Below, one piece after another: positions 1 through 64,000 of a DNA stretch of 64,000 nt. The stretch is from Candidatus Dojkabacteria bacterium. Its GTDB lineage: Bacteria > Patescibacteriota > Dojkabacteria > SC72. The notes beneath the pieces are model-generated. The model ran no database searches. It was not told the origin of the DNA and saw nothing but the letters and a program-made list of their open reading frames with translations. The stretch covers positions 315,685 to 379,684 of the forward strand of contig JACPFP010000003.1 in the NCBI GenBank assembly GCA_016182915.1, read 5' to 3'. The stretch's first letter is position 1. Each line of letters opens with the position of its first letter. A program made the translations under genes and the position numbers.

Positions 1-471
1 GCCTGTGTAATCTACATCAAGTTCCACCACCCATTCACCATTTGAAGTTCCAAAATCTGTAGCAGTCGGTCCACTTAAAATAGAAACTGCTGGGACTGGC
101 CCTCCACTAATAGCACTTACCCCGACTAACGAAAAGTAGTTATCAAAAAAAAGACATGTTCCATCATCTCCTGTAAACCGAACCTCAACCTGACCATTTG
201 AAGGACCATGCGTAGCTTCAAGAACAAATTGGAAGTTAATAAAATCCTCTTCCGCATATTGAGTAATATTACCTGATGTATAAGTCCCATCAGATTTCTG
301 ACCACTATGTTCTTTTGCGGTTATCTTTGTTGGGCTTGCAAATACCTCACTAATACTTCCCTGTATTGCATACATAGAAGGAATGAGTGTGTAACTTTGC
401 ATTATAAGCAATACGAATATTGAGTAAATACTCTGTCTGTACTTACCGAGAAGCTTGAAGATATTCTTCAT
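1..471 (-). CDS. Partial CDS (N-terminal part; continues beyond window start): secreted/exported hypothetical protein with N-terminal signal-like hydrophobic segment
   Basis: Manual translation of minus strand from ATG at 469-471 (MKNIFKLLGKYRQSIYSIFVLLIMQSYTLIPSMYAIQGS...) stays open to position 1; not in ORF track because it is truncated by the window edge. Confidence 0.4.
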   Translation of the reverse strand, partial: MKNIFKLLGKYRQSIYSIFVLLIMQSYTLIPSMYAIQGSISEVFASPTKITAKEHSGQKSDGTYTSGNITQYAEEDFINFQFVLEATHGPSNGQVEVRFTGDDGTCLFFDNYFSLVGVSAISGGPVPAVSILSGPTATDFGTSNGEWVVELDVDYTG

Positions 472-688
472 ATTTATTGAGGTCTGTAATCAAATTATAA
501 TTACACGAGATTATATAGCTACAACCATAACTTTGCAATATGTTATAGGACTGAAATTTCATCTAAGTTTAAGGTATACATTCCTAAACCTTATATTATA
601 GGCAATAGCTTTTAACCACATAGGCATATAACATCACTATAAGATACGTCCGAATGGATAAATAAAACCCCTTAAGAGACAATACTAC

Positions 689-1759
689 TTACTTTATCAA
701 CACTTCGTGTAACTGTTTTATGAATTGCACGATTACTGCCGAAGCATAAAGACTGTAACTTGGAATACCATCATCGTCATTTACAATCCATTCTACGTCC
801 TTTGTAATAACACTTTGGTTTTTTTCATCCCAACTAAAGCTCTTATTCCTTGTTAACTCATACGAATCTACATTATCAAGAGCTCCTTCAACTGGAATAG
901 AGTTTCTCAGGTATATTTTAGGAATACCATATAGTTTCATTGTCTCTCTTATTAGCTTATCGTCAGCTTCTAGTCTATCCCTTATAAGTTCTAGACCTTT
1001 TTCATCCCCCTCCTTGGATAACATCTTTACAGGCTCACATTCAGGATTATCACAGAGAAGATAGAACTCTTTCTTCTTTTTATCGTATTCAACCTTTGAT
1101 GTTGGAAGGAGTTTTAAATTTCTAGAGGTATTACACTTTGGACATACCACTCTATATTTTATTCTCTCATCTATTACCTGTTCAGGAAGATCTATAAACA
1201 CAAAAACGTCAGGATCATTTCTGTAATCAACAAGTTCTCTAAAATATAGGGAGTATGAGACCTGATCCATACTTCTAGGAAAGCCATCAATGAAAAGGAC
1301 CTTACCCTTATTTTTATCTATCTCCCTTTTAACGAGACCAAGTATGAATTCAGTTGGGAGGAGCTTAGATGTACTTCTTCCTAAGAAGGCATCAAAGGCA
1401 TCGTCCAGAGATATAAATCCACGGTAGTTCTTCTCCATATACTCTCTAAGTTCACTCATCTTGCTTTCATCCCCTTTTATCTCATCAGCCGCTCTCACAA
1501 TATCACCCACTGAAAGATGAACAGCACTCTCCCTTCCAAATATCTCCATGAATAGTTTTGAGTATGTCCCTTTACCCGCTAGTTTCTTTCCCATCATATA
1601 GGCAATAAAGGTTTGTTTCTTCATAAAGGCCTTAATATCATCTATCTCTCTTCCAACCTTCTCCCTAAAATACTTCTTCCTATCCTCAACATTGTTTAAA
1701 TCATATGTAGTCTTGGAATCATTCTTTGTTTTAATAATTGGGAAAGATATTCCTTTCAT
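689..1759 (-). CDS. Adenylate kinase-family paralog (NMP kinase) with N- and C-terminal extensions and Zn-ribbon LID
   Basis: P-loop-like GKKLAGKGTYS, HLSVGDIVRAA (AK ISTGDLLRAA motif), KVLFIDGFPRS (AK LLDGFPRT motif), LID with CPKC...CDNPEC cysteines; second AK-like gene besides canonical adk at 58357-59019. Confidence 0.6.
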   Translation of the reverse strand: MKGISFPIIKTKNDSKTTYDLNNVEDRKKYFREKVGREIDDIKAFMKKQTFIAYMMGKKLAGKGTYSKLFMEIFGRESAVHLSVGDIVRAADEIKGDESKMSELREYMEKNYRGFISLDDAFDAFLGRSTSKLLPTEFILGLVKREIDKNKGKVLFIDGFPRSMDQVSYSLYFRELVDYRNDPDVFVFIDLPEQVIDERIKYRVVCPKCNTSRNLKLLPTSKVEYDKKKKEFYLLCDNPECEPVKMLSKEGDEKGLELIRDRLEADDKLIRETMKLYGIPKIYLRNSIPVEGALDNVDSYELTRNKSFSWDEKNQSVITKDVEWIVNDDDGIPSYSLYASAVIVQFIKQLHEVLIK

Positions 1760-1853
1760 AGGATTTGTACTAATTTTATGTTAAGCCAGTTTACCAAAGC
1801 ATATCGTAATAGACAAATGATAGAATGTGAAAAATACTTAATGTACATCCAGG

Positions 1854-2276
1854 ATGCACATCTATGAATTCGCAGACATGATTGGGGGAAAGATAAGGAA
1901 GTATGATCCTCATGAACTTGCAGAAATTAGGGAGAGACTATCAAATCCACAATATGTTAACAAAGAATATACTCAGATCTGTGAAAACTCTAAACTAATT
2001 GCAGATGCAAAAGGTGATGAAATAGTAGCCATACTTTCCTGTAATTCAGATTCAACACTCATCGTCCGCTATGACCTGATTGCTTTTCTCGGAAACTTTG
2101 AGGAAATTAAGGAAATACTAAATTGTACAGCGGGAATTATATTTCTTTCGGCAAGGCTTCCCACAGAAATAACCACCGGATTAGATTTTACATATATTTG
2201 TCTTGAAGGAGACTTTGAAGTGATTGTTGAAAGTTCAGAAGACGAAATAAACATATCTTATGGATCAGTCAAGTAA
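1854..2276 (+). CDS. Hypothetical protein
   Basis: 140 aa ORF, no recognisable motif; first gene of a + strand three-gene cluster. Confidence 0.35.
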   Translation: MHIYEFADMIGGKIRKYDPHELAEIRERLSNPQYVNKEYTQICENSKLIADAKGDEIVAILSCNSDSTLIVRYDLIAFLGNFEEIKEILNCTAGIIFLSARLPTEITTGLDFTYICLEGDFEVIVESSEDEINISYGSVK

Positions 2277-2323
2277 TCCCATAGTGTTTATTAATCCCCT
2301 GATATTAGGTATAATTAAAGTCT

Positions 2324-3298
2324 ATGAGCAGCGCTTTCATAAATACAATAGGAATAGGAACTATATTACTCGCAACAACTGCTTGCGGTGAGTCCACACC
2401 TCCGTATGAGCCCTCTATTATAAAAGAATTTGAAGGGGTAACTTTTCTAAGCTTAGTAAAGGACCATAATCTAAGTGACACTGAAATCCAAGCGATTATG
2501 GATGCACGAAGCTACTTTTTGGATACATTACAATGTGAAGGACCAATCGGGGGTAAGGTTGCCATAGTTGTATTTGATGAAGCAACTTTTCCGGAAGGAC
2601 TTGAAGATTATATGGCATCACCATCTAATAGGTATGAGGGTATAACTATGGAATCAGATATTATCGGATACTATGCATCCCCGCTTTTCAATAAACTAGT
2701 TGAACTACGAGTTATAGATCCTTATGCAATTAGTTCAGTAATATTGGTTAAAAATAATACATCTCATCCGCAAGATGAAGTTGGAATCCATGAAATAGTA
2801 CATTCAGTTTGCCAAGGTGCTGTCAGACTTGAATATCAAAATAATCTTCGACAGGTTCAACTTCCTGGAGAAAAAGTTGAAGTCTCAACTTCAAAGAGTC
2901 ACGTCTTTACAGTTAAATATGAAAATGGTGCACTAATGACTCTAAAGGCACATCTCGAATTACACGCCAGAATGTTGGATATGTCGGCAAGAGAGCATCA
3001 GGTCTATCAGATGGCAGCTGGGACAATAAGTATACCATCACAGGATATTTTAAATCTTTCTCCTGATTATCCATACGAAAGAGGAATTCAAACATTAGTA
3101 TCGAACCTAGCAGGCTATGGTGTAACCACAGACTCCCTCTTCAACGACCTATTTATCCCCTTTTCTGTTAACGGCTCTGAAGAACTTTATAATTATGCCC
3201 AAAAGTTAGATCCAGGTAATCCCGATCTGGCTTTTAGTATAATTATAAATTCAATCCTACAGATACAGAATGATATAGTTGAATATGTTAATCAGTAA
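2324..3298 (+). CDS. Putative lipoprotein (hypothetical)
   Basis: N-terminal signal peptide with lipobox-like LLATTAC followed by G/E/S; 324 aa. Confidence 0.5.
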   Translation: MSSAFINTIGIGTILLATTACGESTPPYEPSIIKEFEGVTFLSLVKDHNLSDTEIQAIMDARSYFLDTLQCEGPIGGKVAIVVFDEATFPEGLEDYMASPSNRYEGITMESDIIGYYASPLFNKLVELRVIDPYAISSVILVKNNTSHPQDEVGIHEIVHSVCQGAVRLEYQNNLRQVQLPGEKVEVSTSKSHVFTVKYENGALMTLKAHLELHARMLDMSAREHQVYQMAAGTISIPSQDILNLSPDYPYERGIQTLVSNLAGYGVTTDSLFNDLFIPFSVNGSEELYNYAQKLDPGNPDLAFSIIINSILQIQNDIVEYVNQ

Positions 3299-3744
3299 TG
3301 GGAATATTAGTTGAGGATATAGGACAGCTTCTAGAAACAAGTATAACCAGAAGAGATTCTTCTTACGTTTCAGAAAGATTTGAAGCACTTGCTAACAAAT
3401 GTGTCCCTCTCATGATAGAAAACGGAGAATCTCTGGAACTCTCAGATGGTGGAGTATACAGTATCCATGTTGATAAAGGAGAAAGAGAAATAATGGGAAT
3501 CTTTTTGAGAGATGATGGCACACAATTCATCTATAAGGCAGATGTGATACTTTTTGAAGAGGATCTCCAAAGGTTAGTTGCAAAGGAAAGGATACATAGT
3601 GCACTCATATTACAAACCTATATAGCGGATAGAAGTATGATTGAGGATCTTATACCAAGGACTGCATTTAGAGGGGAGCCAGACTCCTTTGAGGTTCTAA
3701 TAGATTTCAGAAATCCGTGTGACACTTCAATTATCTACGGATAG
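3298..3744 (+). CDS. Hypothetical protein, translationally coupled to upstream lipoprotein gene
   Basis: Start codon overlaps upstream stop (TAATG); 148 aa, no recognisable motif. Confidence 0.45.
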   Translation: MGILVEDIGQLLETSITRRDSSYVSERFEALANKCVPLMIENGESLELSDGGVYSIHVDKGEREIMGIFLRDDGTQFIYKADVILFEEDLQRLVAKERIHSALILQTYIADRSMIEDLIPRTAFRGEPDSFEVLIDFRNPCDTSIIYG

Positions 3745-3746
3745 AT

Positions 3747-4163
3747 TTAGAAAATCTTCGTGAAGAGAAACTCTACAAAAGGTTCATAGAGAATAATAAT
3801 ACCAACAGCAACAGCAAGAAGGGCTCCAAGGAGTACAACTCCAGACATAATATCTTTGATAATACCAACTTCCGGATTTCTATCTGGATATAACACATCT
3901 AGAACTCTTTCAATACTTGTATTAATCATCTCAAGAATGATTACAAAGAAACATGCGGTTACAATAACAAGCATCTCTAGCTTGGTAACCTGAAGAATAA
4001 TTGCGACGGTAACGATTACTACTGAGACTGCTAACTGAATCCTTGAATTTCTTTCCTTTAAAAGCCCATGTAATAGTCCTCTTGATGCGATTGCAAAGCT
4101 ATTTGCTAATGTCTGTTTAGGTTTCATAAGGGTATTATATAACGTTTGATATCTCATCTCCAC
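3747..4163 (-). CDS. dgkA: Diacylglycerol kinase / undecaprenol kinase family (DgkA) membrane protein
   Basis: Three TM helices and conserved EMINTSIERVLD-type motif typical of the prokaryotic DAGK family; true start may be the internal Met (MKPKQ..., about 4127). Confidence 0.65.
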   Translation of the reverse strand: MEMRYQTLYNTLMKPKQTLANSFAIASRGLLHGLLKERNSRIQLAVSVVIVTVAIILQVTKLEMLVIVTACFFVIILEMINTSIERVLDVLYPDRNPEVGIIKDIMSGVVLLGALLAVAVGIIILYEPFVEFLFTKIF

Positions 4164-4278
4164 ATATTATCCCAGCGTATACCGTAAGTATATCCAATCT
4201 ACCCATATAGATATACATTTTTAATTAATATTTAAAATATCTGATACAATGAAAACGTAAACTTATAGATCCAGAAAT

Positions 4279-5142
4279 ATGAAAGACAAATATAGTGCAG
4301 TATGGGTATCACACTCATCGATTACCGATTTCTTAAAATGCCCTCGTGCATACTATCTTAAGAATGTATATAAGGAGAAGGAGAGTGGAAATAAGATTCA
4401 AATTGTTAACCCTTCCCTCTCACTGGGACAGGTAGTACATGAGGTTATAGAATCACTCTCAGTTATACCCACAGACAGGAGGTTTGAGACTCCTTTAGTT
4501 GATCTATACCATGAAGCCTGGAGGAAGGTATCAGGAAAAAGAGGTGGATTTATGAACAGCTCAATTGAGAATGACTTTAAAGAGAGGGGAATTAGAATGT
4601 TAGATAGAATCAGGAAGAATCCCGGACCTCTTAAAAACCTTGCGGTAAAGATAGAGATGGAACTTCCACAGTTCTGGATATCGGAAGATGAAAATATAAT
4701 CCTCTGCGGTAAGATTGACTGGCTGGAGTACTTTAAAGATACGGACTCCGTACATATTATAGATTTTAAGACGAGTTTGGAGAATAAGGAAGACCCAGAT
4801 TCCCTCCAACTACCTATCTACCATCTTCTTGTTAAAAATACTCAAAAGAGAGAAGTCACAAAAGCAAGTTACTGGTATCTTGAACAGGATGATGCCCCTA
4901 TTGAAAAGGAGCTTCCTGATTACGAAGAATCCCTTACAAAAGTATTAACAATTGCACGAAAGATGAAACTTGCAAGACAGCTAGAGAGTTTTAATTGTCC
5001 AAACGGAAAAGAGGGATGTAGAGAATGTAAACCAATGGAGAGAATTATCAACGGAGAAGGAGAGTTGGTTGCCCAAGAAAATAAACGAGATATATATGTA
5101 CTAAACTATAAGGATGAGAAACCAGAGGGTATGATACTGTAG
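4279..5142 (+). CDS. PD-(D/E)XK nuclease superfamily protein, Cas4/RecB-like with C-terminal Cys cluster
   Basis: GKIDWLEY ... HIIDFKTS (D ... D-x-K) nuclease motifs; one N-terminal Cys (CPRAYYL) plus C-terminal C-x6-C-x2-C (CPNGKEGCREC) as in Cas4/AddB Fe-S nucleases. Confidence 0.6.
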   Translation: MKDKYSAVWVSHSSITDFLKCPRAYYLKNVYKEKESGNKIQIVNPSLSLGQVVHEVIESLSVIPTDRRFETPLVDLYHEAWRKVSGKRGGFMNSSIENDFKERGIRMLDRIRKNPGPLKNLAVKIEMELPQFWISEDENIILCGKIDWLEYFKDTDSVHIIDFKTSLENKEDPDSLQLPIYHLLVKNTQKREVTKASYWYLEQDDAPIEKELPDYEESLTKVLTIARKMKLARQLESFNCPNGKEGCRECKPMERIINGEGELVAQENKRDIYVLNYKDEKPEGMIL

Positions 5143-5182
5143 TACCACCTTCCTCTGGTTATATTTTCAAATCTTGATTCAC

Positions 5183-5938
5183 TTAATCGTTTTCAACTTC
5201 AACCTCGTCCTCCGTCTCTACTTCATCTTCACCATCCTTTTCATCATCACTGGCAGAATCATCTTCGTTCTCGGTCTCATTCTCTTCTACATCTTCACCC
5301 TCATCATTTCCATCCTTCCTATCCTCCCCTTCCTGTTCTCTTTCCTCCCTTTCTTGTCTCCTTTCTTCTTCTCTCTCAAGTTTCTTTTCTAAGGCCTCTC
5401 TTCTCAACTCTTCAACTTTCTCTTTCTGTTCTTCTAACTTCTTCTCTAGTGTATTATCAAGATCAGTTAACTTATCCATTCTCTCGCCCTTTTTCTCTAA
5501 AATATCGTAATACCTTTTCTCTATCTTCTCCCATCTTTCTTGAGAGATCTCACCATTTTCATATTTAGCAAGAAGCTCTAAATACCACTCTTCAAGTCTC
5601 TGCTGCTGTTTTGCAATCTGCTCAATCGCAATGTTTAATCCTTTAATACTTCCATATGACTCTTCAGTTATATCTTCCCCCTCTTCTGTATTCTCTGCCT
5701 TTATCTCTTCAAGCTCTGCCACTCTCTCCTCCATATTCTCAAACTCAACCTCTACTTTTCCTTCATCTGTGAACGTAAGAGCAAGTCTTGCCTGTTCAGC
5801 AAGGATGTCCGCAGGGTATAGGAGATCACCCGGTTTGGCATCATCTGAGGCATAAACTGTTACAGTTCCAAGAAGTGTAACTCCAACAAGTGACATTAAT
5901 GCAATTGCAATTGGTTTTGATACTGACGTTTTTCCCAT
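5183..5938 (-). CDS. Secreted/membrane-anchored coiled-coil protein with highly acidic (D/E-rich) C-terminal tail
   Basis: N-terminal signal/anchor MGKTSVSKPIAIALMSLVGVTLLGTVTVYAS, long charged heptad-like region, C-terminal low-complexity EDVEENETENEDD... Confidence 0.5.
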   Translation of the reverse strand: MGKTSVSKPIAIALMSLVGVTLLGTVTVYASDDAKPGDLLYPADILAEQARLALTFTDEGKVEVEFENMEERVAELEEIKAENTEEGEDITEESYGSIKGLNIAIEQIAKQQQRLEEWYLELLAKYENGEISQERWEKIEKRYYDILEKKGERMDKLTDLDNTLEKKLEEQKEKVEELRREALEKKLEREEERRQEREEREQEGEDRKDGNDEGEDVEENETENEDDSASDDEKDGEDEVETEDEVEVEND

Positions 5939-6075
5939 TATATTCTCTACAAAATAATTTTATATAGATAATATAAGTATAGACATAGATTAAAGTATAT
6001 GACAAGAGCAGAGATGTGTTGCGAGATTAGGATTTATAATACCCCCCTCTTTATACCGTTATCCCTCTTGCACTC

Positions 6076-6086
6076 TGTGATAGAAT
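6076..6086 (+). promoter_or_regulatory. Extended -10 promoter element TGTGATAGAAT upstream of trxB (recurrent motif)
   Basis: TGn + TAGAAT about 34 nt upstream of trxB ATG; near-identical copies at 12413-12423 (TGTGATAGTAT), 25465-25475 minus strand (TGTGATATAAT, lysS leader) and 4242-4250 (TGATACAAT). Confidence 0.45.
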
Positions 6087-6119
6087 GAATATGAGATTAA
6101 TTCTAAAACCACATAAAAC

Positions 6120-7112
6120 ATGGACAACATAGAAAAGATTATAGTTATAGGTGGAGGACCTGCAGGACTTGCAGCTGCTCTATATGCTTCTCGTGCAATG
6201 CTAAACCCATTAGTTGTAGAAGGCTTCCCAGCGGGAGGACAACTAACTCTTACCTCTGATGTTGAAAACTACCCTGGCTTTCCAGATGGTATTCTTGGAC
6301 CTGACTTAATTAAAAAATTCAGAGATCAAACCCTTAGATTTAATACAAGGTTTGTATCTGAGAATGTAAAAACGGTTGTTAAAAAAGAAAATGTATTCTA
6401 CATAACTACCGACAGTGGAAAAGAGTTCAAAGCCCGAAGCGTAATTGTTACAACAGGCGCAGATGCAAAATGGCTAGGACTTGAATCCGAACAAAAACTA
6501 AGAGGAAAAGGCGTTAGTGCGTGTGCAACATGCGATGGATTTTTCTTTAAGGATAAAGAGGTGGCTGTTGTTGGTGGAGGAGATTCTGCCATGGAGGAGG
6601 CAACCTTCCTCACCAAGTTCGCAAGCAAAGTGACTATAATTCATAGGAGGAATGAGTTTAGAGCTTCTAAAATTATGCAGCAGAGAGCCCTTGATAATCC
6701 AAAGATAGAGATAATGTACAACAGTGAGGTTAAAGAGGTAATTGGTGAGAATGCGGTAGAAGGATTAAAGATTGAAATTACAAATGCAGATGGGAATAAA
6801 GAGGAGAAGGTACTCAATGTTCAAGGTCTCTTCCTTGCAATTGGTCATATTCCAACCACATATTTCTTAAAAGAGAGTGGTGCCCTTCTTGATGAGAAAG
6901 GATATCTGTATACATCAGATATAGTAGCGTTAGAACAGAAAACAGATCTACAACCTCAATTCAATTTTGAGTTTAGATACGCTACAAATATACCTGGTCT
7001 TTTTGCCGCCGGTGATTGTACAGATTATCAGTATAAACAGGCGGGAACGGCAGTTGGCATGGGAATTGCCGCGGAGTTGGAAGTAGAGAGATATTTAAGC
7101 GAGAAAGAATAG
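6120..7112 (+). CDS. trxB: Thioredoxin-disulfide reductase
   Basis: FAD motif GGGPAGLAAALYASRA, redox-active CATCDG, second nucleotide-binding GGGDSAMEEA motif. Confidence 0.85.
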   Translation: MDNIEKIIVIGGGPAGLAAALYASRAMLNPLVVEGFPAGGQLTLTSDVENYPGFPDGILGPDLIKKFRDQTLRFNTRFVSENVKTVVKKENVFYITTDSGKEFKARSVIVTTGADAKWLGLESEQKLRGKGVSACATCDGFFFKDKEVAVVGGGDSAMEEATFLTKFASKVTIIHRRNEFRASKIMQQRALDNPKIEIMYNSEVKEVIGENAVEGLKIEITNADGNKEEKVLNVQGLFLAIGHIPTTYFLKESGALLDEKGYLYTSDIVALEQKTDLQPQFNFEFRYATNIPGLFAAGDCTDYQYKQAGTAVGMGIAAELEVERYLSEKE

Positions 7113-7115
7113 TAG

Positions 7116-8714
7116 ATGGCACTGACCCCAATCGAGAAAAATACACCTCAAGAAGATACCTTTCCTGAATATTCCCTTACCCCAATAGATAGTTCTGTCG
7201 CTAGGAGAAACACCAAACAGGAGATCAAAACCGGTAACACCGAAAACTACTTCTATAAGAATATATTTGCACTAAGAAAGATACTCGATGGACTTAGAGG
7301 GACCGGGAAACCTGTTGAAGAATGTACAGACGAAATCATTGAGGAAGATAGGAGGAAACAGTCTGAGACCGACGTTGAGGTCATAAAAAACAATGTTGAA
7401 AATCCTCTTGGAGAAGTAAAAGGAGCCTTGGATATACCGTTTATAAGTGATCAACATATGGTGAATAAGCCAGGGGAAGTAGTTAGAACATATGCACTAG
7501 AGAAAAAAGGAAGTATAGGGTACAAAATCATCCACTGGATTGAAACTGGCATATATAAGGTAAAGGAATACTTCAATAAAAGTGAGCTGAGAAATAGAGG
7601 ATTCCAATCTTTTATAGAAATCCTCCCAACCATACTTGAAACACCAGAGGAAGAACTTGGGGAACAGTTTGAGAAACTCCAAGAGAGCGTTGGAGACGCT
7701 GAGGTATTTAAGTGGGCATGGAATAGAGCTGTAATATTCAGGAAGAAATGGAGTAATCCAGAGTTGCAGGAACAGCTACTAAAGGAGCTGTCAAAGGAAG
7801 ATGAGGATAAGGCAAAAGAGAAAGTCTCTATGAAGGAATGGGGAGTGAGTAAAATATGGCAGATAAGAAATAGTGCATTGAAAATATTTCTGCCGAAACT
7901 CTTTGAGAGTTCACTTAAAGATAGAAAAGATACTACCCTTCTCTTCATGAGCGGTGGGGATGAAGCACATGATGGAGGACTTCTAAGTGATCATACACAG
8001 GTTCGAGACATATACTACAGTATGCTTAAAGGTATAGATTACGCCAAGAAATTCCTTGGCTATATTGGAGGAAACCATGATCAGGATGCGAGAGAGCCTA
8101 AAAATCTGAAAGAGTTAAATAAGTACTACGGTAGTAGAATCTTCTATCAAGAGGTTTTTCCTAAAGATGAGGATGGAAAGAAAAATCTGGTGGTGGGGTT
8201 AAATACCTTCATTATGGCAGAGGAGTGGGGAGAGGTATTAGAATTATATCTTGAGAAGGGAGATATTCAGATAGGCGAAGATACAAAGACATACCTTAGG
8301 GAGATGAAAATCCAAATGGAAAAAGATCAGAAAGCTGTTTATGAGAAGATGGCTAGTTTCGAAGGGAATAGTATTATCATTCACGCACATAACTCAAGAA
8401 GATTTATGAGCTACCTAGAAAGAAATCCTGATATCAAGTTTAAGGATAATGTACAGATAAAGATAATCAGCGGACATACACATGAGGACAGTAACTTCAG
8501 AGCCCTACTTGATCTACCAAATAGTGATGGGAAGAGATTAGTCGAGGTATATAAAAGTTCGGGGTTTATAAAGATCAATGGCGAAGGGATGAGACTTCCC
8601 AAGGGGTTAATCACGGAAATAGATGATAAGGGAAATGTTAGGATAAAATCCGTGGAATTCAGTCAGATTCAGAAGGATGAGTACAGTAAATCACTGGGGG
8701 TGAAAGTTCTCTAG
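7116..8714 (+). CDS. Calcineurin-like metallophosphoesterase with about 250 aa N-terminal domain of unknown function
   Basis: Metallophosphatase motifs GGDEAHDGG, GGNHD, IISGHTHE in C-terminal half; N-terminal half has no recognisable motif. Confidence 0.55.
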   Translation: MALTPIEKNTPQEDTFPEYSLTPIDSSVARRNTKQEIKTGNTENYFYKNIFALRKILDGLRGTGKPVEECTDEIIEEDRRKQSETDVEVIKNNVENPLGEVKGALDIPFISDQHMVNKPGEVVRTYALEKKGSIGYKIIHWIETGIYKVKEYFNKSELRNRGFQSFIEILPTILETPEEELGEQFEKLQESVGDAEVFKWAWNRAVIFRKKWSNPELQEQLLKELSKEDEDKAKEKVSMKEWGVSKIWQIRNSALKIFLPKLFESSLKDRKDTTLLFMSGGDEAHDGGLLSDHTQVRDIYYSMLKGIDYAKKFLGYIGGNHDQDAREPKNLKELNKYYGSRIFYQEVFPKDEDGKKNLVVGLNTFIMAEEWGEVLELYLEKGDIQIGEDTKTYLREMKIQMEKDQKAVYEKMASFEGNSIIIHAHNSRRFMSYLERNPDIKFKDNVQIKIISGHTHEDSNFRALLDLPNSDGKRLVEVYKSSGFIKINGEGMRLPKGLITEIDDKGNVRIKSVEFSQIQKDEYSKSLGVKVL

Positions 8715-8799
8715 CTCACGAGGAAGTATATAATCATACTCAACAGAATAATTCCGTAAGTAATCAACGTATATTTAATAATGGCATCTAGTTGTTTTC

Positions 8800-10092
8800 T
8801 CATCTAAGTATAAAATCTTCCTTAATTATATTCCACGGAGCAATCCCCCCTTTTACAAAGGCTGGAGTCATCTCATCCATCATTGGCGTTGGTCCACATA
8901 TAAATACTTTAGTCTTCTTTAGGTCATACTCCTTAACGGCTTTATGTGAAAGAATTCCTTCAACATTTAGGCGCCCCTGTTTTGCCGAGAAGTTCGTAAC
9001 GATGGTTATATTCTCTCTGCTTCTAATCATGTGTTCTATCTCCTTAATATAATCCCCGTTATTTGCATCTTTTAGGGTATAGAAGAGCGTAACATTTCTC
9101 CTTCCCGTTTTTATCTCGTGCTCTAACATAGTTATAAATGGGGCTATACCAATTCCTCCTGCTACCCATATTAAATCCTTCCTGTCTTCTAACAGGTTTT
9201 CACCGAATTTCCCATGTGGTCCAATTAGTACCGCCATATCCCCTACTTCTAAATTTCCGACTGTATCAGTGAAGTCTCCAGACTTTTTTATAGACAACCT
9301 AATAATTCCCTCTTTTGATATTCCTGATATAGAGAAGGCGTGTTCCTCAGATGTAACATTTTTTCCTTTGAAAATAACGAATACAAATTGGCCTGGGAAT
9401 GGAAGTATCTTTTTTCTTTTAGGTTTTAGATATACTTCTACAATATCCCCTACAATCTTCGTTCGTAAAACCGAGTAGGTCCTTTTTGGAGCAAGGTATT
9501 TATACAGGAATCGTCTGTACAAGTATGAAAGCATTGCAAGAATGAGAAGGGATAGTATCCAGATTTTTAATGGAAGGAATCTAGCAATATCATTACTCAT
9601 CAAAATTACGTGAAGGAAGATGACAAAGAGAGGGATTCCCATATATCTATGTGTCATTATCCATATGTGATATGGGAGTTTTGAGTAGTATGTGAGAAGG
9701 AGAAGGCCAATATAGAGATACAAACCTAATACCCCAGTAGTATAAGGTAGAAACTCAGAAGGTAATGTGTAGAGTTTGAAGAGTTCCAAACTAGGGAATG
9801 ATTGAATAATCAGAAGCATAGGATGAGTCAGCATAAACAGAAAGGCAAGGCCTCCTATATTATGATGGGCCTGGTATGCAACATCCAATCCGTCAAAAAC
9901 CTTTTCAACTATTCGCGATCTAGTTGCAATAATGTAGTTAAGTGAAAGAAAGGTAGCAGCAAGAAGGGCAGAAAGTTGTGAAGCCGCAAGTAGCGCAGTC
10001 TGAAATCCTAGTTCCAGTCTAGCTAGTAGCCAAAGGGCTACTGTAATCATTACTATTATTCCAACTGGTATAGTACTTCTATATTTACGCAC
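8800..10092 (-). CDS. Ferric-reductase/NADPH-oxidase (NOX)-like flavocytochrome: ferric reductase TM domain + FAD/NAD(P)-binding domain
   Basis: Two His pairs spaced 13-14 residues in TM helices (AHHNIGG...MLTHP; HRYMGIP...FLHVIL) = bis-heme motif; HAFSIS (HPFT-like FAD motif), GGIGIAPF (NAD-binding GxGxxP), C-terminal CGP. Confidence 0.65.
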   Translation of the reverse strand: MRKYRSTIPVGIIVMITVALWLLARLELGFQTALLAASQLSALLAATFLSLNYIIATRSRIVEKVFDGLDVAYQAHHNIGGLAFLFMLTHPMLLIIQSFPSLELFKLYTLPSEFLPYTTGVLGLYLYIGLLLLTYYSKLPYHIWIMTHRYMGIPLFVIFLHVILMSNDIARFLPLKIWILSLLILAMLSYLYRRFLYKYLAPKRTYSVLRTKIVGDIVEVYLKPKRKKILPFPGQFVFVIFKGKNVTSEEHAFSISGISKEGIIRLSIKKSGDFTDTVGNLEVGDMAVLIGPHGKFGENLLEDRKDLIWVAGGIGIAPFITMLEHEIKTGRRNVTLFYTLKDANNGDYIKEIEHMIRSRENITIVTNFSAKQGRLNVEGILSHKAVKEYDLKKTKVFICGPTPMMDEMTPAFVKGGIAPWNIIKEDFILR

Positions 10093-10152
10093 AGGTGTCT
10101 GATTTAATTTGTTTGATTCTAAATACTACCACAAAAAAGGGAATATGAATGT

Positions 10153-11046
10153 TTAGTCTAAAAGTTGGATTCTACTCGAAACCGCTTGTGCTTTTGATTC
10201 TAGTCCAAGTGATTTGTATATATTTCGGGCCTCAATTAACATTTCCTTTGCTCTACCATTAATCTTTTTCTTCGTAAGTTGTTCACTCAGCGGTAACAAA
10301 ACTTCCGCAATGTCTCTTTTCCAGTTTTCATTTCTGGAAACACGAAGAGCCTGTTCTAATACGTCAATTGCGGCATCGTTTTTTCCTTGTAGTTTTAGTA
10401 GGTTTGCCTGACGTAGAAGAATCTGAGGAACTGCAATTTTGTATCTAATTTTTGCTTCTTTCTCTATCTTCCTTAAATACAATTCCGCCTTTCCATACGA
10501 ACCTCTCGCAATATGAACATTTGCAATATCTGAAGAGATTGTAATTATTCTATTAATAAATTTTGATTTTTTGGCAAACCTAATTCCTAATTTGTATGCC
10601 ACCAAAGCTTCTTCATATAGTACCATTGTAAAATATATATTTCCTAAAACTGCATATATATTGGCTTTGACCTCATCGACATTATCTTTTCTTTTATAAC
10701 GAATTAATTCTTTTGCAAGCAAGGCCTGCTTAAGTGATTCACTCAATCTATTTTGTTGAAGCAAAATAAAGGCTTTAGATCGAAGGATATCTGCATAAGA
10801 GATTGCTTTAGATTTATTTCGTGCCGTTATTAAAAGTTGTTCGAGTAAACCAAAAGCTTTTTCATAACTTATGCTATCTCTATATAAAGCCGAAAGTTTA
10901 ATTCCTACAAGATAGTAATCGTCTGAGTCCGCATTTAGCTTACCAAGAGTATTTTCTAGAACCTTAATTGCTTGAATCTGATCTCCTTTTCGATCGCGGA
11001 GGTCATCAGCATAACTTATGGCTTTTTGTATTTCAGATTTATTCAT
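10153..11046 (-). CDS. TPR-repeat protein
   Basis: Repeated 34-residue A/L/Y-rich helical repeats (e.g. ALYRDSISYEKAFGLLEQLL, ALVAYKLGIRFAKK). Confidence 0.6.
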   Translation of the reverse strand: MNKSEIQKAISYADDLRDRKGDQIQAIKVLENTLGKLNADSDDYYLVGIKLSALYRDSISYEKAFGLLEQLLITARNKSKAISYADILRSKAFILLQQNRLSESLKQALLAKELIRYKRKDNVDEVKANIYAVLGNIYFTMVLYEEALVAYKLGIRFAKKSKFINRIITISSDIANVHIARGSYGKAELYLRKIEKEAKIRYKIAVPQILLRQANLLKLQGKNDAAIDVLEQALRVSRNENWKRDIAEVLLPLSEQLTKKKINGRAKEMLIEARNIYKSLGLESKAQAVSSRIQLLD

Positions 11047-11064
11047 TCATTACCATTACTAAAA

Positions 11065-11138
11065 TCGGGGTGACTCGACTTGAACGAGCGGCCTCTTGCA
11101 CCCCATGCAAGCGTTCTAGCCATCTGAACTACACCCCG
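11065..11138 (-). tRNA. tRNA-Pro (anticodon GGG), CCA not encoded
   Basis: Minus-strand sequence CGGGGTG TA GTTC AGATGGCTA GAAC G CTTGC ATGGGGT GCAAG AGGCC GCTCG TTCAAGT CGAGT CACCCCG A folds into canonical cloverleaf (7/4/5/5 bp stems), U33, anticodon GGG, G37, C1-G72/A73 typical of bacterial tRNA-Pro. Confidence 0.8.
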
Positions 11139-11277
11139 TGCTTGTAATTCTAAAATAGTTAGAAAAGAATATCAAACAAAAATATACACACCCTATTATA
11201 TGGGGAGTCCGAAAACCAAAGTAGTTTGTTGTCCTACTTTCTCTTACTTATCTCCTAAAGCAATCATTAGGCGGTCT

Positions 11278-12363
11278 CTAAAGTTTAATTTCAATTATTA
11301 TTTGGTTGGGGTTAGTACTACCGTATAGTTTGAAGTCTTTGGTTGCCCCATCGAAGGTGTACTTGCTCGCATTGGTACCATCCATTTCCCATATCATAGT
11401 TACTCCTCCAGACATTGTCAACGCTGCCGGCATCTTTGCAATTGCGTCAGATACAATATCCGTAAATCGCAATACTAGATTGTTGTCACCATCATATCCT
11501 GCCGTAGCCGAAGGGATTGGTTTCTCCGTACTACCTTTAACCTCAAATACAACTCTTAATACTCCACCAGATGAACTGTATGAATATGAAGACACCTTAG
11601 CTCCATCTGTTCTTGTCGCTCCGACTATACTTTGAACCGTCTTGGAGAACTCATCACTCCCTAAATCTACTGTAGTATCTGAATCTGAGGCTCCTGGATA
11701 TTTAACATCAAGCTTAATTGACCATGTTCCAGTCGTAGTGGATGTAGAAGTAAGAAGAAATGGGGTCTCTTTTGTAACTCCTACATCGTATAACTCCTCT
11801 GTCTGATCTGCACTTACATTGTGATATACCTTAACTACCCCTTCCTTGTTTATCATCAAACTTTTCTGATACCCGATACCACTGTTGTCGGTCGTAACTC
11901 CCTTGAAATCGACTCTGATTGCTCCCAATGAGGAAACATATGTAGAGGTAACATAGGGATTAGGACTACCAGAGGATTTTTCAACAAGGGTAAAAACAAA
12001 GCTATGGTAACCAACATTAGCGGTATTAGTTAAACTTGAAAGTGTATACTGGGATGTATCGGTACTGTCGCTAACTCCAACATTCTGAGCTGTGGTTTTG
12101 AAGTTTGAGAGATCTGTAACAACAGGAGTGTCTGTGTCCGTATCGGTATTATCTTCTGTCTCTTCCTCCTCAACGGGTAGTTCCTCTTCATCGTTTGAAG
12201 TATCGGTATCTGTACCCTGCTCTGTATCATTCTCTTTCTTCCCAGCGTCATCCTGTTTACTTACATATGAGTATGCAAGATACCCAATCAAAGCTAAAAG
12301 TATGAAAAGAAAGACATAAAGAAGTGATGAAGACTTCTTTGGTTCTCTAATGCGTGGTTCCAT
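11278..12363 (-). CDS. Membrane-anchored surface protein with acidic D/E/T-rich linker and S/T-rich beta-rich ectodomain (hypothetical)
   Basis: N-terminal TM SSLLYVFLFILLALIGYLAY, low-complexity DTDTSNDEEELPVEEEETEDNTDTDTDT, then S/T/G-rich domain. Confidence 0.5.
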   Translation of the reverse strand: MEPRIREPKKSSSLLYVFLFILLALIGYLAYSYVSKQDDAGKKENDTEQGTDTDTSNDEEELPVEEEETEDNTDTDTDTPVVTDLSNFKTTAQNVGVSDSTDTSQYTLSSLTNTANVGYHSFVFTLVEKSSGSPNPYVTSTYVSSLGAIRVDFKGVTTDNSGIGYQKSLMINKEGVVKVYHNVSADQTEELYDVGVTKETPFLLTSTSTTTGTWSIKLDVKYPGASDSDTTVDLGSDEFSKTVQSIVGATRTDGAKVSSYSYSSSGGVLRVVFEVKGSTEKPIPSATAGYDGDNNLVLRFTDIVSDAIAKMPAALTMSGGVTMIWEMDGTNASKYTFDGATKDFKLYGSTNPNQIIIEIKL

Positions 12364-12421
12364 TAGATAAATATACCAACTTATTATTTCAGTCTACCAT
12401 ATATATTGACTCTGTGATAGT

Positions 12422-13804
12422 ATGAAATATATGAGTACAGGAAAGACAAAAGTAATCACCATGCAAGAAGGAAAAACGGAGATCAAGGATAGGAATATTG
12501 ATCCGGTTATTGTACCTAGAAAAGAGTCCGTAACATCTAAGGGAATTCAATTTTCAAATCAAGTGAAGTCGGATCCTACCTCGGTTACCCCAACAGTAAC
12601 AAACACACCTACTGATACAGCTAAAAGTACAAAACCCAAAGTCGAGTTAAAACCCTGGCAGAAGATAAGCCTCTCAATACTAATCTCTGCAATCCTATTA
12701 GGAGCAGTCTCTGTCTCAATGTACTTCTATATATTTACAAAACCAATCTCCCCTTTCCAAATTGTAAACATTAAGGAGAGCTACCTTGAGATTGATAATC
12801 AGATATATGGGTGGAATGAGAAGGTAAAGGATATTACCAACACCCTTGCAATACCAAACCTCCCAAGAACCGAGGTAAACCCACTTAATGGAGTCCTCTA
12901 CACAAAAACAGAGATGGATGCATTGAAAAAGAATCGACCTGTAGCGGTAATGATAAACAACCATGTACAAGCAAGACCACAATCTGGATTAAATAAGGCA
13001 GATATTGTATATGAGGCAGTTGCAGAATCTGGAATTTCAAGGTATATGGCAATATTCTGGAGTATTGGTCCAAGTAAGATTGGACCTGTAAGAAGTGCCC
13101 GACAGTACTACTTAGAGTGGCTGAGCCCATATGACCCCCTATATATTCACGATGGTTGTGCCTCTACAGACGATCCACGAACAAACGCTTGCGGGAATAT
13201 ATACTCATACGGTATTAAAGACCTACGAACATATGGATACTGGAGAAGTAGCGATCGCTTTGCCCCACATAATGAGTATAACTCTATAGTAACGGCTTGG
13301 GATTACGCAATTAAAAATGGTTGGGGTGGATTTCCAAATATAGATTCTCTGATGTTCAAGCGAGATGCCGAGCCACAAGACAGAGGGGTAAGAACCAAGG
13401 TTAACATTAAACATAGACAGGATATTCCTAATGCAGGACTGTATGACAGCGAGTGGACCTACGATACGAAAACCAACCAATATCTTCATAAAATTGGAGG
13501 GCAGGCCGACCTTGATTTAGAAACAGGAACCCAGGTAAATGCCAAAGTAGTAGTCATCATGGAGGTAGATCTACAAAATGCAAACGACGGACATGCAAGA
13601 GTAATAATCACAACTATTGGAGAAGGTAAGGCAGTAATACTTCAGGATGGAAAGATTGTAACAGGGAAATGGAAGAAGACATCACGAACTGAAAGGGAAA
13701 GATTCTACGACAGTAGCGGAAAAGAGCTTTCTCTTAATAGAGGAAGGTTATGGATTACGGCAGTTCCAAAAAGTCAGGGAAAATTTGATATAATAGAACA
13801 ATAA
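12422..13804 (+). CDS. DUF3048 (YerB-like) family membrane-anchored protein
   Basis: N-terminal TM, T/P-rich linker, then RPVAVMINNHVQARPQSGLNKADIVYEAVAESGISRYMAIF resembling the conserved DUF3048 core; translation may actually start at the second ATG (12431) if the -10 element at 12418-12423 is functional. Confidence 0.5.
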   Translation: MKYMSTGKTKVITMQEGKTEIKDRNIDPVIVPRKESVTSKGIQFSNQVKSDPTSVTPTVTNTPTDTAKSTKPKVELKPWQKISLSILISAILLGAVSVSMYFYIFTKPISPFQIVNIKESYLEIDNQIYGWNEKVKDITNTLAIPNLPRTEVNPLNGVLYTKTEMDALKKNRPVAVMINNHVQARPQSGLNKADIVYEAVAESGISRYMAIFWSIGPSKIGPVRSARQYYLEWLSPYDPLYIHDGCASTDDPRTNACGNIYSYGIKDLRTYGYWRSSDRFAPHNEYNSIVTAWDYAIKNGWGGFPNIDSLMFKRDAEPQDRGVRTKVNIKHRQDIPNAGLYDSEWTYDTKTNQYLHKIGGQADLDLETGTQVNAKVVVIMEVDLQNANDGHARVIITTIGEGKAVILQDGKIVTGKWKKTSRTERERFYDSSGKELSLNRGRLWITAVPKSQGKFDIIEQ

Positions 13805-13821
13805 GTTAAGCTATAGGCAAT

Positions 13822-14397
13822 GTGCTTAAAAATCTCTTTATATCTAAAGTCAGAATAAAAGTCCTTGAACAATTTCTATTCAACCCGCACGAGGAGTATC
13901 ACGTAAGAGGCCTTGTCCGAATTATGGATGAGGAGATTAATGCAATTAGAAGAGAACTTCTTAATCTTAAGGAGGCAGGAATCCTAAAATCAGAAAACAA
14001 AGGAAACAAAGTTGTCTATACAGTCAATCCAAAGTGCCCTATTCTTCCAGAGTTAGTATCAATGCTATATAAAGACTCTGAGTTCGGACAGAATCTCTAT
14101 AGAATTGGTACGAAGGTATTTAATGCGGAAATGATAATTGTTTCGAAACCATTCCTAGAGGGAAAGTATGAAAACAATCTTGATGTTGATGTCCTCTTTA
14201 TAGGTGATATTGATGTCAGGAAACTCACACAGGAGATGAAGGATCTTGAAAAAATCGTGAATCGGGAGATAAGGTACAGTGTAATAACTCTTAAAGATTT
14301 TGAATTCGCCAAAAAGAAAAGGGAACCATTCTTAATGAACATACTAGAAAGGGAAAAAATATTGATGCTTGGCAGTGAGAAGGCCTTAGCTGTATAA
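13822..14397 (+). CDS. Hypothetical protein with putative N-terminal winged-helix domain
   Basis: N-terminal region resembles wHTH regulators (VRGLVRIMDEEINAIRRELLNLKEAGIL); C-terminal domain unknown. Confidence 0.4.
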   Translation: MLKNLFISKVRIKVLEQFLFNPHEEYHVRGLVRIMDEEINAIRRELLNLKEAGILKSENKGNKVVYTVNPKCPILPELVSMLYKDSEFGQNLYRIGTKVFNAEMIIVSKPFLEGKYENNLDVDVLFIGDIDVRKLTQEMKDLEKIVNREIRYSVITLKDFEFAKKKREPFLMNILEREKILMLGSEKALAV

Positions 14398-15653
14398 TGA
14401 ACCTCATGAAAATCAAACTACCAAAATTCAAACTATTCCTTAGAATCATCCTTGCCGCATTTATAACCTCACTATTAATATCAACAATATTGATTGCACT
14501 TCCCCAGACAGAAAAGATCTACAGTAAGATCAGATACGATATTACAATTGCTCCAAAGATATGGAAAAAAGAGTATAGACTTGAGATGAGTATAAAACCG
14601 AAAGATAGAAATAAGCGCGAGAAGAAAGTTGCAGAAACAAAAGCAATACTTGAAAAGAGGTTAAGAAAGTACGGAGTTCAAGAGATTCACTTTAAAGATA
14701 TTAAGTCGGAAGAGAGAGATACTGCAGTAGTTCTTGTAACTATTGAATCTGATAAAGATCAAACCTCAGTTGAGAATATATTAACTCAGAGATACTACCT
14801 TAGATTTGTCCTCAGAAAAGAGGGTGTGAACTTTGAAGATGAGAAAAACCAATTCGCACTTTATGATATAAATAACTATACCTTCACCCCATATACCCTA
14901 CACGATTTCCGAAGTGTATACATTACGAAACTAAAGTCTACCTCAGGGGAAAAATCATACTTCTCTATATATAAGCCATGGGAGTATAAAGCACCCGAAT
15001 TTTATAAATACTTCGACAAATATGCAGGACAGTATGCAGGACTTGCTATTGATGGATTTGTATCCCCTATTATTGTTCCTGTAACGGCAGCAAATTCATC
15101 GAGAGGGGTGACATCAAGAAATCCTTTTGCGCTAGGGGTAAATGGAGATGGGAACGATATCAAGCTACTGAATATACTAAACAATACAGGGGTAATTCCT
15201 CTTAGCTATGCGCAAACGAGTAGCAAAGACCTTAAAACCTCCACATTTACGGTTGATTATATTAAAGCCGCTATTCTGCTCTCAGTCTTAACATTAACAG
15301 TTCTTATTCTAAACAATGTACTCACAAAGAGAGGTACCTTTATAGATGGGCTTTCATATTTCATAACGGCCACAACAGTTGTTGCTGGATTAAAATTATT
15401 TGCCATACCTGTACAACCAATTATAATTATCTATGTAGGGATACTCCTCACCTTCTTGGTTCCCCTATTCCTGAATTCTCGTGCGATCACCATTGCCATG
15501 GCTACAATAGGACTTCTCCTTAGTTACATTGGAATGGGATATATTAGAGATGCTGGGATACTACTTTTCGTTGTACTTACTGTTTACCTTGGAATTAAAG
15601 AGACTGTTACCTACCTATTTAGATTATTTAACCAGATTGCCTCAAATGACTAA
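14397..15653 (+). CDS. Integral membrane protein, 1 TM + large extracytoplasmic loop + 5 C-terminal TMs (SecD/SecF-like topology, family unassigned)
   Basis: Hydrophobic segment at aa 15-35, charged about 250 aa region, then five hydrophobic helices; start overlaps upstream stop (ATGA). Confidence 0.5.
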   Translation: MNLMKIKLPKFKLFLRIILAAFITSLLISTILIALPQTEKIYSKIRYDITIAPKIWKKEYRLEMSIKPKDRNKREKKVAETKAILEKRLRKYGVQEIHFKDIKSEERDTAVVLVTIESDKDQTSVENILTQRYYLRFVLRKEGVNFEDEKNQFALYDINNYTFTPYTLHDFRSVYITKLKSTSGEKSYFSIYKPWEYKAPEFYKYFDKYAGQYAGLAIDGFVSPIIVPVTAANSSRGVTSRNPFALGVNGDGNDIKLLNILNNTGVIPLSYAQTSSKDLKTSTFTVDYIKAAILLSVLTLTVLILNNVLTKRGTFIDGLSYFITATTVVAGLKLFAIPVQPIIIIYVGILLTFLVPLFLNSRAITIAMATIGLLLSYIGMGYIRDAGILLFVVLTVYLGIKETVTYLFRLFNQIASND

Positions 15654-16143
15654 CCTTTTTATATACTACTCAATTTACGAATTCATAATGATTACATTGC
15701 TTACACTAGGTATCATTGCGGTATTAGTCATTTATAACTCATACTATCTTAAGAGGAGAACTGGAATATACCTCCTTCTAACTCTCCTTCCCCCTGTTAT
15801 ATTTAGCTCCATATTCTATATCTTTGGCAAGACCCTCAAGGTAGATCCCTCAGGTTTAAACACCATTTCAATAACATGGATACCGATATTATTTGTCGCA
15901 ACACAGAATCTATACTACATAACAAAGCTTACAAGAGAGAAAAAGAATATTGAAAAATTAGAGTTCAATTTTATAGTGGAAATTAGAAGAAAAACCCTTT
16001 ATACAGTATTACTTCTCCTTTTGGTTGCAGTTTCCACTTTCGCACTGCTTCCTTTGAAGTTTTCAATACCAGTTGCAATTGGGTGGCTTAATATTGCAAT
16101 CTCTTCGATTATAAACACCACAATCATTATTAGAAAGATATAA
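15646..16143 (+). CDS. Small multi-pass membrane protein (hypothetical)
   Basis: In-frame ATG at 15646 overlapping upstream stop by 8 nt; 4-5 hydrophobic helices; ORF-track start at 15529 would overlap upstream gene by 125 nt. Confidence 0.45.
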   Translation: MTNLFIYYSIYEFIMITLLTLGIIAVLVIYNSYYLKRRTGIYLLLTLLPPVIFSSIFYIFGKTLKVDPSGLNTISITWIPILFVATQNLYYITKLTREKKNIEKLEFNFIVEIRRKTLYTVLLLLLVAVSTFALLPLKFSIPVAIGWLNIAISSIINTTIIIRKI

Positions 16144-16144
16144 G

Positions 16145-17029
16145 ATGAAGCCAATAATTGTAATCTCAGGGCCAACCGCAAGCGGGAAATCTGATATTGC
16201 AATTGATATTGCAAAAAGGATTAATGGATATATTATCAATGCGGATTCAAGACAGATTTATAAAGAGGTTCCAATATCCACTGCTCAACCACTTCCAGAG
16301 AAACGAAATAAAGACGGTGGCATATTAGTAGATGGAGTTCTTCACTATCTATACGGTTTCATAGACCTAAATAACCACTATAATATCTATAAGTATAATA
16401 AGGATGTTAAAAGAGTTATAGAGTTAAACCCCGATATGACTCCAATATTAGTTGGCGGTACAGGACTTTATATAGACAGCTATATATATAACTATCAACT
16501 TACAGAAAATCCTACCTCTTCATTCTCCCGTGAATACCTTAATTCACTTTCGATACAAGAGTTAAAAGCTATACTCGGGGATAAGCTTCAGATGCTAAAC
16601 GAGAGCGACCAAAACAACCCTGTCCGAATTATACGTAAGATTGAAAGTTCCTCGAAGGCTCCGACAAAAGGAGAGCGAAGAAATTTCGTTTACCTATATT
16701 TGGATATTGAGATTGAGGAACTTGAGAAGAGAATTAAAGAAAGGATAGAAAAGATGTTGGATAACGGACTTGAAAAGGAAGCCCAAAGTATACTTAAACA
16801 AACCTCAGATAAAGAGAATATCCTTCCAAAGATAATTGGTATTACAGAGTTCTCCCCTTATTTTAAAAACGAGAATACACTTGAAGAAGTTAAGAAGGAT
16901 ATATACACGCATACGAGACAGTATGCTAAAAGGCAGATTACATGGTTCAAAAGAAATAAAGATATAATTAGGATTAAGGGATTAAAAGATGCCTTACGAA
17001 AGGTTAAAGGTCTTAACAATCCTATTTGA
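16145..17029 (+). CDS. miaA: tRNA dimethylallyltransferase
   Basis: P-loop ISGPTASGKSDIAIDIA, DSRQIYK motif, overall MiaA architecture. Confidence 0.85.
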   Translation: MKPIIVISGPTASGKSDIAIDIAKRINGYIINADSRQIYKEVPISTAQPLPEKRNKDGGILVDGVLHYLYGFIDLNNHYNIYKYNKDVKRVIELNPDMTPILVGGTGLYIDSYIYNYQLTENPTSSFSREYLNSLSIQELKAILGDKLQMLNESDQNNPVRIIRKIESSSKAPTKGERRNFVYLYLDIEIEELEKRIKERIEKMLDNGLEKEAQSILKQTSDKENILPKIIGITEFSPYFKNENTLEEVKKDIYTHTRQYAKRQITWFKRNKDIIRIKGLKDALRKVKGLNNPI

Positions 17030-17557
17030 TCCATCATCCATAGACTCTAAAAGATGAAATTGTGTAGGATTGAACTTTATATCCTTCACATTAAGCACCT
17101 CATTCATGTTCCTCACATCAACGAGAATATTTCTGTATTCCTCACTCGATAGATCCTTGTTAATCCTTCCAAGTGTGACATGAGGTATGAATAGTGAAGA
17201 CTCTTTTGTCCTAATTATTCCCCTTAAAGAGTAGAGCATATTTCTAATTTCATCCCCCCCATCAAGTACGCTCAAGTATATAAGCTCCTTGTAGCTTCGG
17301 GAAATACCCACATTTGCCTTCTCAAAACTTACTTGAAACTTTGGAAAGCTCATCTTACTTAGTTTATATACGAGAAGGAACTGCTTGAAAAAGTTTAGTT
17401 TCTCTCCAAGGTATAGAACAGTAATATGGTAGTTCTCGGGTTTAACCCAACGCACAGATACATCCTGACCATCAAAAACTCGACCTAGCTCTCCGACGGC
17501 TTTCCTTATCTGATAGTTACTCTTCTGTTCAGGAATAAACCCGAGAAAGTATCCCAT
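16994..17557 (-). CDS. thpR: RNA 2',3'-cyclic phosphodiesterase (2H phosphoesterase, LigT/ThpR family)
   Basis: Two H-x-T-x motifs (HITVLY and HVTLGR) about 85 residues apart. Confidence 0.65.
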   Translation of the reverse strand: MGYFLGFIPEQKSNYQIRKAVGELGRVFDGQDVSVRWVKPENYHITVLYLGEKLNFFKQFLLVYKLSKMSFPKFQVSFEKANVGISRSYKELIYLSVLDGGDEIRNMLYSLRGIIRTKESSLFIPHVTLGRINKDLSSEEYRNILVDVRNMNEVLNVKDIKFNPTQFHLLESMDDGSNRIVKTFNLS

Positions 17558-17590
17558 ATATAACTAGTATTAAATTACATTCGTAATTAA

Positions 17591-18859
17591 CTACTTATTC
17601 TTTATAATTTTCCTCCCAAGAATTGGTTGAAGTACCTCAGGAATATTTAAACTTCCATCTTTGTTTTGAAATGTTTCAAGAATGGCTACCATAAGTCTAC
17701 TTGTCGCTAAACCTGATGCGTTTAACATATGTACATACTTATTCTCTCCCTCGCCAGTCTTGTACTTAATATTTCCTCTTCTTGCTTGATAATCTCTTAC
17801 ATTAGAGATGGAACTCACCTCATAGTATGTTTCAAGGAATGGCATCCAGACCTCAACATCGTATGTTTTAGCTGCTCCTGCCGCACAGTCGTCTGCAGCT
17901 AGTTGTGTAACTCTATAATGAAGACCTAGACCTTCAACAAGTCTAGTTGCTTTATTTAGCAGTTCTTCTAATGCGGCTTCTGATTGTTCAGGGGTTGTAT
18001 ATTGGAACATCTCAACCTTATTAAACTGATGCATTCTTAGAAGTCCTCTTTCATTTGTTCTATATCCACCGGCCTCTCTTCTATAACATGGAGTATACGC
18101 AAAGAGCTTTATTGGAAGTTTTTCCTCCTCTAATAGTTCATCTCTAAAAAGGTTCGCAAGAGCAGTCTCTGCTGTTGGAAGCAACATGTTTCCATCGCTA
18201 ACCCAGTATACATCCTCCTTAAACTTTGGAAGCTGTCCTGCGGTATACCCAGACTGCTCGGTTAGAAGGTGTGGAGGCATAATCATCTGATATCCATCTT
18301 TAATATGTTCTCCTATGAAGTAGTTAATAAGCGCCCATTCAAGCTGTGCTCCTATACCTCTATACATAACATTGTTTGATCCAGCAATCTTAGTTGCTCG
18401 ATCCATATCAATCATCCCTAGTCCTTCCCCAACTTCAAGGTGATCCTTAATCTTAAAATCAAAGATTGGCTTCTCACCAATCTCTCTAAGAACCCTGTTA
18501 TTTTCCTTTCCACCTCCAACAACATCATCATCGGGGATATTAGGTAATACTTCTAATTTTTCCTGTAACTCTTCATCTGCCTCCCTAACCTCTTCCTCTG
18601 CCTCCTTCACTTTACCTGAAAGGTCCTTAAGATCTTCTATAAGCTCTTTAAACTCCTTACTACCTTTTTCAACCTTTGCCATCTTCTCGTTGAACCCTTT
18701 CTGCTTTGCTCTAAGGGTTTCATACTCCTGTTGTTTCTCTTTCTTCTCTTTGTATTTTTCTATAATTTCATCTAAATCTAGATCATCTTTCTTCATTCTC
18801 TTAAGCAGAGCCTGTTCTACTTCCTTCTTATTTTCTACAATTCTTTTAATATCTAACAT
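17591..18859 (-). CDS. serS: Seryl-tRNA synthetase
   Basis: N-terminal coiled-coil arm, class II motifs (e.g. FRDELL, TPCYRREAG, GLATSRLMVAILE). Confidence 0.9.
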   Translation of the reverse strand: MLDIKRIVENKKEVEQALLKRMKKDDLDLDEIIEKYKEKKEKQQEYETLRAKQKGFNEKMAKVEKGSKEFKELIEDLKDLSGKVKEAEEEVREADEELQEKLEVLPNIPDDDVVGGGKENNRVLREIGEKPIFDFKIKDHLEVGEGLGMIDMDRATKIAGSNNVMYRGIGAQLEWALINYFIGEHIKDGYQMIMPPHLLTEQSGYTAGQLPKFKEDVYWVSDGNMLLPTAETALANLFRDELLEEEKLPIKLFAYTPCYRREAGGYRTNERGLLRMHQFNKVEMFQYTTPEQSEAALEELLNKATRLVEGLGLHYRVTQLAADDCAAGAAKTYDVEVWMPFLETYYEVSSISNVRDYQARRGNIKYKTGEGENKYVHMLNASGLATSRLMVAILETFQNKDGSLNIPEVLQPILGRKIIKNK

Positions 18860-19024
18860 TCTAACTTTTTCTTTTAATTTAACTTGAAATGAATTTTGTT
18901 TATATGATTAATTGGTCTGTGGTTACAGACCTGAAGAGAACTGTGATTTTATATTTAAATCTACACGAGTCATTGGTAGATTATATAGCAAAATTCAGCT
19001 TATGGGTATATAATTTCGCATATT

Positions 19025-19555
19025 ATGGCATTACCAGGGGGAAACCCGACAGCTACAATTAATGTTGCTCCAGAGATTAGGACTGAAACCAGTCCTTTCA
19101 TGGATACGGACTTGTTTTTTAACATATTAAATGAACTTGAAGAGGGAAATTGTTCTGTAATACCCGCAACACTTGTTAGTATGCACGAAAATTCTATGAA
19201 AACCGTAGTTGGAGAAGAACACGCACACACCTCCGAGCGTTTAGATCCACACCGTTCACCCGTTGGATATATGCTATTAGAGATATTCAGGGAATTCAAA
19301 AGTGAATGCATTGCTTATTGGGGAACTTCACCATGGATAGTTACAGATAGCAAAGATTTTGAAGTTTTATCCTCTTCTATCTTATCAGAAAGTGAATTTA
19401 TGGCGGCATGCATATACTTACGAGCTAAACACAGTCAGAATACGGTGACACAAGAAAATGGGATTAGAGCTTCAAAAATTATGAATGCGGTTGAGAGACT
19501 AAGAGAGCTTGGTTATCTACAATCCCCTGTAGTTGAGAAGGGGTCTGTAAATTAG
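19025..19555 (+). CDS. Hypothetical protein (locally GC-elevated ORF)
   Basis: 176 aa ORF between two minus-strand genes; noticeably higher GC stretch around 19200-19300; no recognisable motif. Confidence 0.3.
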   Translation: MALPGGNPTATINVAPEIRTETSPFMDTDLFFNILNELEEGNCSVIPATLVSMHENSMKTVVGEEHAHTSERLDPHRSPVGYMLLEIFREFKSECIAYWGTSPWIVTDSKDFEVLSSSILSESEFMAACIYLRAKHSQNTVTQENGIRASKIMNAVERLRELGYLQSPVVEKGSVN

Positions 19556-19559
19556 CCCC

Positions 19560-20114
19560 CTACTTCAGTCCTAAATCTCCCTTTATCTCTTTCATAGCAT
19601 CAAGAACTAGTTGTATATGTTCATCGATATCCACATTTAACTCCATAGCGCCGTTAAAGATATCTTCCCTAACTACTCCTCTTGCGAAGGCCTTGTCCTT
19701 AAATCTCTTCTTGATTGATTTGAGTTCTACAGCTGAGAGTTGTTCAGGTCTAACAAGAGCAACCGCAACTATAAAGCCTGTGAGTTCGTCTGAGGCAAAT
19801 AGGGCTCTTGCCATATTGTCTTTTCTTGTACTTGAGTCATCTCTATGGGCATGTCCTTTTATAGCATCAATCATATCTTCTGTAACACCTTCCTTTCTCA
19901 AAATTTCATATCCCCATTCGGATGGGTGTTCACTTCCCATTTTCTCATAATCAAAGTCGTGTAGCAGACCAAGGGCTCCCCACTTCTCGACATCTTCATT
20001 ATACTTTTTTGCATATGCTCTCATTGCAGCTTCAACCGCAAGCATATGTTTTACTAAATTCTGATTCTTTGTATATTCGTTTACGAGTTCTAATGCTCTT
20101 TCTCTTGTAATCAT
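19560..20114 (-). CDS. HD-domain phosphohydrolase
   Basis: H...HD motif (LLHDFDY), additional His/Asp ligands (GHAHRDD). Confidence 0.65.
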   Translation of the reverse strand: MITRERALELVNEYTKNQNLVKHMLAVEAAMRAYAKKYNEDVEKWGALGLLHDFDYEKMGSEHPSEWGYEILRKEGVTEDMIDAIKGHAHRDDSSTRKDNMARALFASDELTGFIVAVALVRPEQLSAVELKSIKKRFKDKAFARGVVREDIFNGAMELNVDIDEHIQLVLDAMKEIKGDLGLK

Positions 20115-20166
20115 AATTAATAATATTGAAGTTAACTAGTATTGATTATATCACTTATATATAGAT

Positions 20167-20628
20167 TTACTTTTCATTTTTCAATAACAGATTGAAATCA
20201 AGAGAAGGTTTGTAATCAGAAATCCATGACCTTCTATCCCTTTTCTCAATCCACACAGGATTTGGTAACTTAACAACTTTTTCCAATCCAAATACAGTTA
20301 TATATCGGTTATGTCTGGTCTTTTGAAACATTCTAACTGCATGATCTTCACTTTCTAGTCCGACCTGTTCCCATATATCCAGAAGTATCTCTAATAAATC
20401 CTCTTTGCCTACCTCTATTTCATAGTACTCAACCCACTCTATTTTACCTACCCCGACAATAGGGCCTGAGGACTCTTTTATAAGGAAGGTATCTCCTGCT
20501 TTCATTTTATGAAATGGTGGAAGTCTTCGGGTTGAGAGTTTAATATCTACAGTCTTTTTTCCATTTATCATTAATCCAATATAGTCTCTTCCTCTATCTT
20601 TTCGATATATTCCTAACTGATATGACAT
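20167..20628 (-). CDS. ASCH (PUA-like) domain protein
   Basis: MINGKKTVDIKLSTRR matches the ASCH G-K-K-T-x-E/D-x-R signature. Confidence 0.45.
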   Translation of the reverse strand: MSYQLGIYRKDRGRDYIGLMINGKKTVDIKLSTRRLPPFHKMKAGDTFLIKESSGPIVGVGKIEWVEYYEIEVGKEDLLEILLDIWEQVGLESEDHAVRMFQKTRHNRYITVFGLEKVVKLPNPVWIEKRDRRSWISDYKPSLDFNLLLKNEK

Positions 20629-20652
20629 TAGAAAGTTAACCTCTAAATTAGT

Positions 20653-21459
20653 CTATCCCGCACTCGTATATCTTTTAAGAGAGTGATACCAGATTGCCTT
20701 AGCAAGGAAGAAGAACGCGAGTGAAATTACGACGGAAAGGACAGCGTATCTCCAGTCAAAGACCCCGCTTAATACCCTTGCAGGGACCGAACCTACAAAT
20801 GCAACGGGAAGGATTGTAAAGAAAACATACTTCATATTTCCCTGCCATATGTCTGAAGGAAACTTACCAACACCTGTAATCTGTTTTTTGATCTCTCTTA
20901 ATCCATTCTTCACCCTCACAAAATCAAAACTCGCAAATATCAATTCAAAACTAAACCAGATTATAAAAGCACTTAACATTGTAATTAGGAAGAGAAGAAC
21001 GAGAGAAAGTGTGAACTCCTGGTAGTGGTTAACAACATAGTATCCAATTAGTAGAACTCCGGAGATTGCAGACATTGCATCATCAACAAAAAATTCAGTG
21101 AAGGAAGCGCCAAAGATTGAAGAGACTGGCTTAAGCAGTATAAAATCGAACTCCCCTTTTAGAATTTTCTCTTCCAGTCTCCATAGGTTTATAGAGAAAA
21201 GAGACCAGCTCATATAGTTAATGGTATTAAAAATCCCTGCGAGCAGGTACATCTCATCTAAGCTCCAGCCGACAAAGGACTTAGAACCACCAATAACCGC
21301 ATTTATAAATATAACCTGAGTTACAACAAGAAACACACCTCTTAGTGATCTGGCAATAACTTCAATCCTATACGTTCCAGCTTTACTCAAGCTCTGCTTA
21401 AATATAGTTATCCAGATTGTACGGTAGTATTTGAATATACTAAATTCCTTCTGCTTCAT
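20653..21459 (-). CDS. ABC-2 family transporter permease (6 TM)
   Basis: About 265 aa, six hydrophobic helices, ABC-2/DUF990-like N-terminus; paired with paralogous permease. Confidence 0.55.
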   Translation of the reverse strand: MKQKEFSIFKYYRTIWITIFKQSLSKAGTYRIEVIARSLRGVFLVVTQVIFINAVIGGSKSFVGWSLDEMYLLAGIFNTINYMSWSLFSINLWRLEEKILKGEFDFILLKPVSSIFGASFTEFFVDDAMSAISGVLLIGYYVVNHYQEFTLSLVLLFLITMLSAFIIWFSFELIFASFDFVRVKNGLREIKKQITGVGKFPSDIWQGNMKYVFFTILPVAFVGSVPARVLSGVFDWRYAVLSVVISLAFFFLAKAIWYHSLKRYTSAG

Positions 21460-22258
21460 ATTTCTTCAATGCTAATCTATATAGTAATTTGTAGAAGATT
21501 GTAAGGGAGATAATCCAAAAAAGTGCAATGTAGAAGCCCTGGATAATTTCAAATTGGAATAGTTGGTTTGTTAGTATCTCAACTGGGAAGGAAAGAGTAT
21601 ATCTAAATGGCAGAACCTTAACTAAAATTACAGCCCATATAGGCATTACCATAATTGGTATGACCTCTCCTGAAAGGAAGGTAACTGTATTCTCATAAAA
21701 CGATCTAATCCCAAGAATCTGCTTTATGAAAAAAGCTATCAATGCAAAGGTGTTGCCAAGAAGGAAGTTAATTATAAAGCCAATAACAACGGCGGAAAGT
21801 GCGTAAAAAAGATTAAGGGATGAGGTATTAATAATAATCATATCCTTAAAAAATATGTATGTTACGACTAGAAAAGGAATCAAGATTATAAGTCGGAGGA
21901 ATTTTGATGCCATACTAATACCTAAAGCTTCTGAGAGGTAGTTGAACGGTTTAACTAGATACTTGGAGAATTCTCCATACATAATCTTGTTTGAAATATA
22001 CTGATCAGAGAAGTCCTTCGTAAACTTACTTACAATTGCAATTAAGAAGAAATATGTGACCATCTGTTCAACCGACAGTGCATTAGAACCGTTCCTTGCC
22101 ACATTCGCCCAAAGGACGGCAAGTATAAAAGGTTGAAATATATCTGCAAGAATCCAAGCTAGAATCTGATTTCTATACGTGAGTTCGGTGCTTAAAAAGA
22201 GTCTGAAGGTGGTAAAAGTTACTTTTATAAATTGTTTAGGATTTTGTACTAGCATCAT
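21440..22258 (-). CDS. ABC-2 family transporter permease (6 TM), paralog of downstream gene
   Basis: About 270 aa, six hydrophobic helices; overlaps next gene by 20 nt. Confidence 0.55.
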   Translation of the reverse strand: MMLVQNPKQFIKVTFTTFRLFLSTELTYRNQILAWILADIFQPFILAVLWANVARNGSNALSVEQMVTYFFLIAIVSKFTKDFSDQYISNKIMYGEFSKYLVKPFNYLSEALGISMASKFLRLIILIPFLVVTYIFFKDMIIINTSSLNLFYALSAVVIGFIINFLLGNTFALIAFFIKQILGIRSFYENTVTFLSGEVIPIMVMPIWAVILVKVLPFRYTLSFPVEILTNQLFQFEIIQGFYIALFWIISLTIFYKLLYRLALKKYEAEGI

Positions 22259-23129
22259 TTATTACATCATCAATAGTTTTTTCAGGGTAGAGGTATGTCT
22301 TTATCCCCACCTTTTCAGCAGCTCTTATATTTTTCTCTTCATCATCAAGATAGTATACCTGATTTGGTTCAACTATGAATTGATCCATAACTTTATTGAA
22401 GAATTTAGGATCTTTTTTAAGAAATCTCAGCTGACTTGAGAAGAAGTATTTAGTAATACCTGTCTTTTCTGTAAGGAACTTTTCTAAGTATTCCGCTCTA
22501 TACTTCTCTTGGTTACTACATATGCATACCTGAAAGATATTTCTATCTAAGTCTTTGACTCTATTCACAACCGAATCGTTAATTGAGAGATCCTCCTCAA
22601 TCCAGTATTTAACAAGTTCATCAACTGAACCCTGCCATCTCCAAAGTTTAAGGACCTTCTTAAGAACTTTTTTTAGATCCTTCTTTCCAACTAAACATTC
22701 AGAGAAGTCTCCTTTAAAGAATGGAAGCATATCTTCAACGTCAACCCCAATTCTTTCAGAGTATCTCTCACTGAAAAGTTTTTCCTCATTGAGAACAACT
22801 CCGTCCAAGTCTAAAAGGATTATTCTAATGTGAGCGTTTTTCTTTTTAAGAGTTTCGAAGCGTTCACTCTCGAGTTCCTTTAATTTCCACATGAATATCT
22901 TCTCTCTGTTCTTTGCACTTGGATAGTCAATAGCAAAGCTGAATGCCTGCTCTAAAAGTGCCCTTGGCTTATTCTTAGCTAACTTAATATACATAGAAAC
23001 CCTATTTATTCCTCCAAGTTTCTGCGCTAGTCTATAACCGTAATCCTGAAACTCCTGTGATACATATTTATGTCGTTCAATAATATCCTTCTGTATATTA
23101 CTTTTAAGTATCTCTTGTATGCTTTGCAT
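22236..23129 (-). CDS. HAD-superfamily hydrolase with about 110 aa N-terminal domain of unknown function
   Basis: HAD motif I ILLDLDGVVLN, motif IV-like YLDDEEKN. Confidence 0.6.
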   Translation of the reverse strand: MQSIQEILKSNIQKDIIERHKYVSQEFQDYGYRLAQKLGGINRVSMYIKLAKNKPRALLEQAFSFAIDYPSAKNREKIFMWKLKELESERFETLKKKNAHIRIILLDLDGVVLNEEKLFSERYSERIGVDVEDMLPFFKGDFSECLVGKKDLKKVLKKVLKLWRWQGSVDELVKYWIEEDLSINDSVVNRVKDLDRNIFQVCICSNQEKYRAEYLEKFLTEKTGITKYFFSSQLRFLKKDPKFFNKVMDQFIVEPNQVYYLDDEEKNIRAAEKVGIKTYLYPEKTIDDVINDASTKS

Positions 23130-23165
23130 AACTGCAATTCTACAGGTATTTCAGTCCAAATTAAA

Positions 23166-25172
23166 CTACTTGTATAGACTGAACTTTCCTGTTGTTTCTT
23201 TAATTGTTTCTACATCGGCAAAGATCCCAAGACCTAGAATTTCAGAGTCCTTAAAAAGCATCTTAGCCGTTGTTTTAGAGATATCTGCATCGTTTTTAAT
23301 CTCCAGCATCTCTTTTGTATAGACTAGGTATTTGACCTCTTTCATCTCCTTTACTTTTTCGAATAGGGTATGGAGCTGGGCTTCATTTGCACTTAATGCA
23401 ACGATCGGATACTGGGAATTAGCAGGAATTTGGACACCATCTGAGAACTCGAAACTGTCAGTACTTGCAAACTGATCTTGATCAATTTGATTTCCCAGGG
23501 TAGCGCAGATATGTCCAACTGTATTGGTTACCTTCCAACCCTCCAGTGCGTTATTTAATACCACCACCATTTTCTTGGATGTATCCTGGACCTTATTTGT
23601 TTTCTGTTTCCCAATCAATTTCTCATTTCCTTCCAAGGCGTCTGTTCCATATATCTCCTTTTGGAGTTTTGTAACAGGAGCCGGTCTCATGAGCGGGAAG
23701 AAGATTACATCGTCAATGTACTCAGATTCTGTAAACAGCATCTGGAATCGTTCAATGCCTGGTCCTAAGCCCGTTGTAGGTGGCATACCATACTCCATTG
23801 TTTCAATGAACTCAATGTCCATTGGATGTGCGACATCGTTTTCACTAATTTTCTTTCCAAGGCTCTGGGCTTTGAATCTCTCAAAGAGTTCAACAGGATT
23901 ATTCAGCTCACTCCAATTGTCTCCTTGCTCAATACCGCCTATAAAGAGTTCAAACCTTTCTACATATTTAGGATTATCAGCCATCCTCTTCGCAAGTGGG
24001 GATATCTCTACGGGATGTCCGAATATTATCGTTGGTTGAATTAGTTGCTCTTCAACTTTCTCCTCAAATACAACTTTCATGCTCTCTCCAACATTATCTG
24101 GCTTTATACCTTCATACCCGATCTCGTCCAGTACTTTATGAGCTTCAGGGAGGGTATTTATTTTGTAGAAATCTATTCCTGCATACTTTTTAACAGCGTC
24201 AATCATCATGATTCTCTCCCATTTACCCATGAGATTGATTTCATGCCCACCAACCTTATACACATTCTTATTCATTACACTCTTTGCAATATGCTTGTAT
24301 AGATCTTCCGTGAGGTCCATGTTGTACTCATAGTTCTTGTACGCAGTCATTGTCTCAAGCATTTGGAATTCAGGATTATGTGTACGGTCTATACCTTCAT
24401 TTCTAAAGTATCCTGTCATATTGTATACGTTCTCGAAACCTGCTGTGATGAGTCTTTTAAGATATAGCTCATGTGCAATTGCAAGATAGAAGTCTGTACC
24501 AAGGGCATTCATATATGTACTAAACGGTCTTGCATTTGTTCCTCCGTAGAGAGGTTGTATCACTGGAGTTTTTATTTCAAGGAACCCTTTACTATTTAAG
24601 AACTCCCTAATCGCGAACAGTATTCTTGCTGAGTCTACAAACTTCCCCTTTTTGCTTGGGTCCATGATTAGGTCAAGATATCTCTGTCTGAACTTTGCCT
24701 CTTTGTCTTGAAGTCCCGCCCATTTATCTGGAAGAGGTCTAATTGATTTTGTAAGCATACGAAGGGTAACGGGCTGAACGGAGACCTCACCTCTCTGTGT
24801 TTTGGTAACGATACCTGTGGCTTCAACAATATCTCCAAGATCAAAGAGTTCGAGATCTGCAAATCCAATTGTTTGGCCTTTGACATCGGTTGGAGCTAAT
24901 ACATCGTCCTTAATGTATAGTTGAAGCTTTTCGGTTGGATCCTGAATATGTCCGAATACAATATGCCCGTGTTCACGAAAAGACATTAACCTCCCCGCAA
25001 CGGTAACACTCTGTCCTTCATACTTAGAGTAGTTTTGAATAATCTCTGCATTGGAAACTGATCTCAAGCTTCTTGATGGGTATGCATCAATTCCCATTGC
25101 TTTCATCTTCTCAACCTTCTCTATCCTGACATTTCTCTGTCCAATTAAGTCACTTCTCTGTGTGTTATCCAT
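23166..25172 (-). CDS. lysS: Lysyl-tRNA synthetase (class II) with C-terminal PTH2 (peptidyl-tRNA hydrolase 2)/DUF2000-like extension
   Basis: N-terminal OB anticodon-binding domain, class II motifs (GGTNARPF, GIERFQMLF...FFPLMRP); about 170 aa C-terminal extension with KMVVVLNNALEGWKVTNTVGHICATLG ... PIVALSANEAQLHTLFEKVKE ... ILGLGIFADVETIKETTGKFSLYK matching PTH2 signature blocks. Confidence 0.9.
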   Translation of the reverse strand: MDNTQRSDLIGQRNVRIEKVEKMKAMGIDAYPSRSLRSVSNAEIIQNYSKYEGQSVTVAGRLMSFREHGHIVFGHIQDPTEKLQLYIKDDVLAPTDVKGQTIGFADLELFDLGDIVEATGIVTKTQRGEVSVQPVTLRMLTKSIRPLPDKWAGLQDKEAKFRQRYLDLIMDPSKKGKFVDSARILFAIREFLNSKGFLEIKTPVIQPLYGGTNARPFSTYMNALGTDFYLAIAHELYLKRLITAGFENVYNMTGYFRNEGIDRTHNPEFQMLETMTAYKNYEYNMDLTEDLYKHIAKSVMNKNVYKVGGHEINLMGKWERIMMIDAVKKYAGIDFYKINTLPEAHKVLDEIGYEGIKPDNVGESMKVVFEEKVEEQLIQPTIIFGHPVEISPLAKRMADNPKYVERFELFIGGIEQGDNWSELNNPVELFERFKAQSLGKKISENDVAHPMDIEFIETMEYGMPPTTGLGPGIERFQMLFTESEYIDDVIFFPLMRPAPVTKLQKEIYGTDALEGNEKLIGKQKTNKVQDTSKKMVVVLNNALEGWKVTNTVGHICATLGNQIDQDQFASTDSFEFSDGVQIPANSQYPIVALSANEAQLHTLFEKVKEMKEVKYLVYTKEMLEIKNDADISKTTAKMLFKDSEILGLGIFADVETIKETTGKFSLYK

Positions 25173-25195
25173 ATTGATATAATATTATTTTAAAT

Positions 25196-25458
25196 ACAAA
25201 AACGCCCCTCATAAATATCCGTAAGTAGATACTTATGAAGGGTGTTATTAACACGGTACCACCTTCTTTCTCCAAACTATTTCATAGTTCAGACTCGATT
25301 AGGCTAATTCCGTTAGCTACTCGTTGGATTCTACTCTCTAATATCACTACTAGATTTCTTTCCACCACTTAGAGGTCTTAAACATCTTTTTAGAACTACC
25401 CTTTCTCACTGTACAGGGCTCACTTAAGTACATAGAAGTGTTTTCCTCGTCACTGTGT
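25196..25458 (-). promoter_or_regulatory. T-box riboswitch leader upstream of lysS (promoter, Stem I region, T-box sequence, terminator/antiterminator)
   Basis: Minus-strand extended -10 TGTGATATAAT (25465-25475); T-box consensus-like GAAGGUGGUACCGUG (25252-25266) immediately 5' of a 10-bp terminator hairpin CCCUUCAUAA...UUAUGAGGGG followed by CGUUUUU (25196-25242), about 25 nt upstream of lysS AUG. Confidence 0.65.
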
Positions 25459-25491
25459 TGGCTGATTATATCACAAATTACAATCCGACCT

Positions 25492-26472
25492 CTACTTTGC
25501 AATTATCTCCAGATTTCCAGCACCAAGATCTGCTTTTATTACAAACTGTGGATTGCCTGCTTTAGATCGATATGTTCCCTTTGAACCTAATCCACCATAC
25601 GACTGGGATCCCGCATCAGTAGTTACTACAAATTCACCAACCCCAACATTATATTCCACTTCAAAACTCACCTCTTTTGGTATTGTGATTGTCATCTTAC
25701 CAGCTCCTACATTTACATCTATTGGACAAACTATCTCATCGCCAAGATCAAGAGTTACTTCCCCAGCTCCAACATTCAAAGATATCGCCTCAATCAGTTT
25801 GCTGTTTAAAACGATATCTCCCTGTCCAGCTCCTAATTTCACATCATAACTACTAACTACATCTCCAAGCGTTGTAAAATCGAACTGGTTCTTGAAGTCA
25901 TAGAAGGGAAACATTCTTGAATATCTCTGCTTGCTCTGAGTGAAATCAATATTTAGAATCCCTTCCACCTGCTGTGCCTGCACCTCTGGTCTAAGAACAG
26001 CCTCAGGATATGCTCCTGTAACAAGGAGATACTCCTTCGATCCGGTATCGTCTATTGAAAACTTTGAGGCCCCAATATCAAAGGAATATTCAACTTTCTC
26101 AACTCCAACATAGCCAGAAGAACTGACATCAAAATCGTTGTTGATCTCCTTTACAATTACATTCCTCTGATCCTCAACCCATGTATAGAAGCTACCTTGT
26201 TTCTGCCAACTTCCTCCTACAACCAACATATATATAATTAACAGATCAACGAGTATATCTAAAAGAAGATTAAGTACCTTACCAAATGGAAATACTCCAC
26301 AGAGAATCTTAATTCCCCAAAGTACGATTAGAAGGGGCCAGAAGGTGGCAAAGAGTCTAAAAATATCTCCAAATGTGAAATAGTCAAAGTTTATGAGAAG
26401 AAAGAGTGTACCGATGAAGATGAGAGATATTGCACTTGAGATTCTTTCTAGCCCTTTACTATTTTTCTCCAT
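25492..26472 (-). CDS. LiaF-like membrane protein with C-terminal DUF4097/adhesin-like beta-repeat domain
   Basis: N-terminal TMs then repeated (L/V)G(A/V)G-x-h-T/E strands (LGAGQGDIVL, VGAGEVTLDL, VGAGKMTITI, VGVGEFVVTT, LGAGNLEIIA). Confidence 0.5.
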   Translation of the reverse strand: MEKNSKGLERISSAISLIFIGTLFLLINFDYFTFGDIFRLFATFWPLLIVLWGIKILCGVFPFGKVLNLLLDILVDLLIIYMLVVGGSWQKQGSFYTWVEDQRNVIVKEINNDFDVSSSGYVGVEKVEYSFDIGASKFSIDDTGSKEYLLVTGAYPEAVLRPEVQAQQVEGILNIDFTQSKQRYSRMFPFYDFKNQFDFTTLGDVVSSYDVKLGAGQGDIVLNSKLIEAISLNVGAGEVTLDLGDEIVCPIDVNVGAGKMTITIPKEVSFEVEYNVGVGEFVVTTDAGSQSYGGLGSKGTYRSKAGNPQFVIKADLGAGNLEIIAK

Positions 26473-26962
26473 CTTTATTTTTTACTAAAATTACGATTCC
26501 AAGTGTTATAACGATGAGAGGCCAGAGTTTTCCCAAATACCAGCCTAAATCAAAGAATCTTGTTAAACCGAAATTTGCAAAGGTAAGGTATGTACCGAAA
26601 AGAACAATGAAGATTCCAAACCAAACCCTTGAGTTACTTCTCTTAGCTATATCTTCTACCCCATTCGCCATACTCTTCATCTTGCTCTCTATCTCCTTGC
26701 TGTTTTTCTTCACAACGTTTTCAGTTGTAGTATCTTTTGCTCCTTCTTCAGGTATTACAACCCAAAGGATAAAATAGGCCAGAATCCCAACTCCTCCTGA
26801 GAGAACAATCAGAACAAATAGCAGTCTGATTATAGTTGAATCAACATTGAAATATTCTCCGAGTCCACCACATACTCCACCTATGACTCTGTCCGTTTTA
26901 GATCGGTATAGTGATTTAGTTTGAGAGACTTTGGAAGGTGTGCTTCCCTTTGTATTGGCCAT
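26459..26962 (-). CDS. PspC-domain (phage shock protein C-like) membrane protein
   Basis: RSKTDRVIGGVCGGLGEYFNVDSTIIRLLFVL PspC motif followed by TM helices. Confidence 0.7.
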   Translation of the reverse strand: MANTKGSTPSKVSQTKSLYRSKTDRVIGGVCGGLGEYFNVDSTIIRLLFVLIVLSGGVGILAYFILWVVIPEEGAKDTTTENVVKKNSKEIESKMKSMANGVEDIAKRSNSRVWFGIFIVLFGTYLTFANFGLTRFFDLGWYLGKLWPLIVITLGIVILVKNKDGEK

Positions 26963-27077
26963 TCTTTAACAGTAACAATTTACATACGATTATATTCCTT
27001 CATAAATGGCGTGTAAACATCATTGAAAAAACAGCATAACTTAGATATACTTTCTCAATTAAATAATCCTTTTCCAA

Positions 27078-28373
27078 ATGGAACTTGATCTGCTTTCTAA
27101 AATTACGGCACTATCTAAGAGAAGAGGAATACTCTTCCCAAATTCTGAAATATACGGTGGTATAGGGGGATTCTACGACTACGGTCCTGTTGGAGTTGAG
27201 ATGAAAAACAACCTCAAAAGAATGTGGTGGAAATATATGGTTGATGACAGAGACGATGTTGTAGGGATTGATGGAACAATTATCACCCACCCAAAGGTCT
27301 GGGAGGCATCGGGGCATATCACAGGTTTCGCAGATGAAATGGCTGAATGTAAAAAATGCCACCAGAGATTTAGACCTGAAGATATCGAAGGGAAATGCCC
27401 CAAATGTGGAGGAACTGATTTTTCCGAAGCGAAGAAATACAATATGCTTTTTAAAACTGAGGTCGGCGTAATCGAGGGAGAAACAACCCCAGCATACCTT
27501 AGAGGAGAGGCATGCCAAACTATATATCTTGATTTTAAAAATGTCGTAGATTCTTCGAGGGTTAAGGTTCCTTTTGGAATAGCACAGATTGGTAAGGCAT
27601 TTAGAAACGAAGTTACACCAAATAAGTTTACCTTTAGAACAAGAGAATTTGAGCAGTGGGATTTACAATTTTTCGTACACCCTTCCGACATGGGAAAGTG
27701 GTTTGAATACTGGAAGGAGCAAAGAATGTCCTTCTATAAAAACCTTTACAGAAAATCTGAGAACTTAAGGTTCTACCAACATCCTAAAGAAAAATTAGTT
27801 TTCTATGCAAAAGACGCTTTTGATATTGAATATCTTGCACCATGGGGATGGGCAGAAAATGAGGGGATTCACTGGAGAGGTGATTATGATTTAACACAGC
27901 ATAGTAAATTCTCTGGAAAAGACCTTTCATATACAGATCCAATTACAAATGAGAGATATATTCCACATATTGTTGAAACCTCTGGTGGTGTAGATAGAAC
28001 ATTCTTGTACCTCCTCTTCGATGCATATGAGGAAGAAACTCTTGCAAATGGAGAGCTCCGTACAGTACTAAAGATAAATCCTGAGATAGCAGCATATAAA
28101 GCAGCTGTCTTCCCACTTGTGGGAAACAAAGAAGAGATTACAGGGAAAGCACGAGAGATATATACAATGCTTAAGAAGGATATGAAAGTTATGTGGGATG
28201 ATAGAGGAAACATTGGTAAGAGGTATAGATATCAAGATGAAATTGGTACTCCAAAATGTATAACTATCGATTACCAGACATTGGAAGATGGAACGGTAAC
28301 GGTTAGAGATAGAGACACAATGGAGCAGGTAAGGGTCAAGGTTGAGGAACTAAAGGAAAGCTTAACAAAGTAA
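27078..28373 (+). CDS. glyQS: Glycyl-tRNA synthetase, alpha2 eukaryote/archaeal-like type
   Basis: N-terminal RRGILFPNSEIYGGIGGFYDYGPVG, Zn-ribbon insertion CKKCHQRF...CPKCGG, class II core and C-terminal anticodon-binding domain. Confidence 0.9.
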   Translation: MELDLLSKITALSKRRGILFPNSEIYGGIGGFYDYGPVGVEMKNNLKRMWWKYMVDDRDDVVGIDGTIITHPKVWEASGHITGFADEMAECKKCHQRFRPEDIEGKCPKCGGTDFSEAKKYNMLFKTEVGVIEGETTPAYLRGEACQTIYLDFKNVVDSSRVKVPFGIAQIGKAFRNEVTPNKFTFRTREFEQWDLQFFVHPSDMGKWFEYWKEQRMSFYKNLYRKSENLRFYQHPKEKLVFYAKDAFDIEYLAPWGWAENEGIHWRGDYDLTQHSKFSGKDLSYTDPITNERYIPHIVETSGGVDRTFLYLLFDAYEEETLANGELRTVLKINPEIAAYKAAVFPLVGNKEEITGKAREIYTMLKKDMKVMWDDRGNIGKRYRYQDEIGTPKCITIDYQTLEDGTVTVRDRDTMEQVRVKVEELKESLTK

Positions 28374-28380
28374 GCAGTTG

Positions 28381-29013
28381 TTACTTCACAAGAAAAAGAG
28401 GAATTTTAACTGGTATAGGACCGATATAAAATCGACTCTCCTTCAAAATCCCTTTAAATGAGCTCTTATCTACCAATTGTTCTAAATGGCGTAGATCTTC
28501 AAGGCGTTGTCCTTTTTTGTAAGTAACAAACCTGCCTAATGTTTCATTTAAGAACCTCATAATTACATATTTTAGGTTGGTATCTAGTGTTGTGAATTCT
28601 TCGTTGATAATATTTCTCTCAGGAACTACTGCAAAAATATTTGGATATAACTCAAATCTAGTGAAGCCTTTCCTTCTTTGAGTAAACTCTGTTATTAATA
28701 TATCTACAAATATCTGATTTCTCTCAAATCTCAAATATCTCTTGGAAGATTCGTTCATAAGTGATTTATAGAACGGCATTCTTTTGTTAATAAATGTTGA
28801 TTTTGTATATCCATTCTTCTCTAAATAGTCTTCAAGTGTCTTTAGCTGGGATTGATCCAAGATAATATCAAGATCGTGGATTTCTCTTGAATATCCGAGT
28901 TTTTTCGTTGTTGCCAGAGTAGCAACAGAACCAACTACTATATACTTAGAAGGGTTGAGAAATGTAGTGAGATCTTTAATCAGAAGATGGTATTTTTGAT
29001 TATTATCAATCAT
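28381..29013 (-). CDS. Nucleotidyltransferase-fold protein (KNTase/Lnu-like minimal NTase + helical C-terminal domain)
   Basis: GS-x10-DLD motif (GSVATLATTKKLGYSREIHDLDI) characteristic of pol-beta superfamily NTases. Confidence 0.5.
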   Translation of the reverse strand: MIDNNQKYHLLIKDLTTFLNPSKYIVVGSVATLATTKKLGYSREIHDLDIILDQSQLKTLEDYLEKNGYTKSTFINKRMPFYKSLMNESSKRYLRFERNQIFVDILITEFTQRRKGFTRFELYPNIFAVVPERNIINEEFTTLDTNLKYVIMRFLNETLGRFVTYKKGQRLEDLRHLEQLVDKSSFKGILKESRFYIGPIPVKIPLFLVK

Positions 29014-29071
29014 TGACTACGTTTAATAATATTCCAGTGAATTAGAAGAAAAAAGGGATTAATTCCCTTTA

Positions 29072-30412
29072 CTATTTACCAACCTTAGGCATCTTCTCTA
29101 CAATTGAGGGATTCTCCCACTTTTCAAACAGTTTCCTTGCATCATCAGAGGTTCCACTCTCAAGAAGAGCCACAATCATGTTAGAAAGGACATCTAAATC
29201 AACAGAGAGTTTCGCAAAATCAACGGTCATAGTATTTGCACTGAACTGCACAGATTTAGACTTTACAAAATAGTTAAAGGCCAAATGGAAACCTCTTGCA
29301 TATACCATAATTGAAGGTTCTTTCTTAGCTTTATGACAGACATTTATTGCAAACACTAAGAATGCTATCAGAAGTTCATTATACTGTTCAATGGAAATAA
29401 GGCCATTAAGGACATGATACTTAGCACTTCTAACACCAAATACATCTGCATTTAACTCTCTTACAACATCAATATACTCACCAAGTCTATTCTCCATACC
29501 CTTAAACTTGATTGCTCCCTCTGCAATCTCATGAAGGATGATAAGTCTGTAGTTAGCTTGTGACATAGAATCTTTTGTTCTTTTAGGATCAAACTTCTTA
29601 ACATGCTTAAGATATCCCTTTAACTGTGTTTCAAATTTCTTTACAAGCGCATTATGGTATACAACAATCTTTGTTCCATACTTGGAAACTTTCTCAGGCT
29701 CATTGGGAAGATTAGTACTAGACGGCATGCTACCCGCCTGCCTACCGGCAAACATAAGGACATCATCAACTCTAATCTTTATTTTGCTTGTATTTAATTT
29801 CGCGGCAACTGACCTAGAAGGCTTAAGAATTCCCAGTTTTCCTACAATCTTAGTCATTTCCTCCACTTCCTGTGTTTCCTGAGTTCTTAACACTCGCAGT
29901 GAGTACTGGTAGCTCTTCTTAACACCCATGAAGCTATCATTGTATGATTCAATAGGGCCAATAAGGATATCTATTGTTGTATTCTGCGTTGAGAGAAAGG
30001 TATTCATGATACTATCGAAATCGCCTTTACTAAAATATCCTGCAATTCTAGATAGATACCACGAAAGCCTCTTTTCTTTTGTAGTTTTGGAGGCAAGGAT
30101 TAACAGTTCAAAAATTCTATCATGTTCCTTTTTATACTCATCTTTGTAGTTTACAGCAATCAATCTCCTATTTTTCTCCCTCTTAACAATGGTATATGGA
30201 GAAAGGAGCTTTGAATTCCTTTTTGCCGCAACCATTAGCTCTTCTCTGCTTAAATCTTCGGGATAGAAGGAAGGAACTCCTGTTTTAGAGTCAACTTGTT
30301 TCTCCCATATTTTATGGATTGTTTCTCCTACCTTTTCTAATATTTTCAATGTATCTCGCTCGCTCTTTGGAAGATAGCTGGAATCATATGGGAAAGAACT
30401 TATTGCTGCCAT
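29072..30412 (-). CDS. Large hypothetical protein with HEPN-like R-x4-H motif
   Basis: 446 aa; RLIILHEIAEG contains R-x4-H; no other recognisable motif; 58 nt from NTase gene. Confidence 0.45.
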   Translation of the reverse strand: MAAISSFPYDSSYLPKSERDTLKILEKVGETIHKIWEKQVDSKTGVPSFYPEDLSREELMVAAKRNSKLLSPYTIVKREKNRRLIAVNYKDEYKKEHDRIFELLILASKTTKEKRLSWYLSRIAGYFSKGDFDSIMNTFLSTQNTTIDILIGPIESYNDSFMGVKKSYQYSLRVLRTQETQEVEEMTKIVGKLGILKPSRSVAAKLNTSKIKIRVDDVLMFAGRQAGSMPSSTNLPNEPEKVSKYGTKIVVYHNALVKKFETQLKGYLKHVKKFDPKRTKDSMSQANYRLIILHEIAEGAIKFKGMENRLGEYIDVVRELNADVFGVRSAKYHVLNGLISIEQYNELLIAFLVFAINVCHKAKKEPSIMVYARGFHLAFNYFVKSKSVQFSANTMTVDFAKLSVDLDVLSNMIVALLESGTSDDARKLFEKWENPSIVEKMPKVGK

Positions 30413-30433
30413 TGTTAATAATAAATATTAAAA

Positions 30434-30901
30434 TTAGGTTATTTTTAAAACTCTAAATTTCTTCTGAACATGACCGATCTGAACCTCGACTGTATCTCCC
30501 AACTTAGCACCCAAAAGAGCTTTTCCAACAGGGGATTCATCCGAAATTTTCTTCGATAGCGGATCAGCTTCAATTGAAGATACAATCAGATACTCCTCCT
30601 GAAAGTTTTCAAAACCAACTGTCACCTTAGAGCCAACTTCAACCTTTGTATATTTTCCATCTCCGTCTATAACCTGAGAACTTCCAAGAATTTCCTTAAT
30701 TTCAATAATTCTCTTCTCAAGATATTCTTTCTCATCAAGTACATCTACAAATGGGTAATCGTCTTCATCTGTTGGTTGCCGTCTTATAAAGTCTAAACGG
30801 TCTGCAATCTCATCTCGGCCTTTAGTTTCCAATTCTGCGAGTTCTTTTTCTAACGCTAACTTCTTTTCAGAAGATATTTTATATTTCTTCCCGAATATCA
30901 T
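30434..30901 (-). CDS. greA: Transcription elongation factor GreA
   Basis: N-terminal coiled-coil with acidic tip, C-terminal FKBP-like domain (SPVGKALLGAKLGDTVEV). Confidence 0.8.
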   Translation of the reverse strand: MIFGKKYKISSEKKLALEKELAELETKGRDEIADRLDFIRRQPTDEDDYPFVDVLDEKEYLEKRIIEIKEILGSSQVIDGDGKYTKVEVGSKVTVGFENFQEEYLIVSSIEADPLSKKISDESPVGKALLGAKLGDTVEVQIGHVQKKFRVLKIT

Positions 30902-30959
30902 GTTACTAAATTCAATTAACTTAGCTTCCTACGATTTCAGTATCAGCTGATGGATTAAA

Positions 30960-31646
30960 TCATAACTTTTCACTTTTTACAATATCAGGGCGCTTTTTCA
31001 TAGTGATTTCCCTTGACTTATTATCCCTCCATACTGCTATTTGACTATGATTACCTCTCAAAAGAACCTCTGGAACCTTCATCCCTCTGAAATCTTCTGG
31101 TCGGGTATACTGAGGGTACTCCAAGGTATTATCTGTAAATGACTCGGAAATTGCAGATTGGTCATTGCCTAAAACGCCAGGGAGAAGCCTTAAAATGCCA
31201 TCTATAATTACAAGAGTGGGTAACTCTCCTCCAGAGAGAATATAATCCCCTATAGAAATATTTATATCAACTAGGGTATCTAAGATCCTTTGGTCGAAGC
31301 CTTCATAGTGTCCGCATAGAAAGATATAGTGTTCATTACTACTATCCGATAGTTTACGAAGAGTTGACTGTTTTAAAGGGGTTCCGTGTGGTGTAGTGGC
31401 TATAACTTTGGTGTTTTCTTTCTTCAACTCCATAATAGCATCGTAGATAGGTTCAATCTTCATTACCATACCCGCTCCTCCTCCATATGGCTTGTCGTCA
31501 ACACTTTTATGATTATCATTCGTCCATTTCCTAAGGTCATGAACTTCAACCTCTACTACTTTTTTCTGCTGAGCAATTCTAAAAATTCCGAACTTTAGAA
31601 ACTGCTCAATCTGTTGTGGGAAGATAGTAATAATATCAATTTTCAT
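30960..31646 (-). CDS. trmD: tRNA (guanine37-N1)-methyltransferase
   Basis: MKIDIITIFP start, SPOUT-fold motifs (LCGHYEGFDQR, SIGDYILSGGE). Confidence 0.85.
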   Translation of the reverse strand: MKIDIITIFPQQIEQFLKFGIFRIAQQKKVVEVEVHDLRKWTNDNHKSVDDKPYGGGAGMVMKIEPIYDAIMELKKENTKVIATTPHGTPLKQSTLRKLSDSSNEHYIFLCGHYEGFDQRILDTLVDINISIGDYILSGGELPTLVIIDGILRLLPGVLGNDQSAISESFTDNTLEYPQYTRPEDFRGMKVPEVLLRGNHSQIAVWRDNKSREITMKKRPDIVKSEKL

Positions 31647-31708
31647 ACCTTCTATTATACTAAATTATGAGACAGGTAGTACAGATAATAGTTGACTCAA
31701 AAGCAATC

Positions 31709-33472
31709 TTATTTCAAGGATGGCTGAGCTTTCGTAAAGCCGCCGCTTTGGAGCGTCCAAAGTTTAGAATATATACCTTTTGATTTAACTAATTCATCAT
31801 GCCTCCCTTGTTCAACAAGCTTACCCTTATCTATGACAAATATTCTATCTACATTTTTAATAGTACTTAATCTATGGGCAATAACAATTGTTGTGGTCCC
31901 CCTACTTAGCTCTTTGAAGGCTTTCTGGATAGCAGCTTCACTTTCACTATCAAGCATACTTGTCGCCTCATCAAAGATTATAATCTTTGGATTCTTTAGT
32001 AACACCCTAGCTATAGCCACTCTTTGTTTCTGTCCTCCACTCAGCTTTATTCCTCTCTCTCCAACGACCGTTTCTAATCCATTTGGTAGTGACTTAATAA
32101 AATCAAAAATTTGTGCTTTCTGACATGCATCAATAATCTCATCCATCCGTGAATCAAGATCCTCTTCATTTGGACTTAATGCATATCCAATATTGTATTT
32201 AAGGGATCGATTAAATAGGATAGGTTCTTGAGGGACAACACCAATTAATTCGTTTACGTTATCGGTACCCAGTTTCCTAATATCATGGCCATCAACTAAA
32301 ACCGCCCCCCGATTTACATCATAGTATCTTAAAAGAAGGCGAACTAGTGTAGATTTTCCACCTCCAGAGGGACCTACAAAAGCAACTGTTTCTCCAGCTG
32401 GAATACTCATGCTAATACCAGAGATAATGCCATTGTCCTCGTTATATGCGAAACTAACATCTTGATACTCTACCCCGCCTTTTGGATCGGCAATCTCTTC
32501 TGGTTTTTCAGGCTCATCAATTGATGACTTTGAGTCCATAAGTTCATAGATATCCTCAATAACAGGGATATTTTTAAATATCTCTCTCATACTAAAGACA
32601 AAAGACATAACCTTATTTGAGATCTGGATAAGGTATGTAACAACAACGACGATTGAACCTGCATCCAAACTCTCTCTCATATATACAAGACCTGTACTAC
32701 CGATTACAAAGATTAGGATGCCGCCAAAACGAGACATAAAGTCTATTAATCTGAAGGAATTTTGATAGGTAAGGACCGCATCGATATTTTTACTTACTAG
32801 TTTGGATACATAACTGATTTCATCTTTTTTTCTTGCAAATACTCTAACTGTTTCATAATTAGTAACTCCATCTATAATTGCACTATTTCTTGCATATTCA
32901 GCCTCCTTAAGTATATATCTTGTCTTCATATTATACTTAATAGCAATAGACTGTAGCGGTACAATTATAAGAAGGGACAATACGATAAGAAGAGCTACTT
33001 CTCGTGAAATAAAAACCATTATGACAATGGGAATTATCAATGAAAATAAGTTTTCCCAAGCCCAATACTCAAAATTCCAAAAGAAGATTAGAGGTACAGT
33101 ATCTGCATTCATTATTTTTGATACTACTTTTCCAGTCTCCTTATTCGTATGGAAAGCATAATCTAAAGACATAACCCTTTTATAAAGGATATTCATAAGA
33201 TCTCCCATAACTTTGGCATATACATACGCCTTTGGAAGAAAGGTTGCAGGTTCAAGCAATAGCGGTAGGGCGATAACAACTCCAATTATAATTAAGGGGG
33301 TTATAATATCCCCTCCTGTTTGAATAGCATTCACAAGATTCTTTAGACGAAAAATCGCATAGTTACTGAAGAAAAGAAGAAACATTGAGAAAAATAAACC
33401 TATTAGATATATCCACCTATACTTCATAGCAAGTTTTACAGTACGGAAGTATAGTTTTAGTATTTTTTTCAT
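31709..33472 (-). CDS. ABC exporter, fused permease/ATP-binding protein (MsbA/type I exporter family)
   Basis: Six N-terminal TMs, Walker A GPSGGGKST, signature LSGGQKQRVAIAR, Walker B IIIFDEATS. Confidence 0.8.
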   Translation of the reverse strand: MKKILKLYFRTVKLAMKYRWIYLIGLFFSMFLLFFSNYAIFRLKNLVNAIQTGGDIITPLIIIGVVIALPLLLEPATFLPKAYVYAKVMGDLMNILYKRVMSLDYAFHTNKETGKVVSKIMNADTVPLIFFWNFEYWAWENLFSLIIPIVIMVFISREVALLIVLSLLIIVPLQSIAIKYNMKTRYILKEAEYARNSAIIDGVTNYETVRVFARKKDEISYVSKLVSKNIDAVLTYQNSFRLIDFMSRFGGILIFVIGSTGLVYMRESLDAGSIVVVVTYLIQISNKVMSFVFSMREIFKNIPVIEDIYELMDSKSSIDEPEKPEEIADPKGGVEYQDVSFAYNEDNGIISGISMSIPAGETVAFVGPSGGGKSTLVRLLLRYYDVNRGAVLVDGHDIRKLGTDNVNELIGVVPQEPILFNRSLKYNIGYALSPNEEDLDSRMDEIIDACQKAQIFDFIKSLPNGLETVVGERGIKLSGGQKQRVAIARVLLKNPKIIIFDEATSMLDSESEAAIQKAFKELSRGTTTIVIAHRLSTIKNVDRIFVIDKGKLVEQGRHDELVKSKGIYSKLWTLQSGGFTKAQPSLK

Positions 33473-33491
33473 TTACTTTCAGATGAACTGG

Positions 33492-33566
33492 TGGTGCCGC
33501 CACAGGGAATCGAACCCTGGTTACATGATTGAGAATCATGAGTCCTAACCGTTAGACGATGGCGGC
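33492..33566 (-). tRNA. tRNA-Glu (anticodon CUC), CCA encoded
   Basis: Minus-strand GCCGCCA TC GTCT AACGGTTA GGAC T CATGA TTCTCAA TCATG TAACC CAGGG TTCGATT CCCTG TGGCGGC A CCA; canonical cloverleaf, U33, anticodon CTC, T-loop TTCGATT. Confidence 0.85.
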
Positions 33567-33674
33567 TAACCTTAAACTTTCGCATTTTATCAGAAATTGA
33601 CATTAGAATCTATAAGATATATCATTAAATACAGTAAAAATCTCCCAATTTTATTTATGATGTTATTCGTAAAG

Positions 33675-34133
33675 ATGAAGAATCAATACCTTGTTACTGC
33701 TGAAGGATTAGAAAAATTGAAAAGTGAACTCGAGCTAAGAGAAAACGTCAAGAGAGTTGATATTAAAAAGACGCTTGAAGAGATGCGAGCACAGGGTGAT
33801 TTAAGAGAAAATGATGGCTATACCCTTGCAACAGAGGACTTTAAATCAAACGAGTCAGAGATACTTAGACTTAAGGAATTAATTACCAATGCAAAGATTG
33901 TTAAAGCTGTAAGAAAGGATACTATTGAGATTGGTGATTCCGTTACAGTAAGTGATAAGGATGGTTCCATAAAAACATTCAAAATTGGTGGTACAAATGA
34001 GAGCGATCCGGGTCAGAATATTATTTCTAACTCTTCTCCACTAGGGAAAGCCCTTATCGGGAAAAAGGTTGGAGATAGTGTAAAGGTAATTACCCCAAGA
34101 GGATCGATTGAATATACAGTAAAAGAGGTTTAA
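33675..34133 (+). CDS. GreA/GreB-family transcription elongation factor, second paralog
   Basis: Start taken at ATG 33675 (MKNQYLVTAEGLEKLK...); coiled-coil plus C-terminal SPLGKALIGKKVGDSVKV FKBP-like domain. Confidence 0.7.
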   Translation: MKNQYLVTAEGLEKLKSELELRENVKRVDIKKTLEEMRAQGDLRENDGYTLATEDFKSNESEILRLKELITNAKIVKAVRKDTIEIGDSVTVSDKDGSIKTFKIGGTNESDPGQNIISNSSPLGKALIGKKVGDSVKVITPRGSIEYTVKEV

Positions 34134-34141
34134 ATCCAAAG

Positions 34142-34846
34142 CTAATTGTGAAGATGGGTTCCAGATTCTAATACGGATTCCAGTTTCTTTCTAGCTTGAA
34201 GGGTTTTTCCCCCCGAGACCCAAAATGAAATTCCCTTATTTTCTGAGAAAAGGGCACATTCAACACTTATAGGGATATGTAGATTAGGGGTATGCTCGTC
34301 ATTACGGTTAGTTATTTTAAACATTTTTCGATACTTCTCCCATGTAATATCGCTTATTAGTTTGGCTTTGGGATCCAACTTAGGATCACTTGTATATAAC
34401 CCTTCAATATCAGAGAGTTTATGGACCTTCTTAGAACCAAGGATATCTGCAAAGACTACCGCATCCATATCTGTGCTCCACCCATGCCTCAGACCTCCAG
34501 AAACCATAACTCCAACCCCATGCATAAGGAACTCATAGGCCTCCCCAAGTGTTTCTGGGTTAAAAATATTTTTATCACCTAAGAATCCTTTAAGAATATA
34601 GGCATTTGTCTGTGTTAATTCCATATTAACAGAATGAACATCATTGATATTTCGAATATATCCTTTAACAATATTTCCAACCTCTCTTGATAGTTTTCCA
34701 CCTCCAACTACAAAAACTATTAGATCATATCTATCTCTATTTCTTTTGTACCAGTCCTTAATCATAGTTAAGACTTCGGAATTAAGTACTAGACCGTTTT
34801 TATACATTAAAGATCCTCCAACTTTTATAACAAGGTTTTTTCCCAC
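34142..34846 (-). CDS. pyrH: Amino-acid-kinase family protein, probably archaeal-type UMP kinase
   Basis: VIKVGGSL N-terminus, VFVVGGGKLSRE (GGGN-like nucleotide loop), GVMVSGGLRHGWSTDMDAVVFA, LYTSDP motifs consistent with short UMP kinase. Confidence 0.55.
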   Translation of the reverse strand: MGKNLVIKVGGSLMYKNGLVLNSEVLTMIKDWYKRNRDRYDLIVFVVGGGKLSREVGNIVKGYIRNINDVHSVNMELTQTNAYILKGFLGDKNIFNPETLGEAYEFLMHGVGVMVSGGLRHGWSTDMDAVVFADILGSKKVHKLSDIEGLYTSDPKLDPKAKLISDITWEKYRKMFKITNRNDEHTPNLHIPISVECALFSENKGISFWVSGGKTLQARKKLESVLESGTHLHN

Positions 34847-35643
34847 TATAGACTGAGTATTAAAATTATTGCCATAAGCGTGTACATAATAGATGGGATA
34901 TAGTCCTCCAGCTTTCTAGCTCCAGAGAATCTGACATTCCAAGTTGATATAATTAGGTAGTATGCAGAAGTTACAAGTGCAGGTTGCATATAGATATTCA
35001 AGCCTCTTGTGTACCAGGTAACCAAAGTTACAGCCAACGAGAAAAGGATTGCGATTAAAGTAGATTCAAGTTCCATCTTCCTATGAGCGTAGAGCATATG
35101 ATGCAGAGAGAGGATTGTGAAAAGGAAAACCATTAGCACCATAATTCTGTCATCTAATCCCACTCTATTAAGAACCGAAACCAACATATAGAATATGAAT
35201 ATATTTATGAAGTCATAAACAAAGCGCGTCATTGAATCCACGAAGTATAGTTTCTCAAGGGAAGATCTGATTCTTAGCATAAGGAGGAAGTATATAACTA
35301 CAGAAATAGTAATTATTATCTGGCTTATATAGGCATTCTCATTAAAGAAAAGGAAGAGGGCAAGGGAGAGCCAGAGAGTTACAGGCATAATTACATAGGA
35401 AAAGAGTCTGGACTTCAAGTTAACGTACATGAGTGTAGCACTCTTTTTTGAGACCTTTTTCCTACCAAAGGCCTTAAGGGTTGTAACAAACCAAGAGTAG
35501 ATAAGTAAGAGCCCAAGAAGAGAGGTAAGACCATAAAGGAGAGGGGTAACTGTAAACTGTCTTGTTACAAGAAGCTCTAATGTGAGAAATATATATGAGC
35601 CATATACAAACTCTCTTTTAAATTGTTTTATTAGTGTAAACAT
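34846..35643 (-). CDS. Multi-pass membrane protein (hypothetical)
   Basis: Start taken at ATG 35643 (MFTLIKQFK...) to avoid overlap; about 8 hydrophobic helices. Confidence 0.45.
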   Translation of the reverse strand: MFTLIKQFKREFVYGSYIFLTLELLVTRQFTVTPLLYGLTSLLGLLLIYSWFVTTLKAFGRKKVSKKSATLMYVNLKSRLFSYVIMPVTLWLSLALFLFFNENAYISQIIITISVVIYFLLMLRIRSSLEKLYFVDSMTRFVYDFINIFIFYMLVSVLNRVGLDDRIMVLMVFLFTILSLHHMLYAHRKMELESTLIAILFSLAVTLVTWYTRGLNIYMQPALVTSAYYLIISTWNVRFSGARKLEDYIPSIMYTLMAIILILSL

Positions 35644-35645
35644 AA

Positions 35646-36992
35646 TTATAGAATTGAACCTCCGAATCCATTTAAGGTACCGACAAGAAGCAGTAACCAC
35701 CACATAGAAAGAGAAAGAAGATTCCCTTTATGTTCCTTAAACATACCCTTCCTTGCATAGACAACGATTTCAATCAGAAGGAGGAGAAATATAAATATTA
35801 CAAAGAGAGTATTAACAGAATCCTTAATATTAACGTTACTAAGAAAACCTGCTAATACCGCCCCTTCTTTAGTATCAAATCTATCGGTAATCTCAAGTTC
35901 AAGAGTATTTCCGTGCTTATCACTGGCGACAAGTACAACCTTTTCCCCTGCTTCAACCGAATCAATCGAAACAAGATACCTGTCGGCATCAAAGGATGCT
36001 GGATATGTTACAGATCCTACAACAACAGCGATGTCGGGATTCTCCTCCTCAGTGACAATCTCAATAGTCCAACTACCCACCCCACTTATAACCTTAATAT
36101 CTTCATCCGCTATTTGTGGAGGAGTGCTGTCTACCTCGAAAGCGACCTCATCCTTAACATCGCTGCTGTTTAAGACTGCACTGATTTTATTATCTCCCTC
36201 TTTCCAATCTGAATTTCTGTTAAATTCCCATAATCCACCGTTTGTACTTAACTTTCCAACTACCTTCTCCTGCGCATATACATCAACTGTGTAATCTCCA
36301 GTTACATTTTTCACCTCTCCTTTCAGATCGAAACCTGGATCATTTACTACCGATCCCTCAACAGGATACGTAATCTTTATGCTTTTAATATCACCAGTCT
36401 CAACCTGTTCCTCAACAGAATTTGGATTAGATGGGGCGGAGGGAGTTGTAATGGAAGTTGTATTACCAAACATCTGAACAACCAGAATAATCTCCTCATC
36501 TAGAAGAACCCCTGAAAGGACTGCGACTCCGATATCTTTGTAGTTACCACTCAAAATATTCTCTCTATGAGTTGGGCTTGCCATCCAAGCCTGTACTACC
36601 CCTTCAGAGCTTTTGAAACCTTTAGCGAGATTCTCTCCTGCAAAAACATAAACATAGCCCGATGCTTTTATAAACTGCCAAGGGGTTTCTCCATTTGGAC
36701 CGAAGTGATCCCAATACTGCTCTTTAAACATATTATTTGCCTTCGCCAAGGCTGCAGAGTTGAGTTTTGCGTTCTCTCTTAATATTGTGAGTCCATACTT
36801 TTGCCTTTCCTGATTTGTAAGTTGAATAATGTTATTTTTGCTAATACTGCTAGCCTGGGCCTTTGATATACCTAAAACCCCACCGAGGGTATTTACGGAA
36901 AGAAGTATCAATGTATATGATATTAACGCTACATTCCTAAGTAGGTACGGTTTAAAACTATTCCCTTTATTTGGTACGAACCAGTTTATCAA
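35646..36992 (-). CDS. Secreted CAP/SCP (PR-1-like, YkwD-like) domain protein with C-terminal repeat domain and TM anchor
   Basis: Signal peptide; CAP motifs (QERQKYGL, HFGPNG, GENLAKG, SPTHRENIL, YKDIGVAV); C-terminal hydrophobic anchor. Confidence 0.65.
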   Translation of the reverse strand: MINWFVPNKGNSFKPYLLRNVALISYTLILLSVNTLGGVLGISKAQASSISKNNIIQLTNQERQKYGLTILRENAKLNSAALAKANNMFKEQYWDHFGPNGETPWQFIKASGYVYVFAGENLAKGFKSSEGVVQAWMASPTHRENILSGNYKDIGVAVLSGVLLDEEIILVVQMFGNTTSITTPSAPSNPNSVEEQVETGDIKSIKITYPVEGSVVNDPGFDLKGEVKNVTGDYTVDVYAQEKVVGKLSTNGGLWEFNRNSDWKEGDNKISAVLNSSDVKDEVAFEVDSTPPQIADEDIKVISGVGSWTIEIVTEEENPDIAVVVGSVTYPASFDADRYLVSIDSVEAGEKVVLVASDKHGNTLELEITDRFDTKEGAVLAGFLSNVNIKDSVNTLFVIFIFLLLLIEIVVYARKGMFKEHKGNLLSLSMWWLLLLVGTLNGFGGSIL

Positions 36993-37088
36993 GTTAAGCA
37001 GTATTTAAATAACTCTATACATATTAAAATATATACCCATTCTTGGCAATTAAATAATAATCAAGGTATCATCAGATAAATAAATAAT

Positions 37089-38174
37089 GTGAAGATTAAA
37101 CAGATGTTTAAATATTTCTATTCCATACTCTTCTTTCTTCTGATGACAACATCGGCTTTAGCAAATAATGGAGATGCTATTTATAAGGGAAGAATAATGG
37201 ATATAAAGAAGAGTAACGTAATGGAGAACACTACGGACTACAAGGCCACTGTAAAGCTCCTAGACGGTCCTAAAAAGGGTGAAACAGTGGTTTTAAACCA
37301 AACAGTACTTATAGGAGAAACCGCTCTTAACTACAAGGTTGGAGACAAGGTCCTTTTAACCCAATCGAAAGATTTAGAAAATAAGGATACTTTCTACATT
37401 ACAGATTACTATAGATCTGACAGTCTACTTCTTCTTTTTGCACTATTTATAGTTGTAACAGTCTTTGTAGCAGGAAAACACGGCCTTATGGCAATAATTT
37501 CAATGGTTGTTTCATTCTTAATAATTTCGAAACTTACCCTCCCCCTTATTGTTTCAGGTAATAATGCAATATTTGTAACTACAATTACCGCCCTTCTTCT
37601 AATCCCAACGATATTCTATATTTCCCACGGCTTTACAAAGAAGGCCAATATTGCAATCGTCGGCGTACTTATCGCCATCCTCATTACCTCTCTTCTAACA
37701 ATGTACTTTGTAAATATTACATACATCACAGGGTTAACCGATGATGACACATTATTTCTCCAATTTTTCAGTGAGGGTAGTTTTGATTTAAGAAGTATAT
37801 ATATTGCAGGTGTAATAATCAGTTTAAGTGGAATTCTAGACGATGCTACCATCTCACAGGTATCAATAGTTGAGCAGTTGAAAAAGGCTGGAAAGAAACT
37901 TTCAGCATACGATCTGTATAAAAGAGCTATGGGAGTGGGGAAAGATCATATATCATCCATGATTAATACTCTTGTGCTTGTATACGCAGGTTCCTCTCTT
38001 CCATTACTGCTAATCTTTTTAAATACTCAGTATCCTCCAAGTCAATTAGTGAATCTTGAGGTTATCACTGAAGAGGTTGTAAGGACTTTGGTGGGAAGTA
38101 TTGGCTTAATACTAGCAATACCAATAACTACATACATTGCGGCTAGATACTATAGTGAAAAGGGAAAAGAATAG
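37089..38174 (+). CDS. Membrane protein with signal peptide, about 100 aa extracytoplasmic domain and about 8 TMs (possibly YibE/F-like)
   Basis: Hydropathy pattern only; family assignment tentative. Confidence 0.4.
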   Translation: MKIKQMFKYFYSILFFLLMTTSALANNGDAIYKGRIMDIKKSNVMENTTDYKATVKLLDGPKKGETVVLNQTVLIGETALNYKVGDKVLLTQSKDLENKDTFYITDYYRSDSLLLLFALFIVVTVFVAGKHGLMAIISMVVSFLIISKLTLPLIVSGNNAIFVTTITALLLIPTIFYISHGFTKKANIAIVGVLIAILITSLLTMYFVNITYITGLTDDDTLFLQFFSEGSFDLRSIYIAGVIISLSGILDDATISQVSIVEQLKKAGKKLSAYDLYKRAMGVGKDHISSMINTLVLVYAGSSLPLLLIFLNTQYPPSQLVNLEVITEEVVRTLVGSIGLILAIPITTYIAARYYSEKGKE

Positions 38175-38176
38175 GG

Positions 38177-38515
38177 TTATTCCCATTCAGGAAGCTCATA
38201 CTCAGAACAAAAATCAATAAAGCTGTCGTACTTGTCGCCAAAAGCCTCTTTTAGTTCGTCCCGTTCAGCTAGATACAATCTTTCATCACCGATGATTTCA
38301 ACGATACATGATACTAAGATGGTAATTTCACCTTTATGCCTTATCGGAAAACATCGTACACCTCCGTTATCTACCCAGGGCTTGATTACAAGGGAGGGTA
38401 AAACGTTAAGTTCCTCCTCATAGCGTAAATATAGCTCCCCATCTCGATCATGAAATGCACCCAAGAGCTCTTTACGAGATGTAGAAGCGTTGATTTTTGG
38501 TAATGGGATTGTCAT
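38177..38515 (-). CDS. Hypothetical protein
   Basis: 112 aa, acidic, no recognisable motif. Confidence 0.4.
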   Translation of the reverse strand: MTIPLPKINASTSRKELLGAFHDRDGELYLRYEEELNVLPSLVIKPWVDNGGVRCFPIRHKGEITILVSCIVEIIGDERLYLAERDELKEAFGDKYDSFIDFCSEYELPEWE

Positions 38516-38592
38516 ATGGAGATTATAATGGAAAAGAGAGGGTTATACAATGTATTGTGTAAGTGGAAACTTTTTCTTTATATCAATTAAAA

Positions 38593-38649
38593 GGGGCCCT
38601 GCATCTTACAGATAAATATTAAATAGATATCTATAAGAATCAGGGCCCC
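38593..38649 (-). terminator. Rho-independent terminator downstream of hup (9-bp GC-rich stem, unusually long loop, T-run on minus strand)
   Basis: GGGGCCCTG ... CAGGGCCCC inverted repeat followed on the minus strand by TTTTAAT; about 40 nt after hup stop. Confidence 0.5.
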
Positions 38650-38687
38650 AGTAATACTTCTCTTATACAGAGAAATACCGGCAGCTA

Positions 38688-38960
38688 TTACTTAACAGCC
38701 ATCTTAAGAGCTTTTCCAGCTTTGAAAGCAGGAACTTTAGAAGCAGGAAGATTAATCTTAGACAAAGTCTTAGGATTGATTCCTACTCTTGCTGCTCTGG
38801 TTCGAACTTCGAACTTACCGAAACCTGTGAGAAGAACAGAGTCCCCTTTCTTAAGAGCTCCAGTAACTGCATCGAGCATAGCATCTACAGCCATAGTTGC
38901 TTGCTTCTTTGTGAGACCAGCTGCAGCTGCAACTGAATCAACAACTTGTTGCTTTAACAT
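38688..38960 (-). CDS. hup: DNA-binding protein HU
   Basis: 90 aa; GFGKFEVRTRAARVGINPKT beta-arm with conserved R/P residues. Confidence 0.85.
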   Translation of the reverse strand: MLKQQVVDSVAAAAGLTKKQATMAVDAMLDAVTGALKKGDSVLLTGFGKFEVRTRAARVGINPKTLSKINLPASKVPAFKAGKALKMAVK

Positions 38961-39080
38961 ATGAGTATACCTCCTTTCTTAAAGAGTTAGAAAGCAAACT
39001 ATTCTTATATTAATAGTCATAGTTATGCTATCTAATCCTAAAATATTGGAATTAGAGATAAATGTCAATATTGTGTGTAA

Positions 39081-39872
39081 TTATAGGGTTTTGTTTATAC
39101 GTTTGATACTCTTTGCAGAGGTTGGTCCATCAATCTCAATAACCACAGCATCAAATCTAACCGGCCCCTCTTCTTCAATTTCATAACGTGGAGAGTATGG
39201 GTACATATTCTGTTGGAAAACAATCTCCTTTTTTACCCAGAGAGATGAATCAAGTGGTCCAACCATCCCGACATCTGTTATATATGCAGAATGGCTTGGT
39301 AATAGCCTTTCATCGGCAGTCGGGATATGGGTATGTGTACCTAAAACAGCACTTACTTTGCCATCAAAGTATAGACCAAATGAGACCTTTTCGGACGTAG
39401 ACTCAGCATGCATTTCGGTTAGAATTCCTGCGTAGTCATCAGGGTTTATCTGTTTCATGAGCTGTTCCATACGTCTAAACGGCTCGCTAATAGTGCGCTC
39501 ATTCATGAATCCGTAGCCTATAACAGTGATTACTAGAAGTTTACCTTTTTTACCTAAATCTATCTCTCCAAAACCCTTTCCAGGAAGGTCATCAGGGTAG
39601 TTAAGACCTCTAATTATTGGAAAATCTCCGGAAAGAAGGTCGTGGAAGTCTGGTCTTCGCCATATATGATTACCGGCAGTCATGAAATCCACACCATAGT
39701 ACATCAGTTCGTTTACTGTCTCAACTGTAGCTCCCCTACCATGCGCAGAGTTCTCGATGTTAGTTATAACTACATCAATCTTCTCCTTGGCTTTAATCTC
39801 TGGTAGCAGGTCTCTTACAGCCCTCCTACCAGGTTTTCCGCATACATCACCTATAAATAGTACTCTAATCAT
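39081..39872 (-). CDS. ymdB: YmdB-family metallophosphoesterase (2',3'-cyclic-nucleotide phosphodiesterase)
   Basis: MIRVLFIGDVCGKPGR N-terminus, GNHIW, GTHTHIPTAD metallophosphatase motifs; immediately downstream of rny as in Firmicutes. Confidence 0.8.
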   Translation of the reverse strand: MIRVLFIGDVCGKPGRRAVRDLLPEIKAKEKIDVVITNIENSAHGRGATVETVNELMYYGVDFMTAGNHIWRRPDFHDLLSGDFPIIRGLNYPDDLPGKGFGEIDLGKKGKLLVITVIGYGFMNERTISEPFRRMEQLMKQINPDDYAGILTEMHAESTSEKVSFGLYFDGKVSAVLGTHTHIPTADERLLPSHSAYITDVGMVGPLDSSLWVKKEIVFQQNMYPYSPRYEIEEEGPVRFDAVVIEIDGPTSAKSIKRINKTL

Positions 39873-39881
39873 AATCTACAA

Positions 39882-41402
39882 CTATCTAGCTACTTCAACA
39901 GCTCTGAACTCTCTGATTACAGAGACCTCCACATTACCTGGATAGTTCTGTGTTTTCTGAATATGTTCAGCAATTTTCTTTGCAAGAACTTTAATCTCAC
40001 TATCACTAGCAACATTTGGATTTACAATAACCCTGAGTTCTCTTCCAGCTCTAATTGCAAATACCTCCATAATCTTATCCCCAGCAATCTCTTTAGCGGC
40101 GTTTTCAATTCCTTCAATTCTCTTAACATACTGTTCGTAGCTGTCCTTTCTGGCACCAGGTCTTGCTCCTGAGATTGAGTCTGCTATATGAACAATCATT
40201 GCTTCAACTGACTGTGGTTCAATATCTAAGTGGTGTGCCTCAATTGCGTTTACTAGCTTATCATCTAATCCATACTTTCTAGCTACCTGTCCTGAAATAT
40301 GGTGGTGAGGAATATCAAGCTTATGACTTAATATTTTACCAACATCATGAAGAAGACACGCCTTCTTAACAAGATCAACATCCGCATTGAGCTCTGCAGC
40401 AAGTGCAGATCCAAGTCTAATAAGTTCAATGGTATGAGACATAAGGGTCTGTCCATAACTTGTTCTATACTTCATCTTTCCAATCAATTTGAGGAGACCT
40501 ATGTCAATTCCTGGCCAACCCGCTTCCTCAGCAAGAATCTGACCGTTCTTTTTAATCTCCTGAGCAATATCATTCTTAGCCTTTCTAATTGCTTCTTCAA
40601 TTGAGCCTGGGTGAATTCTTCCATCACCAACAAGTTTTGTTAGAGCAACCTTTGCAATCTCTCTTCTAAGAGGATCAAAGGATGAAAGTCCTATTGTTGT
40701 AGGGGAGTCGTCAACAATAACATCAACGCCGGTTGCCTTTTCAAAGGCCCTAATATTTCTTCCTTCTTTACCGATAATTCTTCCTTTCACCTTATCGTCT
40801 TCAATCTTAACAGAGGTTGTGGTAGTCTCACCCACATAATCGGTTTCAACCTTCTGCATTGCTTCTATAAGGAGTTCTTTTGCTTTTTCATCAGAGATTT
40901 CTTCAGCCTTCTTCTCAGCTTTTCTAATTAACTGAGCCTCATAGTCAGCCATATCAGCCTCTACTTCCTGCATCAGCTTCTTTTTGGCTTCCTCTCTCGT
41001 TAGGCTGGAAATGGCTTCTAACTCTGTTTTAAGCTTGGCTCTGGTATTCTCCAATCCTTTTTGCATATTCTTGATCTCCTGGGAACCTTTCTCTAGCTCC
41101 TCACTCTTTTCATCCAACATCTTTGCCCTTCCATTCAACTTCCTTTCTCTCTCAATCAAGAGTTCCTCTTGTGTCATCATTTCTTTTCTGACTTTCCTCA
41201 TTCTCTCTTCTGTCTCTCTTCTAGCACTCTCCACCTCTTCATTCACTTGGTTCATCTTCTCTGCAATCTTTTTATTTGCAGTTTCTAAAATAACTTCCTC
41301 AGGGATATTTTTAATTCCTACCCATTTCTTAACAAATCTAAGGTATGAGTATGTACCTCCTGTTGCAACAAGTGCAGCCACTAAAGCAATTACAGCTTCC
41401 AT
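39882..41402 (-). CDS. rny: Ribonuclease Y
   Basis: N-terminal TM, long coiled-coil, KH domain (GRIIGKEGRNIRAFEKATGV), HD domain (LLHDVGK). Confidence 0.85.
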   Translation of the reverse strand: MEAVIALVAALVATGGTYSYLRFVKKWVGIKNIPEEVILETANKKIAEKMNQVNEEVESARRETEERMRKVRKEMMTQEELLIERERKLNGRAKMLDEKSEELEKGSQEIKNMQKGLENTRAKLKTELEAISSLTREEAKKKLMQEVEADMADYEAQLIRKAEKKAEEISDEKAKELLIEAMQKVETDYVGETTTTSVKIEDDKVKGRIIGKEGRNIRAFEKATGVDVIVDDSPTTIGLSSFDPLRREIAKVALTKLVGDGRIHPGSIEEAIRKAKNDIAQEIKKNGQILAEEAGWPGIDIGLLKLIGKMKYRTSYGQTLMSHTIELIRLGSALAAELNADVDLVKKACLLHDVGKILSHKLDIPHHHISGQVARKYGLDDKLVNAIEAHHLDIEPQSVEAMIVHIADSISGARPGARKDSYEQYVKRIEGIENAAKEIAGDKIMEVFAIRAGRELRVIVNPNVASDSEIKVLAKKIAEHIQKTQNYPGNVEVSVIREFRAVEVAR

Positions 41403-41659
41403 AGTATTAACTACTAAATTAAACTAGTCTTGCTGAAGTATTTTGTTTGATATGAAAGGGTGTATATACGAGAAATAGCCAAGTATTATCTACTTAGGTT
41501 TCCCACTTGTTTTAGACTTTTATGTGAAATAAATCTAATCATATATATATTTAAATCTTCTTCGTTTATCAAAATTTTTAATACTTACAGCAAATATAAA
41601 TGTAATAATATATTTACACGACAATGATATCATTTAACGACGATTAGGGCAATAAAAAG

Positions 41660-42034
41660 TTACGCTATGAAACCGGCATACGAGTTCCCTTCTCCAATAA
41701 AGATATGTGTATTATCACCAGAATTGAGATCGAAAAGGGTTAAATGAATAAATTCATTATCTGTGGAAAATGGGTTAATTTCACCGTACGATTTAGTAGT
41801 TAGTACACCACCTTTAAACTCAAGAGCTTCATTTCCACCTGAGCAATACCTGTCAGGACCAGCGAGAAAGACACTACAGTACTGACCCACTTTAAAGCTC
41901 TTAATTACTTGATTAACAGTTTCACCTGAGAGAGATTCTGGCGGTAGAGTCATAATCCAATCTCCTTTTCGGTTAGCTTTAAAGTCGAATAACAAAGCTT
42001 CTACCTGAGTTTGAACTTCCAAAACACTTGGCAT
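41660..42034 (-). CDS. Small hypothetical protein, paralog family member A (GPD-R-Y motif family)
   Basis: 124 aa; FLAGPDRY ... GVL...GEI blocks shared with 43755-44099 product. Confidence 0.45.
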   Translation of the reverse strand: MPSVLEVQTQVEALLFDFKANRKGDWIMTLPPESLSGETVNQVIKSFKVGQYCSVFLAGPDRYCSGGNEALEFKGGVLTTKSYGEINPFSTDNEFIHLTLFDLNSGDNTHIFIGEGNSYAGFIA

Positions 42035-42055
42035 AACTAGTCAATTAAAAGTTAT

Positions 42056-42379
42056 TTAAGTAATTTCCCATCCCTTACCAGGAACGTACTCATTCAGAAA
42101 AAAGGTTACGACTCCTTCTTTAGTAGAGACTTCAACTGCAACAATCTCCTCCATATCACTAAACTTTTTAATGCTAAAACACTTTCCGTTTTCTGGTAAA
42201 AGCTCTCTGCCATTAACGGCTATTCCATTTAGTGTAGAAAACATTTCACCATGAATTGGTGATTCATTATTTTCATCTGGGAATTGGACTGATGTAGCAG
42301 TAAGAAGCTCTTCATTAAGTATTTCTTCAACACCTACTTCTAAAGATTTCTCTAACCTTAAATTCAAATCCTTGTTCAT
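42056..42379 (-). CDS. Small acidic hypothetical protein, paralog family member B
   Basis: 107 aa; NGIAVNGRELLPENGKCF block shared with 44153-44491 product (NIGPVDTRLYPKNGIFL). Confidence 0.45.
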   Translation of the reverse strand: MNKDLNLRLEKSLEVGVEEILNEELLTATSVQFPDENNESPIHGEMFSTLNGIAVNGRELLPENGKCFSIKKFSDMEEIVAVEVSTKEGVVTFFLNEYVPGKGWEIT

Positions 42380-42480
42380 CGCTATGTGACTCTATCTTAT
42401 AGGGTGTATTATACCGCTTTATTAATACTTATCACAAGACTACTATACATGACCTTTTATTGTTGCTATAACTATTAAAT

Positions 42481-43758
42481 ATGGTTGAACTAAATGAGAC
42501 AAAAGCAATTAATCAAGAGAGGAAAATAAATAGAAACTTCAGATTCTTTGGTCTTACAGTTTTCTTTTTCGGTATGTCTGATGGGATACTTAGTTACTTT
42601 GCCCCTAAAGTTGTGGTTGAAGCTGGATACTCAAATACACAGATGGGAATACTAATGGCCCTATCCTCCGTTTTCGGAGCCATTCTGGATATTGTACTCT
42701 CAAGAGTGCTCAGAAATACCCACTACTACAGACTATATTTTTATGCTCTACTACTCATGATCTCGTTCCCATTCCTCCTCCTTACGTCTTCCTACTACTT
42801 CCTCCTTCTCATCTCAATGGCGATTTGGGCATTATATTGCAACCTTAGTTCCTTTGGGTACTACGATTATATTGCTCGCGTAACGAAAAAGAGTGAGCAT
42901 GCCTCCTCATTTGGGTTTTTGGATATCTACAGTAGTATGGGATACGTAGTGGCTCCTCTAATTGCAGGAACAATTGCGATAACCTCACTTGGTATAAAGG
43001 GAGCGGTAATTCCGATATTTGTATCTATTATGGGCTTAATATTTCTTATCGCAACAAGATTTTCACAACCGCGTAAAGAAAAGAGTGTGTTTGAAGTTGA
43101 ACATAAGAATACAAGGAGTTTCTTGGAAGAGATGGTAATCTGGAAAAGGGTCATAGTAAGGATGTGGCCGATGTTAATACTCTTTCTGAGTCTCTGTATA
43201 ATGGAAGCTGTTTTTTGGACTATGGCACCAGTTATAGAACTAGTATCCGCAAATTTAAAGGGTTATGGTGGTATTATTCTTACAGCAGCAATTGTTCCTT
43301 CCCTCTTAATAAACTGGAGCGTTGGTCCACTCACAAAATTATTTGGAAAGAAGAATACTGCATATACAACCTTCCTGTTTAGTAATGTATTTCTTTTTAT
43401 AATTGGGTTTGTAAATAATCCTGGAGTAATTGTTCTTCTAATTTTCATTACATACATTCTTCAATCTATTACCTTTCCTGCCATGGGGGGAGCCATAGCA
43501 GACTATTTGAAAGAGTCACAATCATACGACAGGGAAATATTAAGTACTAAAGATTTCTTTGGGAATCTAGGATATATAATCGGACCAGCAATAACCGGAA
43601 TACTTATGGATAGGATTGGGGGATTAGGAGTATTTAGTTACATGGCGATAATGGGATTTATTATTTCTCTAATACTAATTTTCTTTGCACCGAGAAGGAT
43701 ACCTTTCTACGATAGGAATATTGAAGTGGAGGAGAACCTAAGTAAGTTGGAGATTTAA
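42481..43758 (+). CDS. MFS transporter
   Basis: 12 predicted TM helices, 425 aa, MFS-like loop between TM2-3. Confidence 0.7.
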   Translation: MVELNETKAINQERKINRNFRFFGLTVFFFGMSDGILSYFAPKVVVEAGYSNTQMGILMALSSVFGAILDIVLSRVLRNTHYYRLYFYALLLMISFPFLLLTSSYYFLLLISMAIWALYCNLSSFGYYDYIARVTKKSEHASSFGFLDIYSSMGYVVAPLIAGTIAITSLGIKGAVIPIFVSIMGLIFLIATRFSQPRKEKSVFEVEHKNTRSFLEEMVIWKRVIVRMWPMLILFLSLCIMEAVFWTMAPVIELVSANLKGYGGIILTAAIVPSLLINWSVGPLTKLFGKKNTAYTTFLFSNVFLFIIGFVNNPGVIVLLIFITYILQSITFPAMGGAIADYLKESQSYDREILSTKDFFGNLGYIIGPAITGILMDRIGGLGVFSYMAIMGFIISLILIFFAPRRIPFYDRNIEVEENLSKLEI

Positions 43759-44099
43759 TTAACTTCACGATAGAAGATTGCCTTATTTCCTTCTCTATCA
43801 CTGATGTAGTATCCGACAAGCATATTATTTCCTATACTGTTAAGCCTTTTAACTTCTAGCTCACCACCCAGAACAACTTCTCCTTCATTTAGTCTTAAAA
43901 CTCCATCTTCATATACAACTGAATCCATTAATTTCATACTACTATCAGGACCTGCAAGAACTTTATTAACAGTAAGCCCGTCTTCATATAATGAAACTAT
44001 ATCTGATGCTTTAAAAGATGAAGTTTCACCTTCTCTACAAACGAACATCATTAAAACATCTCCGTAAGAATATGTAACTCCCTTTTCAAATGTTGGCAT
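43755..44099 (-). CDS. Small hypothetical protein, paralog family member C
   Basis: 114 aa; VLAGPDSS ... GVL...GEV blocks shared with 41660-42034 product. Confidence 0.45.
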   Translation of the reverse strand: MPTFEKGVTYSYGDVLMMFVCREGETSSFKASDIVSLYEDGLTVNKVLAGPDSSMKLMDSVVYEDGVLRLNEGEVVLGGELEVKRLNSIGNNMLVGYYISDREGNKAIFYREVN

Positions 44100-44152
44100 A
44101 ATATATACTCCTAAATTATATTCCTTTCATATTACGCAATAGGCAACTAAGC

Positions 44153-44491
44153 TCAAGCAACAGTCTCGGTTGGAGCAGGAACTCCCACAAGAATCATATC
44201 ATTATCACCATGTACCCAGATTTCGCCATCCTTTTCTACAACTAAGAATATTCCATTTTTTGGATAAAGTCTTGTATCTACCGGTCCTATATTAAAATAG
44301 ATATTATCAGTGAAAGTAGGCTTAACTGTTTCAAGATGAGAATCGTCACTATATTCCATAAGTGGCCCAATGTAGAACTGCGCCATATTCTTCAATTTTC
44401 CAACAATTTCTCTACCGCTCTTTGCATTTGCCTCAACACGATATTGAGACTCAACTAAACTCATTTCTACACCTGAAGACATAACAGCCAT
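44153..44491 (-). CDS. Small hypothetical protein, paralog family member D
   Basis: 112 aa; IGPVDTRLYPKNG block shared with B and loosely with A/C. Confidence 0.45.
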   Translation of the reverse strand: MAVMSSGVEMSLVESQYRVEANAKSGREIVGKLKNMAQFYIGPLMEYSDDSHLETVKPTFTDNIYFNIGPVDTRLYPKNGIFLVVEKDGEIWVHGDNDMILVGVPAPTETVA

Positions 44492-44531
44492 AATAATAGG
44501 GTATTAAAATTTATATATCCTATAACAAGAA

Positions 44532-45560
44532 TTATACCTCAGACTGTAACTTCTCAACAAGCCTCTGATAGAAACGGAGATTATGTATTGTCGCAAGAAT
44601 CATTCCCGTAGCTTCTCCAACCCTAATCATATGATGAATATATGCTCTTGTATGATTGAGACATGCCTCACAATCACAAGTACTATCGATTGGTTTAATA
44701 TCTTTAGAATACTGAGAGTTTTTAAGCCTCAAGATATAATCGGCCTCATCGAAAGAATATAGTGTTCCATGCCTTGCATTCCTTGTTACCAAAACTGTAT
44801 CAAAAACTGTATAGCCAATCTCAGCCGAATCAACGATATCCTGCGGTTTACCTACTCCCATTGCATATTTGAATTTATCCTTTGGAGTATTCTCTAAAAC
44901 AACTTTCATCTCCTCTATAACCAGCTTCCCATTATCATCAATCACATACCCTCCGAAATTGTAACCATCAAAACCCATCTTAGAAAGTTCTTTTGCACAG
45001 TATTCTCTTAAGTCAAGAAAGTTTGCTCCCTGTACTACGGCAGATATTAACTTACCTTTCTCATAGCCTCCGAGTTTCTTGAAGTGGGCAAGAGATCGCT
45101 TCCCCCACTCTAGTGTTCTTTCAACCGATATCTCAGCTTCCCTTCTATCTACCTGCGCATCCCTGCAATCATCAAGGGCAACAAGAATATCAGTACCTAG
45201 TTTCATTTGAATCTCAACCGAAGACTCAGGGGTGAGGGTATATATCTTCCCTTCTCTTGGGGACTTAAAGGTTGCCCCGTTGCTATCAATCTTCCCTTCC
45301 CATTTCTTTGAATGGAGAAGTGAGAATACCTGGAAACCTCCAGAATCACTTAGCATATATCCCTCATTCCAATTCATAAACTTGTGAATACCACCAAGAT
45401 CAGCAATTGCATCTGCTCCTGGATGAATTAGAAGGTGAAGAGTGTTAACAACAATGTTCTTGGTTCCAGTATCTTTTAACTGGGTTGATGTTAGAAAACG
45501 CACAGCACCTCTAGTTGCATCTGGCATAAAGGTTATTTTCTTTCCAAAATCTTCTATCAT
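44532..45560 (-). CDS. tgt: Queuine tRNA-ribosyltransferase
   Basis: TIM-barrel TGT motifs, Zn site CDCEAC...H, LATIHNLRFYQRL. Confidence 0.85.
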   Translation of the reverse strand: MIEDFGKKITFMPDATRGAVRFLTSTQLKDTGTKNIVVNTLHLLIHPGADAIADLGGIHKFMNWNEGYMLSDSGGFQVFSLLHSKKWEGKIDSNGATFKSPREGKIYTLTPESSVEIQMKLGTDILVALDDCRDAQVDRREAEISVERTLEWGKRSLAHFKKLGGYEKGKLISAVVQGANFLDLREYCAKELSKMGFDGYNFGGYVIDDNGKLVIEEMKVVLENTPKDKFKYAMGVGKPQDIVDSAEIGYTVFDTVLVTRNARHGTLYSFDEADYILRLKNSQYSKDIKPIDSTCDCEACLNHTRAYIHHMIRVGEATGMILATIHNLRFYQRLVEKLQSEV

Positions 45561-46612
45561 ATTATCAACATACTATCTCCATAACTTAAAAAATTGTATT
45601 TATCCTTAATAGCTTCCGTATATGCTTCCACTATAAAGTCGTAACCTGTAAAGGAGGATATCATAACAACAAGACTACTTTTAGGAGCATGAAAGTTTGT
45701 AATCATATGATTTACAATCTTCCACTCGTACCCCGGATATATGTATATACTTGTTTCTCCTGTGTACTCCTTAACATAGTATTTGTCCCCAATCTTCTGA
45801 GCCACACTTTCAAGAACTCTTGCAGAGGTTGTGCCTAATGCCCAAACTCCATTACCACTCTTGATTGCCTCATTGATTATATCAGCACTCTCCTTACTAA
45901 CTTCAATATATTCAGAATGTATCTTATGGTCCTCAATATTTTCAGTACGAATAGGGGCAAAGGTTCCCCATCCAACATTCAACTTCACCTCTACAACCTT
46001 CACTCCCTTCTCTTTCAACCGCTTTAACATTTCAGGGATTATATTAAGGCCTGAGGTTGGAGCGGCAGAGGAACCTACATGTTTTGCAAACACTGTATTA
46101 TACCTAACATAATCCTCTTTATTGTCTTCTCTTTTTAAGTATGGGGGGAGCGGGACATGACCTTCATGTTTAAACATCTCATCAATCACTCCCTTCTTCG
46201 ATGATATGAGAAAAATACTATCTTCAATCTTTCCCTCTACCTTTATCTGGGTATTTGTAACTTCCGAAGTTATTATATCCCCTTCATTCATATACTTTGC
46301 CCTTCCTAATATGCACTCCCAGTATTCAACTGACTCATCTGTTCCTCTGAAAACTTTGTTTAGAAAGAGTCCTTCTATTCTCTTCCCGTTTCTAGGGTTA
46401 GTAAAATATACTCTCACTTTTTCAACCTTTGTACTGTTTAGAACAAGGACGTCCCCTTCATTAATGTACTCTACTATATCTACATACTTTTTATGTTCTA
46501 TTGTCTTTTTCTCTCTATCCAATACCATTAATCGAGTGCTACCCCTCTGTTTAGGAGGGAACTTAGCTATAAGGGGGTCGGGTAGGTTGTAGTCAAAATC
46601 TGTGAGTTTCAT
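45557..46612 (-). CDS. queA: S-adenosylmethionine:tRNA ribosyltransferase-isomerase
   Basis: Start set at internal ATG 46612 (MKLTDFDYNLPDPLIAKFP, canonical QueA N-terminus); ORF-track start 46714 would overlap upstream gene. Confidence 0.85.
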   Translation of the reverse strand: MKLTDFDYNLPDPLIAKFPPKQRGSTRLMVLDREKKTIEHKKYVDIVEYINEGDVLVLNSTKVEKVRVYFTNPRNGKRIEGLFLNKVFRGTDESVEYWECILGRAKYMNEGDIITSEVTNTQIKVEGKIEDSIFLISSKKGVIDEMFKHEGHVPLPPYLKREDNKEDYVRYNTVFAKHVGSSAAPTSGLNIIPEMLKRLKEKGVKVVEVKLNVGWGTFAPIRTENIEDHKIHSEYIEVSKESADIINEAIKSGNGVWALGTTSARVLESVAQKIGDKYYVKEYTGETSIYIYPGYEWKIVNHMITNFHAPKSSLVVMISSFTGYDFIVEAYTEAIKDKYNFLSYGDSMLII

Positions 46613-46625
46613 TGATGTGATTATA

Positions 46626-47516
46626 TCATTCAAAGTCTGGAAGTATATCCAGAGTCTTCTCCCGTTCTTTAAGCCATCTTTTAAACCTCTTATTCCACAG
46701 AACTGTGTTACCAAAGGTTGATTCTGTTTTAGATGCTCTCCTTAGAATCTCTGATAGATCCTTTCCCTGGACAGTTAACATTTGCATAAGGTAATTGAAT
46801 ATGTCTGTAAGTTCAAATGTATAATCAATCCTCTTTCTTAACCTATTTTCTTCACTACTTTTAAGAAGCTCCTCTGAAGCCAGATATAACTCCTCAATCT
46901 CATCCGTTAGAAGAGTGTATAGGTTTCCACGAGTGAAACGGATTGGGTTTCCAAGGCTCTCTAGCCACTCAGCTGATAGACTTTGATACTCCCTAATACT
47001 ACCAAGATTTACTTTAGAACCATTTCCCTGTCTGTAGTATGTTCTTAAACTTTCCATAATAGGATCTTTCTGAAGAGATTCAATTGCACGTTTAGATACT
47101 CTCATGTTTGCCAACCAGTCCTCGTAATCTGAGAAACCCGAACCTGTTTGAGAGATTGTATGCCTCATTAATGAGTATCTCGCCTCATTACTAAAATATT
47201 TGCTCCATAGGGCAGTCTCTAAATCTAAAGCACCATCCGAACTATATATCTCCCTTATAACATGTAGGCAACACCTACCCAATTCTATACAGAAGTCATC
47301 TGATGAGAGAACCTCCATATACTCAGGCAATATTGTTAATTCCGAAATTAGCAGTTGAACTCTATGAAACATTGGGTCCTCGGGAACCGCACAGCCATTC
47401 CGAATATCGGGAGGAGCCGAGCCTTTCATTGCTAAATACACAACCTCCCCCATACTTAGAGGTCTCCCTTGAGGCTCAAATTCATATCGGATTGGAAGGT
47501 CAATACCCTCTACCAT
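46626..47516 (-). CDS. Hypothetical protein with C-terminal MazG-like (all-alpha NTP pyrophosphohydrolase) E-x-x-E...E-x-x-D motif
   Basis: EIEELYLASEEL ... ELTDIFNYL pattern; N-terminal 200 aa unassigned. Confidence 0.35.
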   Translation of the reverse strand: MVEGIDLPIRYEFEPQGRPLSMGEVVYLAMKGSAPPDIRNGCAVPEDPMFHRVQLLISELTILPEYMEVLSSDDFCIELGRCCLHVIREIYSSDGALDLETALWSKYFSNEARYSLMRHTISQTGSGFSDYEDWLANMRVSKRAIESLQKDPIMESLRTYYRQGNGSKVNLGSIREYQSLSAEWLESLGNPIRFTRGNLYTLLTDEIEELYLASEELLKSSEENRLRKRIDYTFELTDIFNYLMQMLTVQGKDLSEILRRASKTESTFGNTVLWNKRFKRWLKEREKTLDILPDFE

Positions 47517-47595
47517 TAATATTTCGTATTAAAATATATGGCAGTAGTTCTATATAAGTAATATATACTAAAATTGACTTTAGTACACCTCAATT

Positions 47596-47615
47596 TAGTA
47601 TAGTGGACTATACTA
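47596..47615. promoter_or_regulatory. Perfect 8-bp inverted repeat TAGTATAG-tgga-CTATACTA in divergent intergenic region (candidate operator)
   Basis: Seen directly; lies between divergently transcribed 46626-47516 (-) and 47685-48404 (+). Confidence 0.3.
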
Positions 47616-47684
47616 GAAACAATAATTTTAAAGCCATATAATCTCTTTTGTTAATACTGCCCATGTTTAGTTATATATACAAAC

Positions 47685-48404
47685 ATGGAAAATAGATGGG
47701 AGAGGATTGCTAAAAAATATTTTAAAAGTGTAAAACAGGACGATCACTCAGATTATGCGTATGAGAAGTATATTAACACCCCCTCTCTTCTAAGCCTCTG
47801 TAACATAGAGGGAGATTCGGTGCTGGACCTTGGCTGTGGGGATGGGAGATTTACCAAAAAGTTAGAAGATGAGTTTAGCGATGTGTACGCAGTTGACTAT
47901 TCTAACCAGATGTTAATTGAAGCGAAAAAGCTTTGCAAAAGGACTGTCTTCACGAAATCAGACCTTGAAAATAAATTTCCATACAAAGATAATTCCTTCA
48001 ATCTAGTAACCGGCAAACTTCTGTTGATGTATATAGAAGATTTAGACAATATATCTAAGGAATCTTTCAGAGTTTTAAAAAGTGGAGGGGCTTTAGTTGT
48101 GTCAGTAACTCATCCGCTAAAATGGATTTCAGAACAGATAAATGGGAATGTTGCCGAGAGGCTCTACAAAGGGTATCTAAGTGAAGCGAAAATAAGCGGT
48201 AACATAGCCAAAGATAAAGATTTACCTGTTGAGTTTATTAACCGTACAGTGCAGACATATATTAATACCTTTACAAAACAAGGCTTCGTTCTGGAAATAC
48301 TTGTAGAAACCGGTGTTTCAGACGCTTTTGTGATAAAATACCCACAGTATTTAGACTTTCAGCATAAGCCTTTTAGATTAAATATGAAATTTATAAAAAG
48401 ATGA
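47685..48404 (+). CDS. Class I SAM-dependent methyltransferase
   Basis: Motif I VLDLGCGDGRFT, motif II DVYAVDYS. Confidence 0.7.
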   Translation: MENRWERIAKKYFKSVKQDDHSDYAYEKYINTPSLLSLCNIEGDSVLDLGCGDGRFTKKLEDEFSDVYAVDYSNQMLIEAKKLCKRTVFTKSDLENKFPYKDNSFNLVTGKLLLMYIEDLDNISKESFRVLKSGGALVVSVTHPLKWISEQINGNVAERLYKGYLSEAKISGNIAKDKDLPVEFINRTVQTYINTFTKQGFVLEILVETGVSDAFVIKYPQYLDFQHKPFRLNMKFIKR

Positions 48405-49090
48405 AAGAATTCCATCCAGAACAATTACTAATTCTACAAAAGCTCCTATATTCAAAAGGTCTTCGATATTCACATATAAAGCCTTTGAACATGGAAGGAA
48501 GCCAGTTTACATTCCATTTAGACCAGCTTCTTAAGAAGAAATACATAGAAAAAAGCGATAGCAAGTACTTGCTGACAGATACAGGAAAAGAGCTCGCAAA
48601 TAGGATGGATTTAGGGGATGAGAAACTTGATGTGCAGGCAAAAGTATCAGTGATAATGGTATGCAAGAAAGATACCTTAGAGGAGATAGAATATCTTCTA
48701 TACACCAGACTCAAATCCCCGTTCTATGGATACCAAGGATTCCCAACGGGGAAAGTTAAAAAGGGTGAGAATATTCTAGATGCCGCAAAAAGAGAGTTAA
48801 AAGAAGAAACTGGTTTAACAGGTACACCACAGCTATTCAGCGTAAGGCATTATAAGATATACAACGAGAAGAAAGAACTCTTGGAGGACAAAATCTTCTT
48901 TGCATGCATGTTTACAAACCCAATTGGAAAACTCATTAACAATCCAGAGGGGAGATATAAGTGGGTAAAGAAGGATGAAGTTTGGGACTACCTCAAGAAA
49001 CCAGTACCTGAAATAAAGGAGCTCTTTGATGTAATGGAAAACCCTGATATTACTTTCTCAGAAGAGGAATACTCCACTGACGGTTTCTAA
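48401..49090 (+). CDS. NUDIX hydrolase with N-terminal winged-helix-like domain
   Basis: NUDIX box GFPTGKVKKGENILDAAKRELKEETGL; start overlaps upstream stop (ATGA). Confidence 0.7.
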   Translation: MKEFHPEQLLILQKLLYSKGLRYSHIKPLNMEGSQFTFHLDQLLKKKYIEKSDSKYLLTDTGKELANRMDLGDEKLDVQAKVSVIMVCKKDTLEEIEYLLYTRLKSPFYGYQGFPTGKVKKGENILDAAKRELKEETGLTGTPQLFSVRHYKIYNEKKELLEDKIFFACMFTNPIGKLINNPEGRYKWVKKDEVWDYLKKPVPEIKELFDVMENPDITFSEEEYSTDGF

Positions 49091-49133
49091 CATACAATCT
49101 TCCCATACCTGAACCCACCCATGTAGTATAATA

Positions 49134-50060
49134 ATGATAATGAGTATTAAAACCCTCTTCATTGGTTCCAACTGGGAATCCTTAGAAGTTTTAAAAACAA
49201 TCTATGAAGATAGCAGGTTTGAAGTAGTTGGTATTATAACCCAACCGGATAAACCCGTAGGTAGAAAGCAAATCTTAACACCAACAGAGATAAAAACATT
49301 TGGTTTGGAAAACGATATCCCTGTTTTCATACCTGAGAAGAATGAAGAGAAATATAAAGAGGCATTAGAGCTATTTAAACCAGACCTTGTTGTCTGTATT
49401 GCCTTTGGAGAGATAATCCCAGATTCTTTCCTCCTAGCTCCAAAGTATGGATCTATAAACATACATTTCTCACTTCTCCCAAAGTATAGAGGTGCAATTC
49501 CAATACAGTCTGCAATTATAAATGGGGAGAAGGAAACTGGAATTACCATCATGAAGATGGGGAAAGGTATGGATAAAGGGCCAATTCTCTCAGTATTTAA
49601 AGAGCAGATAAAGCCTGATGATACAAACCAAAGCCTTAGAGAAAGGCTAGTGAAGATAAGCGCAGAGGTTCTTCCTGAAATCCTGGATAGATGGGTAAAT
49701 GGAGAGATACATGCAATGGAACAGGACGATTCAAAGGCGACATACTGCTACAAAGCAGAGCTCGAAAAGGAGAAAATGGAAATAAAGTTTGATGAGATGA
49801 CAGCAGAAAACATTGATAGAATTGTAAGGGGCTGTATCCCATGGCCAGTCGCATGGACAATATTAAACGACAGTAGGATTAAAATATATAAAGTACGTGT
49901 TTTAGAGGCATTTGGAGAGCTTAAACCGGGTGAAATTCTCAAAGATAGGGGAAGACTTGTAATCGGAACACAAGATAAACAGATAGAGATACTAGAACTA
50001 CAACCAGAGGGAAAGAATATTATGAATGCAATGAACTATTTAACAGGGAGAAAAATCTGA
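49134..50060 (+). CDS. fmt: Methionyl-tRNA formyltransferase
   Basis: Formyltransferase N-domain, SINIHFSLLPKYRGAIPIQSAIINGEKETGITIM, C-terminal Fmt domain. Confidence 0.85.
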   Translation: MIMSIKTLFIGSNWESLEVLKTIYEDSRFEVVGIITQPDKPVGRKQILTPTEIKTFGLENDIPVFIPEKNEEKYKEALELFKPDLVVCIAFGEIIPDSFLLAPKYGSINIHFSLLPKYRGAIPIQSAIINGEKETGITIMKMGKGMDKGPILSVFKEQIKPDDTNQSLRERLVKISAEVLPEILDRWVNGEIHAMEQDDSKATYCYKAELEKEKMEIKFDEMTAENIDRIVRGCIPWPVAWTILNDSRIKIYKVRVLEAFGELKPGEILKDRGRLVIGTQDKQIEILELQPEGKNIMNAMNYLTGRKI

Positions 50061-50153
50061 ACTATTCTAGTTTAATATCTGAAAGTGTTGCATAGACTTA
50101 CCGAAGAGAAATGGAGTAGATATGTTAACATACCTACCCCATATTCGTTTCTC

Positions 50154-50954
50154 CTACTTACTATACTCAACAAGCACATTTTCTCCTCTTAACACTCTTT
50201 TATCTTTCCTTGATGCAGTCTCCCATGCTTGATTGAATAGGTTTCTCATACATGATGCAACCTTAGAATCCTGTACAACCAATGCATACGATCCACCCTT
50301 TTCAAAGGATACAAATATCACTTTATCCTCAAAAACCATAAAGTCTGTACTTGTTTCTCCTTCAACAGGTACTCTTAACTGCAGGTTCTTTCCTGACCCA
50401 TACTTCTTTATATACTCATCATCCTCATAATCTCCTAAAATCTCTTTTGATTTAACGTTCGATTTTAAAAAGAATCTATCGAAGTAGTCATGGAAGAAAT
50501 CTTCAGAAACATCTCCATAATCATCTGTTAAACATTGTACGAGAACTTCATCTGTATGAAGGGTCATTTCGTATGCCTGCTTAACTCCCTCAGTACCCTC
50601 TAAAAGGTATATCTTGGGCTTATTCTTCTTAGTATTCTGTATTGCTTTTAATTCTTTCATTTTAATATTTGCTACTGAAATTAAATTAGAAATTTCAGAG
50701 CTTTTCTTCTCAAGAAGATCTACTAATACTTCAGGATCAGCTGGTGAGTACAGCTTATTCTCATTCTTAATAGTGACTTTAATTAACCCTATGTTAATTA
50801 GATCGTCTATTAGTTCATATACGGAAGTTCTAGGGACTTTCGATTTATATGAAAGGTTTGAGATGGTTGTTTCTCCCCATTCAAGGCTTGCCTGATATAT
50901 TTTTAAATGATCTTCTTTCAATTCGAGCTCCTTAAAGACACTTAAGATGTCCAT
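50154..50954 (-). CDS. TrmB-like wHTH transcriptional regulator (N-terminal HTH + C-terminal domain)
   Basis: Start set at ATG 50954 (MDILSVFKELELKEDHLKIYQASLEWGETTISNLSYKSKVPRTSVYELIDDLINIGLIKV). Confidence 0.5.
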   Translation of the reverse strand: MDILSVFKELELKEDHLKIYQASLEWGETTISNLSYKSKVPRTSVYELIDDLINIGLIKVTIKNENKLYSPADPEVLVDLLEKKSSEISNLISVANIKMKELKAIQNTKKNKPKIYLLEGTEGVKQAYEMTLHTDEVLVQCLTDDYGDVSEDFFHDYFDRFFLKSNVKSKEILGDYEDDEYIKKYGSGKNLQLRVPVEGETSTDFMVFEDKVIFVSFEKGGSYALVVQDSKVASCMRNLFNQAWETASRKDKRVLRGENVLVEYSK

Positions 50955-51125
50955 ATTTAAATAACAGTTAATATTAACAATCACATTATATACGACAGGA
51001 CAGAGAGAAAACAATGATACAGAAAGGAAAGATGACGACGGAGTAGTCGTCTAAATAGGGGATATTCAAACCCTGGAAAGCCCGTAGTATAATACCCATT
51101 GATATAATCTTATACAACTAACTAG

Positions 51126-51518
51126 ATGATTTATCTACAAATACAAGGCTCCCACACGCAAAATGACGAATATCATGCATTACTTATTACACAAATTCCT
51201 GATATGAAAACATTTGATGCCAGCCAGGCACTTTGCGAAAAAGATCTCCTACTTGTACTTGCTCTAAACAGAGATGATGAGTGCCTACCTTTTCCAGAAT
51301 CAAGAATCTATCAAACAGCAGTTATATGTTCTGCAGCATCAGGAAAAAGAGATTTCGTAGATGAAGGATCCATGGTTCACTATTTTGTTGGACATGATCA
51401 AGCCCCTCACTATGTAGTTTACGACTTGATGAATAGATTAAGTGGAAGAAATGAGGAAATTAACACTATACTTGGAGGAGATGGTGAGATGGTTGCTCCA
51501 TCTGAGTTCTGGTTCTAG
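51126..51518 (+). CDS. Hypothetical protein
   Basis: 130 aa ORF with -10-like TAGTATAAT upstream; 3' end overlaps rnpB 3' end on opposite strand. Confidence 0.35.
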   Translation: MIYLQIQGSHTQNDEYHALLITQIPDMKTFDASQALCEKDLLLVLALNRDDECLPFPESRIYQTAVICSAASGKRDFVDEGSMVHYFVGHDQAPHYVVYDLMNRLSGRNEEINTILGGDGEMVAPSEFWF

Positions 51519-51835
51519 CGCACAAGTACCCCATAAGCCGAATTCTGTTTTCTGCAACTATCTATCTATGCGGTGTTAAATATCACCTTGCTTCAGACGG
51601 GGGTTACAAAGCATAGAGATATTACTATCCCTACCGGTAGTCTCTTACACTACCTTTTCACCCTTACCCTTACGGGCGGTATACTTTCTGTTGCCCTTTT
51701 ATCCAAGAGATTACTCCCTTCCGACTCACATCGGCATCTATCACGAAGTATTGTTCGTGACCCACATGAAGTCCGGACTTTCCTCTATAGCGACATATTA
51801 TCGCTACAGCAATTGCATAGGATACTTGTGCTGTA
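51508..51835 (-). ncRNA. rnpB: RNase P RNA (bacterial type A), rnpB
   Basis: Minus-strand GAGGAAAGUCCGGAC (P4 5' strand; + strand 51769-51785), ACAGAAAGUAUACCGCCCGUAAGGGUAAGGGUGAAAAGGUAGUGUAAGAGACUACC (P9-P12 consensus block), and ACAGAAUUCGGCUUAUGG (P4 3' strand; + strand 51533-51549) at correct spacing; P2 pairing GUAUCC/GGGUAC; TGgTATAAT promoter-like element just upstream. Confidence 0.8.
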
Positions 51836-51846
51836 TATTATACCAT

Positions 51847-52764
51847 TTATTTCAATACAACCCTCTTAGTGATGTACTTAGCTACAAGGTATATAACGAA
51901 CACAACTGGGGAGAATACTACAGCCCATATTGCTAGAGATCCCAAATCTTTAAAAAGTTCAACAAGGGATGTGAGGGCTTCCTTAAAGATTCCAACTGGT
52001 TGCCACTTCTCACCCGTTACCTCAAGTGATTCGGAGCTAAGACTCATTGATATAGTTACGGAAGACATCTCTATCTGGGAGTCATAGTATTTAATTTGGG
52101 ACTCTAATACCTCAATATTTTGACGTGTCTGTGATAGTTGGTTCTGAACCTCTAATATGTCTGTTACCTTTGTTGCAAGATCAAGAATCTCAACTAACTT
52201 AGTTTCTAATGCTTTCTCATTCTTCAATCTAGCTTTCAAATCTTGGTACTGTAGTGTGATGTCGGAAGAACTTTCTGTGAATGAATTTACGACTGAAGCA
52301 TAGCCTTTAACTCTTTCCGTAAGAGAATCGAATGCAGTTGCAGGAACCTTTATGGTCATTACCAAAGTTCTATCTACCCCAACTCCTTGATCATTAGATG
52401 ATACAACAAAACCACCCAGTTCCTTAGCATATTTTCTTATCTTCCCTGAAACATCGTCAAAATCATCAACAGTTATATCAAAGGACCCTGTTTTAACAAC
52501 CTTCTGCTCACTCTCATTCTTAGCCCCGGAATCTCCCCTATCTATAGGTGGGGAAGGGAGAAGATCGTCACCATCAGAAGCTTTTCCTTCTTCAACAATG
52601 CCAGTTCCGCCATCACCACCGTTTACACTACCCATATCAACACTCTTATTGTCTAGGACAAAGGAGTTATATAGGAATATGAGAATTGAGATTAAGACAA
52701 GGCCTAAAACAGTGACTGTGATTACAAAGCTGAAATTCTTTGGAACAAGGGTCTCTTTCGTCAT
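51847..52764 (-). CDS. Membrane-anchored protein with N- and C-terminal TM helices and coiled-coil ectodomain (DUF4349-like architecture)
   Basis: TM at aa 12-32 and at C-terminus; central coiled-coil (QYQDLKARLKNEKALETKL...). Confidence 0.4.
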   Translation of the reverse strand: MTKETLVPKNFSFVITVTVLGLVLISILIFLYNSFVLDNKSVDMGSVNGGDGGTGIVEEGKASDGDDLLPSPPIDRGDSGAKNESEQKVVKTGSFDITVDDFDDVSGKIRKYAKELGGFVVSSNDQGVGVDRTLVMTIKVPATAFDSLTERVKGYASVVNSFTESSSDITLQYQDLKARLKNEKALETKLVEILDLATKVTDILEVQNQLSQTRQNIEVLESQIKYYDSQIEMSSVTISMSLSSESLEVTGEKWQPVGIFKEALTSLVELFKDLGSLAIWAVVFSPVVFVIYLVAKYITKRVVLK

Positions 52765-52829
52765 AGATATGGCAGTTTAATTTACTACTCCATTATGTAG
52801 CTAATTTCAAAAAACTGCAACAAGATTAT

Positions 52830-53318
52830 TTAGGTGCGCAACAGATCTTTTAATTCTCTATCTATTTCCTCGATTACCATTCCATTCTCAATATTCTTTG
52901 GGATATGTATAAACGAAAATTTAGATGTAATCTCCCCTTTTGAAATCATATCCATTATTTTGAAGCTAACCATGTTACACATATAGGACCCTATTGTGTT
53001 AGATTGCTTCAAAAGTTTGTCTCCCTTTAGAAAAGAATCTATTTTATAAACAACCTCTTTGTTATACATAAACAATCTATGTTGAAATACGTTGTGGCAT
53101 TCAGTCTCAAGATGAAGATTATCAGATTTTCTTGAATATATACCAAGACCTAAGATATATTCAGGGTTTTCATTTCTGAGTATCTCAAGATATCTATTAA
53201 TATTATTACGAAATATGAGGTATCTATGATCAATATTGTCTAACTTATACAAAGTTCTTGTTGATATATTGTGCAATGAGAAAGCGAAGCCGTAGATTTG
53301 CATAGGCGATTTTAGCAT
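52830..53318 (-). CDS. Minimal pyroglutamyl-peptidase I (peptidase C15)-like protein
   Basis: Blocks PEYILGLG...ETECHN (Glu), GSYMCNMVSF (Cys in CN motif), FSFIHIP (His) align to the Pcp catalytic-triad regions. Confidence 0.5.
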   Translation of the reverse strand: MLKSPMQIYGFAFSLHNISTRTLYKLDNIDHRYLIFRNNINRYLEILRNENPEYILGLGIYSRKSDNLHLETECHNVFQHRLFMYNKEVVYKIDSFLKGDKLLKQSNTIGSYMCNMVSFKIMDMISKGEITSKFSFIHIPKNIENGMVIEEIDRELKDLLRT

Positions 53319-53382
53319 TTAATTACAACAAAAGTAATGCATTATGAATGCACTAATTTATTGGATATAGGGATATCTAAAA

Positions 53383-53778
53383 CTATCTCTTTGAGAACTG
53401 TGGTTTCTTTCTTGCTTTAACCTGGTTATATTTCTTTCTCTCAACCATTCTGGAATCTCTAGTTACATAACCAGCTTTTCGAAGAGCAGGCTTGAACTCT
53501 GGATCCATCACATAGAGGGCTCTACCTAATCCTAGTTGAATTGCTCCAATCTGACCGCTAAGTCCACCACCAGCTACTTTTGCTGTGTAATATACTTTTC
53601 CGTCTAATCCGACTGCACTTATTGGCTTAAGAGTTTCGTTTGCATCTTCACCAACTTTGAGATACTCATTAAATGGAACACCGTTAATTGTAGATACCGC
53701 TTTTCCAGAGACTACTCTTACACGTGCCATTGATGTTTTTCTTCTTCCAACTCCTTCGAAGTATTGATTCTTAGCCAC
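53383..53778 (-). CDS. rpsI: 30S ribosomal protein S9
   Basis: C-terminal ...RDSRMVERKKYNQVKARKKPQFSKR. Confidence 0.9.
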   Translation of the reverse strand: MAKNQYFEGVGRRKTSMARVRVVSGKAVSTINGVPFNEYLKVGEDANETLKPISAVGLDGKVYYTAKVAGGGLSGQIGAIQLGLGRALYVMDPEFKPALRKAGYVTRDSRMVERKKYNQVKARKKPQFSKR

Positions 53779-53789
53779 TGTTTACTTGA

Positions 53790-54221
53790 TTATAAATTAA
53801 TAGGTTTAGGACCCTGTGCTTCATGCTTATGATTTGCATCAGGATATACATACAATCTCTTCTCCATTAAAGCTCTAAGCTTGTTCTTTGGTAGCATCTT
53901 TTCTACTGCCATTCTTACTGGTGCAGTTGGATCTTTTTCAAGAAGTTTATCAAATCTAAGCTCTTTGAAACCTCCTGGAAAACCTGTATGACTATAGTAC
54001 ATTTTCTTTACTTCCTTATTTCTTGTTAATTTGATATCTGCGCTGTTTATAACAACAACATAGTCTCCACAATCAATGTTTGGGACCTGATTTACCTTTC
54101 CTTTTCCAATTAAAAGGGATGCAACTTTTGTAGCAACTTTTCCAAGGATCTGATCCTTAGCATCTACAAGGTGCCACACCCTTACTATTTCATCCTTTTT
54201 TGTCCACTTTGTCTTCTGCAC
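53790..54221 (-). CDS. rplM: 50S ribosomal protein L13
   Basis: WHLVDAKDQILGK..., conserved L13 core. Confidence 0.9.
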   Translation of the reverse strand: MQKTKWTKKDEIVRVWHLVDAKDQILGKVATKVASLLIGKGKVNQVPNIDCGDYVVVINSADIKLTRNKEVKKMYYSHTGFPGGFKELRFDKLLEKDPTAPVRMAVEKMLPKNKLRALMEKRLYVYPDANHKHEAQGPKPINL

Positions 54222-54239
54222 TTCAGTATATTTTAATAA

Positions 54240-54776
54240 TTAAAGTCCTGATCTTGTTCTAGCTCTCTCTTTCTTAACACTCACATTCTTGTTTACTCCC
54301 TTTGTACTTGTAAGGATTCCTCTAAGTCCTTTCTTCGCAACTGGTTTTACTTCCTTAGTTTCAACATCTTTTACCTCAGTTTTCTTCTCTTTCTTAGAGA
54401 CCTTCTTAACAACTTCTTTCTTTGTTACTTTGAATCCCACTAGTTCAACCTTACTTACCTGAGCATTGTCTCCAGCTCTATATCCAACCTTTGTAATCTT
54501 TACTAACCCTTTATTGCTTCCCACATAGTTAACAGCTTCCTCAACAATAGTTCTAGTTCCTAATGTATTCTCAAGTCTCCTCTCAAGATTTAACCCTTTT
54601 TCAGCTTTAACAATGCTGCTTATGAAACTCTCAACTTCTGCCTTAAGCATCTTTGCTTTAGGGGTAGTTGTTGTTACATATCCACTCTGGAAGATAGATC
54701 TTAAAAGATTCTTCTTCATAGACTTTCTATGTGTAGCTGTCTTTCCAAGTTTTTTAAAGCTTTGTCTTTTAAACAT
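54240..54776 (-). CDS. rplQ: 50S ribosomal protein L17 with K/V/E-rich C-terminal extension
   Basis: N-terminal HRKSMKKNLLRSIFQSGYVTTT L17 signature; about 60 aa lysine-rich tail. Confidence 0.85.
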   Translation of the reverse strand: MFKRQSFKKLGKTATHRKSMKKNLLRSIFQSGYVTTTTPKAKMLKAEVESFISSIVKAEKGLNLERRLENTLGTRTIVEEAVNYVGSNKGLVKITKVGYRAGDNAQVSKVELVGFKVTKKEVVKKVSKKEKKTEVKDVETKEVKPVAKKGLRGILTSTKGVNKNVSVKKERARTRSGL

Positions 54777-54781
54777 ATGAT

Positions 54782-55747
54782 TTACTCACTCTTAATTTCA
54801 ATTCCGTACTGTTTCATTAGTTCTACTACCTCATTTAGTGATTTATTACCAAATCCTGGGAGTTCTAGAAGGTCAGATACCTTTGCATTTGCAAAGTCTC
54901 CTACTGTCTGGAATCCTCCAGCTAATAGTCCTGACTTAGATCTCTTTGAAATTGGTAGGTCTTCAACTTTCCAGCTACTTACTTCATCTTCTACAGATGC
55001 AACACTCTCTACAACCTCAGGGATTGCGCTTGTCTCCTCTGCTCTCTGCTCTACTTCTTTCTTTGATACTCCTAATGCAACCATTACCTTTCCTGCAAAG
55101 TCTTGTAGTCTCTTTGCGCTGTCCAGTAGAGCCTGTTTAGGTTCAATGCTTCCGTCTGTTTCAATTGTAATTTTTACAGAATCAAGGTTAGTAATCTGAC
55201 CCTTTCTTGCATCTGATACTTCGAAGTTTACATTAACAATTGGAGAGAAATCTGCATCTACAGGAATTCTACCAACTTCTGATCTAACTTCATCATCTGC
55301 TTCTCTGTTGCCAATTCCCTTTTCAACAACCAACTCCATTAACAAGGAGGCCTTCTCATCTGTTAGAGTTGCAATCTCTACATCTGGGTTAGATAGCTCA
55401 ACTCCTGCTGGGAGTTTGATATCTTTTCCTGTTATTGCACCCTTTCCTTTAACTTCTAATTTACAAATCTGTGGATCATCTGATGTAACTTTGAACTTTA
55501 ACTGCTTAAGGTTCAAAATTACCTCTACAACATCCTCTTTCATCCCCTCTAGAGCTGAATACTCATGCTCAACACCCTTGATTCTTACGCTAGTAATGGC
55601 ACTACCAGAAAGACTGGAAAGAAGAATTCTTCTTAGTGAATTTACTAATGTATGACCGTATCCTTTTGGTAAAGGTGTAATTTCGTATGATCCAGTGTTA
55701 CCTTCTTCTGTAACAACTTTTACTGCAATATCTTCAAAGCTAAGCAT
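54782..55747 (-). CDS. rpoA: DNA-directed RNA polymerase alpha subunit
   Basis: N-terminal dimerisation domain and C-terminal alpha-CTD (LELPGFGNKSLNEVVELM). Confidence 0.9.
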   Translation of the reverse strand: MLSFEDIAVKVVTEEGNTGSYEITPLPKGYGHTLVNSLRRILLSSLSGSAITSVRIKGVEHEYSALEGMKEDVVEVILNLKQLKFKVTSDDPQICKLEVKGKGAITGKDIKLPAGVELSNPDVEIATLTDEKASLLMELVVEKGIGNREADDEVRSEVGRIPVDADFSPIVNVNFEVSDARKGQITNLDSVKITIETDGSIEPKQALLDSAKRLQDFAGKVMVALGVSKKEVEQRAEETSAIPEVVESVASVEDEVSSWKVEDLPISKRSKSGLLAGGFQTVGDFANAKVSDLLELPGFGNKSLNEVVELMKQYGIEIKSE

Positions 55748-55768
55748 TTCAGTATATATTTATATAAT

Positions 55769-56380
55769 TTATCTAGAGTAGAACTCAATAATCAAGTTCT
55801 CTTTAATACCTTCATCAATGTCATCTCTGACAGGTTCTCTTAATACTTTACCCTTACTCTTATTTGTCTCTAACCACATTGGAGTTTTAACTAAAACTTC
55901 AACTGGTGCGAGTTTAAGATTCTTTAGTTCTACAATGTCTCCAACTTTCACCTGTGCTGAAGGTACGTTTAATACTTTTCCGTTTACCAAAACATGCTTA
56001 TGTGTAACATACTGTCTTGCTGCATTCTTTGATGTTGCAAAACCTAATGCGTAGAGTACGTTATCAAGTCTCATTTCCAAGAACTTAAGAAGCTCGAGTC
56101 CTCTATCAGTATTTCTTACTCTTGAGATTCTTGTTGCCTCATCTACTAAGTTCTTAAACTGTCTCTCTCTTAATCCATACATTCTCTTAACTTTCTGCTT
56201 CTCTCTTAACTGAACACCGTAGTTTGAAAGTCTAGTTTTCTTTGCATTTCCATGCTGACCTGGTGCATATGGCTTCTTCACTGATCCTGCCTTCTGTGAG
56301 AATGACCTTGCTCCCTTTAGGAATAGGTTGATTCCCTCTCTTCTACTTAACTTTTCTTTCGGTCCTGTATATCTTCCCAT
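55769..56380 (-). CDS. rpsD: 30S ribosomal protein S4
   Basis: MGRYTGPKEKLSRREG N-terminus, S4 RNA-binding domain. Confidence 0.9.
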   Translation of the reverse strand: MGRYTGPKEKLSRREGINLFLKGARSFSQKAGSVKKPYAPGQHGNAKKTRLSNYGVQLREKQKVKRMYGLRERQFKNLVDEATRISRVRNTDRGLELLKFLEMRLDNVLYALGFATSKNAARQYVTHKHVLVNGKVLNVPSAQVKVGDIVELKNLKLAPVEVLVKTPMWLETNKSKGKVLREPVRDDIDEGIKENLIIEFYSR

Positions 56381-56397
56381 TATTTATAATATAAATG

Positions 56398-56796
56398 TTA
56401 TTTTCTTGGTAATTTTCTAGGTCTGCATCCGTTATGAGGTAGTGGAGTCTTGTCTATAAGCTGAGTAATTTTGATACCAACTGAGTCCAATCCCTTAATT
56501 GTTGCATTTCTACCTGCTCCAGGTCCTTTTATAATAGCTTTAGCTTCTTTCAAACCAAATCTCTTAACAGCAATCTCTCCAGCATGCATAGCTGCTTTTG
56601 TCGCCGCAAATGCTGTGCTTCTCTTAGATCCTTTAAATCCAACAACTGCGGGAGATCCTTGAACTAACAGTTCACCATTCTCATCACAGATGGAGATAAT
56701 TGTATTATTAAATGTAGTCTGAATGCTTACAACCCCCGTCTGTACACTTTTCTTTTTTGCCGTCTTCTTTGTTTTTGTATTAGCTGTAGTTGCCAT
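56398..56796 (-). CDS. rpsK: 30S ribosomal protein S11
   Basis: Conserved S11 core (TFNNTIISICD..., GPGAGRNATIKGL). Confidence 0.9.
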   Translation of the reverse strand: MATTANTKTKKTAKKKSVQTGVVSIQTTFNNTIISICDENGELLVQGSPAVVGFKGSKRSTAFAATKAAMHAGEIAVKRFGLKEAKAIIKGPGAGRNATIKGLDSVGIKITQLIDKTPLPHNGCRPRKLPRK

Positions 56797-56812
56797 TGTT
56801 TATAATATTACT

Positions 56813-57196
56813 TTAAGTTTTTTCTAGCTTATGTTTCAATCCACCAACTGGCTGTGCCTTACCTTTTCTGGTATGAGCATTATGCCTTGTTCTCTGGCCT
56901 CTTACTGGAAGTCCAACCTTATGTCTTAATCCCCTGTAACTTCTGATATCTTTTAATCTCTTAATGTCTCTAAATATCTTTTGTTTGAGTTCTCCTTCAA
57001 CGGGATAGTTCTCTTCAACATATTTTCTCAACTGATCCATTTGAACTGCACTTAGCTCTCCAAGTTTCATATCTTCTTTGAGTTTTAGTACCTCAACAAC
57101 CTTTTTTGCAGTTATAACTCCAACACCATAGATATTAGTAAGGGAGACCCATATCTTCTTATTATCTGGTATTTCAATTCCTGCTATTCTTGCCAT
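56813..57196 (-). CDS. rpsM: 30S ribosomal protein S13
   Basis: MARIAGIEIPDNKKI N-terminus. Confidence 0.9.
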   Translation of the reverse strand: MARIAGIEIPDNKKIWVSLTNIYGVGVITAKKVVEVLKLKEDMKLGELSAVQMDQLRKYVEENYPVEGELKQKIFRDIKRLKDIRSYRGLRHKVGLPVRGQRTRHNAHTRKGKAQPVGGLKHKLEKT

Positions 57197-57213
57197 TCAA
57201 AAGTATATATAAA

Positions 57214-57330
57214 TTAACCTTGTCTTTGCTTATGATTTGCGTTCTTTTTGCAATACACATATACACGACCTTTTCTCTTCGTTATGTAACAGTCTGCACA
57301 TCTTTTTTTTACTGAGGCCTGTACTTTCAT
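57214..57330 (-). CDS. rpmJ: 50S ribosomal protein L36 (38 aa), absent from ORF track
   Basis: Manual translation [38 protein letters not shown] with C-x2-C...C...H zinc-ribbon pattern; sits between infA and rpsM as expected. Confidence 0.85.
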
Positions 57331-57331
57331 T

Positions 57332-57565
57332 TTATTTCTCTCTATATGTTATTCTTCCTTGTTTAGGGTCATAAGGTGTAATCTCTATCTTTACCTTATC
57401 TCCTTCAAGTATTCTAATGTAATGCATTCTCATCTTTCCCGATAGGTATCCGACAATTTCATGTTTCTGACCGTTAACTTCTACCTCTACAATGAACTTT
57501 GTATCGGGTAAACACTCCTTAACTACTCCATTTAACTCAATAACGTTACCTTCTTTACTTGCCAT
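57332..57565 (-). CDS. infA: Translation initiation factor IF-1
   Basis: 77 aa S1-like OB fold, [44 protein letters not shown]. Confidence 0.9.
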
Positions 57566-57629
57566 AAATAGTTGCTATCAGAATAAGATAAATCCTTCGG
57601 ATTATATCAAAGAGTAACTTATGTTGCAA

Positions 57630-58367
57630 TTACCATTTGGTTAAAATCCTTGGATTATCATCCACAACTACCGTATGCTCAAATAGTGCTGAAAGCATAC
57701 CATCTTTTGTCGAAGCTGTCCACCCATCTTTCCTAGAAATTTTAATTTCTGGGCGGCCTTGATTTATAATAGCTTCAATAGCAATTGTCTGGCCTTTATA
57801 GAGCTTTTCTCCGTCCCCTTTTCTTCCGTAACCTGGAATATATGGTTCTTCATGGAGTTCATATCCAACACCGTGTCCAACCATCTCTTTTACAACTGAA
57901 TATCCCTCTTTTTCAACGGTTGTCTGCATTGCATACCCAATATCTCCTACAGTATTACCAGGTTTAGCTTGCTTAATTCCGTTTAAAACAGCCTGTTTTG
58001 TTGTTTCAAGAAACTTTTTAACTTCATCACTAACCTCTCCAATAGTTACAGTTACTGCACAGTCGGAGTATACACTCTGATATTTAACCCCCATATCAAT
58101 TCCTAGTATGTCACCATTTTTAAGTTCATAATCGTAGGGAATACCATGATTTACAACATCATTAACACCTAGGCAAAGGGCTGCTGGGTATCCCTCATAA
58201 CCCTTAAATGCAGGTTTTACCTTATACTGCCTACATAGCTGAATTGCTAAATCTTCAAGTTCTAGAAGGTTTACACCTTCAACAGAAGCATCAGATATCT
58301 CCCTTAGTATTGGAGAGAGTATGTCTGCGGCTTCTTTCATTCTTTTTATCTTTACTTTATCTTCCAT
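57630..58367 (-). CDS. map: Methionine aminopeptidase type I
   Basis: Pita-bread fold metal ligands (D...D...H...E...E), 245 aa. Confidence 0.9.
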   Translation of the reverse strand: MEDKVKIKRMKEAADILSPILREISDASVEGVNLLELEDLAIQLCRQYKVKPAFKGYEGYPAALCLGVNDVVNHGIPYDYELKNGDILGIDMGVKYQSVYSDCAVTVTIGEVSDEVKKFLETTKQAVLNGIKQAKPGNTVGDIGYAMQTTVEKEGYSVVKEMVGHGVGYELHEEPYIPGYGRKGDGEKLYKGQTIAIEAIINQGRPEIKISRKDGWTASTKDGMLSALFEHTVVVDDNPRILTKW

Positions 58368-59019
58368 TTGTAAATTCTAAATTTTTTAATACCACCTCAT
58401 GTATCTCTTCAATTGAAGGAGATGCATCTATTTCAAGAAGGATTCCTCTCTTCTTATATTCTTCTCTCCAAGGCTCTATGGTTTGAGCATACTGTTCAAA
58501 CCTCTTTTTTATACTCTCTGGTTTGTCATCTTCTCTAACCTCAAGATTACTCCCGCAAAGGTCACAAATACCCTCAACCCTTTCAGGTTTGAACTTAGGA
58601 TGGAATGTCCCTTGGCACTTAGGACATACTTTACGATTAGCAAGTCTTTCGAGCGCCTCTTCTTCTGTAAGAGTGAAATGGACAACTTTATCTAACTTTC
58701 TACCAACTTTCTCCAAAACCTTATCTAGATATGGAATTTGCTCTGGATATCTCGCAACAGAAACAAGTATCCAGTCCTTATTAGGGTCAAATCTTTTCAC
58801 CCAAGTCTCAAACATAGTGTATGTCTCTTCCGGATTTGGCCATATCCCTTTTTCAACTTTCTCTCTAAAGACCCTAACCGCATATGGATCTTTATCCTCC
58901 TTCATCCTCCTCATCATCTCCCCTGTAGCAATTCTCTCTACGTCGAACTTCTCTAATATCTTTTCAACCTGAGTATCTTTTCCCGCCCCTGCTTGTCCAT
59001 GAAAGAGGTATGTCTTCAT
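58357..59019 (-). CDS. adk: Adenylate kinase (Zn-binding LID type)
   Basis: P-loop GQAGAGKDTQ, LID with CPKC...CDLCGS. Confidence 0.9.
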   Translation of the reverse strand: MKTYLFHGQAGAGKDTQVEKILEKFDVERIATGEMMRRMKEDKDPYAVRVFREKVEKGIWPNPEETYTMFETWVKRFDPNKDWILVSVARYPEQIPYLDKVLEKVGRKLDKVVHFTLTEEEALERLANRKVCPKCQGTFHPKFKPERVEGICDLCGSNLEVREDDKPESIKKRFEQYAQTIEPWREEYKKRGILLEIDASPSIEEIHEVVLKNLEFTNGR

Positions 59020-59063
59020 AATGTAAATATGAAAAATTATTTACGAGAGTACCTAATGGGTAA

Positions 59064-60332
59064 TTATATATACCTACCGTAATCTTTTACAACAGCCATA
59101 GACTTAAGTTTTCGTCTTATATCTAAGACTACACCTACCATAATTAGCATTCCAGTTCCTGTAATTAGGGACTGAGTGATAATTCCTGTAGCAAGAAGAA
59201 CGTTAGGAAGAACAGAGAGGAGAGCAAGAATACCTGCTCCAACAGCTGTTAATCTGAATGATATATTTCTTAGATACTTGGATGTTGATTTTCCTGGTCT
59301 AATTCCCTGTATAAATCCTCCATTCTTCTGTAGGTTCTCAGATATTTCATCGGTATTAAACACAACTGTTACATAAAAGAAGGAGAAGAGGATTACAAAT
59401 ACAAAAATTCCAATATTTTGTGCATATGGATTACCTAGGAAACTGATGATGTTTGTTGAAATGAGATTTACACTATCATTTATATTCCTACTCAAAAGGA
59501 ATCTTGCGATTAGATCTGGGAAGGACATAAGTGATATTGCAAAGATTACCGGCATAACTCCAGATTGGGTGAGTTTGAGGGGTATGTAACTTTCCGCAGA
59601 GCCTACAGAGCGCACCCTCCTTGAGTACTGTACCTTCACCCTTCTTTCCGCCTCTGTTATAAGGACAACGGTTGCTACTAAAAGAAGGTTTAAGAGTATG
59701 AACACAACCTTCTGAGTGACGTCCATAATTTGAAGGTTATTGGTTAACGCTCCTGGTATTCCGGCCAGGATACCTAGAAAGATAATATATGAACTTCCGT
59801 TACCTAGACCGCTCTCTGAAACAAGTTCTCCTAACCACATAATTACGATTGAACCCGCAGTTAGAGTTGCGGACATCGCAATTAATTCCATAGGTTCGAG
59901 CACTGGCATTAGGTTGAATCCTCTAAGGGTTGAGTAGATGATAAAAGATTGGAGGATGGCAAGAGGTACCGTTAACCATCTTGTATACATACTAATAAGT
60001 CTCCTTCCGTTTGATCCTTCTTTCTTAAGCTCATCAAGTTTTGGGATAACAGGGGTTAGAAGTTGAAGGGTTATAGATGCGTTAATATAAGGGGTTAAGC
60101 CGATTGCGGCAATCGAGGCGGTTTCAAGGACACCACCTGAAATCGTTGAGAGGAGATCTCCAAAGCTACTTCCCGAAAAGAGGGTTGCAATAGCGTTTGC
60201 AGGAATTCCAACAACAGGAATCGCAGCAAGAACTCTAAATACAACAAGTATTAATACTGAAAAGAATATCTTTTTTCTTATGTCTTCTGTCCTCAGATAG
60301 AGGCGGAGAGTATTGAGTATATGTTTAAACAT
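59064..60332 (-). CDS. secY: Preprotein translocase subunit SecY
   Basis: 10 TM helices, conserved SecY blocks, position between rplO and adk. Confidence 0.9.
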   Translation of the reverse strand: MFKHILNTLRLYLRTEDIRKKIFFSVLILVVFRVLAAIPVVGIPANAIATLFSGSSFGDLLSTISGGVLETASIAAIGLTPYINASITLQLLTPVIPKLDELKKEGSNGRRLISMYTRWLTVPLAILQSFIIYSTLRGFNLMPVLEPMELIAMSATLTAGSIVIMWLGELVSESGLGNGSSYIIFLGILAGIPGALTNNLQIMDVTQKVVFILLNLLLVATVVLITEAERRVKVQYSRRVRSVGSAESYIPLKLTQSGVMPVIFAISLMSFPDLIARFLLSRNINDSVNLISTNIISFLGNPYAQNIGIFVFVILFSFFYVTVVFNTDEISENLQKNGGFIQGIRPGKSTSKYLRNISFRLTAVGAGILALLSVLPNVLLATGIITQSLITGTGMLIMVGVVLDIRRKLKSMAVVKDYGRYI

Positions 60333-60341
60333 AGTAAATGT

Positions 60342-60782
60342 TTATTTAATAGAACCGCCTGCTTTTTCAATCTTACTCTTAGCAGTTTCGGAAATCTTCA
60401 AACTTTCAAATGTAATCTTCTTTGTTATCTCTCCTACACCTAAAATTTTAACAAGGCTAGTAGTTTTCTTTATAAGGTTCTTATCTTTCAAAGTCTCTAG
60501 ATTTACTGTATCTCCTACCTCATACTCTTCTTCAATAACATTGAGGTTTACGGGCTGATATTTATCTGCTCTACTCTTAAAGCCCTTGAATTTTGGAATC
60601 CTACTAAAGAATGGTCTATTACCACCCTCGAAGAATACTGTAGATTTATGTCCTGATCTAGACTTCTGACCTTTGGTACCTCTACCAACAGTGTGTCCAC
60701 CTACTCCGGATCCATATCCTCTACCAATTCTCTTGGTTGCGAGTGTTCTATTATTTCTTTTTGGAAGTGTTTCCAGTTGCAT
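60342..60782 (-). CDS. rplO: 50S ribosomal protein L15
   Basis: G-rich N-terminus KRIGRGYGSGVGGHTVGRGTKGQKSRSG. Confidence 0.85.
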   Translation of the reverse strand: MQLETLPKRNNRTLATKRIGRGYGSGVGGHTVGRGTKGQKSRSGHKSTVFFEGGNRPFFSRIPKFKGFKSRADKYQPVNLNVIEEEYEVGDTVNLETLKDKNLIKKTTSLVKILGVGEITKKITFESLKISETAKSKIEKAGGSIK

Positions 60783-61380
60783 ATCTTCTACCTCTCATAT
60801 TAACTTGTTTATTATCTGCCTTCTTATTCTTTCTAATTTTTGCTTCTTTTACTTTTCTTTCTGCATCCATCTTCTCCTTCAATCCGATTCTCTCCTGCAT
60901 TATTTTCATTTTCTTTAAAACCCTGTCCTTTTTAAGTCCCATTAGGGCCTCAAAAGTACAGTATGTGTTAGCTATGATATCATTTGATCCTAACTGTTTA
61001 CAGTACACGTTGTTAATACCTGCCATCTCAAGAACAATTCTAGATGCAGAGCCAGCAATTATACCTGTACCTGGCTTTGCAGGTCTTAGAAGGACCTGAG
61101 CTGCACCAAACTTTGTTCTAATCTCATGTGGGATAGTATCCCCGATTACTTCAATCTTTCTCATATTCTTCACTGCTCGCTTCTCAGCTTTATCCATTGC
61201 GCTTCTTGTATCAACTCCTCTTCCTAGTGCAATTCCAACAGAACCGTTCTTATCTCCAACTACAACCATTGCAGAGAATCTAAGTCTCTTTCCACCGGCT
61301 GTAACTTTAGCAACTCTCCTGATAGTTACTGCTCGCTTCTCGTAATTCTTCTGTTCTTGTCTATCGTTTCTTCTATCCAT
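60751..61380 (-). CDS. rpsE: 30S ribosomal protein S5 with K-rich C-terminal extension overlapping rplO start
   Basis: VTIRRVAKVTAGGKRLRFSAMVVVGDKNGSVG S5 core; no rpmD (L30) between rpsE and rplO. Confidence 0.85.
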   Translation of the reverse strand: MDRRNDRQEQKNYEKRAVTIRRVAKVTAGGKRLRFSAMVVVGDKNGSVGIALGRGVDTRSAMDKAEKRAVKNMRKIEVIGDTIPHEIRTKFGAAQVLLRPAKPGTGIIAGSASRIVLEMAGINNVYCKQLGSNDIIANTYCTFEALMGLKKDRVLKKMKIMQERIGLKEKMDAERKVKEAKIRKNKKADNKQVNMRGRRYATGNTSKKK

Positions 61381-61395
61381 CTATCTATAATATAA

Positions 61396-61725
61396 CTAGA
61401 TTTTAATTCCACTTTTTCTTAAACTTTCAACAAACTTCGCTATAATACCATGAAATTGGTATCCACTTCTATCAAATACTGCGGTTTCGACCTTTTTCTT
61501 TTTCATATCCTGGGCAAGTTTTGAACCAAGTACTTCAACATCCTTTGTTGTTCTCTTTGCTCTTCCTCCAAGAACGACAACTCCTGAGTTATCATCTGCA
61601 ACCCCTACATGTAGGTATCGGTTACTCTTGAATACAAAAACCCTAGGTTTCTCACTAGAACCGTTTACATTCTTTCTTACTCTTATTTTTCTTCTTATTC
61701 TGTTTTCTTTCTTAGTGTTTGCCAT
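61396..61725 (-). CDS. rplR: 50S ribosomal protein L18
   Basis: Conserved L18 core, 109 aa. Confidence 0.85.
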   Translation of the reverse strand: MANTKKENRIRRKIRVRKNVNGSSEKPRVFVFKSNRYLHVGVADDNSGVVVLGGRAKRTTKDVEVLGSKLAQDMKKKKVETAVFDRSGYQFHGIIAKFVESLRKSGIKI

Positions 61726-61739
61726 ATTTATTTCTTCTA

Positions 61740-62303
61740 TTATTTACTTGATGCTGCAGATTTTGCACTCTTCTTCTTAACATACTCACCCTCGTATCTA
61801 ATTCCTTTACCCTTATATGGCTCTGGCTTTCTTATCTCTCTAATCTTTGCTGCAGTCTCTCCAACCTTCTGTTTATCTGCTCCGCTTACTATAATGGTTG
61901 TCTCATCAGGAGCCTCAATTGTAATACCCTCAGGTGCTACAACCTCAACTGGGTGGTTCCATCCTAAAGTCATTACAAGTTTTGTTCCTTCCATTCTAAC
62001 TCTATATCCAACTCCTATTACTTCCATCTTCTTTTTAAATCCATTCTTAACTCCATTAACAATGTTTGCAACCAAAGCTCTAAAGGTTCCATGTAGTGAC
62101 TTTGTTGGCTTCTCTTCGTTCTTTCTTGTGAGAAAGAGTTGGTTTTCCTTCTGCTCAATCTCAATATTTATTGGGAGGGTTGTTGAGAGCTCACCCTTTG
62201 GTCCCTTTGCTGTTACATTTCTTCCTTCTATTGTTACTGTAACTCCATCTTCTATTGTAATTGGGTTATACCCTACCTTAGACATTCTATTACCAAATTT
62301 CAC
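61740..62303 (-). CDS. rplF: 50S ribosomal protein L6
   Basis: Two-domain L6, 187 aa. Confidence 0.9.
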   Translation of the reverse strand: MKFGNRMSKVGYNPITIEDGVTVTIEGRNVTAKGPKGELSTTLPINIEIEQKENQLFLTRKNEEKPTKSLHGTFRALVANIVNGVKNGFKKKMEVIGVGYRVRMEGTKLVMTLGWNHPVEVVAPEGITIEAPDETTIIVSGADKQKVGETAAKIREIRKPEPYKGKGIRYEGEYVKKKSAKSAASSK

Positions 62304-62673
62304 ATATTAATTCTCCACCAAGCTTTTTAGACTTAGCGAGGGCTCCTGACATAAGTCCTTGTGAGGTACTTATAATGCAGATTCCTCTACCATTCATTAC
62401 CGGTTTTATTTCATATGCAGGAACATACTTTCTTAAACCTGGCTTACTTACCCTTACAAACTTACTTACCGTTGGTTCTCCATCTTCCTCATATTTCAAT
62501 GTTACTACGATCATTCTATTCTCTCCTTCAACCGAATCAGTAATCATCTCTTCCTTTTTTAGGATCTTCAAGATAGCCTTAGTCATCTTTGTTACAGGAA
62601 CTTCAATTGTTTCCCTCTTTGCTGTTATTCCATTTTGTAATCTTGCCAATAGATCTGATACTGTATCGTTCAT
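62290..62673 (-). CDS. rpsH: 30S ribosomal protein S8
   Basis: Start set at ATG 62673 (MNDTVSDLLARLQNGI, canonical S8 N-terminus). Confidence 0.85.
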   Translation of the reverse strand: MNDTVSDLLARLQNGITAKRETIEVPVTKMTKAILKILKKEEMITDSVEGENRMIVVTLKYEEDGEPTVSKFVRVSKPGLRKYVPAYEIKPVMNGRGICIISTSQGLMSGALAKSKKLGGELICEIW

Positions 62674-62689
62674 ATTTCTAATTATTAAT

Positions 62690-62884
62690 TTACCAAATTG
62701 CTTTCTTAACACCAGGAATCTCACCATGGCTAGCTAACTTTCTAAAACAGATTCTACAAATCCCATAGTGTCTCAAGTATGCTCTCGCCCTACCACAATT
62801 CTGGCACCTGTTATACACCCTTGCGGAGTATTTTGACTTAACCTTTAACTTCTTCTCTTGTACTTCTTTAGCTCTTGTTGACAT
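62690..62884 (-). CDS. rpsZ: 30S ribosomal protein S14, type Z (zinc-binding)
   Basis: Start set at ATG 62884 (MSTRAKE...); C-x2-C...C-x2-C (CQNCGR...CRICFR) short S14 form. Confidence 0.85.
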
Positions 62885-63422
62885 CCTTCCTGAATGGGAA
62901 TCCAAATTTATCTAATAATGCTCGTGCCATTTTATCATCTTTTGTACTTGTTACAATGGTAATCTGTAGTGGTCTAATCTTCTGAACCTTGTTTGCATCA
63001 ATTTCTGGGAAAACTGTATGCTCTGTAACTCCAACGGAATAGTTACCTGCTCCATCAAAAGCCTTAGGGTTTACACCTCTGAAGTCCTTTGTTCTAGGGA
63101 AAACAACGTTAACAAGTTTATCAAAGAACTCCCACATTTTAGATCCTCTTAAGGTTACTGATACTCCAATTTCTAATCCTTCTCTAATTTTGAAAGCTGC
63201 AATAGCTTTCTTTGCTTTATTGATAACGGGCTTCTGACCTGAGATCAGAGAAAGAATCTCAACCATCTCCTCAATTGCATTACTATTTGTAACAGCTTCA
63301 CCGACACCAGAGTTAATAACGATCTTTGTTATAGTTGGGACAGCCATCACGTTGTCCAAGCTAAGCTCTTTCATCAACTCTTTTCTATATGTTTTATTGT
63401 ATAGATCTTGTAATCTTGTCAT
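62868..63422 (-). CDS. rplE: 50S ribosomal protein L5
   Basis: Conserved L5 core, 184 aa. Confidence 0.9.
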
Positions 63423-63424
63423 TA

Positions 63425-63805
63425 TTATTTACTCTTTTTAGTTACTTTCTTAGTTTTGGTCTCAACTTTCTTTGCTTCTACCTTTTTTTCAACCTTCACA
63501 TCTAAGCCCTTTCCGCATTTCTTACATACTCTTACATAGTTCTTTCCTTCTAGTTTCATTCCAACTCTTGTAGGTTTTCCACAGTGGGAACAGATAACTG
63601 TAACTTTAGATGCTGGCATTGGCCTTGTAACATCTACTATTTCAGATTTCTTTGTCTGTCCATCTCCTTTAATATGCTTTTTAAACATATTCAAACCTTC
63701 AACAAGTACCATTCTCTTTCTAGGGTTTACAGAAAGAACCTTCCCGCTCTTACTTGAGTCTTTTCCGTATAGAACTTTAACTGTATCTCCCTTTTTGATT
63801 TTCAT
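63425..63805 (-). CDS. rplX: 50S ribosomal protein L24 with C-terminal zinc-ribbon extension
   Basis: KOW motif KKGDTVKVLYGKDSSKSGKV; C-terminal CSHCGK...CKKCGK. Confidence 0.85.
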   Translation of the reverse strand: MKIKKGDTVKVLYGKDSSKSGKVLSVNPRKRMVLVEGLNMFKKHIKGDGQTKKSEIVDVTRPMPASKVTVICSHCGKPTRVGMKLEGKNYVRVCKKCGKGLDVKVEKKVEAKKVETKTKKVTKKSK

Positions 63806-64000
63806 TATAGTACTTCTGGTGCTAACGAAATTATTTTATCAAACCCCTTCTCTTTCAATTCTCTTGCCATTGGTCCAAACATTCTGGTTCCTTTTGGAGC
63901 TTTCTTAGCATCAATTATTACTGCTGCGTTATCTCCAAACCTAATGTATGATCCATCTTTTCTCTTCTGCTCTTTTGTTGTTCTAACAACAACTGCTTTT
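63805..64000 (-). CDS. rplN: 50S ribosomal protein L14 (partial, continues beyond window end)
   Basis: Manual translation of C-terminus ...[31 protein letters not shown]; stop overlaps rplX start (TAATG). Confidence 0.8.

Follow-up and report, generated by a model that had tools for sequence, protein, structure and literature searches.

A probable tRNA-Lys-specific T-box leader upstream of lysS in a Candidatus Dojkabacteria genome

The lysS locus and its upstream region

The stretch of DNA analysed here in full, hereafter the window, is 64,000 nucleotides long. On its minus strand, a non-coding gap of 319 nt separates the stop codon of a LiaF-like ORF (25492-25494) from the ATG of lysS (25170-25172), in agreement with the lysS leader of about 320 nt proposed in an earlier reading of this DNA (the sequence-only reading). 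The gene 3' of this leader encodes without doubt a class II lysyl-tRNA synthetase (LysRS): its product reaches 497 bits on the TIGR00499 lysS equivalog (cutoff 427.6), contains the Pfam domains PF00152, PF01336 and PF09391, and finds only LysRS enzymes as its best PDB matches. The protein ends in a DUF2000 domain for which phmmer returned no match in the PDB; its PTH2-like fold comes from an alignment-backed prediction, the single-sequence prediction giving only a pLDDT of 47.8.

Five co-oriented genes follow lysS, namely a HAD hydrolase gene, two genes for ABC-2 permeases and two small ORFs. No terminator-like site lies between lysS and them, and the order lysS, HAD, ABC-2, ABC-2 is seen again at a related locus (L045). 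The leader may consequently gate an operon made of lysS and the five genes behind it. Neither serS (17591-18859, minus strand) nor the dimeric-type glyS (27078-28373, plus strand), two further synthetase genes of the window, has a T-box. Glycyl-tRNA synthetase genes are commonly T-box-regulated in Firmicutes. The same is reported for serS in that phylum (Wels et al. 2008, PMC2494555).

Regarding the host, the LysRS matches a protein of Candidatus Dojkabacteria at 100% identity, the nearest lysS loci belong to Dojkabacteria/WS6 assemblies, with a few labelled Saccharibacteria, and the window shows a G+C content of ~37% and an RNase P of class A. The host is a Candidate Phyla Radiation (CPR) bacterium, not a Firmicute or a mollicute, and the "Firmicutes-like" lineage and "minimal low-GC genome" of the sequence-only reading were wrong in their specifics.

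The extended -10 promoter also proposed there lies at 25475-25465. No good -35 precedes it, which is why a simple -35/-10 scan missed it, and transcription likely starts near 25458, ~7 nt past this predicted element. TGnTATAAT recurs in seven of the ten orthologous leaders described below, and in nine of them the end of the -10 is separated from the K-turn stem by 5-12 nt. The features of the locus are as follows.

23166..25172, minus: lysS, class II lysyl-tRNA synthetase of 668 aa (TIGR00499, Pfam and PDB matches)
23169-23576, minus: region encoding the C-terminal DUF2000 (PTH2-like) domain of LysRS (Pfam; alignment-backed fold)
25475-25465, minus: extended -10 promoter TGTGATATAAT (TGnTATAAT), read from the sequence
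25366..25457, minus: Stem I (Rfam alignment, constrained folds and pair counts on ten leaders)
25457-25455 / 25368-25366, minus: K-turn C-stem, CAC / GUG
25451-25450 / 25370-25369, minus: GA opposite AA in the K-turn, next to the K-turn bulge AGU
25449-25445 / 25375-25371, minus: stem below the specifier, CGAGG / CCUCU
25424-25420, minus: AG bulge, AGUGA
25419-25415 / 25402-25398, minus: distal helix, GCCCU / AGGGU
25414-25403, minus: 12-nt distal loop, GUACAGUGAGAA
25379-25377, minus: specifier AAG (Lys), followed by the purine A at 25376 and abutting the 3' strand of the lower stem
25325..25364, minus: Stem II, UGGA 25364-25361 / UCCA 25328-25325 (covariation)
25360-25355 / 25336-25329, minus: S-turn-like internal loop of Stem II, AAGAAA / GAGUAGAA
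25354-25337, minus: apical hairpin of Stem II
within 25303..25323, minus: Stem IIA hairpin, CG 25323-25322 / CG 25312-25311, loop AGUAGCUAA
25317-25313 / 25307-25303, minus: IIB pseudoknot, loop GCUAA with UUAGC
25271..25293, minus: Stem III hairpin of 10 bp, UCUGAACUAU-GAA-AUAGUUUGGA (Rfam alignment and direct reading)
25266-25252, minus: T-box sequence GAAGGUGGUACCGUG, read from the sequence
25237..25266, minus: T-box sequence with antiterminator
25266-25262 / 25241-25237, minus: A1 helix, GAAGG / CCUUC
25261-25255, minus: 7-nt bulge UGGUACC, its UGGU predicted to pair with the ACCA-3' end of the tRNA
25254-25250 / 25246-25242, minus: A2 helix, GUGUU / AACAC
25242-25205, minus: intrinsic terminator with a 16-bp stem, CCCUUCAUAAGUAUCU / GGAUAUUUAUGAGGGG (terminator scan)
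25202-25198, minus: terminator tail UUUUU, preceded by CG, 25 nt before the lysS ATG

Homology detection and orthologous leaders

The Rfam T-box family (RF00230) matches the leader at 25462-25235 over the full length of the model (positions 1-219) with 47.4 bits, at an E-value of 2e-09 when the leader is scanned by itself and of 2.7e-07 when the whole window is scanned with all 4227 families. This score is about half of the gathering score of 93 bits, probably on account of departures from the consensus, and a scan of the whole window at gathering thresholds reported only a class A RNase P RNA and one tRNA. Beyond these and the T-box, neither a lysine riboswitch nor any other RNA family appeared at E<=0.01 anywhere in the window; the remaining weak Rfam matches within the leader were set aside as noise.

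Among nine full-length relatives of the leader, RF00230 detects seven with 31.6-83.9 bits, including the closest relatives of the window, L045 (83.9 bits) and L002 (69.6 bits), all of them under gathering, while L005 and L009 went undetected at E<=0.1. The sequence-only reading had named an Rfam score below threshold as grounds for rejecting the T-box. The score does fall below it, and this yardstick is too strict, because the orthologous leaders lie below gathering as well and yet are real by covariation and by a leave-one-out model. Considering that the leader scores under gathering, the features that define a T-box were tested singly instead of trusting Rfam. For reference, the T-box database TBDB accepted INFERNAL scores of at least 15 on its own models (PMC7778990).

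A covariance model, R1, was built from a plain MAFFT alignment of five relatives (L002, L003, L004, L045 and L046), the window being left out. R1 finds the window leader end to end (model positions 1-241) with 161.8 bits and an E-value of ~4e-46, the top score of any leader outside its training set. Run over 382 kb of other lysS loci, R1 recovers exactly the remaining T-box-positive ones, L005 (155.9 bits), L047 (121.9), L001 (71.1, partial), L009 (61.2) and L056 (44.6), and matches none of the T-box-negative loci. A second match of 19.5 bits at 23784-23950, inside the lysS coding region, is considered spurious because no T-box core lies there.

As specificity contrast, 100 unrelated T-boxes with an identical antiterminator core were taken from a pattern scan of metagenome contigs (GAAGGTGGTACCGN{6,20}CCCTTC, at least 120 loci), and R1 gave them at most 47.5 bits. 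Many of the pattern matches listed come from human-gut assemblies and are unrelated T-boxes sharing the A1 helix; none of the at least 120 listed has a LysRS gene downstream, and the scan yielded no new lysS leaders.

The lysS loci used for comparison were collected over LysRS identities of ~23-81% and chosen regardless of the presence of a leader. Ten full T-box-like leaders with a shared layout were obtained, all from Dojkabacteria-lineage genomes and assemblies (the window, L002, L003, L004, L005, L009, L045, L046, L047 and L056), together with a partial one that ends at a contig end (L001). All ten share the signature AAGAAA ... GUAGAA, five bases, then CG. More distant lysS genes, whether of Chloroflexota, of other CPR groups or of several Dojkabacteria lineages, showed no T-box leader, nor was a leader found for the distant LysRS relatives P0013, P0036, P0037, P0049, P0053, P0050, P0052 and P0065. 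The upstream gap is just 14-62 nt in the leaderless L050, L051, L053/54 and L178-L180; a tRNA-Gly gene precedes the leaderless lysS of L048/49, and L055 and L057 show no T-box in gaps of 246 and 144 nt, respectively. A rough NJ tree of LysRS groups eight of the T-box-bearing genes in a single clade, while L056 and L009 each stand alone as T-box-positive tips among T-box-negative branches of Dojkabacteria. An ancestral leader that was later lost in some lineages would be the likeliest history.

Covariation was evaluated on a gap-free module alignment of the ten leaders (A1), in which invariant motifs serve as anchors for the helices and leave no doubt about which positions are homologous. In the antiterminator conformer, 94.5% of the cells are paired and 14 of 27 pairs have changed on both sides, a result matched in 0 of 500 shuffles, and sliding the register by 1-3 columns lowers pairing to 26-47%. 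Values for the terminator conformer are 95.6%, 17 of 32 pairs and again 0 of 500 shuffles, with 31-47% upon sliding by the same 1-3 columns. Since this structure was derived from the same ten sequences, two structure-independent tests were run, the R1 model and an RNAalifold prediction that used the MAFFT alignment underlying R1, from which the window is absent, and imposed no structure. RNAalifold predicts 42 pairs, 16 of them compensatory; its prediction includes, within Stem I, the K-turn stem, the distal helix and the stem below the specifier and, further downstream, Stem II and the antiterminator. Taken together, R1, RNAalifold and the metagenomic contrast indicate that these leaders are homologous to T-boxes in general and constitute a distinct, lineage-specific subfamily. 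Control of lysS by a T-box riboswitch, as the sequence-only reading had claimed, is thus supported by the covariation and by the 161.8 bits of R1.

Stem I, the specifier and the central modules

Stem I, when folded alone, does not exceed shuffled sequence in stability (z = +1.1), and its evidence comes from the comparison of leaders. Over the ten, 89% of the cells are paired in the C-stem, 91% in the stem below the specifier and 91% in the distal helix, each helix having compensatory changes. The K-turn (C-stem, 3-nt bulge, GA and 5-bp stem) is found in nine of the ten leaders, its C-stem covarying between GC and AU. At the other end of Stem I there is a distal platform, a predicted contact site for the tRNA elbow, consisting of the AG bulge, a 5-bp helix and the 12-nt loop; it is conserved in seven leaders with one compensatory pair. 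Its sequence departs from the AGAGA/GGUGNRA-type consensus, the bulge being AGUGA in the window instead of the usual AGAGA.

The K-turn of the window is itself degenerate, its 3' strand reading AA where the eight other K-turn-bearing leaders have GA, and the first pair of the adjacent stem is a C.U mismatch, A-U being present in five of the eight others. This copy may therefore be weaker than its relatives. Carried further, the same observations, to which the lower Rfam score of the window relative to L045 and L002 can be added, would describe a decaying T-box in which the terminator still attenuates while tRNA-dependent switching is impaired. We regard such decay as improbable, considering that (i) all other modules are intact, (ii) no other leader outside the training set of R1 scores as high, (iii) natural K-turns with an A.A pair at 2b.2n exist and fold, and (iv) lysS lies behind a terminator of -22 kcal/mol with no alternative promoter, so that a non-functional switch would deprive the cell of LysRS.

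The specifier loop with AAA or AAG, which the sequence-only reading had proposed to look for in Stem I, is located with AAG at 25379-25377. A Lys codon occupies the specifier position in all ten leaders, AAG in nine of them, while L009 reads AAA or AAG depending on the register. The codon is followed by a purine set directly against the stem in eight of the ten, the exceptions being L047, with an extra A before the stem, and L009, with a U under the AAG reading. The triplet and its next base are unpaired in all eight folds of a long Stem I, with one extra nucleotide in L003 and L009. In these eight minimum-energy predictions, AAG and its next base sit in an asymmetric loop of 4-5 nt opposite 1-3 nt, with a Watson-Crick helix directly above the codon. 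The AGUA of the specifier-loop S-turn is deleted for the window in the Rfam alignment, and an AGUA/GAA S-turn is not evident in the predicted folds of the loop, the motif being a tertiary one beyond sequence. The large genes of the window use AAA and AAG nearly equally (366 and 321 codons, respectively), and no tRNA-Lys gene was found either in the window or in the 15 other loci scanned.

Reading the specifier one base further on would make the leader answer tRNA-Arg rather than tRNA-Lys. The purine after AAG is enough to turn the +1 triplet into an Arg codon, AGA or AGG, as happens in nine of the ten leaders; TBDB lists AGA as a specifier in 167 entries (PMC7778990). Against it stand the regulated gene, which is lysS, and the family rule by which the codon directly precedes the conserved purine before the stem; this rule gives AAG in eight of the ten leaders, with the extra A intervening in L047 and AAA being read in L009. 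The third base of AGA would moreover be the purine that is expected to stack and not to pair. L009 breaks the Arg frame (AGU or AAG) while its Lys reading stays (AAA or AAG), which, together with the identity of the gene, makes a response to tRNA-Arg very improbable. A specifier for tRNA-Lys is the reading retained hereafter.

Downstream of Stem I, Stem II covaries in all its five pairs, each with 2-4 Watson-Crick pair types and 98% of the cells paired over the ten leaders. The CG opening Stem IIA is invariant in the ten. The IIA loop is complementary to the sequence downstream of it in every leader over 3-5 bp, although the sequences differ (GCUAA/UUAGC in the window, ACUUC/GAAGU or AUGC/GCAU in others), the partner lying 3-6 nt downstream, or up to 12 nt under some alternative pairings. 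The mean best match for this IIB pairing is 4.1 bp, versus 3.18 +/- 0.20 when the downstream sequence is shuffled, and none of 5000 shuffles reaches it. The CGUUA box of the Rfam consensus for the IIA/B region, which we take to be the "F-box", is unmatched in the window. Stem III is variable among the relatives and absent from several of them, L003, L004, L046 and L047 lacking it.

The switch and its relation to known T-boxes

The T-box element that the sequence-only reading had placed 5' of a terminator is found as GAAGGUGGUACCGUG at 25266-25252, with the conserved sequence AGAAGGUGGUACCGUG and the bulge UGGUACC. GGTGGTACCG has a single exact occurrence in the window. When folded alone, 25270-25233 adopts the antiterminator, with a 5-bp A1, the 7-nt bulge and a 5-bp A2, at -7.1 kcal/mol. 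A2 shows three covarying pairs over the ten leaders and A1 is invariant, while UGGUACC is present in nine of them. As read from the sequence, UGGN has U as its N, in keeping with a tRNA bearing discriminator A73, the usual one in bacterial tRNA-Lys.

The terminator had been described as a hairpin of 10 bp followed by CGUUUUU about 25 nt before the ATG; hairpin, tail and distance stand, while the stem actually has 16 bp. Its energy is -22.0 kcal/mol (z = -6.55), and none of 200 shuffles folds as well. All ten leaders have a terminator of 15-18 bp followed by a U-tract, with 98.6% of the cells paired and compensatory changes in six pairs. CCCUUC (25242-25237), that is, the last base of A2 and the whole 3' strand of A1, belongs to both structures, and antiterminator and terminator are mutually exclusive, in accordance with the alternative pairing put forward by the sequence-only reading. 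Both energies agree with the TBDB means for the Lys class, -7.4 +/- 2.2 kcal/mol for antiterminators and -21.0 +/- 5.9 kcal/mol for terminators (PMC7778990 supplement). The terminator being far more stable than the antiterminator (-22.0 versus -7.1 kcal/mol), termination is the default state, and, since the interval between the U-tract and the ATG is too short to hold a promoter, lysS expression needs antitermination or readthrough.

A tRNA-unrelated attenuator, or a translational T-box, could likewise present a score under the Rfam gathering cutoff, and T-box likeness confined to the GGUGGUACC core would be cheap, considering that the T-box 10-mer with at most two mismatches is not rare in the window (21 matches versus 13.5 expected). 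The presence in ten out of ten leaders of a hairpin of 15-18 bp with a U-tract, and of no structure sequestering the ribosome-binding site, argues against translational control. A plain attenuator is contradicted by covarying homology that spans Stem I, Stem II, IIA/B and the antiterminator, as well as by reciprocal detection, Rfam finding these leaders and the R1 model finding unrelated T-boxes. Hence, hardly any weight is left for either of these two possibilities.

The leader is therefore most probably a transcriptional T-box riboswitch that is specific for tRNA-Lys and gates lysS. Its elements, with their conservation and covariation, the exclusive helices with their energies and the identity of the gene are observed directly, while the steps involving tRNA binding, discrimination between charged and uncharged tRNA, and readthrough would follow from what is known of the T-box family. 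Transcription would start ~7 nt past the extended -10, and the nascent leader would fold stepwise, first into Stem I, which displays AAG, next into Stem II and the IIA/B pseudoknot, and finally into Stem III. Through its anticodon, tRNA-Lys would pair with the AAG specifier. In an uncharged tRNA, the free ACCA-3' end would also pair with UGGU in the bulge and stabilise the weak antiterminator, allowing RNA polymerase to read into lysS and possibly into the five same-strand genes beyond. With a charged tRNA, the far more stable terminator would form instead, and transcription would end 25 nt before the ATG.

The order of modules is that of Firmicutes class I T-boxes (RF00230; B. subtilis tyrS and glyQS): K-turn, Stem I with specifier and purine, AG bulge and distal loop, Stem II with its GAA/AGUA S-turn, IIA/B pseudoknot, Stem III, and T-box sequence with the UGGN bulge. 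Mutually exclusive antiterminator and terminator, with energies on the TBDB class means, are also shared. On the contrary, the CPR host, the score below Rfam gathering, the AGUGA form of the AG bulge, the lack of an evident AGUA/GAA S-turn in the specifier loop, the unmatched CGUUA box and the degenerate K-turn of the window set it apart from them.

Actinobacterial ileS T-boxes have an ultrashort Stem I and are of class II, acting translationally. Among the relatives, L047 resembles them in that its Stem I is cut to the K-turn, a 4-bp stem and a 7-nt loop (CUAAGGA), with Stem II and IIA/B kept; unlike them, it has a terminator with a U-tract and looks transcriptional rather than translational, and the window leader differs from them in its full-length Stem I.

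A T-box with a Lys specifier on a LysRS gene is known for lysK of B. cereus and B. thuringiensis, lysS2 of C. beijerinckii and lysS of S. thermophilum (PMC2916919), the regulated enzyme encoded in the window differing from these published cases in its PTH2-like C-terminal domain. Such LysRS T-boxes were found in four species among 891 genomes, always beside a second, unregulated LysRS, and T-box control was considered perhaps unsuited to a housekeeping LysRS (Foy et al. 2010, PMC2916919). Lys T-boxes amount to 170 of the 23,535 entries in TBDB, most of them with the specifier AAA (148 entries) and not AAG as here (22 entries) (PMC7778990). As for distribution, T-boxes are described from Firmicutes, Actinobacteria, Chloroflexi, Deinococcus-Thermus and two deltaproteobacteria (Wels et al. 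2008, PMC2494555), and the searchable literature returned no report of one in CPR bacteria (Patescibacteria, Dojkabacteria, Saccharibacteria, TM7x), an absence that is no proof.

T-boxes are among the best-understood RNA switches, and neither the element nor its textbook mechanism is new. The value of this one lies in its CPR host, its rare target, lysS being the synthetase gene least often controlled by a T-box, and its rare AAG specifier. Gene regulation in CPR bacteria is largely unknown (PMC11665869), and a small CPR genome lends itself to testing whether a T-box is unsuitable for a housekeeping LysRS. The leader may control the only LysRS of the genome. A wider proposal, put forward tentatively and with somewhat more doubt than confidence, is that in part of the Dojkabacteria the T-box is the ancestral and only control on a single housekeeping LysRS-PTH2-like fusion. 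If true, it would overturn the published generalisation that a T-box-regulated LysRS is always an auxiliary paralogue, and would extend T-box regulation to the CPR, which fits the placement of the CPR beside Chloroflexota within Terrabacteria.

Since the window leader and its nine full-length relatives all score below gathering, pipelines applying this cutoff miss these T-boxes, and published taxonomic distributions may consequently be too narrow. The Dojkabacteria subfamily shows a pared-down specifier loop without an evident S-turn, and its variants keep the terminator. An ultrashort Stem I, the loss of Stem III and an insertion in the antiterminator occur among the relatives, natural structural variants that could serve as comparative material for work on T-box structure.

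Variation of the lysS leader among relatives

Two lysS leaders of relatives are natural variants:

L047, 2301-2461, plus strand: lysS T-box leader with an ultrashort Stem I
L009, 2597-2932, plus strand: divergent Dojkabacteria lysS leader

In the first of them, Stem I consists of a K-turn, a 4-bp stem and the 7-nt loop CUAAGGA, with the AAG placed inside the loop, and the AG bulge, the distal loop and Stem III are all missing. Considering that Stem II, the IIA/B element, the UGGUACC bulge and the terminator with its U-tract are nonetheless all retained, this leader looks, from its sequence, like a transcriptional T-box devoid of the usual platform for binding of the tRNA elbow. The L009 leader displays a canonical AG bulge (AGAGA), together with a distal loop reading GCAUGGUGAAA, and its antiterminator bulge/A2 region carries an insertion of ~60 nt after UGGU (UGGUUUUUGCACCGGUG...). 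It was missed by the Rfam model at E ≤ 0.1 and scored 61.2 bits with the lineage model, the covariance model built from the leaders of five relatives with the window left out. Regarding Stem III, at least one hairpin occupies its position in the window, L002, L005, L045 and L009, and the leaders of L003, L004, L046 and L047 pass from the IIB strand to the T-box sequence with no hairpin in between.

Genomic surroundings of the leader and of lysS

The genes flanking the leader and lysS, as well as the other synthetase genes of the window, are as follows:

25492-26962, minus strand: PspC-domain gene and LiaF-like gene (envelope-stress-type membrane proteins), directly upstream of the leader
19560-23129, minus strand: five genes 3' of lysS, one for a HAD hydrolase, two for ABC-2 permeases, and the other two being small ORFs
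17591-18859, minus strand: serS
27078-28373, plus strand: glyS, dimeric-type

The PspC-domain and LiaF-like neighbours are also found in L045, while in the other relatives the neighbouring genes differ and the leader remains attached to lysS. Downstream, spacing among the five genes ranges from overlap to 52 nt, no terminator-like site was detected anywhere in the 19560-23129 stretch, and L045 repeats the order lysS, HAD, ABC-2, ABC-2; the five genes may be co-transcribed with lysS under control of the T-box. No T-box was found in the window at serS, which has a leader of ~125 nt behind a promoter-like site (TGCTATATAAT), or at glyS, whose upstream space amounts to only 115 nt.

In a T-box-negative Dojkabacteria lineage, represented by L048 and L049, the space upstream of lysS is filled by a tRNA gene on the opposite strand, with an additional insertion of ~110 nt in L049 relative to L048:

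L048, 2310-2384, and L049, 2197-2271, minus strand: tRNA-Gly(GCC) gene

The C-terminal domain of LysRS and further RNA matches

The last 136 residues of the window LysRS form a fused domain:

23169-23576, minus strand: DUF2000 domain (PF09391)

Its profile matched PDB 2GAX (Atu0240) with E = 3.4e-12, and its structure model, confidently predicted (pLDDT 95.2), gave a TM of 0.83 versus 2GAX. After 2GAX, the sole significant structure matches (E ≤ 0.01) belonged to the peptidyl-tRNA hydrolase 2 (PTH2) family, namely Bit1 (1Q7S), MJ0051 (2ZV3), 1XTY, 3ERJ and 1WN2. Fusion of a PTH2-like domain to LysRS suggests an additional tRNA-ester hydrolysis or editing activity. The LysRS-DUF2000 fusion is widespread within the lineage of the window, and N-terminal B3_4 and/or HD domains are present in other Dojkabacteria LysRS.

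The lineage model also produced a weak match within the lysS coding region (23784-23950, minus strand; 19.5 bits, rough E = 2.6e-04), which is probably spurious because the T-box core sequence is absent there. Finally, one further structured RNA was recognized:

51519-51828, minus strand: class A bacterial RNase P RNA (169.6 bits)

This RNA is compact, spanning 310 nt versus the 367 positions of the model, with several consensus stretches deleted, and its belonging to class A, rather than to class B as in Firmicutes, fits a CPR host.

Follow-up and report, generated by a model that had tools for sequence, protein, structure and literature searches.

Two pairs of orphan genes behind a shared promoter-like element flank an MFS transporter gene in the tgt–rny hot spot of Dojkabacteria

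Three kinds of described system come closest to the locus analysed here: ORFan genes gathered in hot spots, local paralog pairs that have diverged, and the immunity or antitoxin arrays of polymorphic toxins. In the first, homologs are confined to the closest relatives and core genes frame the site. In the second, two similar units have arisen by duplication and their products resemble each other, and in the third, small proteins of variable number accompany a cognate toxin gene. We analysed four small genes of a Candidatus Dojkabacteria bacterium in a window of 64,000 nucleotides, by which we mean the whole stretch of DNA that was examined. The original prediction had described these genes as a duplicated two-gene cassette placed around an MFS transporter gene. 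Our own reading, to which we give a probability of about 0.55, is that they are four lineage-restricted, fast-evolving genes in a hot spot between tgt and rny, arranged as two promoter-sharing units of which the one containing B and A arose by local duplication.

The four genes lie on the minus strand, encode proteins of 107 to 124 aa and form two tandem pairs around the MFS gene; this layout was predicted correctly to the nucleotide. The features are as follows.

41403-41655, minus strand: conserved leader upstream of rny, found by blastn and alignments
41660-42034, minus strand: A, ORF of 124 aa, second gene of the second pair (B-A); acidic soluble orphan protein
42056-42379, minus strand: B, ORF of 107 aa, first gene of the second pair; acidic soluble orphan protein
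42481-43758, plus strand: MFS_1 transporter gene, 425 aa, between the two pairs
43755-44099, minus strand: C, ORF of 114 aa, second gene of the D-C pair; acidic soluble orphan protein
44153-44491, minus strand: D, ORF of 112 aa, first gene of the D-C pair, directly 3' of tgt; acidic soluble orphan protein

The block of four genes and the MFS gene has queA, tgt and rny as its neighbours. The product of the MFS gene matched Pfam MFS_1 with 108 bits (E = 6.4e-31; gathering cut-off 33.4 bits). This gene is divergent from B, with a spacer of 101 nt, and convergent with C, whose 3' end it overlaps by 4 nt. C is preceded by an AGGAG Shine-Dalgarno sequence 9 nt upstream, and D is annotated by NCBI as a protein of 109 aa that starts at the second ATG. 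All four products have a pI of 4.4-4.6 and contain neither a hydrophobic segment nor a signal peptide, in agreement with the cytoplasmic location proposed earlier.

The tgt–rny junction is a hot spot for accessory genes in Dojkabacteria. The order queA-tgt-gap-rny-hup is conserved in about 36 Dojkabacteria loci that span the gap, and the gap itself measures 190-7400 bp. Its cargo in relatives includes a methyltransferase, GrpB, NYN, a peptidase S51, a glycosyltransferase and an IS200-like transposase. A single relative among these loci, L001, has an MFS gene together with one D-like gene; neither an MFS gene nor an A-D-like gene was found in the tgt–rny gap of the others. The copy number thus varies among related genomes (4, 1 or 0), a point that the original prediction had proposed to check. 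The D-like gene of L001 (11054-11392) is the positional ortholog of D, and the two proteins are 24% identical (p ≤ 0.002-0.009 against real-protein nulls), compared with 83% for tgt and 49% for the MFS protein, which occupies the same position. The term "rapidly diversifying", used before for the small proteins, is therefore appropriate for D. C has no counterpart in L001. On the other side of the block, the rny leader aligned with L001 in blastn (74% over 339 nt) and is present in a second relative, L002. The boundary of the B-A block is marked by the return of homology to both L001 and L002, about 5 nt past the stop codon of A. This block fills exactly the space from the start of the MFS gene to the conserved rny leader.

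Each pair is preceded by a promoter-like element, as listed here together with the predicted starts of transcription.

44516-44564, minus strand: promoter-like element 5' of D, TTGTTG-N18-TATAAT-N6-TATAGGATA; from sequence, alignment and motif search
42391-42441, minus strand: promoter-like element 5' of B, TTGTGA-N18-TATAAT-N6-TATAAGATA; from promoter scan, repeat D5 and blastn
~44531 and ~42408, 5-10 nt downstream of GGTATAAT: predicted transcription starts of the two promoter-like elements

The -35 box of the D element lies within the 3' coding end of tgt, and the tgt stop codon lies within the -10 box. Over approximately 50-80 nt, the sequence upstream of B shares homology with this tgt-3'-end/promoter region upstream of D and with that of the L001 ortholog. 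The Smith-Waterman score between the regions upstream of B and of the L001 ortholog was 26, as compared with 8.7 ± 1.7 (maximum 16) for 460 real upstream regions. In blastn, the B-upstream region hit L001 10994-11044 with E = 0.005, the top match in ~0.8 Mb. The motif GTATAAT-N6-TATARGATA occurs within the 64 kb at the B- and D-upstream sites exclusively, even if 2 mismatches are allowed, and at one site in 51 loci. Homologous non-coding DNA is thus present at the same relative position upstream of B and D, as a duplicated cassette would be expected to leave. A collinear TAGCAACAAT is found farther upstream of the B element (~42459-42468) and may represent a remnant of the 3' end of tgt. The tgt-coding portion of the B-upstream region was not significant by itself (p = 0.07), so a regulatory motif in common use, and not a relic of duplication, could account for the shared element. 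We also considered a pseudo-tgt fragment upstream of B; this was not established, as an nhmmer profile of the tgt 3'-end coding sequence gave no match in the B-upstream region.

Comparison of the two cassettes at the DNA level revealed 13 collinear weak matches. Codon shuffling gave 3.8 ± 1.9 matches and did not reach 13 in any of 400 shuffles, and 106 real-gene controls gave 3.2-3.6 ± 1.8 with a maximum of 8. The excess was driven by A and C, for which we counted 13 in-frame HSPs against 3.7 ± 2.0 (maximum 10 of 92); with C as the query, the in-frame excess fell to p = 0.03-0.05. B-D was not significant. The A-C matches lie on inconsistent diagonals, so that part of them may stem from internal repeats or from the G/E-rich composition common to both genes instead of a single alignment. 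Taken together, the shared 5' region and the in-frame A-C excess make it plausible that a local duplication took place and that its copies then diverged extremely.

We propose the following course of events. The ancestral order was probably tgt, a D-like gene and the MFS gene, as is still seen in L001. B-A would then have arisen by a local duplication that took in no less than the tgt-3'-end/promoter region and probably included the gene or genes behind it. The result would be two two-gene units, D-C and B-A, that flank the MFS gene, each behind the same promoter-like element (-35, GTATAAT, N6, TATARGATA). The coding parts would subsequently have diverged past recognition, leaving the faint trace between A and C. 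Transcription of either pair probably starts from a separate copy of the predicted promoter/operator, which would place both pairs under common control. Their products appear to be cytoplasmic, non-enzymatic-looking, beta-rich accessory proteins that would be dispensable at the genus level and not housekeeping proteins.

The alternative that retains the most weight, and that we nevertheless regard as unlikely, is that four unrelated orphans were gathered independently, by insertion or de novo birth, and that the upstream element is a common type of promoter/operator which involves no duplication. This would agree with the failure of every protein pair to reach significance (see below), with the lack of a significant signal in the tgt-coding stretch upstream of B, and with the gap being a proven hot spot that holds unrelated cargo in other genomes. 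However, the upstream similarity extends over ~50-80 nt, well beyond hexamers, stands at z ~10 relative to the 460 real upstream regions and is found nowhere else in the 64 kb and the 51 loci. Weak matches between the two cassettes, collinear as well as in-frame and mainly between A and C, are likewise in excess and argue against independent origins.

Similarity among the four proteins was measured with BLASTP and Smith-Waterman under four scoring schemes, using shuffles and 470 real-protein segments as controls. None of the pairs was significant by either method; against shuffles, the top Smith-Waterman pair was A-C (z = 1.5), and B-D had z < 0. Against the real segments, A-C was marginal and dependent on scoring (p = 0.01-0.3), and B-D gave p = 0.46-0.65. 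A-B, C-D and B-D were at or below random expectation. Alignment of the D+ortholog profile with A, B and C by hhalign yielded probabilities of 0.1-0.2%. In a phmmer search of the 289 window ORFs, the top non-self match of A was C, with E = 1.1. The strings that had been read as signatures were present in part. LAGPD, GVL and GE[IV] occur in both A and C, and R..P.NG occurs in B and D, where D requires a gap of one residue (VDTR-LYPKNG); neither set exceeds chance. Identical 5-mers of the LAGPD kind were shared by 203 of the 2775 protein pairs of the window and by 5 of its 105 small-ORF pairs. The GP-x-D-x-R-x-Y core that all four were said to share is missing from B, and in C no more than GPD is left of it. 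All-vs-all alignment of the four proteins, which had been suggested as a check, therefore found no statistically significant shared blocks, and the claim of one family expanded to four copies was not upheld. B and D would be the expected paralogs if the whole unit had been duplicated, and the lack of similarity between their products speaks against the duplication. What stands of the predicted duplicated cassette is the pair of homologous 5' control regions and the excess of short A-C matches.

These results bear on a second alternative, in which all four proteins are far-diverged paralogs of one family with two subtypes and the two-gene cassette was duplicated. The proteins are similar in size, charge and beta-rich character, both pairs have the identical two-gene layout behind homologous 5' elements, and the A-C signal and the pace of change between D and its ortholog would fit such a history. 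We consider it improbable, since B-D, A-B and C-D did no better than random, the profile comparison failed and not every one of the four contains the core said to unite them. Still more doubtful is a version in which A and C, perhaps together with B and D, are the first members of a new, extremely fast-evolving Dojkabacteria family of small, acidic, beta-rich proteins that is linked by the shared promoter/operator and by a tie to the MFS exporter. In two genomes, the MFS gene has been inherited together with a D-like gene. If this version were true, the locus would be a lineage-specific module, for example for host-cell interaction or exporter regulation.

A, B, C and D look like genuine but orphan, fast-evolving genes; codon usage is gene-like for B, C and D and more weakly so for A. 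The codon scores in the annotated frame were 0.37, 0.402 and 0.365 bits/codon for B, C and D, as compared with 0.335 for tgt and -0.01 ± 0.06 (maximum 0.107) for nested spurious ORFs. A had the weakest score of the four (0.144 bits/codon), yet this was the best of its six frames. It is very improbable that some or all of the ORFs, most of all A, are untranslated and that the region is non-coding filler. The low score of A, which also lacks a Shine-Dalgarno sequence, would be compatible with this, as would the lack of homologs, which leaves A-D without conservation evidence for coding. Against it, the scores of B, C and D are gene-like and far above those of nested spurious ORFs, the four long ORFs pack the space tightly on one strand, and the diverged ortholog of D matches it in both length and position. 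The idea that B+A or D+C represent a single split gene was rejected, because the D ortholog also has 112 aa and no longer homolog was found.

The four genes form singleton clusters. A, C and D matched themselves alone among 5.8e9 clusters (word-indexed search). For B, HMMER was run in full over 1.84e9 representatives and returned B itself and two further entries (E = 1e-11 and 3e-4), which were dismissed as repeat-summing artefacts with 3-6 bits per repeat and an i-Evalue of ~1e6. Searches of Pfam, NCBIfam, PHROGs, PADLOC, PDB sequences and, by tblastn, phage records gave no significant match for A-D, in line with the earlier failure to assign the proteins to a known family; the best PADLOC match was AbiEi (E = 0.046, 11.5 bits; not significant). 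A match of C to QueA (E = 0.003-0.013) was rejected, as it consisted of two differing short alignments over an NEGD-type segment. Neither phmmer --max nor an HMM of D and its ortholog gave matches among all ORFs of the 51 syntenic loci, and Rfam gave none in the region. The MFS protein was also used to scan metagenomes twice: the first scan was empty, and the second returned a single distant MFS gene whose neighbours were not similar. A Logan contig carries the same sequence and ends after B; being identical, it provides no strain variation for dN/dS. The AlphaFold2 single-sequence model of C was mostly beta with moderate confidence (pLDDT 64.5, pTM 0.55), and at that confidence no fold match was found in PDB or BFVD; the model of D was poor (pLDDT 41). 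In these large databases no homolog was thus found beyond the immediate lineage, and D alone has an ortholog, in L001.

We attach hardly any credence to an immunity/antitoxin or other conflict-system array, the likeness originally drawn: the proteins are small, acidic and fast-evolving and vary in copy number in a variable region, but there is no toxin, nuclease, secretion or defence gene in or adjoining the island, whose neighbours are housekeeping genes, and PADLOC, PHROGs and phage records hold no significant match.

The block is an ordinary orphan-gene island, and its significance beyond annotation is small. It offers a concrete case of how CPR genomes yield "hypothetical" orphan proteins, with small proteins of the tgt–rny gap diverging to ~24% identity while neighbouring core proteins hold 83%. 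Under the preferred reading of a local B-A duplication, it would also be an example of a duplication visible only in the promoter, and if the shared element is a real operator, it would open a way to study regulation in an uncultured lineage.

Compared with known systems, the locus most resembles ORFan genes in hot spots. Homologs occur only in the closest relatives, the syntenic core genes tgt and rny flank the site, the gap of relatives holds other cargo or none, codon usage is host-like and divergence is very fast. It differs in that the island is very small (3.1 kb) and the site lacks an integrase, a tRNA and a transposase. IS200-like transposases sit in the same gap of other Dojkabacteria. 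With diverged local paralog pairs it shares two units alike in size and orientation, homologous promoter-like regions and faint A-C collinearity; however, product similarity is absent for B-D and marginal for A-C, and the copies are parted by the opposite-strand MFS gene instead of standing head-to-tail. The immunity/antitoxin arrays of polymorphic toxins likewise consist of small, acidic, cytoplasmic proteins in variable number, whereas here no cognate toxin gene and no similarity to a known family accompany the four genes, and housekeeping and transporter genes flank them.

On the minus strand of this Candidatus Dojkabacteria (CPR/Patescibacteria) MAG (HYV12_ locus tags; contig of 506,665 bp), the gene order is queA, tgt, D, C, an MFS gene on the opposite strand, B, A, a conserved leader, rny, a ymdB-like gene and hup. 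A to D are four small ORFs, found exactly where the original prediction had placed them; its layout and protein properties were also correct, as all four products are acidic (pI 4.4 to 4.6) and devoid of hydrophobic segments.

44153-44491, minus strand: D, ORF of 112 aa
43755-44099, minus strand: C, ORF of 114 aa
42481-43758, plus strand: MFS_1 transporter gene, between C and B (Pfam, E = 6.4e-31)
42056-42379, minus strand: B, ORF of 107 aa
41660-42034, minus strand: A, ORF of 124 aa

Because of their codon-usage scores, we accepted B, C and D as genuine genes and considered A a probable one.

Codon usage in bits/codon (annotated frame for the genes)
B, C and D: 0.37-0.40
A: 0.144, weaker, yet higher than in its other five frames
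tgt: 0.335
hup: 0.475
Spurious nested ORFs: -0.01 ± 0.06, maximum 0.107

Using tgt as anchor, we fetched 51 loci, most of them from Dojkabacteria. The order queA-tgt-[gap]-rny-hup was kept in the ≈ 36 loci that span the gap between tgt and rny. Across these, the gap measured from ≈ 190 bp to 7.4 kb and its cargo differed by genome: none, an IS200-like Y1 transposase, a methyltransferase, GrpB, a NYN-domain protein, a peptidase S51 or a glycosyltransferase. The tgt-rny gap is an accessory-gene hot spot. The transposase gene (≈ 143 aa, opposite strand) occupies the gap in at least nine Dojkabacteria genomes, which suggests a recurrent insertion site.

L007, 1501-1932, opposite strand: IS200-like Y1 transposase
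L010, 11029-11460, opposite strand: the same
L019, 3978-4409, opposite strand: the same
L023, L026, L027, L028, L044 and others, opposite strand: the same

No homologs of A to D were detectable by homology search in the 51 loci. An MFS gene lies in the gap only in L001 (UBA2022; tgt 83% identical), where it is 49% identical to the one here. L001 has a single 112-aa ORF directly after tgt, convergent with the MFS gene as are D and C here, and it aligned with D end to end at 24% identity. Against shuffled sequences and real proteins alike, this alignment was significant (p ≤ 0.002 with BLOSUM45; 0.009 to 0.05 with BLOSUM62), and we therefore regard the ORF as the positional ortholog of D, hugely diverged relative to its neighbours. 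L002 (tgt 83%) lacks both the MFS gene and the small genes. Copy number thus varies between the closest relatives (four, one and none), and divergence is rapid, as the 24% identity of D against the 83% of tgt attests; the original prediction had pointed to both.

The four proteins had been described as one family sharing conserved blocks; this did not hold up. Smith-Waterman comparison with shuffling gave no significant pair (A-C was best, z = 1.5; B-D fell below the random mean), nor did three further scoring schemes. Against 470 real protein segments, A-C reached p = 0.01 to 0.3, varying with gap costs; B-D gave p = 0.46 to 0.65, and A-B, C-D and B-C were unremarkable. In hhalign, D and its ortholog combined into one profile matched A, B and C with probabilities of just 0.1 to 0.2%. 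The pentapeptide LAGPD, found in A and C, carries little weight because exact shared 5-mers are not rare (203 of 2775 protein pairs in the window; 5 of 105 small-ORF pairs). The proposed B/D motif fits D only with a gap, and the four-way core is absent from B. By these comparisons most of the similarity is within chance, and A to D are not demonstrably one family.

The main evidence for kinship between the two pairs lies upstream. The 100 nt preceding B are homologous to the tgt 3' end and intergenic region that precede the D ortholog in L001 (blastn, 77% over 52 nt, E = 0.005, the top match in ≈ 0.8 Mb of window and loci). The Smith-Waterman score was 26, as compared with 8.7 ± 1.7 and a maximum of 16 for 460 real upstream regions. 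The copy upstream of B may extend into former tgt coding sequence, where it has a collinear TAGCAACAAT, but this stretch by itself gave p = 0.07 and went undetected by a tgt-3' profile. Common to the sites are a -35-like CTTGT, GGTATAAT and, six bases on, TATA(A/G)GATA. In the window GTATAAT-N6-TATARGATA occurs upstream of B and D only, even at two mismatches, and the 51 loci contain it solely ahead of the L001 ortholog; since these same sites supplied the pattern, the count speaks for uniqueness and does not amount to an independent finding. Both the D copy and the L001 copy have the tgt stop codon within the -10 box.

44531-44538, minus strand: tgt stop codon (GTA TAA) inside the -10-like box GGTATAAT
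L001, 11019-11026: the same

This box appears to serve the downstream small gene. In L002, tgt ends GTG TAG, the box is absent and no small gene follows.

Traces of duplication at the coding level were fainter. Weak blastn HSPs linking B-A to D-C gather around the collinear diagonal, with 13 in band against 3.8 ± 1.9 for codon shuffles (0 of 400 reached 13) and 3.2-3.6 ± 1.8 (maximum 8) for 106 real-gene controls. The excess comes chiefly from A-C (13 in-frame HSPs versus 3.7 ± 2.0, maximum 10, in 92 controls; p = 0.03 to 0.05 with C as query); for B-D there is no excess. As the A-C HSPs spread over several diagonals, part of the signal may reflect common G/E-rich composition or internal repeats; C carries YEDG(L/V)x(V/L)N twice.

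In the best-supported reading, the hot spot holds an island of orphan genes, with two promoter-led two-gene units around the MFS gene. The B-A unit probably arose by local duplication, its trace now residing mainly in the 5' control region. The proposed duplicated cassette is thus borne out in part, by homologous 5' regions that the original prediction had not seen, and without similarity between proteins B and D. Nothing positively shows duplication at the protein level. The alternative, four unrelated orphans with one promoter type in common, is less likely but quite plausible. An older paralog is expected to be unrecognisable because D and its ortholog are already only 24% identical, and therefore the missing B-D similarity is compatible with duplication. 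The suggested immunity or antitoxin role found no support, as toxin or defence neighbours and family matches are absent.

A to D had no significant match in Pfam, NCBIfam, PHROGs, PADLOC, PDB sequences or tblastn against phage records, and among 5.8 billion protein clusters A, C and D matched only themselves. Exhaustive HMMER search of 1.84 billion representatives with B returned itself and two highly repetitive proteins, P0009 and P0010 (E = 1e-11 and 3e-4), built of ≈ 63-aa tandem units. These were dismissed as an artefact of summing 8 to 11 near-identical repeats of 3 to 6 bits each. Both also match several unrelated Pfam families at E down to 1e-15, yet with no single repeat significant, a caution for automated annotation. 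AlphaFold2 without alignment failed for D (pLDDT 41) and gave a moderate, mostly beta model for C (pLDDT 64.5, pTM 0.55), which had no structural match in PDB or BFVD.

The B-A block with its upstream region (≈ 810 nt) replaces ≈ 60 nt of L001, as fixed by DNA comparison. Homology resumes ≈ 5 nt past the A stop codon, in the ≈ 230-nt rny leader (74% conserved versus L001).

41403-41655, minus strand: non-coding leader upstream of rny (RNase Y), ≈ 230-250 nt, 72-74% identity
L001, 12717-12941: the same
L002, ≈ 11855-12084: the same

The leader contains long invariant blocks in the three closest genomes (e.g. ATATTTGCTGTAAGTATTAA). It had no Rfam match, and from just three sequences its consensus fold showed too little covariation for a verdict. 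An independent assembly, L052 (Logan SRR12113422 contig, 9651 bp), has the same sequence and ends 42 bp past the B stop, leaving A outside; that it breaks off at the B/A junction may be coincidence or a sign of strain heterogeneity there.

Elsewhere in the window, the only Rfam matches above gathering score were the RNase P RNA and one tRNA. The mechanically called queA ORF is probably too long: its orthologs and the Logan-contig gene call have 351 aa (start MKLTDFDYNLP), and the ORF as called runs into the 296-aa hypothetical gene upstream (46626-47516).

33495-33566, minus strand: tRNA gene (Rfam)
38177-38515, minus strand: 112-aa acidic orphan ORF between a YibE/F-like gene and hup
45557-46714, minus strand: queA ORF, TTG start, 385 aa
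51519-51828, minus strand: bacterial RNase P RNA class A (Rfam, 169.6 bits)

The orphan ORF at 38177-38515 is a singleton cluster of no family, with a codon score of just 0.109. Its position is a second small variable spot, since L001 and L002 hold different genes there.

Judged purely by anatomy, A to D would be non-essential, cytoplasmic and probably co-regulated accessory proteins. Only one observation hints at a functional partner: in two genomes a D-like gene and the MFS gene are inherited together. The locus adds a case to a well-known pattern, in which hypothetical genes confined to one lineage sit in a variable part of a CPR genome.
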